A stretch of 64,000 nt of DNA from Eledone cirrhosa (Eukaryota), in the NCBI GenBank assembly GCA_964016885.1, contig OZ024757.1:22258001-22322000 (forward strand). The letters are read 5' to 3'. The notes under the pieces are model-generated. The model had not been told where the DNA came from. It ran no database searches and saw nothing but the letters and a program-made list of their open reading frames with translations. Positions within the stretch are counted from its first letter, which is position 1, and every line of letters starts with the position of its first letter. Shown piece by piece: positions 1 through 64,000 of the stretch. Both the position numbers and the translations under genes were made by a program.

Positions 1-149
1 GTATTCCCAATCTTTGCTCCCAAATACAGGAAGCCCTCAACCAATTCCAGCGGCTTCCCGCCTACATTAGTAGAAGATGGACGTTAAATGATGATGATGA
101 TATATCATTGGTTGAATGGTTTTGTCCCACTTGAGGTAAAATTGGTCAG

Positions 150-480
150 TAGACCATGTATCGCTTGTACAGAACTGTATCTGGCAGGCTTTCTACGACT
201 GGATGCCCTTCCTAACACCAACCATATTTACATTGTGGACTGGGAGCCTTTATACCATGTCTCCTACACGACCACTTTACAGTGTGGACTGGGTGCTTTT
301 TGTTGTGTCACCTACACAACCACTTCACAGTGGATGGAAATGGGAGGATGGAGTAGTGTGTGGGTTGGGGTGTATATTGGGTTAAGAGGAGTCTACTGAC
401 TCTAGGTTTAAGTTTGTATGCAAGGGAAGGCGGGTCTTCTGTATAATTGCATAGTGCCAAAGATCTCGATCCAGTGACAT
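150..480 (-). mobile_element. RTE-clade LINE 3' end/3'UTR remnant
   Basis: Shares ggcgggtcttctgta..gccaaagatctcg.tccag and ctggatgcccttcctaacac..accacattt with the longer RTE 3' copy at 57243-58092. Confidence 0.7.
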
Positions 481-677
481 ATATATATAATCATCATCAC
501 CATTTAATGTCCAGCTCCATTATCCACTTTTCTAAAAAAAGTATATCATACACAAAATGCCAGCATCAATAGTTTTCCAAGAGATAGCAACATGAATGGA
601 CCTGTTATTTTTCTCTAAAAACATTTTTTCAGATTCCGCCCTGCCCGTCCCTTCAATAATTTTAATTTCTCACTCTT

Positions 678-713
678 TCTTCTGATGAAGGACTAGCGTC
701 CGAAATGTTAAGA
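678..713 (+). ncRNA. Minimal type-I hammerhead ribozyme motif in a short dispersed element (about 583-800)
   Basis: TCTT-CTGATGA-A-GGAC(tagc)GTCC-GAAA-TG-TT-AAGA; stems I and II pair. A more degenerate copy of the same element lies at about 24519-24740. Confidence 0.65.
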
Positions 714-849
714 CCCTCTTCCTGCTATATCAAGCTTTAACCTAATATATTCCTTCCATATACTGTACCGATTGCGTTGTTATTTGTGTTTTCCTTTTAC
801 ATGCATATATATATATATATGCACATATATCATCATCATCTTTGTTTAA

Positions 850-1059
850 CCCTTTAGCATTCACATTACTCTATATATACTATTATATTTTCATGGTAAA
901 GGCTTTACCTCACATAATTATCACATATAATATTGAATCTATGAGATTTTGAAAGTATTTATTTTGAGAACAATACCTTAATATCAGTTTGAGTGACCAG
1001 TTACAGCCAGTTTCAACAGAAAAAGGTAGAGAATTCTGGCCGGTTTGAGCATTAAAGGG
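850..1059. mobile_element. piggyBac-like MITE
   Basis: TTAA at 846-849 and 1060-1063; termini CCCTTTA.. / ..TAAAGGG; inverted copy at 51828-52038. Confidence 0.7.
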
Positions 1060-1066
1060 TTAACGC

Positions 1067-1098
<32 letters not shown>

Positions 1099-1105
<7 letters not shown>

Positions 1106-1590
1106 GGCATCAAAAAGTTTCCAAACTAGTTCTGTAGTGTGCCAACAGATGGCAACACAGAGTTGTGCATGCAGTGAGAGCTAACAGTGACCTTCAATCG
1201 CCAGTGTGCTAAGTGACATTCCTGTGTTCACTTTGCAAGTTGTGAAATTTATGTTTTTGTGATCATGTGTATGCTGTAGCCTGCAGTCTTGTCATGAACA
1301 GGAAGTTGGAAATGAAGAGCCAACGTGAAATTTTGTATTCTACTTGGGAAGTCTGCTACAGAGACATTGAGCATGCTTCAGCAATGGGTCGTACGCAATG
1401 ATTCGAGTGGTACGGGCACTTCTAAAACAGAAGACCATCCCTGGGAGACAACAAGCAGTCTAGAAGACCTGTCACGAGCGTCAGCTCTGGAAATGTGGAG
1501 AAAATTAATCAGCTTGTGCACAAAGATTGCGAGAGGAGAATGAATGATATTGCTGATGTTTTGAGGTGTTTCAAGGAAGATGTTCAGCGA
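1099..1590 (+). mobile_element. Degenerate mariner 5' remnant
   Basis: TIR-like start (ta)tgaaatggcatcaaaaagtttcc after (TA)n; peptide VKFCILLGKSATETLSMLQQ matches the mariner transposase N-terminal HTH start; frameshifted. Confidence 0.7.
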
Positions 1591-1689
1591 CAGCTTGTGT
1601 CATAGAATTGGAACCATTTTCATCTGGTTTTTGTATCAAAAGGGTGAGACTCTTGTAATAATTGGAACTACTATATTCCTGTTTTATCT

Positions 1690-2791
1690 AGTGTGGTGGT
1701 GGTGATAATGGTGCTGGTGGTGGTGATAGTGGTGGTGATGGTGATAGTGGTGGTGGTGATAGTGGTGGTGGTGATAGTGGTGGTGGTGGTGATAGTGGTG
1801 GTGGTGGTGAAAGTAGTGGTGGTGGTGGTTGTGGTATTGGTTGTGATGTTGGTGGTGGTAGTGGTGGTGGTGGTGGTTGTGGTGATGGTAGTGGTAGTGG
1901 GTGGTTGTAGTGGTGGTTGTGGTGACAGTAATGGTGGTGGTGGTGATGGTGGTTGTGGTGATGGTAGTGGTAGTGGTAGTGGTAGTGGTGGTGGTAGTGG
2001 TGGTTGTGGTGACAGTAATGGTGGTTGTGGTGATGGTAGTGGTAGTAGTGGTGGTTGTGGTGACAGTAATGGTGGTTGTGGTGGCGAAAGTGGTGGTGGT
2101 GATGTTGGTGGTGGTAGTGGTGATGGTTGTGGCGTTGGTAATGGTAGTGGTGATAGTTGTCTATTAATAGCAGTGACAGTATTGGTAGTGTTGGTGGTGG
2201 TGGTTGTGGTGATGGTAGTGGTAGTGGGTGGTGGTGGTGGTGGTTGTGGTGACAGTAATGGTGGTGGTGGTGATGGTGGTTGTGGTGATGGTAGTGGTGA
2301 TGGTAGTGGTGGTTGTGGTGACAGTAATGGTGGTTGTGGTGATGGTAGTGGTAGTAATGGTGGTTGTGGTGATGGTAGTGGTAGTAGTGGTTGTTGTGGT
2401 GACAGTAATAGTGGTTGTGGTGATGATAGTGGTAGTGGTGGTGATGGTGGTTGTGGTGATGGTAGTGGGTGGTGGTAGTGGTGGTGACAGTAATGGTCGT
2501 GGTGGTGATGGTGGTGATGGTAGTGGTGGTGGTAGTGGTGGTTTCGGTGACAGTAATGGTGGTTGTGGTGATGGTGGTGGTTGTGGTGATGGTAGTGGTA
2601 GTGGTGGTGGTGGTAGTGGTGGTTGTGGTGACAGTAATGGTAGTTGTGGTGATGGTAGTGGTAGTGGGTGGTGGTGGTTGTGGTGACAGTAATGGTGGTT
2701 GTGGTGGTGGTGGTGGTAGTGGTGGTGATGGTAGTGGTGGTGGTGGTGGTGGTAGTGGTGGTTGTGGTGACAGTAATGGTGGTTGTGGGTG
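1690..2791. repeat. Compound (GGT/GAT/AGT)n trinucleotide satellite
   Basis: Direct reading; recurring ggttgtggtgacagtaat module; overlapping poly-V/T/G/H ORFs are artefacts. Confidence 0.95.
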
Positions 2792-3434
2792 GCAGCAGAA
2801 CTACCAAACTAGGTAAAAATCAATGAAATTAACAGTCCATATTTGGTATTCTAATAGACAGCCATATAACATTGTATCTGGACAGACATTCACCAGCCTG
2901 GAAATAACTGCAGACCAAAGTACTGGACAACCTCGCCACTGGCTTCAATAACCCCTCACCCACACCCATATAATTCCTCAATTTCTTGCATGTGTGCTCC
3001 CCCTCTCTTTCCCACACTTTATATGTGTGTGTATGTATATATGTATGTATATTACCTAAACTGCGATTCTCTGTTTCTCTCTTTCTCTCTTACTGCTCCC
3101 TCGTTCTCTCTGTTTCTCTTACTTTCTTTCGTCCCCTCTGTCAGTTAACACTTTCTCTCGACTGACACCTCTTCCTCGCACTTCCACTCACTCACTCTCT
3201 GTTTCTCCCCTTCTCACTTCCTCCCGTTCGCTAGGAGTCGGATTTTCCTTCTTTCTCACATCCCATTCACAGCGAAAGGTCTGTTTGCTACACGCTCATG
3301 AATTCAGCCAGTTTATACTGATCGAATAACCATGTTGCTTGTTTTTCTTTCCATCTTCGGTTTGCTTTCCTCCTTCTATGTTGTTTACTTGTCTCACTCG
3401 CTTTACGCGTTTCACTTGTCCCAATAACTTATTT

Positions 3435-3575
3435 TAGTTATTGCTCGCACCAACGTGAGGTATATGATTTTTAATGCAATGAAATACCAATGATCGTTGG
3501 CAAATCACTGATGAGGGACTAATTTTATAATATGTAATCCATGTGCAACCATGCAGTATTCTTCTCCCCATATTT
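3435..3575. repeat. Dispersed repeat (inverted copy at about 43885-44030)
   Basis: ttattgctcgcaccaac..gaggtat..gaaataccaatgat..gttgg..aatcactga(t/c)ga.ggacta shared in reverse orientation. Confidence 0.75.
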
Positions 3576-3750
3576 TTCATATATATATATATATATATAT
3601 TGTTATACTTTGGGAGGGTCATGTTGCCAATAAGAAACACACGCACCAGTTGCTTTCACTTCAATTTATTATAATAAATTTATAAATTTAGGAATTTATA
3701 AATTTCCGGTTGGTTGGTTGGTTCCACAACCAGATGATTGTTTATATATT

Positions 3751-3793
3751 GTCAAAGTTCTTTCGTCACACATTCTGTGACCTCTTCAGTGAC
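3751..3793 (-). ncRNA. Type-I hammerhead ribozyme motif (element about 3598-3894)
   Basis: Minus strand GTCA-CTGAAGA-G-GTCACA(gaatg)TGTGAC-GAAA-GAAC-TT-TGAC; perfect stems I and II. The element terminus tattgttatactt.gggagggtcat is shared with 19044. Confidence 0.75.
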
Positions 3794-4329
3794 TGGGGGT
3801 TCTTTTCTTTGTTTTTTGTGCCTCTCCTTTGTTCTGTCCTACGCCATCTTGTTTTTGACACACAAAAACAAGATGGTGTAGGACAGAACAAAGGTGTGTG
3901 TATGGGTGTGCGTGCGTGCGTGTATATATGTATCTAAGGAAAATGATTAAAAAAAGCGCACCTGGTATATATATAAAGGATTTTTATATGTACAAACATT
4001 GATGTTAAAAATTCATGTTAGCAAAGCCTGCTTTCTCCGTATTGGATTATCAAAACATTTGTCATTGGGTTAAATTGTCTTTTCATTAAGTCTCCTGCAG
4101 TGTGATTCTCAATCACATTGGTTTGGGTCATTTCTGTACTTGCTAAAATAAGGGATACAGCTCATGTGCCTATGCATGTGTATGTGTGTCTATATATATA
4201 TACACATATATATAGAGAGAGTGAGATAAATATTCTTTCCCAGTAATATTCACATTAAACTCCTTCAAAATAATACAGCCTGTAATCTACATTAACAATG
4301 CTACTTCAGTTATTATCTCTTCCATGTGT

Positions 4330-4636
4330 TGACTGGCCGTCAGGCTAGATACTTGGATGATTGGCTGGCTGGTGTCTGAGCTACTTTGCTGGATGGCTAG
4401 GTGGTGAGATGGTTGACTGGCTGAATTGATGGAGAGATGGTTGGTTCAATAGATGGTTGATTGGTAGGCTTGTTAGCTGGTGTCTGAGACTATTTGCTGG
4501 ATGGATAAGGGGCTGGATGGTTGAATGGTTGGCTGGCTGGCTGGTTGAATTGATGGATGGTTGGCTGGCTGATTGGTTGTTTTGATGGATGGTTGCCTGG
4601 CTCGTTGGTTGATTGGCTGGCTGATGTGCTTACTGG

Positions 4637-4670
<34 letters not shown>

Positions 4671-4990
4671 ATGGTTGGTTGGTTGAGTGGATGAGTGGAT
4701 CGATGGTTGACTGGTGGGATAGCTGGATGGTTAGATGGATGGTTGGGTTGCTAGATGGACATTGATTTGGTTGGCTGGCTTGTTGGCTGGTTGACTGGTG
4801 GAATAGCTGGTTGGCTAGATGTATGGTTGGATGGCTAGATGGATGGTTATTAGGCTGGTTGGCTGGTTGGCTGCTGAACCTGTTTGCTGGCTGGTTGACT
4901 AGTAAGATGGCTGACTGATAGACTGGCTGGCTGGGAGGATGTTTGGGTGGGTGGGTGTTTGAATGGATGGCTGTATGGCTGGTTGGCTGG
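4330..4990. repeat. Degenerate (TGGY/TGGA)n tetranucleotide satellite with (CT)n insert
   Basis: Direct reading. Confidence 0.85.
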
Positions 4991-6013
4991 AACTGCATTT
5001 ATCGGTAATTTTGGTTTTGCTGTAACTTAGTTTCCTAATTCTAGAATTAAGAAAATCTTGTGTGGTGAAGCATGAAGCAAACACTATTGATTCCAGTCTG
5101 TTGGTATGTTCAGTGTCTTATAGATCTGCATATATGATGTCTTCACTGATTTCACTACAGTATATACATACATTTGGAGGATTATTATGTCTAGCAGATA
5201 TTCCATAAAGATTTCTCAACAATTGGAATATAATAGAGAAATAGCATAGCTTGATTTACCAGTTTATATATATTCCCAAGTGCTATATGATTTATCATCA
5301 CTATAATCAGGGGAAATAAATTATTTACATATAAAGGACTTAATATACACAGAGCTTATGGGTTAAAGCTGCTATCTGTCACAATATTTATTTTGATATT
5401 AGCATGTCAACCATGTTATTCTCTACATGGAAATGTATATATTTAAAATGAATATCGGTGCTTAGTAGACAAGCTTGTGTGTATCTTTGTGTTTCACCCG
5501 AACCCTTTAGAATGAGATATGAAGCTGATTGTCAGAAAACAGAGAAACGTAATCTATGTTTAGATAGCAAGGAAAATGGACATTAAACGACCATGATGAG
5601 GATTTTATAAACAAGAAGCATTGGACCATTTACAGTGAAGTACCATCACTGACAAAAGTAAAATGGCTGTATTAAGAAAATACTGATAAACAGGGTTTAT
5701 TTTCATCTTTTTGACACCAACCCATTCAAAACCAGCTCTGGTTTTATGAAACAAAACCACCCATTTTGAAGAATTTGTATTTAAATTAAAATCTTCCAAC
5801 ATAATTTTATATGAGAATCATATGTTAAGTTATTATCTTAGTTATGAAAAAATAATTTTAGTCCTCATAATGAAATAATTAATGGTTTTGGTAAATGCTT
5901 CAGAATTCTTCCTTAATTAAAAGCAAAAGTATAATTCATTAGAAATATAGAAGGAAACTTTAGAACTGCAAAAGTTTTGAGGCATGTGTCATGACTCAGT
6001 ATATGATATTCTG

Positions 6014-6045
<32 letters not shown>

Positions 6046-6046
6046 C

Positions 6047-6082
<36 letters not shown>

Positions 6083-6084
6083 TA

Positions 6085-6253
6085 CCGTAATTCCTGGTGT
6101 GGAAGACGTTGCTTTTTTCCTAAAATAAGTCTCAAAAATCTACCATACGTCATGGAGGCCAAAGGTTTTTTTACTATTTAAAAAAACAATTTTGGTTGTC
6201 AAAATTAGGGTGCATGCTCGAGCACTAAACATCTTCGGCACCGGGAAATGCGG
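6085..6253. mobile_element. Tc1/mariner-pogo type MITE
   Basis: TA|CCGTAATTCCTGGTGT.GAAGACG ... CATCTTCGGCACCGGGAAATGCGG|TA imperfect TIRs, inside (TA)n. Related ends at about 18035-18084 and 53560-53602. Confidence 0.65.
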
Positions 6254-6279
6254 TATATATATATATATATATATATATA

Positions 6280-6652
6280 CGACCGTGACTTCTGGCGTCA
6301 CGCAGTAATACAGGGTACCCGACCTCCCATGGGTACATGCTGAAGCATATAAACAATATGCCCCCCTCCCCCCCCCCCACCGCAAGGTGGTCGTGGAGGT
6401 GCCACGGCAAAAAAGCACCCAGCCCACACTGTAGAGTGGAGGTGTAGGCGCCACGAAAAAGCACCCAGCACTCACTGTAAATGAGGTTGGTGTTAGGAAG
6501 GGCATCCAGCTGTAGAAATCAAGCCAGATCAGTTCCTGTATGAGCAAGGCATGGTCAGCCGACCAGACACTGCCCACAACAGGACAACCCGTCTAACCCA
6601 TGCTAGCGTGGAAGAACGGACGTAAAACGGTGATGATGATGATGATGATGAT
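6280..6652 (+). mobile_element. RTE LINE 3' end with (GAT)n tail
   Basis: gaccgtgac..ctggcgtcacgcagtaatacag (DRD.WRHAVIQ) as at 41357; 3'UTR and GAT tail. Confidence 0.8.
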
Positions 6653-6917
6653 ATATATAATGTATGATGAGTTAGTGTTGAAGAATAAAAACTAATGATA
6701 AAATAAAAATATATTTTTTTAAAAATGAGTTCCATGGTGGTGTGTGACCCTAAGTTATAGTTTATTTAGCTTATAGGTAGGTCCAGCACTGACATGGTGG
6801 ACTTTCATCGGCTGAGGCCCAAAGCTATATGAAATTTGAGGCTCTTCTCTAAAAAAAACTTTGGGTGAAAAAATTTTAAATAAATATACATGCTTATTAT
6901 TTTTTCTATTAATGTTA

Positions 6918-7098
6918 ATAATTGTTTCTACTTTTGGCACAAGGCCAGCAATTATCCCAGTACATTACTGGTACTTTATTTTATCGACCCCGTAAGGATG
7001 AAAGGCAAAGTTAACCTTGGCGGGATTTGAACTCAGGATGGTAAGGGCCATAATTCTATGCACCAAAGCGACCCTCTACCGATACTACCAATCCACCA
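6918..7098 (-). mobile_element. tRNA-derived SINE family B
   Basis: Box A/B-like tggtagtatcgg / gagttcaaatccc; central ctttgcctttcatccttacggggtcgataaaataaagtaccag (resembles Meta-domain SINEs); tail ggccttgtgccaaaagtagaaacaattatt; about 20 copies in the window. Confidence 0.85.
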
Positions 7099-7116
7099 AT
7101 AAATTATATATATATA

Positions 7117-8560
7117 TCATCATCACCATTTAGGGTCCATTTTTCTACACTAATCCGTTATTGCCTGCAGGACTATGATGAACAGGAGAGGGCTAAGAAC
7201 AGAGCCCTGGTGGACCCCAACCTGTACGCTAAATTCCTCGCTATACTCATTGCCAATCCTAACTTTGCTGACTGCTCCCCTATACATGGCTTGTACCGTT
7301 TTCACAAGCCATTCATCTACTCCTAGTTTTCTAAGAGCCCACCAGATTACTGCATGTGGAACTCTGTCAAAGGCTTTCTCAAGCAAGTAGAGTGGCTTAC
7401 TTTTAGTTAGGTACTTTTCCTGTAATTGCCTCACAAGGAAGAGGGCATCAGTGGTGCCTTTCCCTGGTACAAACCCAAATTGCATCTCGTCTATATTCAC
7501 CCGGTCCCTAATCAGCTGTGCTATAACTCTTTCTGTTACTTTCATGACCTGGTCCATCAACTTTATACCTCTATAGTTTCCTCTATCTAGTGCATCGCCT
7601 TTACCTTTGTAGCAGTTGACAATGATGCTACTGCACCAATCTTTTGGTATGGCCCCCTCTAGTATTACCTGGTTAACGATACGTGTGGTTATAGTGTGAC
7701 CTACAGACCCAGATGCCTTCAGCATCTCGGCAGCTATACCCGATGGACCGGTTGCCTTCCCTATCTTCATATCTCTGATTGCCTTACTTACTACGCTGCC
7801 GCTGACTTGTACTGCTGGTCCCTCTATAGGGTCTACGTGGGGTAGGGTCTCTTCTTCCCATGCATTCTCCTCATTTAGTAATCTATCATAATGACTCTTC
7901 CATGCATCTTTCTTCTCAGCACTTGTGAGGGCAAGCTCACCTTTATCATTCCGGATACACTTCTCTCCAATGACATCACAACTATCTCTGACACACTGCC
8001 TCGCAATCTTGAATACCTCCTGTTTCTGGTCCTCACGTTGTAAAACATGCTTGAATTTTCTATCCTCTGCTTCCCTCCTAGCTAAGTATACTTGTCGCCT
8101 AGCTTCCCTCTTGGTCTCTATGTAATGTACCCTGCTCCCCCCGTTCTTCCATTCTTTCCATGCCTGTCTCTTGGCCTTGACTGCTTCATCTACCTTATTG
8201 TTCCACCACCAAGTCACTCTCCTCCTGCTTGAGGTCTTACTCCAGCCACAAACCTCATCCGTCGCCTCTAGTAAGTTATTTTTTAGGAACTCCCAGTTCT
8301 CTTCTACGTTAAATGTCTCTATCTGTTCTTCTTTACTGTCGTAGGCGTTGAGTAAAATATCTTTAAATCTGTTACTGGTTGAGGGGACTTTCAGCTTCCA
8401 GATCTTTCTTCTCCAGGTTGGCCTCTGTTTCAGGGCTCGTCTAGTTCTGACCGTGAGGTCACTGACAACTAAGCTATGTTGGGATGTACATTCCTCACTA
8501 GGGAAGGCTTTTGTGTTTACGACCGTCCATCTGTCACGTCCTCTGATGAGGATAAAATCT
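7117..8560 (-). mobile_element. RTE-clade LINE fragment: end of APE endonuclease, tether and N-terminal half of RT; inactive
   Basis: SQHSLVV (APE end), TWWWN, KATGPSG, YKGKGD..NYRGIKL, QFGFVPGKGTTDA, LEKAFDRV, GVHQGSVLSPLLF. Lacks AFVD before LEKAF and stops before YADD; fused directly to the (GAT)n tail. Confidence 0.93.
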
Positions 8561-9196
8561 AATGTATATATATAAAATCTAAAATCTAATGTATATATAT
8601 AAAATCTAATGTATATATATATACAAAGATATATTATATGTGTGAGTTTATGTATATATAATATACATATATACAAAGGCATATTATGTGTGTATAAGTG
8701 TATATATGTATGTGCATATGTAATGTCCGAGAATATCATATCACCCGGTCGGAGAATGAAACTCACAACCTCACGATTGGAAGCTCAATGCTCTAAACAC
8801 TAAGCCATGCACCTTCATATGTACATATGTAATATGTACAATGGCAACTAAAACAAAATACAATGGGGGAGAATATATAGTATGCTTCTGTAGTTATGGC
8901 TGAAGACTGTGTCTTCGGCATTGTTTGTGATACATTTCAAGAAAACAGTCTCTTATTATGAAGAAGCGACAACCATCTTAAACAGGAAATGTACAGGAAA
9001 TGAGCTGTGGGCTTTGTAGGGAAGGTGAGTTATACCATATATACATGTGTGGCATCATTGTCATATTCTAATATCCATTTTGCTTGTGTATATGTGTGTG
9101 TGTACCTGCATATATATATGTGTGTATGTGTGTGTATGTGTGTGTATGTGTGTGTTTATGTGTGTGTGTGTGTACATATAGACACACATATATACA

Positions 9197-9578
9197 CATC
9201 ATCATCACTGTTTTACGTCCGTTCTTCCACGCTAGCATGGGTTGTTAGACGGTTTTTTTTCCTGTTGTGGGCAGTGTCCGGTCAGCTGACCTTGTCTTGC
9301 TCATACGGGAACTGATTCTGGCTTGATTTCTACAGTTGGATGCCCTTCCTAGCACCAACCTCATTTACAGTGTGGGCTGGGTGCTTTTTTGCCATGGCAC
9401 CTCCACGACCAATTTGCAGTGGAATGATAGGGACCCCAGTCCTATCATCTCATTCCTACAGCTGAGTAAACTGGAGCAATGTGAAATAAAGTGTCTTGCT
9501 TAAGGAAACAACACATCACCCGGTCTCACAACCTTTCGATTGCAAGCCCAATGCTCTAACTACTAAGCCATGCACCAC
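9197..9578 (-). mobile_element. tRNA-derived SINE family A with RTE-type 3' tail
   Basis: Head ggtgcatggcttagtagttagagc, ccttaagcaagacactttatttcac body, tail identical in type to RTE 3'UTR plus (GAT)n. Confidence 0.85.
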
Positions 9579-9669
9579 AATTGTATATATAATTAACATA
9601 AATATATATAGGCATAGTGGTTAATGCTTTGACCCACCATCTGCGCAATGTGGAGTTCGATTCATCATA

Positions 9670-9820
9670 AATGTCTGTCCTCCCCTTTTCTATCAGCAGG
9701 AGTACCAGATGTCTCTGTCCCCTTCTTTCTATCAGCAGGGGTACCAGATGTCTCTGTCCCCCCTTTTCTATCAGCAAGGGTACCAGATGTCTCTGTCACC
9801 TTTTTATCACCAGGGGTACT
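9670..9820. repeat. About 38-bp minisatellite, about 4 copies
   Basis: atgtctctgtcccc..tttctatcagcaggggtaccag repeated. Confidence 0.85.
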
Positions 9821-10104
9821 TTACCCAATTTTTAAAACAGTCATCAACTATTATTGTGGTCACTTACGTTAGGTTCCCTACATATAAAATTTTCCCAAAG
9901 CTCCATAAGTTAAATGTTATTCAACTTAGCACTCTGTATTTATGAAAAGCAGAGTAGATACTTTATGAGTTTTCTGCTCTATGGTTAAGCTTTTACTGTT
10001 GGGAAGAGACCTTTTATATATATATATATGTGTGTTAGGTAATTCCAAAGAAAAAGCAAAGGAAAAAAGAGTGTTCTTTCTAATTAATATATATATATAT
10101 ATAT

Positions 10105-10797
10105 CATCATCATCAGCGTTTAACGTCCATATTCCACGCTAGCATGGGTTTAGACGGGAATTGTCCTACTTGAGGCAAGATTTTTCAGGTGACCATGTCT
10201 TGCTCGTATAGGGCTGTCTGGCAGGTGTTCTACGGCTGGATGCCCTTCCTAACACCAAACACATTTACAAATGTCACCATCTATTACTATATCGATTTAC
10301 AATGATCAATCAACCCTCTGAAACGATTGTAAAACGAAGAGCGAATTAATAACCTATCTTTGACTTTTGTTATATTTTCATTGTTTAATACACACACATA
10401 TGTATAAATGACTGTAGCTAGAGTAGAATTTTCAAGGGAACCTTATGTGATGAGAGCCTAATACAAAAACTATAGCTTTCACCACCTAATGTCATTGAAA
10501 CTATCTCTTCAAGGTTGCAGGGAGTTCTAACAATGTTATTGGCCCCACCATAAGCAGGTGGATACCAGTATATATATATCATCATCATCATCATCGTTTA
10601 ACGTCTATCTTCCATGCTAGCGTGGGTTAGACAGGAGTTGTCCCACTTGAGGCAAGACTGGTCGGGAGACCGTGTCTCGCTCGTATAGGACTGTCTGGCA
10701 GGTTTTCTACGGCTGGATGCCCTTCTTAACACCAACCACATTTACATTGTGGAGTGGGAACTTTTGACCATGTTACCTACACGACCACATTACAGCG
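10105..10797 (-). mobile_element. Two 5'-truncated RTE 3'UTR tails (about 10105-10270 and 10579-10797)
   Basis: (CAT)n + gtttaacgtc..ttccacgctagcatgggtt.gacgggagttgtcc.acttgaggcaag, as at 57243. Confidence 0.8.
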
Positions 10798-11262
10798 TAT
10801 ATATATATATATATATGTGTGAGGCACCAGCCATTTTCCCTAACATCACATAAAATTTATGTTTTATAGCTTAATGGCTATAAATTACTGTTTTGTCTCT
10901 TGTCTCTCACTCTACTGGACAGTGTTTGACTTCTGTCAGATGCTGGGTCCTTGGATGGACCAGCAGTACCATTGGTAGGGGTCAAAACTGCCCATGTCCA
11001 TCTCAATGACCGATGACCATGGAGTTCTGTGTCCATTTGTATACTTATTTAAAAAAATAATTTTTCAAAGATTTCGCCGTAAAAAATTGTTTTTCATTTT
11101 CTTTTCTTTCTGTTCATTGTCTTGTCCTTTCTTTGTTAATTTTATTAAGTTTATATATAGGGCGGCTGACCTGGCTAGAAGCTGCTAAATATTGACCGCC
11201 CTCCTGTCTCTGCTTTTCAGCCCCATGGATTTTGTCTGTTATATTCCTTTGTTATATTTTGA

Positions 11263-11320
11263 ATACCTGATGATGTCACCGGATTCATACTGAACCCGGT
11301 CACTGAAATGATCATAGTAT
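11263..11320 (+). ncRNA. Type-I hammerhead ribozyme motif followed by AATAAA
   Basis: ATAC-CTGATGA-[tgtcACCGGaTTCA tac TGAAcCCGGTcact]-GAAA-TGATCA-TA-GTAT-AATAAA; palindromic stem III. Confidence 0.75.
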
Positions 11321-11548
11321 AATAAACCTTTTAAGGATTTACACCAGTCCAGCCTCCTGTTATTTTATAAAATATATATATATATATATAATTCGGAATA
11401 TAATCACTTATTTCTTAATGTTTGTTGAGTGAGTTGGAATTTGGCCGGAGTATCACTAAAAAGCTTTCTTTGATATTGTATTTATTATATATATATATAT
11501 ATATACAATATTAAATAAATGGAAACTATATTTATAAAACCATATTTA

Positions 11549-11606
11549 TTCTATTATATATATTTCAAGGGTACCAAAAATTTTGGTACGCTATCATCAG
11601 ATAAAA
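11549..11606 (-). ncRNA. Type-I hammerhead ribozyme motif (TTTTAT-stem family)
   Basis: Minus strand TTTTAT-CTGATGA-tagcGTACCAAAA t TTTTGGTACcctt-GAAA-TATATA-TA-ATAGAA; same family at 43570, 44474, 45938 and 46129. Confidence 0.75.
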
Positions 11607-11702
11607 TACAAAATGTTTTATAAATATTTGACATGACCAAGGTTGATATACCTTAACGGCTCAAGTTATCCCTGGAAATTCCAACAAATTAAATATCTCT
11701 TC

Positions 11703-11741
<39 letters not shown>

Positions 11742-12327
11742 CAGCCAAACTTCTATTGTCAAAGCAACCCTATTTTCTCAACAAGAAATCAAACCCATTG
11801 CACCACAACCAACACAAGTGTTCTGAGAGTTTTCCAACACACCGCAGTGCATGCTACATGTTGCATGTCACTACATGTTGTATGTTTTCAAAGAACAACA
11901 ACAAAACAAAGAAAAGACAATTTGGTGACAACATAGTGGAAAATACATGAAGTCTAATAATATATGTAGATATATGGATTCGAGAGTTATAAACAATTTA
12001 TGATTTATGATAAAAGCCTGACACAACAACAACAACAAGAACAACAACAACAACAACAACAACAAAAAAAGAGAAAGAAAGAAGAGCATAAATTGAAAAT
12101 ATTTCAACTTGAGAGGAGGGGAATGTTTACCATATATGTGAGGAAAAATTTCAATTTGATTTTATGATTCTTTCAATAATAATAATTCCGAAATATCAAA
12201 ATCTCTGACAAAATTCTTCATTTTTAGTTTTATTTTATTATTATTATTTTCTGTTTCATTCTGGTCTTCCTTTTCCTTCCAGAATTGTTGATATGATTGC
12301 ATGTATAATAATATACAATGAGGGAGA

Positions 12328-13030
<703 letters not shown>

Positions 13031-13426
13031 CACTAGTAAAGTGGATGTTAAATGATGAGGAAGATGATTATGATAAGTATGTATTTATGGTAAATTTATG
13101 TGAGCATGTGTAGATACTTGTGTGTGTATGTCAAGACAAGTGTATATCATATCTCCTTACACATAGACACACACACACAAACACATATATATGTCACTAA
13201 AAACACGTAAGACTGAAGCAGCTGACTTCATTATACACATATATATATACATACATATATATATATATACACACATAATTAACCACCTATTCCACAGATA
13301 CATATATTATATACACACATACATATATATATATACACACAACAACATAATATATCTTTGTATATATGTACATTTCATATACACATACATATATATATAT
13401 ACACAGACACCCTCATATAATATATC

Positions 13427-13831
13427 GAGTGGTTAGAGCATTGGGCTTGCAATCGAAACGTTGTGAGTTCAATTCTCAAACCGGGTGATGTGTTGTTTCC
13501 TTGAGCAAGACACTTTATTTCACATTGCTCCAGTTTACTCAGCTGTAGAAATGAGATGATAGGGACTGGGGTCCCTATGATACCACTGCAAAGTGGTCGT
13601 GGAGGTGCCACGGCATAAAAGCATCCAGTACTCACTGCAAAGTGGTCGTGGAGGTGCCACGGCATAAAAGCATCCAGTACTCACTGTAAAGTGGTCGTGG
13701 AGGTGCCACGGCAAAAAAATGAGGTTGGTGTTAGGAAGGGCATCCAGCTGTAGAAATCAAGCCAGAATCAGTTCCCGTCCCACCCTTGCATGCAGGGAAA
13801 AGAAGACGTATGATGATGATGATGATGATGA
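13427..13831 (+). mobile_element. SINE family A with triplicated 3' module
   Basis: agtggttagagcattgggcttgcaatcg..gagttcaattctc head; ctgcaaagtggtcgtggaggtgccacggca repeated 3 times; (GAT)n tail. Confidence 0.85.
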
Positions 13832-13884
13832 TATATATATACATATATATATATACACACATACATACATATAAACACACACAA

Positions 13885-13932
<48 letters not shown>

Positions 13933-14402
13933 TCATCATCATCATCATCAGGTTTAGCGTCCGTGTTCCACGCTTGCATGGGTTTGGACGGTAGATATAT
14001 ATATATATACACACACATACATATATATATATATAAACACACACAAGCATATATATATACGCACATACATATATATACACACATACATATATATACGCAC
14101 ATACATATATATATACACACATACATATATATACGCACATACATATATATATATATACACACACAAGCATATATATATATACACATACATATATATACAC
14201 ATATATATATATACACACCACAAGCACATAATATATCTTTGTATATAAGTACATTACATATGCACATACATATATACACATATACACACATAATATACCT
14301 TTGTATATATGTATATTATATATACATATACTCACACATATAATATATCTTTGTATATATATATATATATATATATATACATTATATATACACATGAAAG
14401 TT

Positions 14403-14750
14403 CCTGGCTTAGTGGTTAGAGCATTGGGCTTGCAATTGGAAGGTTGTCAGTTCGATTCTCGGCCCGGGTGATGCATTGTGTCCTTGAGCAAGACACTTTA
14501 TTTCATGTTACTCCAGTTCACTAGGCTGTAGAAATGTGTTGCGACATCACTGATGCCAAGCTGTGTCAGCCATTGCCTTTCTCTTGGACAACATCGGTGG
14601 CAGGGAGAGGGGAGACACCAGTCTGGGTGACACCATGTATGGGTGACTGCTGGTCTTCCACAAACAACCTGGCCCAGACTTGTGCCTCGAAGGGGAACTC
14701 TCTAGGTGCAAATCCCATCGTCATTCATAACCAAAGGGGGTCATTACCCT
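14403..14750 (+). mobile_element. SINE with family-A tRNA head but a different 3' body
   Basis: tggcttagtggttagagc..gttcgattc..ccttgagcaagacactt, then an unrelated body (gttgcgacatcactgatgccaagctg...ccaaagggggtc). Confidence 0.75.
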
Positions 14751-15380
14751 TATATACACATACACACACATTGTACACCTTTGTACATTATATGTACATT
14801 ATATATACACATGTACATTATATATACACATTTACACACATACACACACACACACATATACATATATATATATAAGGAAGAATATTTTCGAAACAGTGAG
14901 CGAGTTTGAAATTATAAATATAAGCTATTGCGTATTTTGACTAAAGAAATTAAAAAAATTATTTAGCCTGATAATGGGCTTAAGAACCCTCGGAGAAATG
15001 GAAAATACTCATCTTTATATATATATACATATATATATATATACATATATAGTTGTTACCAGGCTATTGCCCGATATAGGTCTGTTATTTTTCTTAATTT
15101 ACTACTTAAAATTAAGTCTGACAAACCATATTGCTGTAGTTAGTATTTTTTCCCCCTAGCTAACCTAGTCCTTACGATTCGAACACATGTATGTTTATAT
15201 TAGTGTTCATCTCTCTTGTTTATTATATATAAGGGATAACAAAATATCTTTATAGGTAATCCAGTTAGAGGTTGTGAATACTCCGTATTGTGGATAGTTT
15301 TAGCGTACAGTGTTATTTGACTCAACAAGAGGTTTCCGTATGTGGCGAGTTTATGAGTTCTCTTGTATTCCTATGTAAGT

Positions 15381-15487
15381 TTATCTGATGATCTGGTTAA
15401 GTTAACATTGTATTTAAAATTGAGTGGCACAATTTCAAGTGTTCAGCAATTTTTAGACAACTTAATCAGTGAAACAATTGTTAATAT
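15381..15487 (+). ncRNA. Degenerate hammerhead motif with long stem II
   Basis: CTGATGA-t-CTGGTTAAGTT...AACTTAATCAG-t-GAAA-CAATTG-TT, then AATAAA at 15492; stem I weak. Confidence 0.55.
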
Positions 15488-15669
15488 TGTAAATAAAACC
15501 CTTTTTTGTACTGTTGACCACGTTATTCTTCACTCTTTATATATAAAGATGGTAGATGTAGTTGAATAGTTTCCCAGCTTCAATACCTCGACACAGTTAC
15601 ACAAGAAAGTATATTGTCTAGGTGATGTCTGGGTGTGAGGGGGGTATCTAGGTGTGAGGAGGGTGATAT

Positions 15670-16840
15670 CTAGGTGTGAGGCCAGCAATTTGGGGTAGAG
15701 GAAAGTCGATTAAATCGACACCAGTGCATTGCTGGTACTTTATTTTATGAACCCCCGTAAGGATGAAAGGCAAAGTTAAGCTGGTGGGATTTGAACTCAG
15801 AATGGCAAGGGCCATAATTATATGCTACAAAGCATATTGTCAGATGCTCTACTGTTACTGCCAATCCACCACTCTAATAATAATAATAATAATTGTTTCT
15901 GCTTTTGGCACAAGGCCAGCAATTCACCAGTGAATTACTGGTACTTTATTTTATCGACCCTGTGAGGATGAAAGGCAAAGTTAACCTCAGCGGGATTTGA
16001 ACTCAGTCCATAAAGGGCCGTAACTCTATGCTGGAAAGCATGGCGTCCGACCCTCTACTGATCATGGTTTCTAATTTAGCCTCAAGACCAGCAATTTTGA
16101 AAGGTAGGGAAAAGTTGTTTAAATCTACCCCAGTACTTGACTGGTACTTTATTTATTGAACCCAAAAAGATAAAAGGCAAAGTTAACATCAGTGGGGTTT
16201 GAACTCAGAATGTAAAGAGCTGTAACTCTATGCCACAGAGCATGTTGTCTGATGCTCTACCGATACAGCCAATACACAGAAAATAACATTAATAATTGTT
16301 TCTACTTTTGGCACAAGGCCAGCAATTGTCCCAGTGCATTACTGGTACTTTATTTTATCGACCCCGTAAGGATGAAAGGCAAAGTTAACCTCGGCGGGAT
16401 TTGAACTCAGAATGGCAAGGGCCGTAACTCTATGCGTCAAAGTGTGGTGTCCGACCCTCTACCGATACTGCCAATTCACATTAATAATAATGGTTTCTAC
16501 TTTTGGCACAAGGCCAGCAATTACCCAGTGCATTACTGGTACTTTATTTTATCGACCCCGTAAGGATGAAAGGTAAAGTCAACCTCGGCGGGATTTGAAC
16601 TCAGATCGTAAAGGGACGTAACTATGCTGGAAAGCATGGTGTCCGACCCTCTACCGATACTGGCAATCCACCGCCCTTAATTCACATTAATAATAATGGT
16701 TTCTTATATAATAACATTAATAATAATAGCCGAGGTTAACTTTGCCTTTCATCCTTACGGGGTCGATAAAATAAAGTACCAGTAATGTACTGGGTAATTG
16801 CTGGCCTTGTGCCTAACGTAGAAACAATTAATAATAATAG
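15670..16840. mobile_element. Cluster of SINE-B copies: five head-to-tail on minus plus one partial inverted copy (16730-16840)
   Basis: Repeated ggcacaaggccagcaatt..ctggtactttattttatcgaccccgtaaggatgaaaggcaaagttaacc; most junctions are (TAA)n runs. Confidence 0.88.
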
Positions 16841-17240
16841 CAATAGTTAAATAAATGAAAAAATCCATGAAACGAGAGTACAAGGTTGAGATTTGAGCGG
16901 ATGAAAGAGATATTTCAGACATATAATATTGCTCTAATACTTATCTTTATTACTCATAATTCTTTATCAGCAGAAACAGAAAATGAGGAACATGATAAAA
17001 ATCATCATCATCATCATCATGATGATAATCATTATCATTATTAACATCAAGATAATTATCATTATCTAGATAGCAATAAATATAATATCTTTAATGATGA
17101 TAAAATGGAAAAGTATAATAGAGAAGGAAATATGGAGAATATTATGAATGGAATTAATGTGTGTAGTGGTGGTGGTGGTAGGGGGTGTGTATATATATAT
17201 ATATACACACACACACATATATAATACCTTCTACCACCAC

Positions 17241-17285
<45 letters not shown>

Positions 17286-17306
17286 GTGTGTGTGTGTGAG
17301 TATATA

Positions 17307-17644
17307 TCATTCATCATTTCATTTTACGTCCACTTTTTCCCTGCTTGCAAGGGTGGGACGGGAACTGATGCTGGCTTGATTTCTACAGCTGGATGCCCTT
17401 CCTAACACCAACCTCATTTACAGTGAGTGCTGGGTGCTTTTTTGCTGTGGCACCTCCACGACCACTTTGCAGTGGAATGATAGGGACCCCAGTCCCTATC
17501 ATCTCATTTCTACAGCTGAGTAAACTGGAGCAATGTGAAATAAAGTGTCTTGCTCAAGGAAACAACACATCGCCCGGTCTGAGAATTGAACTCACAACCT
17601 TTTGATTGCAAGCCCATGCTCTAACCACTAAGCCATGTGCCTCC
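17307..17644 (-). mobile_element. SINE family A, full length
   Basis: Reverse complement of 51130-51473. Confidence 0.88.
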
Positions 17645-17663
17645 ATATATATATATATATATA

Positions 17664-17839
17664 TAACAAAGAGGGTGTGGTAAGATACCAGGTGGACCAT
17701 AACGCACCAAAGTACTCAATACTTAGGGTAGTAGAGTGGATAATATGAAAAGAGTCAGGACCCCGACATCTGAGCTTTGGCTGTTGTTCGGATCTAGCTG
17801 TCGAAATGGCCGGAGCTCAGCCATCAGGGTCCTGACTCT

Positions 17840-17847
<8 letters not shown>
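17664..17847. mobile_element. Fold-back element in (TA)n (hairpin 17743-17847)
   Basis: atatgaaaagagtcaggaccc ... gggtcctgactcttttcatat; the family recurs at 25994 and 41918. Confidence 0.75.
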
Positions 17848-17885
<38 letters not shown>

Positions 17886-18488
17886 TCATTATATACCGAG
17901 GAATATGAAACAAACAAATCGTTAGTAAAATGGGGGATTATCTTATATTTGCTATCTAAACATAATGTGTTGATTAGCTGCCTTGGCTTAACAGGGTTGC
18001 GATTTTTGCCCATTTCTCAGATATAGAATAGGAAGGGTCGACTTATATTCGAGAATATATGGCTTATATTCGAATATGTATGGTATGATTTCTAGCAGCA
18101 TTCTTTGTTAAACAATGGAGATGCTGATTTATCAGGTGATTTAAAATTGCGAGTACTTAACATTTTATTATGTTAAGCTGTTGAATCATTAATTTTTCTC
18201 TGCTTTCCTGCAACAGTTCCTGCTTGGGATTGTTGCCTTACAATAATTTAACGTATATGTCTGTTCTGGAATGATCCACTGAGCATATTGTAAGCAACGA
18301 AATTGAAATCATTGTATAGTGATCTAAATCCTTATATATATATATAAAAAGTAAACAGATATAACAAAGCAAACATGAAGAAACATATTAGTTTAACTAG
18401 TAATGGGGAAAGAGTTTTAATAGTTTGGACATAGTCGTTCATCTGAAATTAGAATGAGAAATAAAAGATGAAATAGAAAGATAAAGAG

Positions 18489-18529
<41 letters not shown>

Positions 18530-18591
18530 CTTGGAATTTGCGTTACGTTTCGCTTTTTCTACCTGCCGAAATGCGATTCTTCCTGAATTTA

Positions 18592-18626
<35 letters not shown>

Positions 18627-19043
18627 TTATTTATTTATTTAAAGATAAACAAGGATTTTAATTAAATCATTTAATTGATTTACAGCCATCTTATTAGACT
18701 AACAGTAATATTCCATTCCTGTGAGATTGTAATACTACAGTGATTGATTGGACATTTTCTGATTGGATTAAATTCTAACTGTTTTTTACCTATATTGCTG
18801 TAGACTTTAAAATCATATTGAGCTTTAAAATGTTCTTTGCCTTTATATGGTTCTATTATCAACTCACTCAAACTATATATATATATATATAAGTTAGGTA
18901 ATTCCAAAGGAAAAGCAAAGGAAAAAAGAGTGCTCTATGTATAGAACAGAGCTGTTTTGTGTTGTTCACTTTCTAATTAAATATATGACAGCGATGAATT
19001 TGTTTTGCAAAGTTTTTGATATGAAATCACGTGTCGAAACAAA

Positions 19044-19565
19044 TATTGTTATACTTGGGGAGGGTCATATTGTTGTAATAATATTGCCAGAATTAATAAC
19101 AGAACACACTCACTGTTTGGTTGGTTTTCGCTTCTGTATCTTTTATATCTCCACAGTTAATTCATTCGGTCCTCAATGTTTACCATTGACTGACCAGCGG
19201 TCAAAAATACAGATATAATATAGATATAAAGACATATATATAGTCTAACAAAGTTCTTTCGTTGCACATCTGCAACATCATCAGTGGTACTTTTATGTTC
19301 CTCCTGTTGCGTAGACATACAATACAACAGGAGGAACATAATAGTACCACTGATGATGTTGCAGATGCGCCTATATATATGCTTATATGTTTATATCTGT
19401 ATTTTTTACCGTTGGTCAGTCAATGATAAACATTGAGGACCGAATGAATTAACTGTGGAGATATAAAAGATACAGAAGCGAAAACCAACCAAACAGTGAG
19501 AGTGTTCTGTTATTATTTCTGGCAATATTATTACAACAATATGACCCTCCCCAAGTATAACAATA
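19044..19565. mobile_element. About 520-bp fold-back (inverted pair of Penelope-like terminal repeats)
   Basis: Arms 19044-19309 and 19325-19565 are reverse complements with a 15-nt loop; carries a hammerhead motif. Confidence 0.85.
19246..19290 (-). ncRNA. Type-I hammerhead motif (family of 3751)
   Basis: Minus strand TACCA-CTGATGA-T-GTTGCA(gatg)TGCAAC-GAAA-GAAC-TT-TGTTA; the mirror copy at 19344-19370 has lost GAAA. Confidence 0.7.
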
Positions 19566-19567
19566 AT

Positions 19568-19614
<47 letters not shown>

Positions 19615-19738
19615 ACAGTAAACATTGATGCAATTTAATTCAAGCACTCTACATATTTTTCCCCATAGGAATGATGGAGTATATTTAGAATAAGAAAATC
19701 TGAAGTAGTTACAGATGTTAAAGTCTTTTATTGATAAG

Positions 19739-19813
19739 GCTGTGATACATATTTCAATGACAACAGTGGCCATTTGATTCCATGCAACCAGTGCCATGAT
19801 CTCATCAGACAGC
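19739..19813 (-). ncRNA. Type-I hammerhead motif
   Basis: Minus strand GCTGT-CTGATGA-[gatcATGGCA...TGTCATt]-GAAA-TATGTA-TC-ACAGC, then AATAAA. Confidence 0.75.
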
Positions 19814-19949
19814 TTCATTACATAATAAAGTTACGTTCTGGAGGCAATCCAAATTTAAACTACAAGGGAACGAGCGAAGGCTTCAAAAACATCATCTTTG
19901 TCATTTTAATTTGGATTGCTTCCAGAACGTAACTTTATTATGTAATGAA

Positions 19950-20024
19950 GCTGCCTGATGAGATCATGGCACAGGTTGCGCAGAATAGTGTGGCCACTGT
20001 TGTCATTGAAACGTATATCACAGC
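19950..20024 (+). ncRNA. Type-I hammerhead motif (mirror of 19739)
   Basis: GCTGC-CTGATGA-[gatcATGGCACAG...CTGTTGTCATt]-GAAA-CGTATA-TC-ACAGC; AATAAA at 20031. Confidence 0.65.
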
Positions 20025-20114
20025 CTTATTAATAAAAGACTTTAATATCTACAACTACTTTGGATTTTCTTTCTTTCTCTCTCTCTCTATATATACATAT
20101 GCAAATAGTAACAA

Positions 20115-20458
20115 CAATTTCTAATTTAATGACAAGGCCAACAATTTGTGTGAAAGAAGAAAGTCAATTTTTATCAACCCCACTACGTAACTGGTATTCT
20201 ATTACATCGACCCCAGAAGGATGAAAAGCAAAGGTGACCTTGGTAGGATTTGACCTCAGAATATAGAAATAATTGTTACTACATTAGGCACAAGGCCAGA
20301 AATACCCAGTGTATTACTGGTACTTTATTTTATCGACCCCGTAAGGATGAAAGGCAAAGTTAACCTCGGCGGCATTTGAACTCAGAATGGCAAGGGCCGT
20401 AACTCTATGCATCAAAGCATGGCGTCCGACCGTCTACCGATACTGCCAATCCACCGCC
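20115..20458 (-). mobile_element. Two SINE-B copies (one old, one younger)
   Basis: SINE-B core motif twice; 5' end ggcggtggattggcagtatcgg at 20458. Confidence 0.8.
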
Positions 20459-20519
20459 ATCAGAATATAGAAATAATCACATCTAAATACATGTGTTGGT
20501 GTTTGTTACAAGCACTGGC

Positions 20520-21015
20520 ATCTGCTACATGTGTTGGCATTGCTATATGTGCAGGTATTTCATTGCGTTGTGGTGGCATTGCTACATGGGTAATACAATT
20601 TTTGCATGTTGACATTACTACACATATGGGTAGTTCACTACATGTACGGTATTACACTACATATGGTGGCATTGCTACATGTACAGTATTTCACTACATG
20701 GTGATGGCATTGCTACATGTAAGTGTATTACACTACATATGGTGGCATTGCTACATGTATGGGTATTACACTACATATGGTGACATTGCTACATGCGTTG
20801 GTATTACACTATGCAAGGCGACATTGCTACATGTGTAATACACTGCATATGGTGGCATTGCTACATGTGCTGACATTACACTATGTATGACGACATTGTT
20901 ATGTGTGTAATACACTCTATATGGTGGTATTGCTACATGTGCAATACACTATAAATGGCAACATTGCTACATGCGTAATACACTATATATGGTGGTATTG
21001 CTACATGTGTAATAC
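20520..21015. repeat. About 35-bp degenerate minisatellite
   Basis: atatggtggcattgctacatgt..tattacactac repeated more than 10 times. Confidence 0.85.
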
Positions 21016-21094
21016 AATTTCTAGAATTCTCGAGACACACCCTCCTCACACCTTAAATACATTCAATAAATGTGTTTCTTCTGTATGTTTGTGT

Positions 21095-21670
21095 AGTGGT
21101 GGTGGTGGTGGTGGTGGTAGTAGTAGTGGTGGTGGTGGTAGTAATGGTGGTGGTGGTGTTGTTCATAGTAGTGTTGGTGGTGGTGGTAGTAGTAGTAGTA
21201 GTGGTGGTGGTGTTGTTAGTAGTAGTGTTGGTGGTGGTGGTGGTTTTGTTAGTAGTAGTGGTAGTGGTGTTAGTAGTAGTAGTGTTGGTGGTAGTGGTGT
21301 TGTTAATAGTAGTAGTAGTAGTGGTGGTGGTGGTAGTAGTAGTGGTGGTGTTGGTTGTAGTAGTGGTGGTGTTGGTGGTGATGGTGGTAGTAGTAGTGGT
21401 GATGCTGGTAGTAGTAGTAGTTGTATTATTATTATTATTAGTAGTAGTTATAGTAATAGTAATAGTGGTGGTGGTAGTATTAGTAGTAGTAGTAATAGTA
21501 GTAGTAATAGTGGTGGTGGTAGTATTAGTAGTAGTAGTAATAGTAGTAGTAGTAATAGAGGTAGTAGTAGGTAATAGTAGTAGTAATGGTAGTAGTAGGT
21601 AAAAGTAGTAGTAGTGGTAGTAGTAATGGTAGTAGTTATATTAGTAATGGTATTAGTATTAGTGGTAGTA
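21095..21670. repeat. (GGT/AGT)n trinucleotide satellite
   Basis: Direct reading. Confidence 0.95.
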
Positions 21671-22499
21671 GTTGTATATTTTATACATGCAATCCCATTT
21701 TGTTTTTTAACTGGTTTACCTCCATTTTATAATATTCTATATAAAGGTTACTTTAATATAATCTAAAATTGGTTTCGGTGTGGTGCCTAATCTAAATAAA
21801 CATAACAAATAGAACAGAATAAAACAAAAGAGTACTACCCCTCCCCCACCTCCTCCCATAAATAAAACCAAACTATATATCATCAAAATACAATACCTCA
21901 CTCCGATCCCCACAAAATGAAGTAATCTATTGAAAGCATGTGTTAAAATATATAGAAAATATCATCATCGTCGTTTAACGTCCATCTTCCACGCTAGCAT
22001 GAAAGATGTTTAAAATATATACATTTTAAAGTTTTATCATCAAACAGATCTACAATGTTGTTCTACACACTGGTTTGCATATATAATGTAGTTGTGATAT
22101 TAAGATAGATTTAGATTTTGGACCACAACTGGGGTGGTGGGAAGGGACAGTGGGCTTAAAACAAAACTGAGAGAAAATAATAAGATTAAATAAAATAAAA
22201 TAAATAAATAAATTATAAAATAAAATAAAAATATATAAATAAATAAATTGTATATTTTAAATAAAATAAAATAAATTAATAAAACAACTAAAATTAAACA
22301 AATAAAATAAAATAAATAAAATAAAATAAAATAAATATAAAATAAAATAAATAAATAAATGGAATATAAAATGAAGAGAAGTAAATATAATGGTTTCTGA
22401 TTGAGGCAAAAGACCAACAATTTTAATAATAATAATGAAATTATTGTGTACAGTGCTCAGGTGCACTACAAGTCGTCAAAGGTGCATGTATAGTACATA

Positions 22500-22688
22500 G
22501 AATAATTGTTTCTACTTTTGGCACAAGGCCAGCAAATTACTCAGTGCATTACTGGTACTTTAATTTATCGACACTGTAAGAATGAAAGACAAAGTTAACC
22601 TCGGCGGGATTTGAACTCAAAATAGAAAGGGCCGTAACTCTATGCGTCAAAGCATGGTGTCCGACCCTCTACCGATACTGCCAATCCA
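22500..22688 (-). mobile_element. SINE-B copy
   Basis: SINE-B core and tail. Confidence 0.85.
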
Positions 22689-22764
22689 GAATAATATACA
22701 AATGTCAGGGAAGTGAATAGTTTATGAGTCATGATATACATGTGTGTGTGTGTGTGTGTGTGTA

Positions 22765-23840
22765 TGGAGGGGGAATATTAGGTGTAGTGTTGGTGAATCT
22801 CAGGAATGGAGGTTTTAAAGGATGCAGTGTCTCGACAGCTAACAACTGATGCCGGTAGTTTGTTCCATGCTTCAGCAACTCTGAGCGTGAAAAAATGTTT
22901 CCGAAAGTCATGGGAACTGTGCTGTTTTCTGACTTTGTGGGCATACCCACGTGTGTTAGACACATGGAAATCGAAAAGGTACTCAGGGTTGTTGTTGGCA
23001 AGATGGTTGATAATTCTGTGGATGTTTACCAAGTCAGTTGCGAGACATTGGAGCTACAATGTATCCATGCCCAGGGAAGCAAGGCATTCAGAGTATGGTA
23101 GATGCCTGCCTGGTGGAGGGTATTCGCTTGGTCGCACGTCTCTGAACAGTTTCCAGGCGGTCGATGTTCTGAGCAAGATAGGGGTTCCAGACTGGTGATG
23201 CAAATTCTAAGTGTGGCTGCACCATAGCTATATACAGCTTTAAATAGATAGCTGGAGAGCGGCTGACAAAGGTCTTGCTGAGTGATGCTAAGACACCCTC
23301 GGCCTTCTTGACAATTTTAGAGACGTGCTTCGTCCAATGCAAATCGTTGATGACCGTAATGTCCAGGTCACGCTCACAAGAAGACTTCTTGATATTAGTG
23401 GTGTGGAGGGAGTATGCGGACACTGGGTTTTTACTCCCAAAATGCATGGTGGTGCACTTGTCCACAGCCAACTTGAGTTGCCAGTCTGTGATCCATTGTT
23501 GCATTGTGTTCAGGTCAGATTGCAGGCAAGATCTATAGTGTTCAGGATCTGTCCTTTTTATCTCAAGGTACAGCTTGATGTCATCTGCATATTTCAGCAC
23601 TGTGGCATTCTTTAAGTTGGCATCTACGTCATTAATGTATGCCACAAACAAAAGGGGGCCAAGAACAGATCCCTGTGGTACACCAGATGACATCTCATAT
23701 GGTGAGGAATGCTGTCCTAGAATCGTGACTGCCTCTCTTCGACTGAGAATGAAGGACTTCAACCAGTTAAAAAGATCATCCTTTACACCCATTGCAGAGA
23801 GTTTTGCCATAAGTCTTTTGTGTGGCACAGAATTGAAAGC
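22765..23840 (-). mobile_element. CR1-clade LINE, 5'-truncated RT C-terminal half; frameshifted near 23100
   Basis: SVPH..L..KL, SGVPQGSVLGPLLF..YIND, KYADDIKLY, W...WQLKL...KC..MH, PHLEFASPVWNPY, VQRRATKRI; then TRGY..K..K....FRKHFFTLRVAEAWNKLPASVV. Confidence 0.92.
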
Positions 23841-24379
23841 GTTAAAGAGAAGGAAGTTGATTAAATTGACCTCAGTGCATTACAGGTACTTTATTTTATC
23901 GACACTGTAAGGATGAATGACAAGGCTAATTTTGGTGGGATTTGAACTCAGAATGTAAAGGTATGTAACTATATGCTGCAAGGCATGTTGTCTGATGCTA
24001 CTAACATAGATTCTCATGTGAGCAAACATAGGAAAGGAAGGGCTGGTCTTTGATGGTAAAAACTGTTAAATATGATCATTTATGACCCCCACCTCCCATA
24101 CATATCATTCCTTTCATGTTCTACTTATTATCATTATATCATATTACCCCCACCCAACCTCCACACCAATCACATTGGGATGATTAAATTTAATATTCTA
24201 GGGTTTAATGTTTAATTTCATTGTTAAAAAATTAATGTTTCTTAATCCTTTATTTTAAAATATGAGAAAGAAATTTACAATTGAACGACATTTACATACA
24301 AAAAAAAAATGAAAAAGAATAGGAAAATGTAAAGGAAATGGAGAGGGAGTGACAGACTCTACACCCTTGTATAGGGAGC

Positions 24380-24740
24380 GTATCTCAGCTGTGCCTCATG
24401 GACAAAACATCGCAGGGGAAGAATAGAGTACAATATATATTAGTTTAATGCTTAATATAGAAGGAAAAGAATCAATGTTTCAGATGTTAGTTCTTCGTCA
24501 AAAGAGAGAAAGAAACAGAGATGGCAACTTGAATGGACCTGTTATTTTTCTCTAAAAATATCTTTTTCCAAATCCACCCTGCCCGTCCCCTCAATCTTTC
24601 TACTTACTCATTCTTTCTTCTGATAAAGGACTAACGTCCAAAACATTAAGGCCCTCTTCCTGCTATTTCAAGTGTTAAACTAATATATTCCTTCCATATA
24701 CTGTACCAATTGTGTTATTATTTCTGTTTACCTTTTACAA
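24380..24740. mobile_element. Divergent pair of degenerate hammerhead-type repeats (family of 583-800)
   Basis: Minus-strand tTGACGAagaactaacatctGAAAcatt at about 24474-24502; plus-strand CTGATAAaggactaacgtccaaaacattaag at about 24620-24650 within a copy of 583-800. Confidence 0.55.
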
Positions 24741-24913
24741 ACACACACATATATATATGCAAAAAGCAAACAGAAATACCAAAACAAACAACACAGAGCA
24801 ATCAACAAATATATTAATATATTTCTTCATTGTTCTGTGTTGTTTGCTTTGTTATATATATATATATTTTTTTTATTGAGGCGAAAGAGTGAATATCGTC
24901 AGGCTGGAGTGTT

Positions 24914-24972
24914 ACCTGTTTATCACAGGGTCATAAGACATGACCCTGTGATAAACAGGTGAAACAGAGTAA
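24914..24972 (+). other. Perfect 21-bp hairpin whose right arm is a 5'-truncated hammerhead
   Basis: acctgtttatcacagggtcat-aagac-ATGAcCCTGTgataaACAGGt-GAAA-cagag-TA. Confidence 0.6.
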
Positions 24973-25087
24973 CAAGACTTACTATTTAGCCTTACTAAAA
25001 TTAATATTAAAACTCTACTTCGGTATTGAGTACTCTTTTCTTTCAGCCATCAACCACGCGCGCACACACACACACATACATATCCTT

Positions 25088-25389
25088 ATCATCATCATTT
25101 TACGCCCACTTTTCCCTGCTTGCAAGGGTGGGACGGGAACTGATTCTGCTTGATTTCTACAGCTGAATGCCCTTCCTAACACCAACCTCATTTACAGTGA
25201 GTGCTGGGTGGTTTTTTGCCGTGGCACCTCCACAACCACTTTGCAATCTTATCATCTCATTTCTACAGCTGATTAAACTGGAGTAATGTGAAATAAAGTG
25301 TCTTGCTCAAGGAAACAATACATCACCCGGTCTGAGAATTGAACTCACAACCTTTCGATTGCAAGGCCAATACTCTAACCACTAAGCTA
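25088..25389 (-). mobile_element. SINE family A
   Basis: Matches 17307-17644 with a small internal deletion. Confidence 0.85.
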
Positions 25390-25427
25390 TATATATATAT
25401 ATATATATATCATCATCATCATCATCA

Positions 25428-25502
<75 letters not shown>

Positions 25503-25881
25503 TATTTGATAATATACTGTATGTTTAATTAAAAACATTTTGAAGACCATATATATATATGGTGGCAATAAACAGGGAGGTTATATCTGAAGTAGGTAGA
25601 GCACTCAGTCCAAAGGACGAGTTTGGTATAGAGTAAAAGGGCGAGTTAATTCCACATTAAATTACTAATTTCAGTCTATAAAGAGGTGCACTACTGCAGA
25701 CAAGGGGGCAGTAAAACTAGAAAGGTCAAACTCCATGATAAATAAAACACGAGGTCTGTTGTTCAGTGTCTTTGTGGCAAACATTAACACCAATTCTGTG
25801 CTATTAACAGTTCCTGAAAGTTGGAATGGTTCTACACAAGCCTTCACCACTTAAAACAAATCATCCATGTTGGGTATTCGG

Positions 25882-25944
<63 letters not shown>

Positions 25945-25945
25945 A

Positions 25946-25993
<48 letters not shown>

Positions 25994-25995
<2 letters not shown>

Positions 25996-26157
25996 CGAAG
26001 GAGTTGTGGTAAGGAACCAGATGGACCATAACGCACCAGAGTACTCAATACTTAGAGTAGTAGAGTGGGTAATAGGAAAATGTATGACCCTGACGGCAGA
26101 GCTCAAGCCGTTTTGACAGCTATTTCTGGACTTTTCAGTCCAGAAATAGCCGTCGAA
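25994..26157. mobile_element. Fold-back family copy (hairpin 26112-26157)
   Basis: aacgaaggagttgtggtaaggaaccagatggaccataacgcacc...; gacagctatttctggact-tttc-agtccagaaatagccgtc. Confidence 0.75.
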
Positions 26158-26159
26158 TT

Positions 26160-26470
26160 CAGTATTTGTGCCAACCCTTACCTATGTTTATGGGTAATGA
26201 CTGAAAGAATACATTCGCAAATATAAACAGCCAAAATGGAGTAACATTATTCGATAGAGTGCATAGCTTGGAGATCAGGTAGTTGCTCCAGATAGATCTA
26301 CTATTTCTACAAATTGAGTGATACTATGGGCATGTAGTTAGAATGTACCAGGAAAGAATCGCTGGACAGATTTTATGGGCAAACCAACCAATAGGAGACC
26401 CAGGTTTAAACCCCAAGCAAGATGATTTGATAACATCCATGAGCTTGGCTGGTGTTGCTTGGGAATCTGT
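26160..26470 (+). mobile_element. Old RTE LINE C-terminal remnant
   Basis: Broken peptides VFVPTLTY / VMTERI / DRVHSLEIR / YGHVVRMYQERIA.QILWA; related minus-strand remnant at about 56280-56500. Confidence 0.65.
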
Positions 26471-27699
26471 ACTCGACTGTTTTCTCAAGCAGAGCTACTT
26501 ACCTTTCAGGTGCCCAACATCTCACATATGATCTCAAAGTCTATCAAATGTATTTTATGATGGCATCGACATTAGGGAGGTTGTTGTGTATTTGAAACAG
26601 CTAAAGAGCCCACCTGATCTTTTCTTCAGCAAGCTGAGTTCTCTTCTTATCAGCAATCACATCGTGTAGCGTGTGTTTATCATATAGATCACCAACACTA
26701 GGGAGGCTGTCATGTATTTGAGACAACTGAAAAGTCTTTTTGACTCTTTGTTTGGCAGGTCTTCTATGGTTCGATGACCTTCCCATCACCAACCACTTTA
26801 CAGAGTGTACTGGGTGCATTTATAGATCACCAGCACTAACAAGGTTAGCTGAAGAGTCTTTCTGATCCTTCGTTTAGAAAGCTTTCTATAGCTGGATACC
26901 CTTCCTATCACCAACCACTTTACAGAGTGTACTGGGTGCATTTGTAGATCACAAGGACATGTGTCCAGTAATTTACATAAGGCAGCAGTGTAGGATTTGC
27001 AGGAGATTGACTGCTATTTTTAGCAAGTTGAATGACCACAGTAAATTAATTGATGTTAGTGTTAATAAATTGAACTGCAGATCAATGACATTTAATTATT
27101 GATTTCCTTTTACTTCCCTTAGGCCTATATTAACATATCAATCGCCTCCAATTCCTTATTATTTTTGATTTATAGAGCAAAAGTATTTCACTAGCAACTA
27201 GTGGGGAATATCTCACACACCACACGTACATATACATGTATATATACACATATATACATACATATACATGTATATATACAAATACATACAGACGCCACAC
27301 ACAGAGGAAAACACAAATGACCAATAATCAATTTATTTCTAACTGGAGCGTGCACAATACACGCGCACAAACACACACACACACACACACACACTCAAAC
27401 ACACACACATACATGCATGCATAGCACACATTTCATATGTTGACACAAGCATTATAAACATTAAACACATATACACACCACACAGACACACACATCATAT
27501 ACACACCACACACATACACAAACTTTCACACACAACATACATATATACACACACATGCGTGCAATTCAAACATCACATTCCCACACACACACATACATAC
27601 ACACCCATATACACACACACACACATACACGCACAAAGAATGAATAGAAGAAAGAAAAAAGCCAAAGACAAAACTTCTGAAAGATATTAGTATTGGTTT

Positions 27700-29916
27700 C
27701 TCCTATTATACTACCATGATACACATACATACATATATATATATATACATACATACATATATACACATATATACCTCTATACACATATATACCTCTATAC
27801 ACATACATATCTATATACACATATATACACATACATACATACATATATATACATATATACACATACATACACACATACATATATACACATATATACACAT
27901 ATATACCTATATACACATACATATATACACATACATACATATATACATATACATATATACATATTTTTCTATTTCTAGGGCGGGTAAAATTCCCGTGATC
28001 CATCCTCAGCATATATATACCTACATACACATACATATATACATACATATATATATATATACCTATATACACATACATATATATATACATATATACACAT
28101 ACATATATACCTATATACACATACATATATACATATACATATATACACATATATACATATATACACATATAAACACATCCACACATGTATATACATACAG
28201 ATATATACATTTACATATACCTATACATACACACACGTGCATTTATAGAGATAAACATAACATGTAGGTACGCACACACATGTAAATATATACATATATA
28301 TGTACACACACATGTACATACATACATACATATATATGTACACATACACATGTACATACATACAGATACATATATGTGTACACATACACATGTACATACA
28401 TACACCTACATATACGTGTACACATACACATGTACATACATACACATACATATACATGTACACATACAGATGTAAATACATACACATACATATATATGTA
28501 GACATACATGTACATACATACATATTAATGTAGACATACACATGTAAATACATACACATGCATATATATGTACTTACATACACATGCATATACATACACA
28601 TACATATACATGTACATACACATACATATACATGTAGACATACACATGTAAATACATACACATACATATATATGTAGACATACACATGTAAATACATACA
28701 TATATATGTAGACATACAGATGTAAATACATACATATATAGACATACACATGTACATACATATATATACATACACATGTACATACATACACATATATATA
28801 TGTAGACATACACATACATATATACACATAGACACGTACATACATACACATACATATATATGTAGACATACACATACATATATACACATACACATGTACA
28901 TACATACATACACTTGCATATATATATGTAGACATACACATGTACATACATACACATACATATACATGTACATACATACACATATATATATATACACATA
29001 CACATGTAAATACATACACATACATATATGTATACATATACACATGTACATACATACATATACATGTAGACACACGTACATATATACACATACACATACA
29101 TGTACATACATACACATATATATATACACACACATGTAAATACATACACATACATATATGTATACATATACACATGTACATACATACATATACATGTAGA
29201 CACACGTACATATATACACATACACATGTACATACATACACATATATATATACACATACACATGTAAATACATACACATACATATATGTATACATATACA
29301 CATGTACATACATACATATACACATGTACATACATACATATACATGTAGACACACGTACATATATACACATACACATGTACATACATACACATACATACA
29401 TATATATACATACACATGTACATACATACATATACATGTACATACATACATACACATATATATATACACATACACATGTAAATACATACACATACATATA
29501 TGTATACATATACACATGTACATATATACACATACATATACATGTAGACATACACATACATATATACACATACACATGTACATACATACACATACATATA
29601 CATGTACATACATACACATATATATATACACATACACATGTAAATACATACACATACATATATGTATACATATACACATATACATGTAGACACACATATA
29701 TACACATACACATGTACATACATACATATACATGTAGACACACGTACATATATACACATACACATGTACATACATACACATACATACATATATATACATA
29801 CACATGTACATACATACAACTGTTAACTTGAAACAGATGTTATGCATGAAGGGACATGAAAAGATGAAACTGTGTTATACAAAGGATGAATGATCAAGGT
29901 TAAGTTATTGCATTGA

Positions 29917-29957
<41 letters not shown>

Positions 29958-30178
29958 GTATGTGTATATATATATATATACATATATGTATACATATATA
30001 TATATACATATATATATATCCTCTCCTCTCCTCACCGTTTTACGTCCGTTCTTCCACAGTGCATATATAGTATGTATGTGTGTATATGGTATGTATGATT
30101 GTGTGTATGTATGTATATATATATATGTACATGTGTGAATGCGTATATATGTATGTTTGTGTATGTATGTATGAATAA

Positions 30179-30217
<39 letters not shown>

Positions 30218-30299
30218 TATATATACCCACATTCACATATGTACATACATGCATATATACATACATATGTGTATATATATATATATATATTCCCCATTT

Positions 30300-30334
<35 letters not shown>

Positions 30335-30561
30335 AACATATATACATAGATATATATATATGTGTATATATCTCAACCCACATTCACATATGTACATATA
30401 TACATGGATATATACATATACATTAATACATGTTATATACACACATATATGCGTATGTATGCATGTATATATATGTACATATATATATATATATGTACAT
30501 ATATATATATATATATACATATATGTACATATATATATATGTACATATATATATATATATA

Positions 30562-30633
<72 letters not shown>

Positions 30634-30709
30634 CATATATGTACATATATATATATATATATATATGTACATATATATGTACATATATATATATGTACAT
30701 ATATATATA

Positions 30710-30753
<44 letters not shown>

Positions 30754-30778
30754 TGTACATATATATATATGTACATAT

Positions 30779-30810
<32 letters not shown>
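27700..30810. repeat. Large complex (CA/TA)-derived satellite (tacacatgtacatacata modules; atatgtacatat modules)
   Basis: Direct reading; all overlapping ORFs are Y/I/H/T/C/V artefacts. Confidence 0.9.
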
Positions 30811-30811
<1 letters not shown>

Positions 30812-31009
30812 AGGAGTGGACGGACCCAGCATATTTATCAATGCCAGTACCGGTTGTATCTCAGGGTACTCAATAGGTAATGTAGGATACACTCCCAGAG
30901 TATACACAGAGTTATTAGCTTCAACACAACACACGTAAAACGCACATGTGTGTGTGTATGTATATATATATAATCCTTTACACAAGCATACATACACATA
31001 TATGCATGC

Positions 31010-31052
<43 letters not shown>

Positions 31053-31349
31053 AATACATGTGCATATATATACTTACACACCACACATACATGTATGTAC
31101 ATATGCAAATACACATGCACACACACATACACAGACAGAAAGAGACACAGCATACACACTGGCAGGCACAAGTGTGCACACACACACATGCACATGCCTT
31201 CACGTGTCCACAGGCACACACAGTGAAACAAACGGTATTGCTCCACATAAACAACATTAACCCTTTACCTATATTTCTGATTAAATATTTTGTAGTTGAA
31301 TTAATTTATAAGGAATTTGTAGGGATTTGCTAATTTTTTCTAATTATAA

Positions 31350-31722
31350 TTAGCAATTATAATGGGCGCCTACTCAGAAGAACAAGGCAAACAATTCCAC
31401 CAAGATATGAAAGAGATAGAGCAGAGGTTCCAGGGCCACTACAATGAAAAAATGATGGGGGACTATATCTGGGGGCTAGTGTGGGAATGCGACCTGGACT
31501 ACAACCGCAAAATCCAGGAAATCCAGTCATTTCTGACGTGTATAAGTTACTTTATAAGTGTTATTTGTTTTTACTTGTTTACTTTTGATAAGCTTGCGTA
31601 ATAAAATAAATATATAACTCTGTTGATTTAATTATATGAACTGATAAATTTTTTTTAAAATGTGTTTTTTCTTGAAAAATATGAAAATTTCGAAATATCA
31701 AACTTCTGATTAAATAATAGTG
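31350..31722 (+). mobile_element. 3' fragment of a DNA transposon, probably Chapaev3 (CMC)-like transposase C-terminus
   Basis: MGAYSEEQGKQFHQDMKEIEQRFQGHYNEKMMGDYIWGL resembles the recalled motif LGAVSDEHGERFHQDI..ME.RYQG.W...M.ADYCW.L; possible terminus ..AGTG at 31722. Superfamily call is from memory. Confidence 0.6.
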
Positions 31723-31731
31723 TTTTTTTAT

Positions 31732-33205
31732 AATAATTGTTTCTACTTTTGGCACAAGGCCAACAATTATCCCAGTGTATTACTGGTACTTTATTTTATC
31801 GACCCCGTAAGGATGAAAGCAAGGTTAACCTCAGCGGGATTTGAACTCAGAATGGCAAGGGCCGTAACTCTATGCGTCAAAGCATGGCATCCAACCCCCC
31901 CTACCGATACTGCCAATCCACCGCCCTGTGAATATATCCATCCTCTGTGAATATAAGATTAATGAAAGGCAACTATCAGAATGAGTAAAAAGAAGAACAA
32001 AGTATTCTGAAATAGGGTGTGAACGAGGATGTAAAACAATAATTCTTCCTTTGATGTCAGCATGGGGACAGAAAATCCACTGAAATATGTGAATTATTTG
32101 GTCATTTAGATTTTACACTTGTTACACACTAGATTGATTGTTTACATGGTAACTTTTACAGTAATGATCTTTTAATATTCCCTAAGATGATCATCCAACA
32201 AGCTGTTAAACTTGTTAAACTTGAGTAAATCTTGTTAATTTATTCAAAGATTTAAACTTTAAAACCATAATGAACACCAACAATAATTTACTTTATCTTT
32301 ATATTCAGATAGTTATACCACTACTGTAGAAAACCTAATGAAATGCTTAAATTACATCCACAAGAATTTGAACCACAATTTCTCCTAATAATCGATCCAA
32401 TATATGAATATCTGATTGTCTAACATATCAGAGGAGTTAAGCCTTTTGATATCAAACTTCCTGAAACCACCCTGAATTTACAATGCAAAACTGATCCTTT
32501 TAAAATATCTTTACTGATATTAAATCCTTCCATCATAATATATGCAAACGAGTCTCTTCAGCTGATGTTCCATGTGCAAAAACCACATAAGCTGTAACAT
32601 ACACTTGTCTCAGTAGCCTGAGACTGATGATGGATAAACATCCAGAAATAGCTATCTGACAGTCTTTCCCCGACTAAGATAGCTGTAACATGATAACAGC
32701 TTTTAAAAGATTCATAACACGACTCTTGTATGGTTATTATACATGACAATAACGGTAGTGTATTGGCAGTATCAGAAGAGCATCGAACAACATTCTTTGT
32801 GGTATAGAGTTATGGCCCTTTATGTTCTGAGTTCAAATCCTGCTGTGATTAGCTTTGCCTTCATACTTATGGGGTCGATATAATATAATATCAGTAATAC
32901 ACTGGGATCAATTTAATCGACTTCTCCTCTCCCCAGAAGGCTATACAGATATATATATACATACATACACACACACATATATATATACATACACACAACA
33001 GGTACTAGCAGGGAAGGCGGAGTGGCAGTATCAGTAGAGGGTTGGACGCTGTGCTTTGCAGCAAAGAGTTACGGCCCTTTATGGTCTGAGTTCAAATCCT
33101 GCCGAGGTTAACTTTGCCTTTCATCCTTACGGGGGTCGATAAAATAAAGTACCAGTAATACACTGGGATAATTGCTGGCCTTGTGCCAAAAGTAGAAACA
33201 ATTAT
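31732..33205. mobile_element. Three SINE-B copies: 31732-31926 (-), about 32752-32935 (+, old), 33012-33205 (+)
   Basis: SINE-B head, core and tail motifs. Confidence 0.82.
32618..32662 (+). ncRNA. Type-I hammerhead motif
   Basis: ctgaga-CTGATGA-TGGAT(aaac)ATCCA-GAAA-TAGCTA-TC-tgacag; perfect stems II and III, two mismatches in stem I. Confidence 0.65.
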
Positions 33206-33297
33206 ATATATAATATGAGAGAGAATAATGCTTACATAGTCAGCTATTTGTAAATTAAGAAATGAGAGAAATCCGTGGATGTATATGTGTGCATATA

Positions 33298-34192
33298 CGA
33301 GGTGTGTTAGTAAAGGTCCAGGACTGATGCCACAAAAGATTTATTTCAAACCCAAACTTCACACTAAGAGTTTTCTCCTTCAAAGTAATCCCCCTGGAGT
33401 ATGTAACTGTAATCTTAGCTCTCTGCAGCGATCAAACTTTTTTCTTCATAATTTTATATACATGTCCTCTGTTTCAGGTCGTCAAGCAATGAGCACAGAG
33501 TAACGAACAAACTTGAAAACTCCGTCAGAAGCACTGGGATTGCTGCAGCAAGTGTATGAAGATGAGACGATGTCATGGTCACGTGTTTTTGAGTGGTGCA
33601 AGAGGTTTAAAGAAGGACGCGAGGATGTGGAAGATGACCCCAGGAGCGGAAGGCTCTCAACAACCAGGACTGAGGTCAACGTTGAGTGCGTCAGGCAGAT
33701 GGTGCGTAGCAATCGTCGGCTGACTGTTCGACTGATGGCAAATGAGCTGGGCATGAATCGGGACTGCGTCTGGAAGATTCTCGCTGCAGATTTGGACATG
33801 CAGAAAGTCTGCGCGAAGATGGTGCCAAAACTGCTGAACGATGACCAGAAGGGTCGACGCATGCAAGTGTGCCAGGACATCCTCGAGCGTCTTGAAACCG
33901 AGCCAGACTTGCTAGGGACAGTCATCACCGGTGATGAGTCATGGATCTTCGAGCACGACTCAGATGGGACCCGTTTTGAAGACGTGGACGACATCAAACA
34001 GGCCGTGACAACGGCACTGCGGAGGATCCCGGAAGAATCCTCTAGGAGTGCATGCAAGCATGGCAGAAAAGGATGGAAAAGTGCATTAGACACCAGGGGG
34101 ATTACTTTGAAGGAGAAAACTCTTAGTGTGAAGTTTGGGTTTGAAATAAATCTTTTGTGACATCAGTCCTGGAACTTTTCTGACCCACCTCA
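33298..34192 (+). mobile_element. Internally deleted mariner element with about 100-bp inverted termini
   Basis: VFEWCKRFKEGREDVEDDPRSGR, KVCAKMVPKLL, VITGDESWIF, then a jump to GTRFEDVDDIK; frameshifted GDYFEGE end; TA flanks; 33298-33400 is the reverse complement of about 34090-34192. Confidence 0.93.
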
Positions 34193-34201
34193 TATATATA
34201 T

Positions 34202-34246
<45 letters not shown>

Positions 34247-34324
34247 TATATATATATACACACACACACAGGCAGACAGACAATCAGACTAGACAACACA
34301 GAGTATTGGTGAATATTACTCTTT

Positions 34325-34709
34325 CTATTTCTCCCTCATCACACACACATACTCACAGACACTCAGGCACACACTCACAGACACTCAGACACACATATAC
34401 ACAGACACACACTCAAAGACATTCAGAGATGTACATACACACACACACACAGGCATTCAGAGGCACACACAGACATTCAGAGAGACACACACACACGGAC
34501 ACACAGACATTCAGAGACACACACACACAGAGACACACAGACATTCAGAGACACACAGACATTCAGAGACACACACACATTCAGAGACACACACACACAG
34601 ACACAGAAACACATACACACAGACATTCAGACACACACACACACACACACACACATTCAGAGACACACACACACAGACATTCAGAGACACAGACAGACCG
34701 ACATTCAGA

Positions 34710-34750
<41 letters not shown>

Positions 34751-34795
34751 AGACACACTCAGAGACACAGACACAGACACACATACACAGACAGA
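34325..34795. repeat. (CA)-rich satellite with cagacattcagagaca module
   Basis: Direct reading. Confidence 0.85.
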
Positions 34796-35399
34796 TCTAA
34801 AGACCTAGAAATATATGAGAGAAAAGCCAGATGAAAGGAAGTCTGAGCTGACTTAGTGTGTGTTTGTCACACACCAGCAGCGAGGCAAGGAAAAGCAAGG
34901 AAAAAGCAAGGAAAAGCAAGGAAAATAACCGGCCAATCGATGCTCCATTTGTTAACTGTAAACTCTGAATGCCTTCTTTTCATCATGAAGAGGATGTGAT
35001 AGCTTTTGATATTGAACTAAATTATCCCCCGCTATCCTATTGAGTTCAATCAAACAGGTCCCATACTATGCCCCCCTCTCTCACTTTGTCAATGAAATAT
35101 TACTTATGAAATCAATATATATTATAGATCGGTCGGGGTAAGTGTATTTGTGTGTGGTGGTGGTGGTGTGCGGGGTGGGGAATTATGTTTTTTGTTGTTA
35201 TTTTTAATTAATATTTAGATTTCTTGTTTGTGGGGGGTGGGGTGGTTATAGTCGGTAGAGAGGTTATGGGTGGGGGTTATAGTCGGTAGAGGGGTTATGA
35301 GTGGGGGATATAGTTGGTAGAGGGGTTATGGGTAGGGGGGGGGTTCTAGATGGGACTGATTTATTTTCAATATTTTATTATCACTAATTTTTTGTTGGT

Positions 35400-36300
35400 G
35401 TTATTGTTGTAATGGTAGTAACATTGGTGGTGATGTTGTTGTTGTTGGTGTTGTAGTAATAGTAGTGTCATCAATGTTAGAGTTGGTGGCGGTGTTGTGG
35501 CTGCTGCTGCTGTTGCTTTTATTGGTGGTGTAGTGGTGGTGGTGGCAGTGGTGGTGGTGGTGGTGGTGGTGGTAATAGCGGCGGTGCTGGTGATAGTTGT
35601 GGTAGTGTTGATTGTAGTGGTAGTAGTGGTGGTGGTGATGGCGGTGGTAGTGGTGACAGTGGTAGTGGTGATTGTAGTAGTACTGATAGTAGTAGTGGCG
35701 ATAGTGGTAGTAGTGATGGTGATGACGGTGGTGGTGGTGGTGGTGGTGGTGGTGACGGTAGTGGTGGTGGTGGTGACGGTAGTGGTGATGGTGACGGTAG
35801 TGGTGGTGGTGGTGGTGGTGGTGACGGTAGTGGTGGTGATGGTGACGGTAGTGGTGGTGGTGGTGATGGTAGTGGTGGTGATGGTGACAGTAGTGGTGGT
35901 GGTGGTGGTGACGGTAGTGGTGGTGGTGGTGGTGGCGGTAGTGGTGGTGGTGGTGGTGACGGTAGTGGTGGTGGTGGTGACGGTAGTGGTGGTGGTGGTG
36001 GTGGTGGTGACGGTAGTGGTAGTAGTGATGGTGATGACGGTGGTGGTGGTGGTGACGGTAGTGGTGGTGGTGGTGGTGATGGTAGTGGTGGTGGTGGTGA
36101 TGGTAGTGGTGGTGGTGGTGGTGATGGTAGTGGTGGTGATGGTGACGGTAGTGGTGGTGGTGGTGGTGGTGACGGTAGTGGTAGTAGTGATGGTGATGAC
36201 GGTGGTGGTGGTGGTGACGGTAGTGGTGGTGGTGGTGGTGATGGTAGTGATGGTAGTGATGGTGGTAGTGGTGATCGTAGTGGATGTTGCTGTTGTTGTT
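35400..36300. repeat. (GGT)n satellite with gacggta interruptions
   Basis: Direct reading. Confidence 0.95.
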
Positions 36301-36428
36301 AGTGAGCGTGCTAGTTGGGGCTGTTTCTTTAATTGCTTTTACTTCCATAGTTAACTAGTGCCACACATATATACACACAAACACACACACACCAACATAT
36401 ATATTCATACACACACACATATGTATAC

Positions 36429-36481
<53 letters not shown>

Positions 36482-36671
36482 TGTTTGTCACGCATGTATA
36501 CATATAAACATACACACCAACATATATATTTATACATACATGTGTGTGTGTATGTGTGCCATGCAATGTACACATATAAACATACAAACCTACATATATA
36601 TATATATATACATATACACACACATACACACATATATATATATATACACAGGCACAAGCGCAGACAAATAA

Positions 36672-36702
<31 letters not shown>

Positions 36703-37159
36703 AACACACAAGGAGGAAACTATTAAAAAACAAATGGAAATGAATGTCAATGGTGATGCTGTTGTCACTGGTGATAAGAATATTGAGAGAGAGGGGGGGT
36801 GGGGAGAGAGAGGGGGAGAGAGAGTGGGAGAAAGAGAGAGTGGGAGAGAGAGAGAGCGGGAGAGAGAGAGGGGGGGGAGAAAGAGAGAGAGCGGAATGAA
36901 GAAAGACGATAAAAAAAACCCCTTCTATTTGCTAGTTTTTCTTAAATGTAAATCAATAAGTCGGTGTTGTAATATCGATGGCCAAAGTATTTGATCCTTT
37001 TGTAAGAGGGCTGGCAGTAAATATTGACAGGATAATAATAGCTTCAACAAGTGGGTCACTAATGCTTTATAGAGGTTTTAACCCTTTTGTTATCAACTCC
37101 TTCTGAAACCAGCCCAGTGGCGAAGGGTAACCTGGAAAGCAGGGCAAGCAGTCCAATCG

Positions 37160-38370
37160 CCATCACCACCATCACCGTTGTCACCATCATCGTTGTCACC
37201 ACCATCACCACCATCATCGTTGTCACCACCATCATCACCATCACCATCGTTGTCACCATCATCACCACCATCACCACCATCATCACCACCATCATCGTTG
37301 TCACCATCATCGTCACCATCATCACCACCATCGTCACCATCATCACCACCACCATCACCATCATCACCATCATCATCGTTGTCACCACCATCACCACCAT
37401 CATCGTTGTCACCACCATCACCACCATCATCGTTGTCACCACCATCACCACCACCACCACCATCATCACCATTATCATCACCATCATCACCACCATCACC
37501 ACCACCATCATCACCACCATCACCATCACCACCATCACCATCACCACCACCACCACCATCACCACCACCACCACCATCACCACCATCATCGTTGTCACCA
37601 TCATCGTCACCATCATCACCACCATCGTCACCATCATCACCACCATCATCGTTGTCACCACCATCACCATCACCATCACCATCATCACCACCATCATCGT
37701 TGTCACCATCATCGTCACCATCATCACCACCATCGTCACCATCATCACCACCATCATCGTTGTCACCACCATCACCATCACCATCACCATCATCACCACC
37801 ATCATCGTTGTCACCATCATCGTCACCATCATCACCACCATCGTCACCATCATCACCACCATCATCGTTGTCACCACCATCACCACCACCATCACCACCA
37901 TCATCGTCCCCATCATCACCACCACCACCACCACCACCACCATCACCACCATCATCGTTGTCACCATCATCGTCACCATCATCACCACCATCGTCACCAT
38001 CATCACCACCATCATCGTTGTCACCACCATCACCACCACCATCACCACCATCATCGTCCCCATCATCACCACCACCACCACCACCACCACCATCATCGTT
38101 GTCACCATCATCGTCATTAACCTTCTTCTCTTCCTCATCATCATCATCATTATCCGTATTATCATCAATGTCATTATCATCATCATCATCACTGTCATCA
38201 CCATTATCATCATCACTGTCAACATCATCACCATTATCATCATCATCACCGTCATCATCATCACCATTATCATCACCGTCATCATCATCACCATTATCAT
38301 CACTGTCAACATCATCACCATTATCATCATCACTGTCAACATCACCACCATTATCATCACTGTCAACATA
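37160..38370. repeat. (CAC/CAT)n satellite with higher-order duplications
   Basis: Direct reading; repeated catcatcgttgtcaccatcatcgtcaccatc blocks. Confidence 0.95.
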
Positions 38371-39129
38371 TTTCTGATACTATCTACCAGTTACATTTGG
38401 CAGAAAGAGCAATGTGAAATAAAGTGTCTTGTTCAAGGACATAATGCATTCCTCTGTCCGGGAATCGAACATGCAACCTCATGATTGTGAATCCAATTCT
38501 CTAACCACTAAGCCACATGCCTTCACATGAAAGTATAGTCTGGATAAATTCAAACTCCATCTCATTTTCCCAATTGATGAAGCTTCCAGCTGCATCTTCC
38601 ACAATTTTGACATCCACCATACTTTGTCAAGATGCTGACATCTTATCCTCAGCAAGCTTTTGCTTGATGAAAACAAATGACATAAAGCAACAGGTCTTCT
38701 CTTACACTATAAAATAAATAATTAATTCTAACTCAGTTGGGTTATAATGATCTTAGTATTGAAATTCTGATAATTTTATATTAAAGCTTTTGTTTCCTAA
38801 TACTAAACTGGTTTCCTTATTCTTGGCATTAGTTTGGTGACAGTTGCAAATCTCCTTCTCACAAATGCTCTTATTTTACTAAGCTTTTAATTCCTCACAC
38901 TCCTCATTAAATTTATTACAGTTTCTGATTAAATTTCAAATCATTCAATACACAGAGTCTACAGAAGTTTGTGAAACCAGTTTCTAATCCTGGTTTTCAA
39001 TTTACCTGTCAGGTTAAACAAGGTGTTAATTTGCTGCAAAATATTTTCTTAATTAATAAAAAATACAGTAAAATGTTAATTATTTAAAGGATATTTTTCT
39101 TCTCTTCTAGTAAGCAAGAAAAAGTTGGA

Positions 39130-39560
39130 CTTAGCCACAACAAAATGCACCCAGTACACTCTGTCAGGTGTTAATGCTGGTGCCACAATGAAATACACCC
39201 AGTACACTGTCAGGTGTTAGTGTTGGTGTCACAATGAAATAACACCCAGTACACTCTGTCAGGTGTTAATGCTGGTTCCACAATAAAATACACCCAGTAC
39301 AGTCTGTCAGGTGTTAGTGTTGGTGTCACAATACAATACACCCAGTACAGTCTGTCAGGTGTTAGTGTTGGTGCCACAACAAACATGTATGGAGTCTATA
39401 CTGTAAGTTTCTCAGATTGGTGCCACTACAAAAGTACCCAGTCCAGCCTATAAGCTGGTAGTGCTGGTGCCATAAGAAAAGTTCTGTCCCACCATGTAAG
39501 GTGGTAGTACTGGTACCATGGCACAACACACCATGACCACCCTCTAAGGAGGTTGTGCTG
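39130..39560 (+). repeat. About 45-bp minisatellite related to the RTE/SINE-A 3'UTR module
   Basis: gtgccacaatgaaatacacccagtacactctgtcaggtgttagtgttg vs gtgccacggcaaaaaagcacccagcactcactgtaaa. Confidence 0.7.
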
Positions 39561-39599
39561 GTGTTACAACAACAAAAAAAAATTGTTTTTGTTTAAGAT

Positions 39600-39910
39600 T
39601 GAATAGGTTTAAGGTTTGTGGCAGTTGTTGGTTAAGGTTAGGGTTTGTAACAGTTGTTTGAGGGTTAGGGTTAAGTTTTGTGGCAGTTGTTGTTGTTTAG
39701 GGTTAGGGTTTGTAGAAGTTGTTGTTTGAAGTTAGGGTTTATAACAGTTGTTAGGGTTAGGATTTGCAGCAGTTGTTGTTTGAAGTTAGGGTTTGTAACA
39801 GTTGTTGTTTAGGATTAAGGGTTTGTAACTCTTGTAGTTGTTCAGGGTTAAGTCTTATAGCAGTTGTTGTTTAGAATTAATGTTAAGGTTTGTGAGAGTT
39901 GTTGTTGGTT
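39600..39910 (+). repeat. Degenerate about 30-bp repeat containing TTAGGG
   Basis: cagttgttgtttagggttagggtttgtaa-type units. Confidence 0.7.
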
Positions 39911-40159
39911 AGAGTAGCAGTCATTGATGTTTAGTCCTCAGTCACTCCCAAGTCAGCACTGGAACTGCCATTAGACATTCCACAGAAGACCATCCTACCT
40001 TTGAAACTCTACAGTAATAGACTGCAGTATAGGGAATCTCTTCTAATTAAAATTCAAAACATCTTACGTGATGAAAGAATGATATGAACTTTCAACAACA
40101 TATTTGATTTTCTCGTTTATTTCATAGTTAAGTGCAATATTTGGTGTAGCAGAAGATTA

Positions 40160-40830
40160 CATACACACACACACACATACACCTGTATGAATGTATAGTA
40201 ACACAAACATGCAAATATATATGGATGTGCTCATCTAAAGTATATACATACATGTATGTATATAACTAGGTGTATGTGTGTATATATATATATATATATA
40301 TTATACACACACACACATACACCTGTGTGAATGTATAGTAACACAAACATGCAAATATATATGGATGTGCTCATCTAAAGTATATACACACATGTATGTA
40401 TATAACTAGGTGTATGTGTGTTATATATATATTATACACACACACACACCTGTGTGAGTATATAATACTAACACAAACATGCAAATATATATGAATGTGC
40501 TCCTCTCAAGTATATACATACATGTACGTATGTATATAAATAGGTGTATGTGTGTATATATATATATATTATACACACACACACACATCTGTGTGTATAT
40601 ACTAACACAAACATACAAATATATATGGATGTGCTCATCTAAAGTATATACATACATGTATGTATGTATATAAATAGGTGTATGTGTGTATATATATATA
40701 TATATATTATACACACACACACATCTGTGTGTATATACTAACACAAACATACAAATATATATGGATGTGCTCATCTAAAGTATATACATACATGTATGTA
40801 TGTATATAAATAGGTGTATGTGTGTATATA
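40160..40830. repeat. About 120-bp tandem repeat, 5-6 copies
   Basis: taacacaaacat.caaatatatatggatgtgctcatctaaagtatatacata recurring. Confidence 0.85.
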
Positions 40831-41004
40831 TATATAGAAATATATATATGCATACATATTAATATGTATATAAATATGCAAGCACATGTAAACGCCCCCC
40901 CCCCCTCCCCCACACACACAACAACATATAAAATCAAAGATATAACACTGTATATATTGTTCAAAGGAGGTTCTGTCCATGCATGTGTGTGCATATATAT
41001 ATAT

Positions 41005-41038
<34 letters not shown>

Positions 41039-41039
41039 G

Positions 41040-41740
41040 TCTGTGGAAGACTTACGTAGATTAGAGAGAAACGAAGCCTGCATGCTCCGATGGATGTGTA
41101 ATAGTAATATACGCGAACGGCAAAGCATAAATGAAATGAGAGAGAGACAGAGCACAAGAGGAATCAAATGCTGTGTGCAGGAGAGGCGGTTGTGTTGGTA
41201 TGGACATGTGATGCGTATGAAGCATGACAGTTGCATAAAAAGGTGCAGAGCACTAGAAGTCGATGGAAACCGCGGAATGGGGAGACCCAAGAAGACCTGG
41301 GGTGAGGTGATAAAAGCCGACCTTACCCAATTACACCTCTCAAAGGTGACGACACACGACCGTGACCTCTGGCGTCACGCAGTAATACAGAAGACCCGAC
41401 CCCCCACGGGTACAAGCCGAAGCTAAAGGATATAGACAATATGCCCCCCACACACTCCCACTGTAAAGTGGTCGTGGAGGTGTCACGGCAAAAAAGCACT
41501 CAGCCTACACTGTAAAGTGGACGTAGAGGTGTCACAGAAAAAAGCACCTAGCCACACTGTAAAGTGGACGTGGATGTGCCACAGAAAAAAGCACCCAGCA
41601 CTCACTGTAAATGAGGTTGGTGTAAGGAAGGGCATGCAGCTGTGGAAATCAGGCCAGAATCAGTAACCATATGGGCAACAGGACAACCCGTCTAACCCAT
41701 GTTAACGTGGAAGAACGGACGTAAAACGGTGATGATGATA
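41040..41740 (+). mobile_element. RTE LINE 3' end (ORF C-terminus, 3'UTR, GAT tail)
   Basis: RRLERNEACMLRWMC..RRLCWYGHVMRM..G.RGMGRPKKTW..DRDLWR. Confidence 0.9.
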
Positions 41741-41849
41741 TACACACATATATACACACACACACATATATATATACATACACACACACACACATTTATA
41801 TACACATATATATATACACGCACACATATACACACGCACACATATATAC

Positions 41850-41892
<43 letters not shown>

Positions 41893-41917
41893 CACACACA
41901 CACACATATATATATAT

Positions 41918-42262
41918 AACGAAGGAATTGTGGTAAGGAACCAGATGGACCATAACGCACCAGAGTACTCAATACTTAGGGTAGTAGAGTGGGTAATAGG
42001 AAAAAGTATGACTCCGACGGCAGAGCTCGAGCCGTATCGACAGCTATTTCTGGACTGAAATAGCCGTCGAAATGGCTTGAGCTCTGCCGTCGGGGTCATA
42101 CTTTTTACTATATATATATATATATATATAGGAACGAGTAGGACCCCGACGGCTGAGCTCAAGCCGTCGGGGTCCTACTCGTTCCTATTACCCACTCTAC
42201 TACTATTGAGTACTTTGGTGTGTTATGGTCCATCTGGTTCCTTACCACATTTCCTTCGTTTT
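41918..42262. mobile_element. Two adjacent fold-back copies of the 17664/25994 family, in opposite orientation
   Basis: Hairpins about 42001-42106 and 42128-42188, separated by (TA)n; outer arms are reverse complements. Confidence 0.78.
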
Positions 42263-42779
42263 ATATATATATATATATACACACACATATATACACACAC
42301 ACATATATACACACACACATGTATGTATGTATATGTGAATATGTGTGTCAGTGTATATATATATATGAGTGTGTGTGTGTGTATATGAGTGTGTGAAGGT
42401 AGTGTATTGATTTATATATATGTCTGCATTAATAAATCCTACTTTATTTCTCCGTTTCAAGTCCCTCATCCATCTATTAATCTCAAATGCAATTTATCTA
42501 AACAGGCAAACACAGATGTAAGCTCATGTCTAGTTCAGCATCTACATATGTATCTGCTGGATATAAACTAACGTGTGTCTACATCTATGTACATATGTAT
42601 CTGCTGTGCACTAGGTAATGTGTTTATATATGTGTGTATGTGTGTGTATGTATGTATGTATGTATATATATATATACGTATGTTGGTAGGTATGTGTGTA
42701 TATATGTATATATTAAACGTAGGTTGGTAGGTATGTATGTATATACGTAGGTTGGTAGATATGTGTGTATGTTATCTCT

Positions 42780-43172
42780 TTCTCTTAATTTCGAGTATAT
42801 TTATTTGACCGGCCACCTTCCTGGTGGCAAGGTTGTAAAGGAAAAGAAATTGTCATCCCTTGAATCGCAAGAATGTTTTGCAGATTTTGAAGGAGCCAGC
42901 TATCGCAGCCATTTGTAGACTATGAATTAGGGAGCTGCGCTCTTTGCTCGCAAATCCAAGTTCAGTCATACTTTGGTCCAAGCGGGTTGATATATAACCC
43001 GTAGCTCCAATAATGATGGGTATGACGCTAAAGGTGTATCTTGGATACTGGATTTGTAAACTCCTCATCAATGGTCCGTAGATGTCCTCCTTCTCCTGTA
43101 TTTTTCTGACAACGTTTACATCAAGTGGGCAGCTGATCTCCACAACAGAACACGTTTTCAATGTGTGGTCCC
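42780..43172 (-). mobile_element. 3' fragment of an RLE-type (R4/Dong-like) non-LTR retrotransposon
   Basis: WDHTLKTCSVVEISCP..EKEDIYGPL...VIPIIIGATG..LQMAAIAGS.KI: typical C-terminal restriction-like endonuclease; stop at 42853. Confidence 0.8.
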
Positions 43173-43569
43173 AATAAACCTTTCAAGGAATTACACCAGT
43201 CTAGCCTCCTGTTATTTTATAATAATTAACTCAGTACGCGCACCACCAACTACACAAACGAAGACGGGTGAGTTGCATTACGTTGAGTGCTCTCCATAAT
43301 ATTACATCGAGATTGACCATGCGGAATGACCAGTTCTATCCAGTGGTGAACCAACAAACCTAAATATATATATATATATATATAGTATTAAGGATACTAT
43401 TTATGGTTGTGTATATACAAAAATCTTTTATAGTTATATATATTTTAAACCCTAAATAGTGAAAGACAGTAATTTATTACTACCTTATAACCAGTAAGAT
43501 AAATAGCTCAAATGTAACAACATCAGTAGTTCTACAGAACAGTTATATAGTTATATATATATATATATA

Positions 43570-43743
43570 TATTATTCAGAATATTAATAAATGAAGACAT
43601 TCACATAATCAAAATATATGTTTTATTATATATATTTCGAAGGTCGAGGACGTATTGAAAAAACAGCACAGTACCTTTGAAATGTATATAATAAAACATT
43701 TTGATTATGTGAATGTCTTCATTTATTAATATTCTGAATAATA
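43570..43743. mobile_element. Fold-back of the TTTTAT-family hammerhead element, broken inside the ribozyme
   Basis: Left arm ends tttcgaaggt (43644); right arm begins gaggacgtattg (43646) and lacks CTGAT. Confidence 0.78.
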
Positions 43744-43835
43744 TTAATAACTCCAGAAAACTTCATTGTAGAGTGCTTTTAATCTATTGTAAAACTATAT
43801 TCATTGAGTAATCAATGAACCATGTTAATCTTTGG

Positions 43836-43890
<55 letters not shown>

Positions 43891-44473
43891 GAGAAGAAAG
43901 AAGAATACTGCATGGTTTGCACATGGGTTACATATGATAAAAATAGTCCTTCGTCAGTGATTTTCCAACCATCATTGGTATTTCATCGCATTAAAGACCA
44001 GATACCTCAGGTTGGTGCGAGCAATAATTAAAAAAAGTTATTGGGACCAGAATTCGCGTAAGGTGAGGGGGGACAAGTAAACAACATAGAAGGATAAAAG
44101 CAAATCGAAGATAGGAAAATAAACAAGCAATATATATATATATGTATGTATGTATGTATATATGCTTTTGCAGATATGTAAGTACATACATATATATATA
44201 TCTATACAATATATTAATAAATGGAAACTATATTTATAAAACCATATTTATTTTATTATACAACCAAGACAAATTATGGTGCGCTTATAAATATAGTTTT
44301 CATTTATTAATATATTGTGTATTTACTCCACTAACCTCTTGAGTGCTTTATATCAGTTATAAACATTTTTAAGCTTGTTGAATCCCAACAAATTAAATAT
44401 AACCTCTGCATATATATATATATATTATTTAAAATATTAATAAATGGATACATTCACATAATCAAAATATATG

Positions 44474-44535
44474 TTTTATTATATATATTTCGGAGGTACT
44501 GTGCTGTTTTTTCAGTACGTCCTCATCAGATAAAA
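44474..44535 (-). ncRNA. Type-I hammerhead ribozyme motif, apparently intact
   Basis: Minus strand TTTTAT-CTGATGA-GGAcGTACTG(aaaaaacagca)CAGTACcTCC-GAAA-TATATA-TA-ATAAAA. Confidence 0.82.
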
Positions 44536-44760
44536 TACATAAATTGATGCATGACATACCTCAACTGTGCTGATGGTTCAATTCCAGTCTTATATATATA
44601 AATAAATATACACGAGTGTGTATGATTGTGTATAGAAGATTATATTAATAAAAGGAATTCCAACTTTGTCTGATTTACTCGTTTCATTTACAATCCTTTA
44701 AAATTTATAATGGTATTAGAATGAAATAGTATGGTAGAATATTAAATGTTAAATGTTAAT

Positions 44761-44799
44761 TGAACAAGTACTTTCATGCTTTCGCAATCTTCAGGTTCA
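44761..44799 (-). ncRNA. Minimal type-I hammerhead motif
   Basis: Minus strand TGAAC-CTGAAGA-tTGC(gaaa)GCAt-GAAA-GTAC-TT-GTTCA; GNRA-capped stem II, palindromic stem III. Confidence 0.75.
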
Positions 44800-45019
44800 T
44801 ATTCAGTGGTGACAGTCAAGTTTTCAATTTTCAACTGTGTATATGCTTTTGCAGATATCTAAGTACATTTATATATATATATATGCAGGTATATATTTAA
44901 ACACACACATATCTCTGCATATATGTATGTACATTTATGTATGTAAATATATATTTACATACTCACACACACATATTTTTAGTGTGCATGTCTGTGTGAG
45001 AGTATGTATATATATATAT

Positions 45020-45105
45020 ATATAAAACAGAGCATGTCTGTCTGTCTGTCTGACTCCCTAAAACTCGAGAACCACCCAACCGATTGTTTTCAAACTTTAC
45101 ACATG
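45020..45105 (+). mobile_element. Possible non-autonomous Helitron-like 5' end
   Basis: tataaaa..(tgtc)n..aactcgagaaccacccaaccgatt..caaacttt pattern recalled from invertebrate non-autonomous Helitrons; candidate hairpin+CTAG end near 46412-46440. Confidence 0.4.
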
Positions 45106-45937
45106 TAATACTGTGATCTGTGTGTATGTGAATGTGTGTACAACACAGCTATATATATATGTGGATGTGTGTGTGTGTGAATGTGTGTACAACACAGCTA
45201 TATATATATATGTTGATGTGTGTGTATGTGTGTCTACAAGACAGATGTATATAAATGGACGAGTATACATGTGTGTGTGTCTGTACCAGAGAGCTGTATA
45301 TGTGAATGTTTGTGTATGTGAGTGTGTATATATGTTGATGTGTGTGTACAAAACAGCTGCACATATGTGGATATGTATACATGTGTGTGTATGTGTGTAC
45401 ACAAAACAGCTGCATATATTTGGATGTGTATACACATCTTTTCATGGAGTTTATTTATTGGAGAGATACCATACAGATAAAATACTTCGAAATGCATGAA
45501 AAGGAAATGGAACATGGAAACAGAGAATTTCATGCATGCATGAGCCCTTAACTGTTGATTGAGTCCTAGGGACGCTGTAGTGACATACATTTATACTCAG
45601 TGGAACCCACTCCCTATTCAAGTGAAAATACAGCTGATTTCCTCAAGTGAGACAGTGAGAGTGAGGAAGAGATATAGAAGTGTCAACCTCTGTACTTGAC
45701 TGGTACTTTGTTTATTGACCTTGAAATAAATTGTATTGTAGTATCAATGGCAGGTTTAGCTAGGTTAATATCGAAATGTTGAATATATATATATATATAT
45801 ATATGCAAAAGTTTTATTTAAAATTGTTGGGTTACAACAAGTAAATATTTTATAACCGATATAAAGCACTCGACAAGTTTTTGGAGTAGATATACGATAT
45901 TAAACAAATGGAAACTATATTTATAAAACCATATTTA

Positions 45938-45999
45938 TTTCATTATACATATTTCAGGGATACCATATTAAAAATATGGCATGCCTTCGTCAGATAAAA
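45938..45999 (-). ncRNA. Type-I hammerhead motif (mirror of 46129)
   Basis: Reverse complement of 46129-46190. Confidence 0.78.
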
Positions 46000-46128
46000 T
46001 ACAATATATAAACAGTTTTATAAATAATTTTGACGTACCATAAATATAATTTTGACGTACCATAAATATAATGGTCGCTTATATTTATGGTACGTCAAAA
46101 TTATTTATAAAACTGTTTATATATTGTA

Positions 46129-46190
46129 TTTTATCTGACGAAGGCATGCCATATTTTTAATATGGTATCCCTGAAATATGTATAATGAAA
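46129..46190 (+). ncRNA. Type-I hammerhead motif
   Basis: TTTTAT-CTGACGA-AGGcATGCCATATT(ttt)AATATGGTATcCCT-GAAA-TATGTA-TA-ATGAAA, overlapping AATAAA. Confidence 0.78.
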
Positions 46191-47339
46191 TAAATATGGT
46201 TTTATAAATATAGTTTCCATTTGTTTAATATCGCAAGATTCAAACAATTTATTAAAATAAATTAAAAAATATAATTTAAATATTCACCTATTCCATTTGC
46301 TTTTACCAACGGTTTCACCTCACAAAAGCTTGGAAATCCTAGGGACTTCCAATGGAAATGTTCGGATCTTCAGAGACCATTTTCCCTACCTAGCACAAAA
46401 GTCCTAGGAACGGCAAAATATATTGCCACCTGCCAGCTAGCACAGGATCGAATGAGGCCGTAAACTTGACCTGTGCATGAACCAGCCCTTAGTAGAAGCA
46501 AAAGTAAACATAGACGTGTTGTCTATCACGCCACTAAAAATAGCAACTAAATAAAATAAAATTAATCTCCGTTTATATATATATATATATTTATATATAA
46601 TAGTATGTTATTTGAAGGCTATCAGAATGCAAAATGGACGGTAGATTTCGTAATAAATTGAAGGCAATGAAGATGTTGGTGTGTCACCTGTTATTTTATT
46701 TACCTGTCCTAATATTTTGGGTCTAAAAACTCTTTGTAAGAAGAATATAATAAGAATCTGGATTGAAGTTCATGCTTTTGTTGTTACATGTATCTGTATG
46801 TGTGTATGTATATATTTATATACACATACATATACGTGTGTGTGTGTGTGTTAGTTTTTGTTGTGGAGACAATTGAGTTAGTGGTTAGTTTGATCAGTTC
46901 ATAACTGTAAGGTAGTGAGTTCAATCCCTGCCTGCACCATGCAGCATGTTGTATCCTTGAGCAAGACACTTTATTTCATGTTACTCCAGTGGTCTGAAGT
47001 CTTATCTCTTTCTACTGTATTAACAATATCGAAAGCTCTAATAACAGAACAAAATGATCTGTTGTGGACCAGGGTCAGATGAAGCCATCCTATTTTTATA
47101 TATTTAAAGAAACTTTCTCCCCAATCCTAAGTGTCATCTGATTAACGCATAAGAGTGAGATAAGAGGCATAATTATTGAACTCACTGATATCAACTTTAT
47201 ATGAGAAAGGTGACTGGTTTGATCTATCGAGACTCCAGTAATACCATCATTAACAGGTTCTATACTATTGGTTTAATTGATTCAGAGCTACTACCAAAAT
47301 CTACCTAATTAGCACTTTACTGTACATACTCACATGGAA

Positions 47340-47690
47340 TGAAGAATCCTGGCATCTGAGCACAAGAGCTACAGAAGGTTGCTACATATCCTGTACAAAA
47401 CAAACAGCTTTGTCAGGCAGCAGGTTAACAATTATACTGGCAGACAGGAACTACTTCTTGCAATAGAGAAAAGACAGAAGCTGGAAGATTGCCTGGTATG
47501 GTCATGTATCCCACCACAGCTCCTTTTCTTAAACCATTCTTCAGGGTACAGTTAAGGGAGGGCAAACAAGAGGCAAACAAAGAAACTCCTGGTCCAGCAA
47601 CATCAAAGACTGGACCGATCACAGTACTGGGACATTTTTATGCATGATGGAGAATATAGATCAGTGGCAACAGCTGCCTATGAGAAAGTG
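47340..47690 (+). mobile_element. Old RTE LINE C-terminal remnant
   Basis: EHKSYRRLLHI / TNSFVRQQV / WYGHV / TILQGTVKGG..RGKQRNSW..NIKDWT in shifting frames. Confidence 0.75.
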
Positions 47691-48906
47691 GAACCCCAAC
47701 AACTGGCTGGACCAGTGGCACATCTAGAGTGGCACCCCAACAACTGGCTGCACCAGTGGCACATCTAGAGTGGCACCCCAACGACTGGCTGCACCAGTGG
47801 CACATCTAGAGTGGCACCCCAACAACTGGCTGCACCAGTGGCACATCTAGAGTGGCACCCCAACGACTGGCTGCACCAGTGGCACATCTAGAGTGGCACC
47901 CCAACGACTGGCTGCACCAGTGGCACATCTAGAGTGGCACCCCAACAACTGGCTGCACCAGTGGCACATCTAGAGTGGCACCCCAACGACTGGCTGCACC
48001 AGTGGCACATTTAGAGTGGCACCCCAACAACTGGCTGCACCAGTGGCACATCTAGAGTGGCACCCCAACAACTGGCTGCACCAGTGGCACATCTAGAGTG
48101 GCACCCCAACGACTGGCTGCACCAGTGGCACATCTAGAGTGGCACCCCAACAACTGGCTGCACCAGTGGCACATCTAGAGTGGCACCCCAACAACTGGCT
48201 GCACCAGTGGCACATCTAGAGTGGCACCCCAACGACTGGCTGCACCAGTGGCACATCTAGAGTGGCACCCCAACAACTGGCTGCACCAGTGGCACATCTA
48301 GAGTGGCACCCCAACAACTGGCTGCACCAGTGGCACATCTAGAGTGGAACCCCAACGACTGGCTGCACCAGTGGCACATCTAGAGTGGCACCCCAACGAC
48401 TGGCTGCACCAGTGGCACATCTAGAGTGGAACCCCAACGACTGGCTGCACCAGTGGCACATCTAGAGTGGCACCCCAACGACTGGCTGCACCAGTGGCAC
48501 ATCTAGAGTGGAACCCCAACGACTGCCTGCACCAGTGGCACATCTAGAGTGGCACCCCAACGACTGACTGCACCAGTGGCACATCTAGAGTGGCACCCCA
48601 ACGACTGACTGCACCAGTGGCACCCCAACGACTGCCTGCACCAGTGGCACATCTAGAGTGGCACCCCAACGACTGACTGCACCAGTGGCACCCCAACGAC
48701 TGGCTGCACCAGTGGCACATCTAGAGTGGAACCCCAACGACTGCCTGCACCAGTGGCACCCCAACGACTGCCTGCACCAGTGGCACATCTAGAGTGGAAC
48801 CCCAACGACTGGCTGCACTAGTGGCACATCTAGTGTGACACCCCAATGACTGGCTGTGCCAGTGGCACATCTAGTGTGACACCCCAATGACTTGCTGCAT
48901 CAGTGG
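47688..48906 (+). repeat. 41-bp minisatellite, about 30 units
   Basis: gtggcaccccaac(a/g)actggctgcaccagtggcacatctaga; homogeneous middle, 27-bp deletion variants and decay at the right end. Confidence 0.97.
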
Positions 48907-49227
48907 TGGGAATGTGATTGATTGATACTCAAATATAAGTCCACCCCCTATTTATTGTCTAAGAAACAGGCAAAAATCCACCCCCTGTTTATAAGCCAAG
49001 GTAGGTAATCAACACATTATGTCTAGATAGTGTGGTTCTGAAATTCTCATGAGTGGAGAATATATTTATGAAATTTTAATATTTTGATATTTTAAATATT
49101 TTAAGTGTTGTTTAGAATATAATTTTGTTTCACACCACCAAGACGTATTGATTTTATACCAATTTCCAACCATTTTGAAGGCCATATTTCTTCAAAACAT
49201 ATAAAAAACAATAGGTAATGTTGAAAA

Positions 49228-49470
49228 TGAAACTGGTGTAATATTCCCCTCCAAAGTGAAACTGGTGTAATATTCACCACCGAAGTGAAACTGGTGTAAT
49301 ATTCCCCTCCAAAGTGAAATCAGTGTAATATTCCCCTCCAAAGTGAAACTGGTGTAATATCCCCCTCCAAAGTGAAATCAGTGTAATATCCCCCTCCAAA
49401 GTGAAACTGGTGTAATATTCCCCTCCAAAGTGAAATCAGTGTAATATTCCCCTCCAAAGCGAAACCAGTA
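49228..49470. repeat. About 29-bp minisatellite, about 8 units
   Basis: gaaactggtgtaatattcccctccaaagt. Confidence 0.92.
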
Positions 49471-50192
49471 CCTCACCCCATTTTACTATTGTTTTTTTTT
49501 TTTGTTTTTTGTTTTGTGTCACATATTTCATGGTTTATATATGAGAATATATGGCAACTGATGTATATTTCCCTCCAATGAAATATCTCCCACACTGTTC
49601 ACCTGCCTGAATCTATGACTACACATAATATCATGTGAACAACCAATCATAAATCACTGTTGTATGATGTTATCACATACAAATCACATGATATTGATAT
49701 CTGGGGAACATGTCTTTTATTTATTTATTTTTATTGAACTGTTCCAGAAATAAATAATCTCTTCAGAGACTTCAGTGTTGACCCTGGTCTTCACAGAAAT
49801 TATCTTTCAAGAACATTAGCCAATAATTGTTTCTACTTTTGGCACAAGGCCAGCAATTATCCCAGTATATTACTGGTGCTTTATTTTGACAAAAACTGCA
49901 CTTTATTCTCATTGACACGATCTTCCTTGTAAATGTATTCATTAACATGCTGTGCTGAGATTGAGTTCCCCTTAAGGCTTTGAGAATTCAATGAAAAAAA
50001 TGACCCCAGTGTATCTTATTTTAAATCGTGAAATAGATGAACTTTTTAAGGAAGTTTTTTTCAAGATTTTCTCAAGAACTTTCTCATGGATATTGAGAAC
50101 TAGATATGAACTTGATAATTACTATTTTTCTTTTTTTTAGTGTATTAAATTTTCTCATGGTAACATGAAGTTAAAGTTTTAATGGGTTTCTT

Positions 50193-50792
50193 AATAATTG
50201 TTTCGACTTTTGGCACAAGGCCAGCAATTACCCAGTGCATTACTGGTACTTTATTTTATCGACCCCATAAGGATGAAAGGCAAAGGTAACCTCGGCGGGA
50301 TTTGAACTCAGACCGCAAAGGGCCGCAACTCTATGTTGCAAAGCATGGTGTCTGATTTGCCACAGAGACATAAGATGGAGGAGACAATAAAAAAGGTAGT
50401 GTTGCATTGCATTGTCTGTTCTGGTACTTTGTGTCTCGAGTTCAATTCCCTGACTGTACAGCAGTCACATCACTAGTAATGGCGACTGTGAAATCCTGAC
50501 ATCAAGTCATTTGTAAAACAAAAGAGCACTCATGAAAGTTGTGAAGTTACGTGGCTTAGTGGTTAGAGAAAATGGATATATTTCATGGAGTAAGAGAGGA
50601 GCTGATGCATAATTGTTTCTACTTTTGGCACAAGGCCAGCAATTATCCCAGTGTATTACTGGTACTTTACTTTATCGACCCCATAAGGATGAAAGGCAAA
50701 GTTAACCTCGGCTGGGGAATTGAACTCAGACCATAAAGGGCCGTAACTCTTTGCTGCAAAGGATGGCGTCCGACCCTCTACCGACACTGCCA
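50193..50792 (-). mobile_element. Two SINE-B copies (50193-50355, 50610-50792)
   Basis: SINE-B core and tail; further partial copies at about 49822, 51607 and 58800. Confidence 0.83.
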
Positions 50793-51129
50793 AATGTGAT
50801 TTGTTTTCAAGAAGATGAGCTGAGCATAAGATGTCAGCATCTTGATAAAGTAGAGTGGATGTAAAAATTGTGGAAGGTGCAGTAGTAAACAAATCTGGGA
50901 ATTTGTTAATTAATTCCTTCCATGAGTTGCCTAATTGACAGAGTGGTTAGAAAAGTGGCTAGAATGATTTGTGGTACTTATTCTGAGCTCTGAGATCAAA
51001 TCCTGCCAAGGTCAACTTTGCCTTTCAACTTTGTACATTCAAGTATGTATTTACGTATGGCATGTATGTATGTCTGTGTAAGTATGTTTGTATGTGTGTG
51101 TATGTATATATATATATATGGAGGCATAT

Positions 51130-51473
51130 GGAGGCACATGGCTTAGTGGTTAGAGCAGTGGCCTTGCAATCGAAAGGTTGTGAGTTCAATTCTCAGACCG
51201 GGTGATGTGTTGTTTCCTTGAGCAAGACACTTTATTTCACATTGCTCCAGTTTACTCAGCTGTAGTAATGAGATGATAGGACTGGGGTCCATATCATTCC
51301 ACTGCAAAGTGGTCGTGGAGGTGCCACGGAAAAAAAAAAGCACCCAGCACTCACTGTAAATGAGGTTGGTGTTAGGAAGGGCATGCAGCTGTAGAAATCA
51401 AGCCAGAATCAGTTGCCGTCCCACCCTTGCAAGCAGGGAAAAGTGGACGTAAAATGATGATGATGATGATGAT
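51130..51473 (+). mobile_element. SINE family A, full length
   Basis: Box A tggcttagtggt, box B gagttcaattct, ccttgagcaagacactt body, RTE-type tail ...ggacgtaaaa(tga)n. Confidence 0.9.
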
Positions 51474-51827
51474 ATGTATATTTGTATATGTGCATGTACT
51501 TATGCATATAAGTTTGTATGTATATATGAATGAATAGGTATGTATCTTTTTATGTATGTATGTATCTTTGTTTTCCCCTACTTATACTACATAACTAAAT
51601 AAGATATAATTGTTTCTACTTTTGGCACAAGGCCAGCAATAACCCAGTAGATTACTGGTACTTTATTTTATCGAGCCCGTATGGATGAAAGGCAAAGTTA
51701 ACCTCGGCGGGATTTGAACTGAGAATAAGAAGATATAATGATCCCGGAAAACGAGTTTATGTCTGCACCTAATCTGGACTTAATCCTGGTTTCAATTTTA
51801 TTTTGTATAATATTGCACATGCATTAA

Positions 51828-52038
51828 CACTTAAGCGTTTAAACTGGCCGTCTCTGGCCAGAATTCTCTCACCTCTTTCTCTACAAACTGGCTGCAACCG
51901 GCCGCTCATGCTGATGTTAAGGTATTGTTCTCAAAATAAATAGTATTAAAATCTCAGAGATGTGATATAATTATGTGAAGTAAAGTCTTTACTGCAAATG
52001 TACAATTGTAAATATAGAGTAATGCAAATGCTAAAGGG
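51828..52038. mobile_element. piggyBac-like MITE (inverted copy of 850-1059)
   Basis: TTAA flanks at 51824-27 and 52039-42; aatgctaaaggg end; internal ggccagaattctct and ttaaggtattgttctcaaaataaata shared. Confidence 0.7.
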
Positions 52039-52578
52039 TTAAGGAAAGTCACTACAGAAATGTACTTTTATAAATATATATTTTTGGTACATATGTTAGC
52101 ACAAATTGGTGTATATACATATGTGTGTGTGTGTGCGCGCACAAGTGTTTGTGTATATATCTACCTATGTGTGTGTGTGTGTGTGTATGTGTGTGTGTGT
52201 TTGCATATGCTCCAATATATTTCGAACTTGAAGCTCTGTCTGAAGTTATAAATATGTAACAAATAGCAAGCATGTATGTTGTATGTGTGTAAGTAATTCT
52301 ATAAATATATATATGCGTACATATGTCTGCATGTATATATACACACACACACACACATATATACACACACACACACACATATAGGTACATATGTGTATGC
52401 ATGTATATGTGTGTATATATATAGATATATAGATATAAATATATGCATAGGTTTTTTAAATACATATCTGCTCTGCTCTCTTTGAAGTAGATATATTAGT
52501 CTGCTATTATATTGCTGTCTATTTATATGGACAACTAAACCAATAAATGGACACAATATTAGACTACATACATTGTTG

Positions 52579-52614
<36 letters not shown>

Positions 52615-52911
52615 TATACATAGATAAACATATACATACATATTTACCTATATTCATGACATGTGTATTGGCATATGTATTTATCTCTTTATATCAATAT
52701 CTGTCAGTATATATATATATATATATATATAATGTGTGTGTATTTATGTATGTAACCATATGCTTGGATAAAAGGAAACATGTGAAAGTCTTCATTCATG
52801 CTTATATAAATATACATAATTATATACACACATCTATGTGCACTGATGTATGAACTTATATTAATAAAAATGCTCATTCAAATTCACACTCAGCTATTTA
52901 TATATATATAC

Positions 52912-52971
<60 letters not shown>

Positions 52972-53031
52972 CCAAGGCTCTGATACCATCAACACTATAA
53001 ACACAGAGCTGGCATATCTAAGAACTGACTA

Positions 53032-53089
53032 ACTGCCTGATGAGGTCATAGCCATTCAATGGCTATCATCGAAATATATATATAGCAGT
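53032..53089 (+). ncRNA. Type-I hammerhead ribozyme motif, apparently intact
   Basis: ACTGC-CTGATGA-GGTcATAGCCAT(tca)ATGGCTATcATC-GAAA-TATATATA-TA-GCAGT-a-AATAAA; element about 52972-53135 between microsatellites. Confidence 0.85.
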
Positions 53090-53130
53090 AAATAAAGGAT
53101 TATGAGTTCATGCAATTGACTTATGTTTCG

Positions 53131-53203
<73 letters not shown>

Positions 53204-53437
53204 CTACAGTTATATGGATGTGTAACTACAGTTATATATACATGGCAAGAGAGATATATCATTTTCATCATCAAAACCTCCATTTTCCCATGCTAAGTTG
53301 AATGGTTACCACAGAACAAATCAATATTAATCAGTGCTACTGACCTCCCCATTGGGCTGGGAGCCTGCATCTTATTTACTCATATATACACAAAAATAAG
53401 CGGAGGAATATGTAACCAAAGAAAAACCTATCGATGA

Positions 53438-53481
<44 letters not shown>

Positions 53482-53619
53482 ACCTAAACAATACACTGAT
53501 TCACTGCCTCAGATTATAAAGGGGTTTGGATTTTTACCCATCTTTCAGACATAAAATAGTCGGTCGGCTTATATTTGGATTGTCTTATATTTGAGTATAT
53601 ACAACATATATGTTCACAC

Positions 53620-54070
53620 ACTAAACAGAGTGTACTGGGTGTATTTTATCGGGGTACCGATGTTAGGGAGGTTCTTGTGTCTTTGACAAAACTGTAGAGC
53701 CTCCTCAAATATTTGTTTTGTACATTTGTCATGACTGGATGCCCATTCTATCAGAAATCACTTTACAGAGCGTGCTGGGTGTATTTTATCATGGCATCAA
53801 CATGAGAGAGTTTATTGAGCCCTTGACACATCTAAAGAGTTCTTTAATTGACAAGGTTTCTACACCTGGATGCCCTTCTTATCAATCACTTTACAGAGTC
53901 TACTAGGTGCATTTTCTCAGCATCCCAGCACTAGAGAGGCTGTTGTGCAGTGACCGAAGAGTTCTGGCAAATGTTTTGGTGTGGTTGCTACAGCTGGAAG
54001 CTCTTCTAATCACCAACCATTTTCCAGTGAGTGCTGGGTGTGTTTTATCATTGCACCAGCACTAGGGAGG
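53620..54070 (-). repeat. Tandem degenerate copies of the RTE-type 3'UTR module
   Basis: ctggatgccc..atcactttacagag.gt.ctgggtg.atttt repeated about 4 times; similar at 26750-26950. Confidence 0.6.
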
Positions 54071-54142
54071 TTGTCAGTCATTGATTTGTGTGTATACATT
54101 TATATTGAATAGTACTTGCTGTGCAGCAGCTACAATTCTTTT

Positions 54143-54198
<56 letters not shown>

Positions 54199-54302
54199 AA
54201 ATCACTATGAAAAAATGGTATGCAAGAGAAAATGTACAAGTCACAAAGGAAAAGTTACATTAATAATATAATATATTAGATGCACGCATATAAAAACATA
54301 CA

Positions 54303-54333
<31 letters not shown>

Positions 54334-54799
54334 GGAATATATATATATATATGGAAGAAGTGACAATTATATCTTCACACAAGCAAACACGCACACACAC
54401 CAACACGCGTATATGCATATACATGTATATATATATTCCTATTTCAAGACAGATGGTGGACATACATGCATATGTATATATATATATACATATATTCATA
54501 AACAATTTCAATGAATGAATGAAGTCTGTTCTTGTTCATTGTTGGAGCTTATAGTAATGGAACAACGGAACAACACAGCTTCTTAACAATGGTACACAGA
54601 AATAACCAGGATAAAAAGTTCCAAAATATCTCCACGTACATATGATTTGCTAAAATAGTTTTTGTTGCAATATATTATATTTTTTTTCCTTCTTTAAGCC
54701 GCCTTTTTTAACAGATGGCAACGAGGACACGAAACTACTGTGGAAAAGGCATGCAGGTATAACATTTTTATGTGTCTCAAAGGAAGAATACTTTAATCT

Positions 54800-56280
54800 T
54801 TTCATTACCATATTTTTTATGATTGTCAATTAAATGAAGAATTTAGAAGGATATAATAGGATAACTAACTTTCATATTATTAAGATGGTGTTTGGAACAT
54901 AAGTCAACAAATTTCTGACATAAAGTTATGATGGAAGGTTTTTAGGAAAATATAAACAATTAAACCCTTTCTCTACCATATTTCTATGATTTTTAAGAAT
55001 TTAATAATATAACTAACTTTCATTATTACTTGGTGGATTGGCATTATAAGGGCGGTGGATTGGCAGTATCGGTAGAGGGTCGGACACCATGCTTTCTAGC
55101 ATAGTTACGTCCCTTTACGGTCTGAGTTCAAATCCCGCCAAGGTTAACTTTGCCTTTCATCCTTACGGGGTCGATAAAATAAAGTACCAGTAATGTACTG
55201 GATAATTGCTGGCCTTGTGCCTAAATTATTACTCGGATTATGCTTTCCAGCATAGTTATGTCCCTTTACGATCTGAGTTCAATTCCCAGTTAACTTTGCC
55301 TTACGGGGTCGATAAAATAAAGTACCAGTAATTGCCGGCCTTGTGCCAAAAAGTAGAAACAATTATTACTAATGGACATGCTTTCCAGCATAGTTACGTC
55401 CCTTTACGATCTGAGTTCAAATCCCGCCAAGGTTAACTTTGCCTTTCATCCTTACGAGGTCGATAAAATAAAGTACCAGTAATGTACTGGGTAATTGCTG
55501 GCCTTGTGCCGAAAGTAGAAACAATTATTACTAAGTTTGTATTTTGAACATAAGTTAACAAAGGTTCTTACATAAAAGTATGCTGGAAGGTTTTTAGATA
55601 AATATAAACGCTTTAACCCTTTTGTTACCATATTTCTAATGAAAGACATTGCCTAGAATGTTTAAATCAAGAATTGAGAAGGATTTAACAATATAACTAA
55701 CTTTCCCATTATTAAGATATTGTTTGGAACATATGTTAACAAAGGTTCTTACATGAACTCACTCTTTTATTAACATATATCTAATGAAAGAGCCTGTCTC
55801 TGGTTTTCATTTAAATCAAGAATTCTGAAGAATTTAGTTATATAACTAACTTTCTCTTTATTAAGCTGTTGTTTGGAGCCTAACTTAACAAAGTTTTTTA
55901 CATAAAATTATGATGGAAGGTTTTTAGATAAATACAAACACTTTAATTAAAAATATGGTAACGAAAGAGTTAAAGACACTGTCTATGTTTTTCAAATAAT
56001 TTCCAAAACAAGAATTTTGTAGGATTTAGTAATTTAACTAACTTTCTCTTTATTAAGTTGTTTTTTGGAGCATAACTTATAGGTTCTTCAGATAAATATA
56101 AACACTTTAACCCATTCGCTACTGTATTTCTATGATTTTAAATATTTAATAATATAACTAGCTTTCTCCTCATTAAAATGGTGTTTGGAACATAAGTTAG
56201 CAAGGTTCTTACATAAAGTTATGATGAAAGGGTTTTAAGTAAATATAAACACTTTAGCCCTTTTGCTACCATATTTCAAC
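54800..56280. repeat. Degenerate about 120-170 bp tandem array of a MITE-like end, interrupted by three tandem SINE-B copies (55049-55530, +)
   Basis: atataactaactttc..attattaagatggtgtttggaacataagttaacaa..ggaaggtttttagataaatataaacactttaaccc recurring about 7 times. Confidence 0.75.
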
Positions 56281-57242
56281 CAAGCTCAGGGATGTAATCC
56301 AGCCATCTTGTTCAGGGGCACCTCTGGGTCTCCTAATGGTTGGTTTAAATCTATCCAATGATTTTGAAACATTTTAACCACATGTCCATAGGACCAGAGC
56401 TGTGATCTCTTGATGCAGAGAAGAAGCAAATGTACCGGGAGCAATTCCCTGATCTTCAAGTTATGCACACTTTAGAGGAACCCCATACCGGCCATTTTTA
56501 TTTGCGATTATTTTATTTTATCATTACTCAACAATCTAAGATATTTCAGTTTTAATTTAAAACTGAACATTTGACATTATACATACATTTAAAAATACTA
56601 AAAACTGATTTAAAACAGAACAAATTAAAAAGTGGAAAACGATTTCTGGTAAAAATTTAAAGTTCAAATTGTTGATTTTTCAGGATTTTTTCCCTATCGA
56701 ATGAAATAAAAATTAATAGTATTTAAAAGTAAAAAAAAAAAACAAAAAAAACACTGCATATTAAATTTTTGAATTAAATTGACTGCAGATTTTAATTTAG
56801 TTTTTCTCCAGCTAAGTCATTTATCCTTCATTTAACTAGGAAATCTGAAACAATTCCACTCCAAATTTACATGTGTATGTGTATGCACACACACATTCTT
56901 TTTCCCGCCCTCTCACCCCCACCCCCCAAACTAACATATACATATGTTAGTTTGGTGTGTAACAACAGTTAGAGGTGATGTGCTGTTTGAAGCACTCAAC
57001 GTGGTCCATTTCATCTGGGTTGTATTCCAGTGTTACAGCTGTAGTGTGCAGAGTGTAATTATGTCTTTTCACATATAAGTTCGCATATGAAATGAGATGT
57101 CAATAAAAGAGTCGAGCCCCGTCACCTTCATTGTACCACGAGCTGATTGATATTGAAACAACTGTAATGTACAAATAAAGTTTGTACATATGCTGCAACA
57201 CTCACTTTGACCCTTTTAATTCTCTCTCTCTCTCTGTATATA

Positions 57243-58092
57243 TCATCATCATCATCATCATCTTTGTTTAATGTCCATTATCCACGCTAGCATGGGTTAG
57301 ACGGGAGTTGTCCCACTTGAGGCAAGGCTGGTCGGGTGACCATGTCTCACTCATATAGGACTATCTGGCAGGTTTTCTACGGCTGGATGCCCTTTCTAAC
57401 ACCAACCACATTCACAGTGTGGAACTGGGAACTTTTTACCGTGTTACCTACACAGCCACATTACAGCGTGGACTGTGTGTGTTTTTTTTTTGTCGTGACA
57501 CCTACACGAACTCGATCTCATTTTCTCGTGCTGTTGGTGGGAGTGGGAGGATAGGGTAGGGGTAGTAGATTGGGGTGTATATTTGGTTAAGAGGTGCCTA
57601 CTGACTGTAGGTTTCACTTTGTACATAGGCAAGGCGGGTCTTCTGTATTACTGCGTAGCGCCAAAGATCTCGGTCCAGAGACATTGTCTTAGAGAGATGT
57701 AAGTGTGTGAGGTCGGAATTTATCAGATCATCCCAGGTTTTTCTGGGTCTACCTACTCCGTAACTACCATCAATTTTGATCGCCCTGCACTTTTTTATGC
57801 AGCTGTCGTCTTTCATGCACATCACGTGACCATACCAACGTAGTCTTCTCTTAAGTAAACAGCATCTGATCCCTCTTATTCCTAATTTCTCACTTAGTTC
57901 ATTTATGCTTTGCTGTTCACGTATATTACTATTACACATCCAACGGAGCATGCATGCTTCGTTCCTTTCCAGTCTACGCAGGTCCTCTGCATGTAATGCC
58001 CACGTCTCACTGCGATGTAGGATTGCTGTTCGTATACAGGCATCATACAATCTGCCTTTCATTTTTAGAGAGAAACCTTTTGTGGCCAACAG
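57243..58092 (-). mobile_element. RTE LINE 3' end (ORF C-terminus, 3'UTR, GAT tail)
   Basis: KGRLYDACIRTAILH.SETW..RRLERNEACMLRWMC..RRLRWYGHV..GRPRKTW..DRDLWR. Confidence 0.92.
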
Positions 58093-59567
58093 CGGTATAA
58101 GCTCTATATATACAGAGAGAGAAATATATTTAATTATTAATTGTAATTACTGTTTTGACCAAGGTAGCTTAACAGACTAATAATTAAACAATTATCCAGG
58201 TTTTTCCCCCATTTCCAATGAACCAAGGATCACATTATTCAAGGAGTCTCTACCCAAATATAACAAAGTGTGGTAAGAGGTTGAATTTTAGCTGCTATTT
58301 CTAACACATTGAACGACCAAGTAGAGGTTAGCCTAATTACACTAACATTTTAGCAAAAACTACTTTAGGTGATATGAAATAATTTTAGTGTGTTCTGTAT
58401 GAATATGAAATTATTTTGGCTCCATCACGTCCACATTTTGATCTACAAAATATCCCACATATACTACATTTTCAGAAAAAAGTGTCTAATCTTGTGAACG
58501 TATTTTATTAATGTACTAAATTACAATCAATTACTTAAAATAACAATATACACTTAGAAAAACCTTACCACAAAAAATTTACAGCAAAGAAAAGGAATGG
58601 ATACCCAACCATCCACCTAAGGGGCTGTTTAATGCATGGTCCCATAACTCCTGGTGTATCATAGGGGTATCATATTGACATAGAGCATTTTTAAACCCTG
58701 GCATTTTTAAATCCTGGCAGAGCCCAGTTGTTTCCAGGTCTGAATACAGCAAATTTCTTTCAGAAAAGATAGAAAATGAGATAATGGAAGGGAGAAAAGA
58801 GATATAGAGGAAGAATCGACCTCAGTACTTGACCGGTACTTTTTTTTATCGACTTTGAATGGATGAAAGGCAAAGTTGAACTCAGAGAGTGGCGAGCTGG
58901 AACCTTAAAGCATTCTGTCTGACATTCTAATGACTCTGCCAATTCACTGCCTGCTACTTTATATATCAGAATTGAAAACATTATTTGCTACTTATGAAGC
59001 ATTAGTGGAACATTTCAGATTAATAGTAACTATATAGTATAGATTTTATATTTATCAAAAAAATATGATTTTGATTTTAGAAAAAAAAGTGGTTAAGAAC
59101 AATCTTTGAAAACAATCACAACAATTTTTTTTTTTATTATTAAATAAACTAAAATATGTTTTTATAAGAAGGAAATAAATTCAGCCATTCAGTACTACAA
59201 GAAATATTTTATTTTCAATTCATGTCCAAAATTTTATTTATTGTGGGTCAAAGTTACAGTTTAAATGAAATTCATTGCTCTTACTTTAGGGCTGACTATA
59301 AATTACAACAGATCGGTGAAGTGATATAAATTTTTATTTTTTTCACCATCATATAAATGGGATATTTATATCATTCGAAAATTTTAGTGTTTTATTAGTA
59401 TGAAGGATGTTTTGGAGGTATAGAAGAAGAAATAAAATATAAATATGACTGAATCATAATATTATTGCTTAGAGAGAAAAAAATATATTGGATATCAAAT
59501 TGTGAGGTGGAGTGAATAGAGAAGAATATCATTTCAAAGAGAGATATTAGTCAGCTATTATCTATCA

Positions 59568-59599
<32 letters not shown>

Positions 59600-60084
59600 C
59601 TTCTGTCTCTCTGACCAAGCTCTGGTTTGATGTCAATCAAAGCAAAAGCTTGTCAAAAGAGTGCAGGCTCAGTATTTGATGCATCACTTTCAGGAAATCT
59701 TCTTTGAATTCTAAGGGAAGGAAATTGATGATGGGTCAACTGGAGTTCAGGTAGAAACTCCACTGATTCTGAACACAGAAATTAATGAGTTTGTATTTAT
59801 TTAAAGTTTATGCAGAAGAAAGTTTGTCTAAACGACATTTTCATTGGAAACTTTTGCAGTGAGTTTCCAAAAAGAAAGCGAAAATTTTGATATCAATTCT
59901 TAATATTGTATTATATGCAGTAATTTTAGAAATAAGACTGTAAGTTTATGACCTGCTCTAACCCTACAATATATTTAAAATATACACTTGAAGGTTGTTA
60001 ATAATTCAATATTTAAATAAGAAATGTTTTATAAAATGAAAAATGAAAGAGAAATTTTGTTTAATGGTAACCCACCCATTGCTA

Positions 60085-60480
60085 AGCTGTGTAAGCTGGA
60101 GATAGTTGCTTCTGACAGGACCTGTTGGAAGGCATGTTTGTGGACTCTGCCCCTATGTCCCTTCCAAGAAGAAGAAGAAAAAGAAGAAGAAGAAGAAGAA
60201 AAAGAAGAAGAAGAAAAAGAAGAAAAAGAAGAAGAAGGAGGAGAAGGAGAAGAAGAAGAAGGAGGAGAAGGAGAAGAAGAAGAAGAAGAAGAAGAAGAAG
60301 GAGGAGGAGGAGGAGGAGGAGGAGGAGGAGGAGGAGAAGAAGAAGAAGAAGGAGGAGGAGGAGAAGGAGGAGGAGAAGAAGAAGAAGAAGGAGAAGAAGA
60401 AGAAGAAGAAGAAGAAGAAGAAGAAGGAGAAGAAGAAGGAGAAGGAGAAGAAGAAGAAGAACACCAACAACAACAACAAG
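60085..60480 (+). mobile_element. Extreme RTE-type ORF end followed by an expanded (GAA/GGA)n tail
   Basis: LEIVASDRTCWKA...LCP, then about 310 bp of purine trinucleotide repeat. Confidence 0.55.
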
Positions 60481-60751
60481 AGCCCACCCATTGAAACAAA
60501 ATAAATAGAATATTTTACCAAATAAAAATGACATCATATGCAACCATAATGTATCATCCCTTATATTTATATTTTTTTCTTTTTTTTTAGATTTGATTTT
60601 AAAATCATTTATTTAAAATAGAAGCCGGAAACAAAATATATGAAAATTTAAGATATATTTTAAGATTCATAAATATTTCTTGGAAAACACATTTGTTCCT
60701 TATTTATGAGAGTGTGTATATAAATACTGAGAGCATACAGCCTCAGAAGTA

Positions 60752-60944
60752 ATCATCATCATCATCATCATCATCATGATTGTGATCACAGTTGAACATT
60801 CCTGATAAAGTATCTCCACAATTCATGATTTTCCATTGCTCTTGGTAACTGCTCTCTGTTGAGATTTGTATCATCTGAGAGTTGATTGATAAAGGTTTGT
60901 GCAGGGACTTCCTCTATTGTGTCTCCTGTTACTTGGTTCTCAAA

Positions 60945-60982
<38 letters not shown>

Positions 60983-61520
60983 CATCATTGCAACCTGTCG
61001 AACATTCCTGACAAAATCTCCATTGTCCCTGGCAATTGCTTTCTACTGAGGTTTGTATCATCTGAGAATCGCTTGATGAATGTTCAAGCAGGTCTTCCTC
61101 TACTGCATCATTGTGAGTGTGGTTGAACATTCCTGACAAAGTCTCGCCACAATTCACAATATTCCATTGTTTCTGGCAACTGCTTCTTACTGAGGAGGTT
61201 TGTATCGTCTGAGAGTTGATTGATGAAGGTTTCAGCAGGTCTTCCTCTACTGTATCTCCTGAGAGTTGGTTCCCACAATAGTAGCTTGTGTATAACTTCC
61301 TGCTTCCTTCCCCATCAATGTCCTGCAAATTGTAACTGTCTTTGAGCAATTGTAGTTGTTATCTTGGGCAAGTTTTCATGTAAACTTTCATTTGTATTAT
61401 GTTGATGCCAATTTATCTTTTGTACATCCCAAAGTATTTTAGTGGATGTATGCACTATCTAGTTTCTTCTCAAGTGCTTGTGTCAAGGTCCATGCACCTG
61501 ATCCATACAACAACACTGAC
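60752..61520 (-). mobile_element. RTE/RTE-X LINE 3' end with triplicated terminal segment and (GAT)n tail
   Basis: ESVLLYGSGAWTLTQALEKKLDSAY / INWHQH.TNESLHENLPKITTTIAQRQLQFAGH / LLLWEPT..RGRPAETFINQLSDDT; the last segment repeats at about 61120, 60995 and 60790. Confidence 0.85.
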
Positions 61521-64000
61521 TCAAGTGCTGGTGTCAGGGTCCATATACCTGATCCACACAACAACACTGACTCAAGTGCTGGTGTCAGGGTCCATGTACC
61601 TGATTCATACAACAACACAGGCTCAAGTGCTGGTGTCAGGGTCCATATACCTGATCCACACAACAACACTGACTCAAGTGCTGGTGTCAGGGTCCATGTA
61701 CCTGATCCATACAACAACACAGGCTCAAGTGCTGATGTCAGGGTCCATATACCTGATCCACACAACAACACTGACTCAAGTGCTGGTGTCAGGGTCCATG
61801 TACCTGATTCATACAACAACACAGGCTCAAGTGCTGGTGTCAGGGTCCATATACCTGATCCACACAACAACACTGACTCAAGTGCTGGTGTCAGGGTCCA
61901 TGTACCTGATCCACACAACAACACTGACTCAAGTGCTGGTGTCAGGGTCCATGCATCTGATCCATACAACAACACAGGCTCAAGTGCTGGTGTCAGGGTC
62001 CATATACCTGATCCACACAACAACACTGACTCAAGTGCTGGTGTCAGGGTCCATGCACCTGATTCATACAACAACACAGGCTCAAGTGCTGATGTCAGGG
62101 TCCATATACCTGATCCATACAACAACACTGACTCAAGTGCTGGTGTCAGGGTCCATATACCTGATCCACACAACAACACTGACTCAAGTGCTGGTGTCAG
62201 GGTCCATATACCTGATCCACACAACAACACTGACTCAAGTGCTGGTGTCAGGGTCCATGCACCTGATTCATACAACAACACAGGCTCAAGTGCTGATGTC
62301 AGGGTCCATATACCTGATCCACACAACAACACTGACTCAAGTGCTGGTGTCAGGGTCCATATACCTGATCCACACAACAACACTGACTCAAGTGCTGGTG
62401 TCAGGGTCCATGCATCTGATCCATACAACAACACTGACTCAAGTGCTGGTGTCAGGGTCCATGCACCTGATTCATACAACAACACAGGCTCAAGTGCTGA
62501 TGTCAGGGTCCATATACCTGATCCACACAACAACACTGACTCAAGTGCTGGTGTCAGGGTCCATGCACCTGATCCACACAACAACACTGACTCAAGTGCT
62601 GGTGTCAGGGTCCATGCATCTGATCCATACAACAACACTGGCTCAAGTGCTGGTGTCAGGGTCCATATACCTGATCCACACAACAACACTGACTCAAGTG
62701 CTGATGTCAGGGTCCATGTACCTGATTCATACAACAACACTGACTCAAGTGCTGGTGTCAGGGTCCATATACCTGATCCACACAACAACACTGACTCAAG
62801 TGCTGGTGTCAGGGTCCATGCACCTGATCCACACAACAACACTGACTCAAGTGCTGGTGTCAGGGTCCATGCACCTGATTCATACAACAACACTGGCTCA
62901 AGTGCTGGTGTCAGGGTCCATATACCTGATCCATACAACAACACTGACTCAAGTGCTGGTGTCAGGGTCCATGTACCTGATCCACACAACAACACTGACT
63001 CAAGTGCTGGTGTCAGGGTCCATGTACCTGATCCACACAACAACACTGACTCAAGTGCTGGTGTCAGGGTCCATGCACCTGATCCACACAACAACACTGA
63101 CTCAAGTGCTGGTGTCAGGGTCCATGCACCTGATTCATACAACAACACTGACTCAAGTGCTGGTGTCAGGGTCCATATACCTGATCCACACAACAACACT
63201 GACTCAAGTGCTGGTGTCAGGGTCCATGCACCTGATCCACACAACAACACTGACTCAAGTGTTGGTGTCAGGGTCCATGCACCTGATTCATACAACAACA
63301 CTGGCTCAAGTGCTGGTGTCAGGGTCCATATACCTGATCCACACAACAACACTGACTCAAGTGCTGGTGTCAGGGTCCATGCACCTGATCCACACAACAA
63401 CACTGACTCAAGTGCTGGTGTCAGGGTCCATGCACCTGATTCATACAAAAACACTGGCTCAAGTGCTGGTGTCAGGGTCCATATACCTGATCCACACAAC
63501 AACACTGACTCAAGTGCTGATGTCAGGGTCCATGTACCTGATTCATACAACAACACTGACTCAAGTGCTGGTGTCAGGGTCCATATACCTGATCCACACA
63601 ACAACACTGACTCAAGTGCTGGTGTCAGGGTCCATATACCTGATCCACACAACAACACTGGCTCAAGTGCTGGTGTCAGGGTCCATATACCTGATCCACA
63701 CAACAACACTGACTCAAGTGCTGGTGTCAGGGTCCATGTACCTGATTCATACAACAACACAGGCTCAAGTGCTGGTGTCAGGGTCCATATACCTGATCCA
63801 CACAACAACACTGACTCAAGTGCTGGTGTCAGGGTCCATGTACCTGATTCATACAACAACACAGGCTCAAGTGCTGGTGTCAGGGTCCATATACCTGATC
63901 CACACAACAGCACTGACTCAAGTGCTGGTGTCAGGGTCCATATACCTGATCCACACAACAACACTGACTCAAGTGCTGGTGTCAGGGTCCCTGTACCTGA
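61470..64000 (-). repeat. 51-bp minisatellite (at least 49 units, runs off the window) derived from the LINE ORF; frame open as 17-aa repeats
   Basis: tcaagtgctggtgtcagggtccatatacctgatccacacaacaacactgac = ALESVLLCGSGIWTLTP; continuous with LINE sequence at the left boundary. Confidence 0.95.

Follow-up and report, generated by a model that had tools for sequence, protein, structure and literature searches.

Results

The window, by which we mean the whole 64,000-nucleotide stretch of DNA analysed, is AT-rich eukaryotic DNA dense in microsatellites and scraps of retroelements. Two genuine hairpins lie next to each other in it, and the locus reads, from left to right, as an older repeat, a tail (tail A), two arms, a (TA)20 tract, a second tail (tail B) and two further arms that run out into (TC)n(TA)n. 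The older repeat is a TA-flanked fragment (18892..18986, plus strand, orientation uncertain) with a 95% match over 44 nt to 10034-10077, and its 3' edge is the target of the first hairpin, pair 1. The (TA)20 microsatellite, seen directly in the sequence at 19571..19611, is common to both insertions. An earlier note on this DNA had placed the two hairpins 130 bp apart and called them unrelated; both pairs were confirmed and BLAST found no match between them, but their boundaries are wider than had been given, about 18987-19565 for pair 1 and 19612 to about 20090 for pair 2. Since other copies of the pair 2 family (family B) run from the arm through 19612-19691, the supposed 130-bp spacer is mostly element-derived and not host DNA, being composed of a probable target-site duplication of pair 1, the (TA)20 tract and the pair 2 tail.

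The left arm of pair 1 (19044..19309, minus strand) is a pLTR-like end of family A, whose last 30 nt match the end of the solo element at 3597-3800 with 93% identity. In the arm alignment an unpaired centre of 15 nt (19310..19324) separates it from the right arm (19325..19565, plus strand), which carries no tail. The alignment (19041-19309 on the minus strand against 19325-19568 on the plus strand) has 234 matches, 10 mismatches and 25 gap columns, that is, 10 mismatches per 244 aligned letters or an arm divergence of 4%. The left arm holds a minimal type I hammerhead (19247..19289, minus strand) with an extra nucleotide after A9, a 6-bp stem II, a 1-bp stem III and one mismatch in stem I. In the right arm the motif is broken by a deletion of 20 nt, equivalent to 19244-19263, and these are the letters that hold the GAAA core; thus, as the earlier note had it, the hammerhead is complete in the left arm alone.

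A direct repeat of 13 bp surrounds pair 1, its left copy at 18974..18986 being identical to the right one at 19564..19576, which overlaps the arm end by 2 nt. The window contains three copies of this 13-mer, with both strands counted. As a control, 100 TA tracts were examined for a comparable repeat 300-800 bp upstream, and 8 had one; seven of these were in simple-repeat DNA and the eighth was that of pair 1 itself. The repeat is a probable target-site duplication. Between it and the end of the left arm there would be a one-sided 3' tail (18987..19043, minus strand), which we infer for family A, within the window, from the direct repeat only. The left-flank homolog at 10034-10104, whose block 10034-10077 runs directly into (TA)n, passes straight into that tract and resembles an empty site; read together with the direct repeat it gives a tail of about 55 nt, and a longer version reaching 18890 was dropped on these grounds. 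The short end is the point where the right arm of pair 1 stops and also where the solo relative at 3597 stops. A metagenome scan with the terminal motif of family A gave 0 matches.

The left arm of pair 2 (19680..19873, minus strand) was delimited by the arm alignment and by other copies of the family, and it is continued by a one-sided 3' tail of about 62-68 nt (19612..19679, minus strand) that is part of family B, as other copies span arm and tail. Its type I hammerhead (19741..19813, minus strand) combines a short stem III with a long stem II whose fourth pair is a C.C mismatch. The right arm (19898..20090, plus strand, from the arm alignment) has no tail and includes the terminal (TC)n(TA)n. 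Over 174 nt (19692-19865, minus strand, against 19898-20071, plus strand) the arms show 22 differences, a divergence of 13%. The earlier statement that the cores are complete in both arms is borne out, all core nucleotides being present in each; in the right hammerhead (19950..20022, plus strand) the first stem I pair is mismatched and, judged by eye, so is that of stem III. Within the centre (19874..19897), the segment 19885-19897 appears, with moderate support, to be upstream family sequence in the orientation of the right arm: it resembles a loose end at 19860 in run X4 (2 contigs), and in run X1 the depths summed there reach about 280-330, where most single contigs have 5-10.

Evidence from beyond the window consisted of contigs of sequencing runs and of reads aligned to one pair 2 arm plus its tail. 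Family B is high-copy, with 1674 contigs of run X1 aligned on 286 nt, and the records 19614-19765, 19639-19773 and 19664-19860 are other copies of it which bridge arm and tail. Loose ends into (TA)n were found at 19680 (11, 9 and 4 contigs in X1, X2 and X4) and at 19618 (9 contigs in X2), so that the family has short and long 3' ends about 62 nt apart; pair 2 has the long end on its left arm and the short end on its right arm. In run X14 read ends accumulate at 19855, but this was rejected as an element boundary, since the position coincides with an AATT site, which we take to be a library cut site. Record 21 of run X4 is a contig of 2410 nt ending in the family B hammerhead region, and the 2.3 kb upstream may hold the parent ORF.

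A hand-written descriptor of the type I hammerhead matches the window at 13 places, whereas 200 local dinucleotide shuffles averaged 0.075 matches and never gave more than 1. On inspection, the match at 10116 is an artefact of a GAT repeat. Rfam gave no hammerhead family among its 21 matches to 19000-20100 (E<=10) and, among the 150 listed of 271 matches to the window, only microRNA-type matches to simple repeats and hairpins; hence the hammerhead call rests on the descriptor. The hammerhead was not the predicted minimum-energy fold of the left motif of either pair, and no isolated motif folded better than shuffles (z from -1.5 to 0.5), which is expected since minimal hammerheads are thought, in the accessible part of PMC4209133, to act as dimers. 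By descriptor and pairing the motifs have the minimal type I form of endonuclease-positive (EN+) Penelope-like elements (PLEs), and we regard them as predicted ribozymes.

The family A type of hammerhead (extra nucleotide after A9, 6-bp stem II) is also present in the solo relative at 3789, and the long stem II of family B with its C.C mismatch at pair 4 is also found at 11267, 11600, 44529, pair 3 and 53037. The long-stem II hammerheads (11267, 11600, 19808/19955, 44529, 45993/46135 and 53037) are divergent in sequence and keep C.C at the fourth stem II pair at 6/6 loci; the mismatch is possibly a tertiary contact. Solo hammerheads at 682 and 32624 have a short stem II and are unrelated to families A-C, and a repeat family at 3400-3580 and 43899-44050 (89% identical) has the CTGANGA half-core without the GAAA half and ends in (TA)n.

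The pair 2 arms had been described as differing most in the stem II loop while the cores are kept. The cluster stands, with 8/20 differences in distal stem II against 14/154 (Fisher p=0.0009), but its reading as a free loop does not: six of the eight fall at CpG sites, and the family majority letters turn "loop II" into a CpG-rich extension of stem II. Altogether, CpG sites account for 11 of the 22 arm differences, two of these being assigned from right arm letters alone. Selection on the core with a free loop was rejected because the excess is gone once CpG sites are removed (2/20 in stem II against 9/154 elsewhere, p=0.62). The window as a whole is CpG-depleted (observed/expected 0.39). At the level of sequence, neutral decay after insertion, fastest at CpG, explains the pair 2 pattern. 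Pair 2 is probably the older of the two insertions (p=0.002 with all differences counted, a gap inflated by CpG content).

The earlier note had proposed comparing the arms with the family in order to tell one template from two. Among the listed arm sites there are 12 at which the left arm departs from the family majority (at least 70% of depth); the right arm agrees with the left in its minority letter at 7 of these, and it carries the majority letter at 3 and a third letter at 2. The majority letters are depth-weighted contig sums among listed positions and not copy counts. Judged by the seven shared minority letters, the arms come from one source lineage, either one RNA molecule or two sister RNAs; for the same reason two different subfamily sources were rejected.

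The arms also bear on the idea that a solo copy was duplicated in inverted orientation after its insertion, or that the hairpins are artefacts of assembly. Assemblers are troubled by palindromes, and no listed contig piece spans the entire aligned stretch. However, arm divergence is 4% in pair 1 and 13% in pair 2, CpG-type decay has touched both arms, X1 and X2 each have contigs containing the joint 19852/19897, and polarity and tails are uniform across three families, which makes such an origin extremely improbable.

Family C forms three further fold-backs in the window (43569-43744, 44203-44321 and 45895-46233). All five hammerhead-family fold-backs found in the window are head-to-head (left arm minus, right arm plus), and each has exactly one tail. 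The same divergent polarity had been claimed for every inverted pair, and it holds for these five; the pair at 41919-42260, which has no hammerhead core, is not orientable. The latter, with apparent relatives near 25861-26181 and 17723-18016, represents a TA-flanked nested fold-back family. The family C tails 44315-44410 and 45803-45898 share 80% identity across 95 nt. Tails of three families (19612-19691, 43740-43836, 44315-44410, 45803-45898 and 43216-43362) contain a short pair of motifs, ACTC ... GAGTGCT, which could form a stem; the pattern matches 10 times window-wide, which limits its specificity. In the region 43550-46240, the three family C fold-backs are crowded together with two solo elements into 2.7 kb, and the arms of 45895-46233 are 100% identical over 155 nt, suggesting recent insertion or arm conversion.

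In the contigs, opposite-strand joints numbered 8 among the 15 of 23 joints listed, each in 1-2 contigs and each at a different place. One of the eight is probably the pair 2 locus itself and five are unreadable; the two from other loci that could be oriented by record coordinates (19772/19860 and 19816/19871) are both head-to-head. Readable cases are thus head-to-head in 7/7 (p=0.008 against even odds), in a small and partly hand-picked sample.

These joints weigh on a reading of the hairpins as MITE-like DNA transposons, with the hairpins as their terminal inverted repeats, multiplied at TA sites as units of fixed composition. The size of 400-580 bp, the long inverted arms and the TA flanks would agree with it. 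Nevertheless, the copies do not keep one centre and two ends as a fixed unit would: the eight opposite-strand joints are all distinct, centre junctions vary between copies and solo arms are common (3597, 11600, 44529 and 53037). Moreover, one-sided tails and a 13-bp direct repeat are unlike the work of a TA-duplicating transposase. The MITE-like origin is largely refuted and we regard it as very improbable.

A local insertion hotspot, as previously suggested, was not established. The site is not unique, four TA tracts in the window being common to two different elements (3579-3600, 19571-19611, 43837-43884 and 44410-44425); under random choice among 108 tracts, the probability of four or more ranges from 0.0008 to 0.06 for 12 to 20 insertion ends. 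Microsatellite targeting with some piling-up is enough, and nothing marks the 19571-19611 tract as special.

Discussion

According to these data, the locus very probably holds two independent dead-on-arrival PLE ends (pLTRs with a hammerhead) which belong to two families and sit one at each edge of a single (TA)n tract, with arms that have been decaying neutrally. Each hairpin looks like a separate and heavily 5'-truncated insertion of a PLE end, with two hammerhead-bearing arms placed head-to-head and a 3' tail on one of them. We infer PLE membership from traits shared with EN+ PLEs: an inverted, 5'-truncated head-to-head copy (5/5 in the window and 2/2 readable joints elsewhere), an optional 3' tail on one end (the family B ends 19680/19618 and the homologous family C tails) and an AT-rich or microsatellite target with a short duplication (the (TA)n flanks and, at pair 1, the 13-bp direct repeat). 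The earlier suggestion of a link to the inverted repeats of Penelope elements and of a shared integration mechanism is likewise upheld by the head-to-head polarity, the tails on one side, the (TA)n flanks and the probable target-site duplication, and by analogy the copies would work like PLE insertions.

No PLE reverse transcriptase or GIY-YIG domain was found in the 146 window frames scanned with Pfam (264 frames passed the filter), as expected if the ends are truncated. The 63-aa open frame over arm and tail of pair 2 gave no usable match in the Atlas and a single spurious one in a profile-free protein search, to a repetitive protein of 1306 aa with 20 weak stretches, which was rejected. Elsewhere in the window, 7153-8784, 23091-23879 and 33504-34157 hold two LINE-type reverse transcriptase remnants and a mariner-type transposase fragment. 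The segment 20180-20470 is a copy of an abundant dispersed repeat of ~190 nt, with >10 copies in the window, which we take to be SINE-like.

At 42790-43362, the end of a minus-strand LINE-like ORF (42856-43182) stands head-to-head with the 3' end and ~140-nt tail of the hammerhead family at 11267, with no TA between them. The 42856-43182 frame had an Atlas score of 0.96 to unnamed eukaryotic clusters, no Pfam match and nothing significant in a PDB search; presumably it is an R4/Dong-like endonuclease. The arrangement is possibly a chimeric insertion from two different RNAs, or else a deletion between neighbours.

It must be considered whether the ends are instead non-autonomous, retrozyme-like hammerhead retroposons moved in trans by a PLE or, for example, by a microsatellite-targeting LINE. 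No parent ORF was found, the short ends reach a very high copy number, the related end 43173-43362 abuts an inverted LINE-like ORF fragment, and animal retrozymes derive from PLE pLTRs according to the available part of a preprint (bioRxiv 10.64898/2026.07.22.740005). Against this, the locus has only inverted copies and none of the head-to-tail tandem hammerhead units that define non-LTR retrozymes, the tail and the head-to-head layout are PLE traits, and the X4 contig extends 2.3 kb upstream of the hammerhead into what may be the parent ORF. We therefore hold a retrozyme-like origin to be improbable.

For a PLE insertion the enzyme steps can be proposed after the Anolis element, as described in the accessible sections of PMC11167929. 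A GIY-YIG endonuclease would nick AT-rich DNA, and reverse transcription would start at one of two internal RNA sites, giving a long end with a tail or a short end without one. The early-terminated cDNAs would be joined at their 5'-truncated ends, and the arms would then decay neutrally, fastest at CpG.

As to how the hairpin itself is formed, we give about even chances to priming from both nicked strands and favour it over self-priming on an antisense template, which seems rather unlikely. In self-priming the strand folds back and copies itself, so that one arm is a subset of the other. This was proposed for head-to-head palindromes (PMC3846280, in the part available), and it agrees with the minority letters common to both pair 2 arms, with a small palindrome in the middle of that pair and with the fold-back 43569-43744, which has tail and 5' overhang on the same arm and fits either model. 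However, the tail of pair 2 is on the left arm and the extra upstream sequence, known from a 2-contig loose end, is seemingly on the right, so neither arm would contain the other. Tail and 5' overhang thus seem to lie on opposite arms, which favours two-strand priming; pair 3 weakly points the same way (alignment score 30 against 27), and both strands were extended in vitro in the experiments reported in the accessible part of PMC11167929.

Tentatively, each fold-back might consist of two cDNAs primed from both nicked strands by an asymmetric PLE dimer, one side using the long (tailed) start and the other the short one, with the truncated ends joined. If this were true, exactly one tail per hairpin would be predicted (5/5 here), tail and 5' overhang would often be on opposite arms (pair 2 and, weakly, pair 3), head-to-head joins with unrelated RNA would occur occasionally (a candidate being 43172/43173) and the published self-priming model would be ruled out. 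Our literature search, with most subscription papers outside its reach, found no paper that scored the hairpins of PLEs for the arm of the tail relative to that of the 5' overhang. Short hairpins whose two junctions are both preserved provide evidence on the open question of how PLEs form inverted repeats and tails, since scoring the tail arm and the 5'-overhang arm for each insertion tells the two priming models apart, and thousands of them in one genome would make a test set ready for use. Such hairpins are also easily mislabelled as MITEs or microRNA hairpins in repeat annotation.

Complex insertions of EN+ PLEs are the closest known systems. In the portions available, Arkhipova et al. 2013 (PMC3846280) and Craig et al. 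2021 (PMC8557442) describe inverted, 5'-truncated pLTRs placed head-to-head with a tail on one of them, the latter also reporting a (TA)n bias for Naiad and discussing a microsatellite bias for Neptune. The present hairpins share the head-to-head arms, the one-sided tail, the AT-rich or (TA)n target and a direct repeat of ~10 bp where visible, but both arms here are truncated to the pLTR, with no ORF, and the tails are of 55-140 nt as opposed to 30-40 bp in published PLEs. For the minimal hammerheads, the accessible text of Cervera and de la Pena 2014 (PMC4209133) reports dual motifs 100-700 bp apart on opposite strands, with a type I core, long stem II, short stem I and minimal stem III, all of which are found here. 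The family A motif also resembles that description in its extra, unpaired nucleotide after A9, 5' of stem II, whereas families B and C have a stem II of at least 9 bp, the C.C mismatch at pair 4 (6/6 loci) and no extra nucleotide, a combination not seen in that part of the paper. Since the copies are inverted, the two hammerheads lie on different RNA strands and are unable to form a dimer within a single transcript.

Frangieh et al. 2024 (PMC11167929, accessible part) found that the Anolis element Poseidon cuts and extends both strands and that two reverse transcription start sites define the tail. Two such start sites downstream of the hammerhead, an AT-rich target and a frame open from stem II (63 codons in the left arm of pair 2, with p about 0.025 relative to resampled sequence) are likenesses to our families, which differ in the larger distance between the two ends. 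Animal non-LTR retrozymes, as far as that preprint's available part goes, are likewise short, non-coding, pLTR-related and equipped with a type I hammerhead, but they are head-to-tail tandem units, as opposed to the inverted copies here. PMC13282606 lists active PLE families in an octopus, its main text being without the word "hammerhead". Taken together, published accounts of PLEs already include head-to-head polarity, a tail on one side, hammerheads close by on opposite strands and targeting of (TA)n, and the locus is mostly ordinary PLE debris, a further example of a known architecture.

Follow-up and report, generated by a model that had tools for sequence, protein, structure and literature searches.

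The role of the hammerhead ribozyme in endonuclease-bearing Penelope-like elements (PLEs) is called unclear in print (PMC8557442). The same paper gives (TA)n as the insertion preference of Hydra families and the length of the clade as generally under 3 kb, a tendency rather than a rule, and the helix III region of the Hydra hammerheads printed in its supplement measures 8–10 nt. As single motifs, PLE hammerheads failed to cleave, and cleavage of the dimers was weak (PMC4209133). The hammerhead of a Poseidon element cleaved only with the element protein; there the ribozyme is protein-assisted and uncut RNA is the dominant substrate (PMC11167929). For axolotl retrozymes, monomer cleavage was 22% with a 2-bp helix III versus 6% with a 1-bp helix III, and dimers still performed better than monomers when helix III was longer (PMC7229834).

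We analysed a 64-kb stretch of DNA, here called the window, whose first base is position 1. A short island in it holds a hammerhead motif. Very probably this island is the 3′ end of a high-copy Hydra-clade PLE, likely placed by target-primed reverse transcription of uncut RNA into (TA)n. Its hammerhead likely needs either dimer formation or the element protein in order to function, so that the lone copy would probably be an inactive remnant.

The motif (53032..53089, + strand, as are all its parts) is a type I hammerhead of a pseudo-LTR, with CUGANGA and GAAA boxes, three helices, an NUH triplet and ends that lie in stem I. A 5-bp stem I (53032-53036 with 53085-53089), the first catalytic-core box CUGAUGA (53037..53043) and the GAAA box (53071-53074) can be read directly from the sequence. 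The long stem II (53044..53070) has 12 positions and a 3-nt loop, with a C-C mismatch at pair 4 (53047/53067) and one G-U wobble. The 10 nt after GAAA form the palindromic stem III strand (UA)5 (53075-53084), ending in the AUA triplet, and the cut is predicted after 53084. AATAAA, a feature of the family, lies directly 3′ of stem I (53091..53096). An earlier note on this DNA, made by reading the sequence, had described stem I, both boxes, the triplet and the AATAAA just downstream, and all of these were found where it had placed them; its predicted cut agrees with standard hammerhead numbering. Its 12-bp stem II with one mismatch is right as to the 12 positions and the C-C mismatch but leaves out the wobble, and its island of about 160 bp between microsatellites is present and measures 164 bp (52972-53135).

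In a monomer, stem III is predicted to consist of three A-U pairs, including A15.1-U16.1, around a 4-nt loop, at +3.6 kcal/mol in isolation. The motif shares with dimer-type PLE hammerheads a short palindromic helix III, a long helix II, a helix I of 4–5 bp and the pseudo-LTR location. It departs from the minimal form in that stem II pairing starts at the first base after the core, as is also the case for several Hydra motifs as published (PMC8557442 supplement). Among the 91 motifs of the window copy's group, the stem III strand is self-complementary in 89 and AATAAA is present in 83.

The window copy (52968..53137, + strand) is 5′-truncated and keeps only the final 170 bp of a ∼4-kb unit, a Penelope-like retrotransposon of the Hydra clade. 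Over this length it shares 97.6% identity with the 3′ terminus of the 3,968-bp unit in locus L106; it is the sole piece of that unit within the 64-kb window, and has no coding part. No second piece of the family was found in the window, and no match to the stem III pattern in the 9 kb on either side; nor were tandem hammerhead units, as in non-LTR retrozymes, found around this single copy in the window. The 5′ flank is (TA)n followed by (TG)n (52918..52971, no strand assigned). On the other side, a predicted tail hairpin of −8.2 kcal/mol (53097..53129, +) comes just before the fixed 3′ end of the element (53131..53137, +), the probable start of reverse transcription, 51–53 nt downstream of the predicted cut. 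The (TA)n target microsatellite (53136..53202, no strand assigned) follows, in keeping with the preference of Hydra families. In the sister family, one copy has a predicted tail hairpin that differs in sequence, and for two others the prediction is only weak.

The family is abundant. A 21-nt core pattern has 3,020 exact matches in the 3.0-Gb genome, versus 0 for the reversed control, and the 33-nt 3′ half of the window copy is matched exactly at 107 genome places. The earlier note had ranked this locus as the best single ribozyme candidate; that ranking falls, given eight motifs by a relaxed descriptor in the window itself, the 107 exact matches and the thousands of retrotransposon ends of which this is one, and the locus itself is of little weight.

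We selected 30 loci by the core, these being the first 30, all on contig C1, with two of them belonging to a single insertion as its arms. Around the core, all of them are almost identical to the window copy. The 3′ end falls at the same base in 26 of the 30 and enters a TA run in 22, as expected for Hydra-clade insertion into (TA)n. The 5′ ends vary; 12 loci have theirs between −64 and −73 relative to the core, and the window copy belongs to this short class. Its 5′ junction lies at a common truncation point of the family, about 65–72 nt upstream of the core, and a genome pattern count gave 446 exact TA-run junctions at −72, versus only 4 at a similar TA-like site. This truncation hotspot (window 52965-52972) lies at a 6-bp palindrome and is seen on three haplotypes. 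The reading of −72 as the transcription start of full-length templates is unsupported, none of seven upstream tandem copies starting there. We also set aside a resemblance between 52975-52987 and the primer site for plant tRNA-Met, the stretch being internal 3′ UTR.

Upstream extension was carried out for 10 of the 30 loci, and several of these run into a frame with reverse transcriptase (RT) and endonuclease. A protein search gave 150 scored matches, from which 20 loci were picked for long frames or a nearby hammerhead. The island is present in 18 of these 20 and on both sides of the frame in seven, as direct tandems 3,950–4,178 bp apart, a count that omits L110, which has a further upstream match but belongs to a sister family. 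This spacing gives a unit longer than the Hydra tendency of <3 kb. The 847-aa frame of L102, aligned with 119 of the 150 homologues, has a predicted fold with mean pLDDT 82. Foldseek ranks two telomerase reverse transcriptases as the best PDB matches to this fold, with E-values of 2.3e-9 and 5.7e-9; TM-scores are low (0.26–0.30 by query). The RT frame contains a YRDD motif. Pfam gave nothing significant in five element frames, and a PDB sequence search with the element protein gave nothing meaningful. The C-terminus has VVY...YIG, R, E and N motifs, and its Atlas neighbours have GIY-YIG in 26–50% of their members; motifs and neighbours together point to a putative C-terminal nuclease of GIY-YIG type, while no GIY-YIG structure was among the PDB matches listed for the whole L102 fold and none was found in Pfam.

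Several features place the element within the PLEs. Inverted arms, that is, inverted 5′-truncated copies as in other PLEs, occur in L002, L003/L004, L046, L057, L113 and L117. Copies that pass the main 3′ end without entering the frame stop 88–91 nt further on in eight of nine insertions, two of the eight being read by eye across a small deletion; this amounts to a lengthened form of the known tail. RMRWR (with RWR for RWK) is found in 6 of the 20 loci, most of the others being 5′-truncated, and DKT in 9; among 33 long homologues DK[TS] is present in 29 and DKG in none. Most of the 20 loci have the linker CNCRDPSLC (CxCX5C) along with CNLC..E and LN...CRH, and CCHH is absent from the translations as judged by eye. 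The Neptune clade was dropped from consideration on the CxCX5C linker and the absence of DKG. A short open frame ending just before stem I was likewise rejected as the element protein, which ends >1 kb upstream. By its motifs the element looks like an endonuclease-bearing (EN+) Hydra-clade PLE, and seemingly an additional family of that described clade, because the octopus Hydra family in the supplement of PMC8557442 has a different hammerhead sequence.

Related families are present in the same genome. A second family of Hydra type is represented by L034 (at 3929 and 7578) and L039; its hammerheads lie 3.65 kb from each other, and pair 4 is a C-U mismatch. In a sister family at L124:200, L067, L035:5142, L045 and L110, stem I and the 8-nt TA strand are unchanged, but stem II has compensatory changes and the tail differs.

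Do genomic copies record cleavage? Starts at the predicted cut site number 10, versus 446 at −72 and 4 at the other TA-like site, a rough ratio in that the patterns differ slightly in length and TA run, and we rejected the idea that cleavage is recorded in this way. Because the fixed 3′ end lies downstream of the cut, core-holding copies were copied across the cut site, and we infer that their templates were uncut or re-ligated. These genomic ends agree with in vitro evidence of copying from uncut RNA (PMC11167929). A sequence of events of the following kind can be proposed. The element's nuclease would nick a TA tract, and target-primed reverse transcription would start 51–53 nt downstream of the predicted cut with uncut RNA as template. 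Copying would pass through the ribozyme and halt after 170 nt, leaving a 5′-truncated island. The palindromic stem III would pair, in the parent element, with that of a second copy, and the extra TA of the window copy would have slipped in during or after insertion. In L046 and L136 the inverted arms join inside stem II of the ribozyme, which suggests the hairpin as a fold-back point.

A self-standing origin of the island is unlikely: the 170-bp unit would be a non-autonomous mini-element, SINE- or retrozyme-like, that spreads by way of a short RNA of its own. Short copies sharing both ends are very common (12 of the 30 loci; 446 exact 5′ junctions), contigs show loose ends and a step in depth at either end of the unit (three contig runs, one sample), and animal retrozymes have been proposed to derive from pseudo-LTRs (bioRxiv 10.64898/2026.07.22.740005). 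The same three haplotypes, however, occur in short and in long copies, which argues for repeated truncation rather than one founder. Nor was a tandem array of the unit present at the window locus or in the loci read. Also counting against a mini-element, we know of no promoter in the 170-bp unit.

The earlier note had proposed that slippage of (TA)n in stem III could switch the ribozyme between dimer-dependent and monomeric activity, and had suggested a comparison of stem III lengths among genomic copies. This comparison was run and found lengths of 6 to 16 nt. Exact matches with the same flanks, counted for lengths of 6, 8, 10 and 12 nt after GAAA only, gave 15, 2,607, 107 and 14 copies, so that 8 nt is kept in 2,607 of the 2,743 counted copies (95%). 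The window copy is a 10-nt form, one TA above the family's 8. Another pattern gave 15 loci, five of which have a 16-nt stem III, four with unbroken stem II; the 16-nt copies, including L121, L129, L130 and L131, would by the predicted folds be the best natural candidates for monomer cleavage.

The extra TA is a recurrent, copy-level slip, because the 10-nt form spans three flank haplotypes (12, 4 and 4 copies), the same three on which the 8-nt form occurs (8, 4 and 6), and because paired copies of one insertion differ in stem III: 10 and 8 nt in L106, 10 and 12 in L136, and 10 and 8 in L057, where the pair has a private substitution in common. The three haplotypes and unequal pairs rule out a single 10-nt subfamily. 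Expansions exceed contractions (107 versus 15), an excess for which biased slippage or a small number of source copies of the 10-nt form could account. Related families retain an 8-nt self-complementary strand with other sequences, and this suggests that the palindrome, rather than the microsatellite, is under selection.

Whether a longer strand would allow a monomer to cut was assessed from predicted folds. The figures are nearest-neighbour values that ignore Mg2+, tertiary contacts and protein and are uncalibrated against a known-active hammerhead: for strands of 8, 10 and 16 nt, the predicted active monomer fold accounts for 0.05, 0.5 and 2%, stem III pairing in the monomer for 1.4, 11 and 43%, and intermolecular self-pairing of the strand for −3.2, −5.6 and −12.8 kcal/mol. 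A double hammerhead is predicted to lie below two monomers by 5.0 (8 nt) and 7.8 kcal/mol (10 nt). In the predicted minimum-energy fold (z = −1.5), which is inactive, stem II's 3′ arm is paired with the core. Dimers may also misfold, because the best predicted dimer keeps a misfolded core and lies 2.8 kcal/mol below the active dimer. The suggestion that stem III might be long enough to fold as a monomer is thus not borne out for this copy, which has three A-U pairs and a predicted active fold of 0.5%.

The length variation that the slippage proposal requires is real, then, but the switch is unsupported, because 8 nt is retained in 95% of the counted copies, an 8-nt palindrome persists in related families, and an extra TA strengthens the dimer too. 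That the extra TA lets the window copy cleave as a monomer, in any + strand transcript crossing the site, seems to us quite improbable. Variants do exist, up to 16 nt; stem III pairing is predicted at 11% instead of 1.4%, and reaches 43% at 16 nt; published Hydra hammerheads have 8–10 nt in this region (PMC8557442); and monomer cleavage in axolotl was greater with a longer helix III (PMC7229834). Set against this are a predicted active fold below 1% for the window copy, a stem III made entirely of A-U pairs, no extension of stem I in the sequence for the usual loop 1-loop 2 contact, retention of 8 nt in 2,607 of 2,743 copies, a predicted gain for the dimer equal to that for the monomer, and a frame scan of the window that identified no host gene across the site. 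A graded gain in monomer cleavage from an extra TA is plausible by analogy with axolotl retrozymes, whose monomers cleaved more when helix III was longer (PMC7229834). Non-cleavage of a lone transcript would not show the motif to be spurious; the refutation proposed in the earlier note, a lack of Mg2+-dependent cleavage, is too strict because PLE hammerheads are reportedly silent as lone motifs (PMC4209133) or without protein (PMC11167929).

Around the window copy we identified no host gene, in a Pfam search at E <0.001 over 129 of 143 complex frames that may have missed short exons; the only matches were two RT pieces and one transposase-type helix-turn-helix (HTH). Outside stem III, the window copy differs from its sister copies by few private changes, and its intact core is best read as a sign of youth, because its features are inherited from the family and the private changes are few. 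Co-option by the host, with the copy serving as a ribozyme and poly(A) signal that regulate a local transcript, is accordingly very unlikely: the intact core and adjoining AATAAA that could suggest it are both family inheritance, intactness amounts to youth where private changes are few, and the Pfam matches in window frames are pieces of mobile elements only.

The window contains further motifs. Six belong to families with the same C-C mismatch (11263-11320 +, 11547-11608 −, 19739-19813 −, 44474-44535 −, 45936-46001 − and 46127-46192 +); they have the 8-nt palindrome and mostly an adjacent AATAAA. Head-to-head hammerhead pairs lie at 45936-46192 and 19739-20030, an inverted arrangement typical of Penelope-like insertions. 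Hammerhead-like motifs with a short stem II, from other families, lie at 44761-44799 −, 682 + and 32620-32668 +, the latter two having passed only looser filters or none. Other remnants of mobile elements (7153-8784 −, 23091-23879 −, 33504-34157 +, 40932-41423 + and 57601-58146 −) comprise two RVT_1 frames, a transposase-type HTH and two LINE-like C-terminal fragments resembling the L118 frame. A 41-bp minisatellite of ∼30 copies with 90% match occupies 47687-48906.

A strict descriptor that found five motifs in the 64-kb window gave none in any of 100 shuffles (block-wise, dinucleotide), which upholds the hammerhead that the earlier note had called at 53032-53089. Between families of this genome, which are related and not independent, stems I and II stay paired with differing sequences, and in the sister family a U-A pair of stem II has become C-G. 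Rfam gave no hammerhead match at gathering score in the whole window, a result of little weight as no known PLE hammerhead served as positive control, and none among 48 matches at E ≤ 10 within 52500-53600. Although stem III consists of TA repeats, which abound in this genome, the folding z-score is only −1.5 and Rfam has no match, a chance product of TA-rich sequence is ruled out for practical purposes by the empty shuffles and the compensatory changes, and the motif sits in a pseudo-LTR, where published hammerheads of this kind occur (PMC8557442).

Overall, we read this as a real hammerhead motif from an additional family of a described clade, in a copy that is probably inactive. The window and the fetched loci together yield 22 hammerhead groups, partly close kin. 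In nine of these, stem II is long, its pair 4 is a C-C or C-U mismatch, and the strand is an 8-nt AT...AT; eight of the nine include one or more members with AATAAA next to stem I, versus none of the 13 others. A narrow literature search found no description of the C-C mismatch of PLE hammerheads and, in the parts of the papers it covered, no treatment of a poly(A) signal beside them. The ribozyme subclass (C-C mismatch, 8-nt palindrome and adjacent AAUAAA) and the truncation hotspot are possibly new. We suggest only tentatively, as something we would sooner doubt than expect, an undescribed subclass of Hydra hammerheads with 3 bp, C-C, a long stem II, an AT...AT palindrome and AAUAAA, in which cutting and polyadenylation would be alternative fates and the longest slips would be active as monomers. 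If true, cleavage would separate the mRNA from its own poly(A) signal, and the thousands of copies would form a natural stem III series from 6 to 16 nt, the longest slips being scattered monomer-active ribozymes. The family is in any case a handy test set, with natural stem III lengths of 6, 8, 10, 12 and 16 nt, on which the boundary between monomer and dimer could be measured without designed mutants.

Among known systems, the Hydra clade (Hydra-1_Obim and Penelope-1_NV; Craig et al. 2021, PMC8557442) is the one that this element resembles in its single RT-endonuclease frame with RW(K/R) and DKT, its CxCX5C linker, and its CxxC and CxH around conserved E and N, as well as in a (TA)n target, a hammerhead ∼100 nt from the 3′ end and tandem or inverted 5′-truncated copies. 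Unlike the clade as described there, the unit is ∼4 kb rather than <3 kb, with two low-confidence protein inserts and a 3′ UTR of 1.1–1.6 kb, and it has RWR in place of RWK. Its hammerhead is unlike the sequence given for Hydra-1_Obim: stem II is longer and has the C-C mismatch, and stem III is made up entirely of A and U (PMC8557442).

With the minimal type I hammerheads of PLEs (Cervera and de la Pena 2014, PMC4209133) it shares a 5-bp helix I, a long helix II, a short palindromic helix III, the G10.1-C11.1 pair, and an occurrence mostly as single dispersed truncated copies with some close opposite-strand pairs. The helix III strand here is, unlike theirs, 8–10 nt and a TA run; in the parts of that paper considered, we found no mention of a C-C mismatch or an adjacent AAUAAA.

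The Anolis Poseidon element PAc (Frangieh et al. 2024, PMC11167929) likewise has two fixed ends that define a tail, an AT-rich target and copying through an uncut hammerhead, the last known here from genomic ends alone. It belongs to another clade, its tail is 30–40 nt versus 88–91 nt here, and its hammerhead overlaps the start codon, whereas ours lies ∼240 nt before the apparent start (PMC11167929).

Metazoan non-LTR retrozymes, finally, are also short non-coding units with a type I hammerhead, related to pseudo-LTRs (PMC7229834; bioRxiv 10.64898/2026.07.22.740005), and we count as a further likeness that helix III length grades their monomer cleavage (PMC7229834). Retrozymes, however, are tandem arrays with loop-loop tertiary contacts, whereas the hammerhead described here occurs in one copy, which is collinear with an autonomous element.
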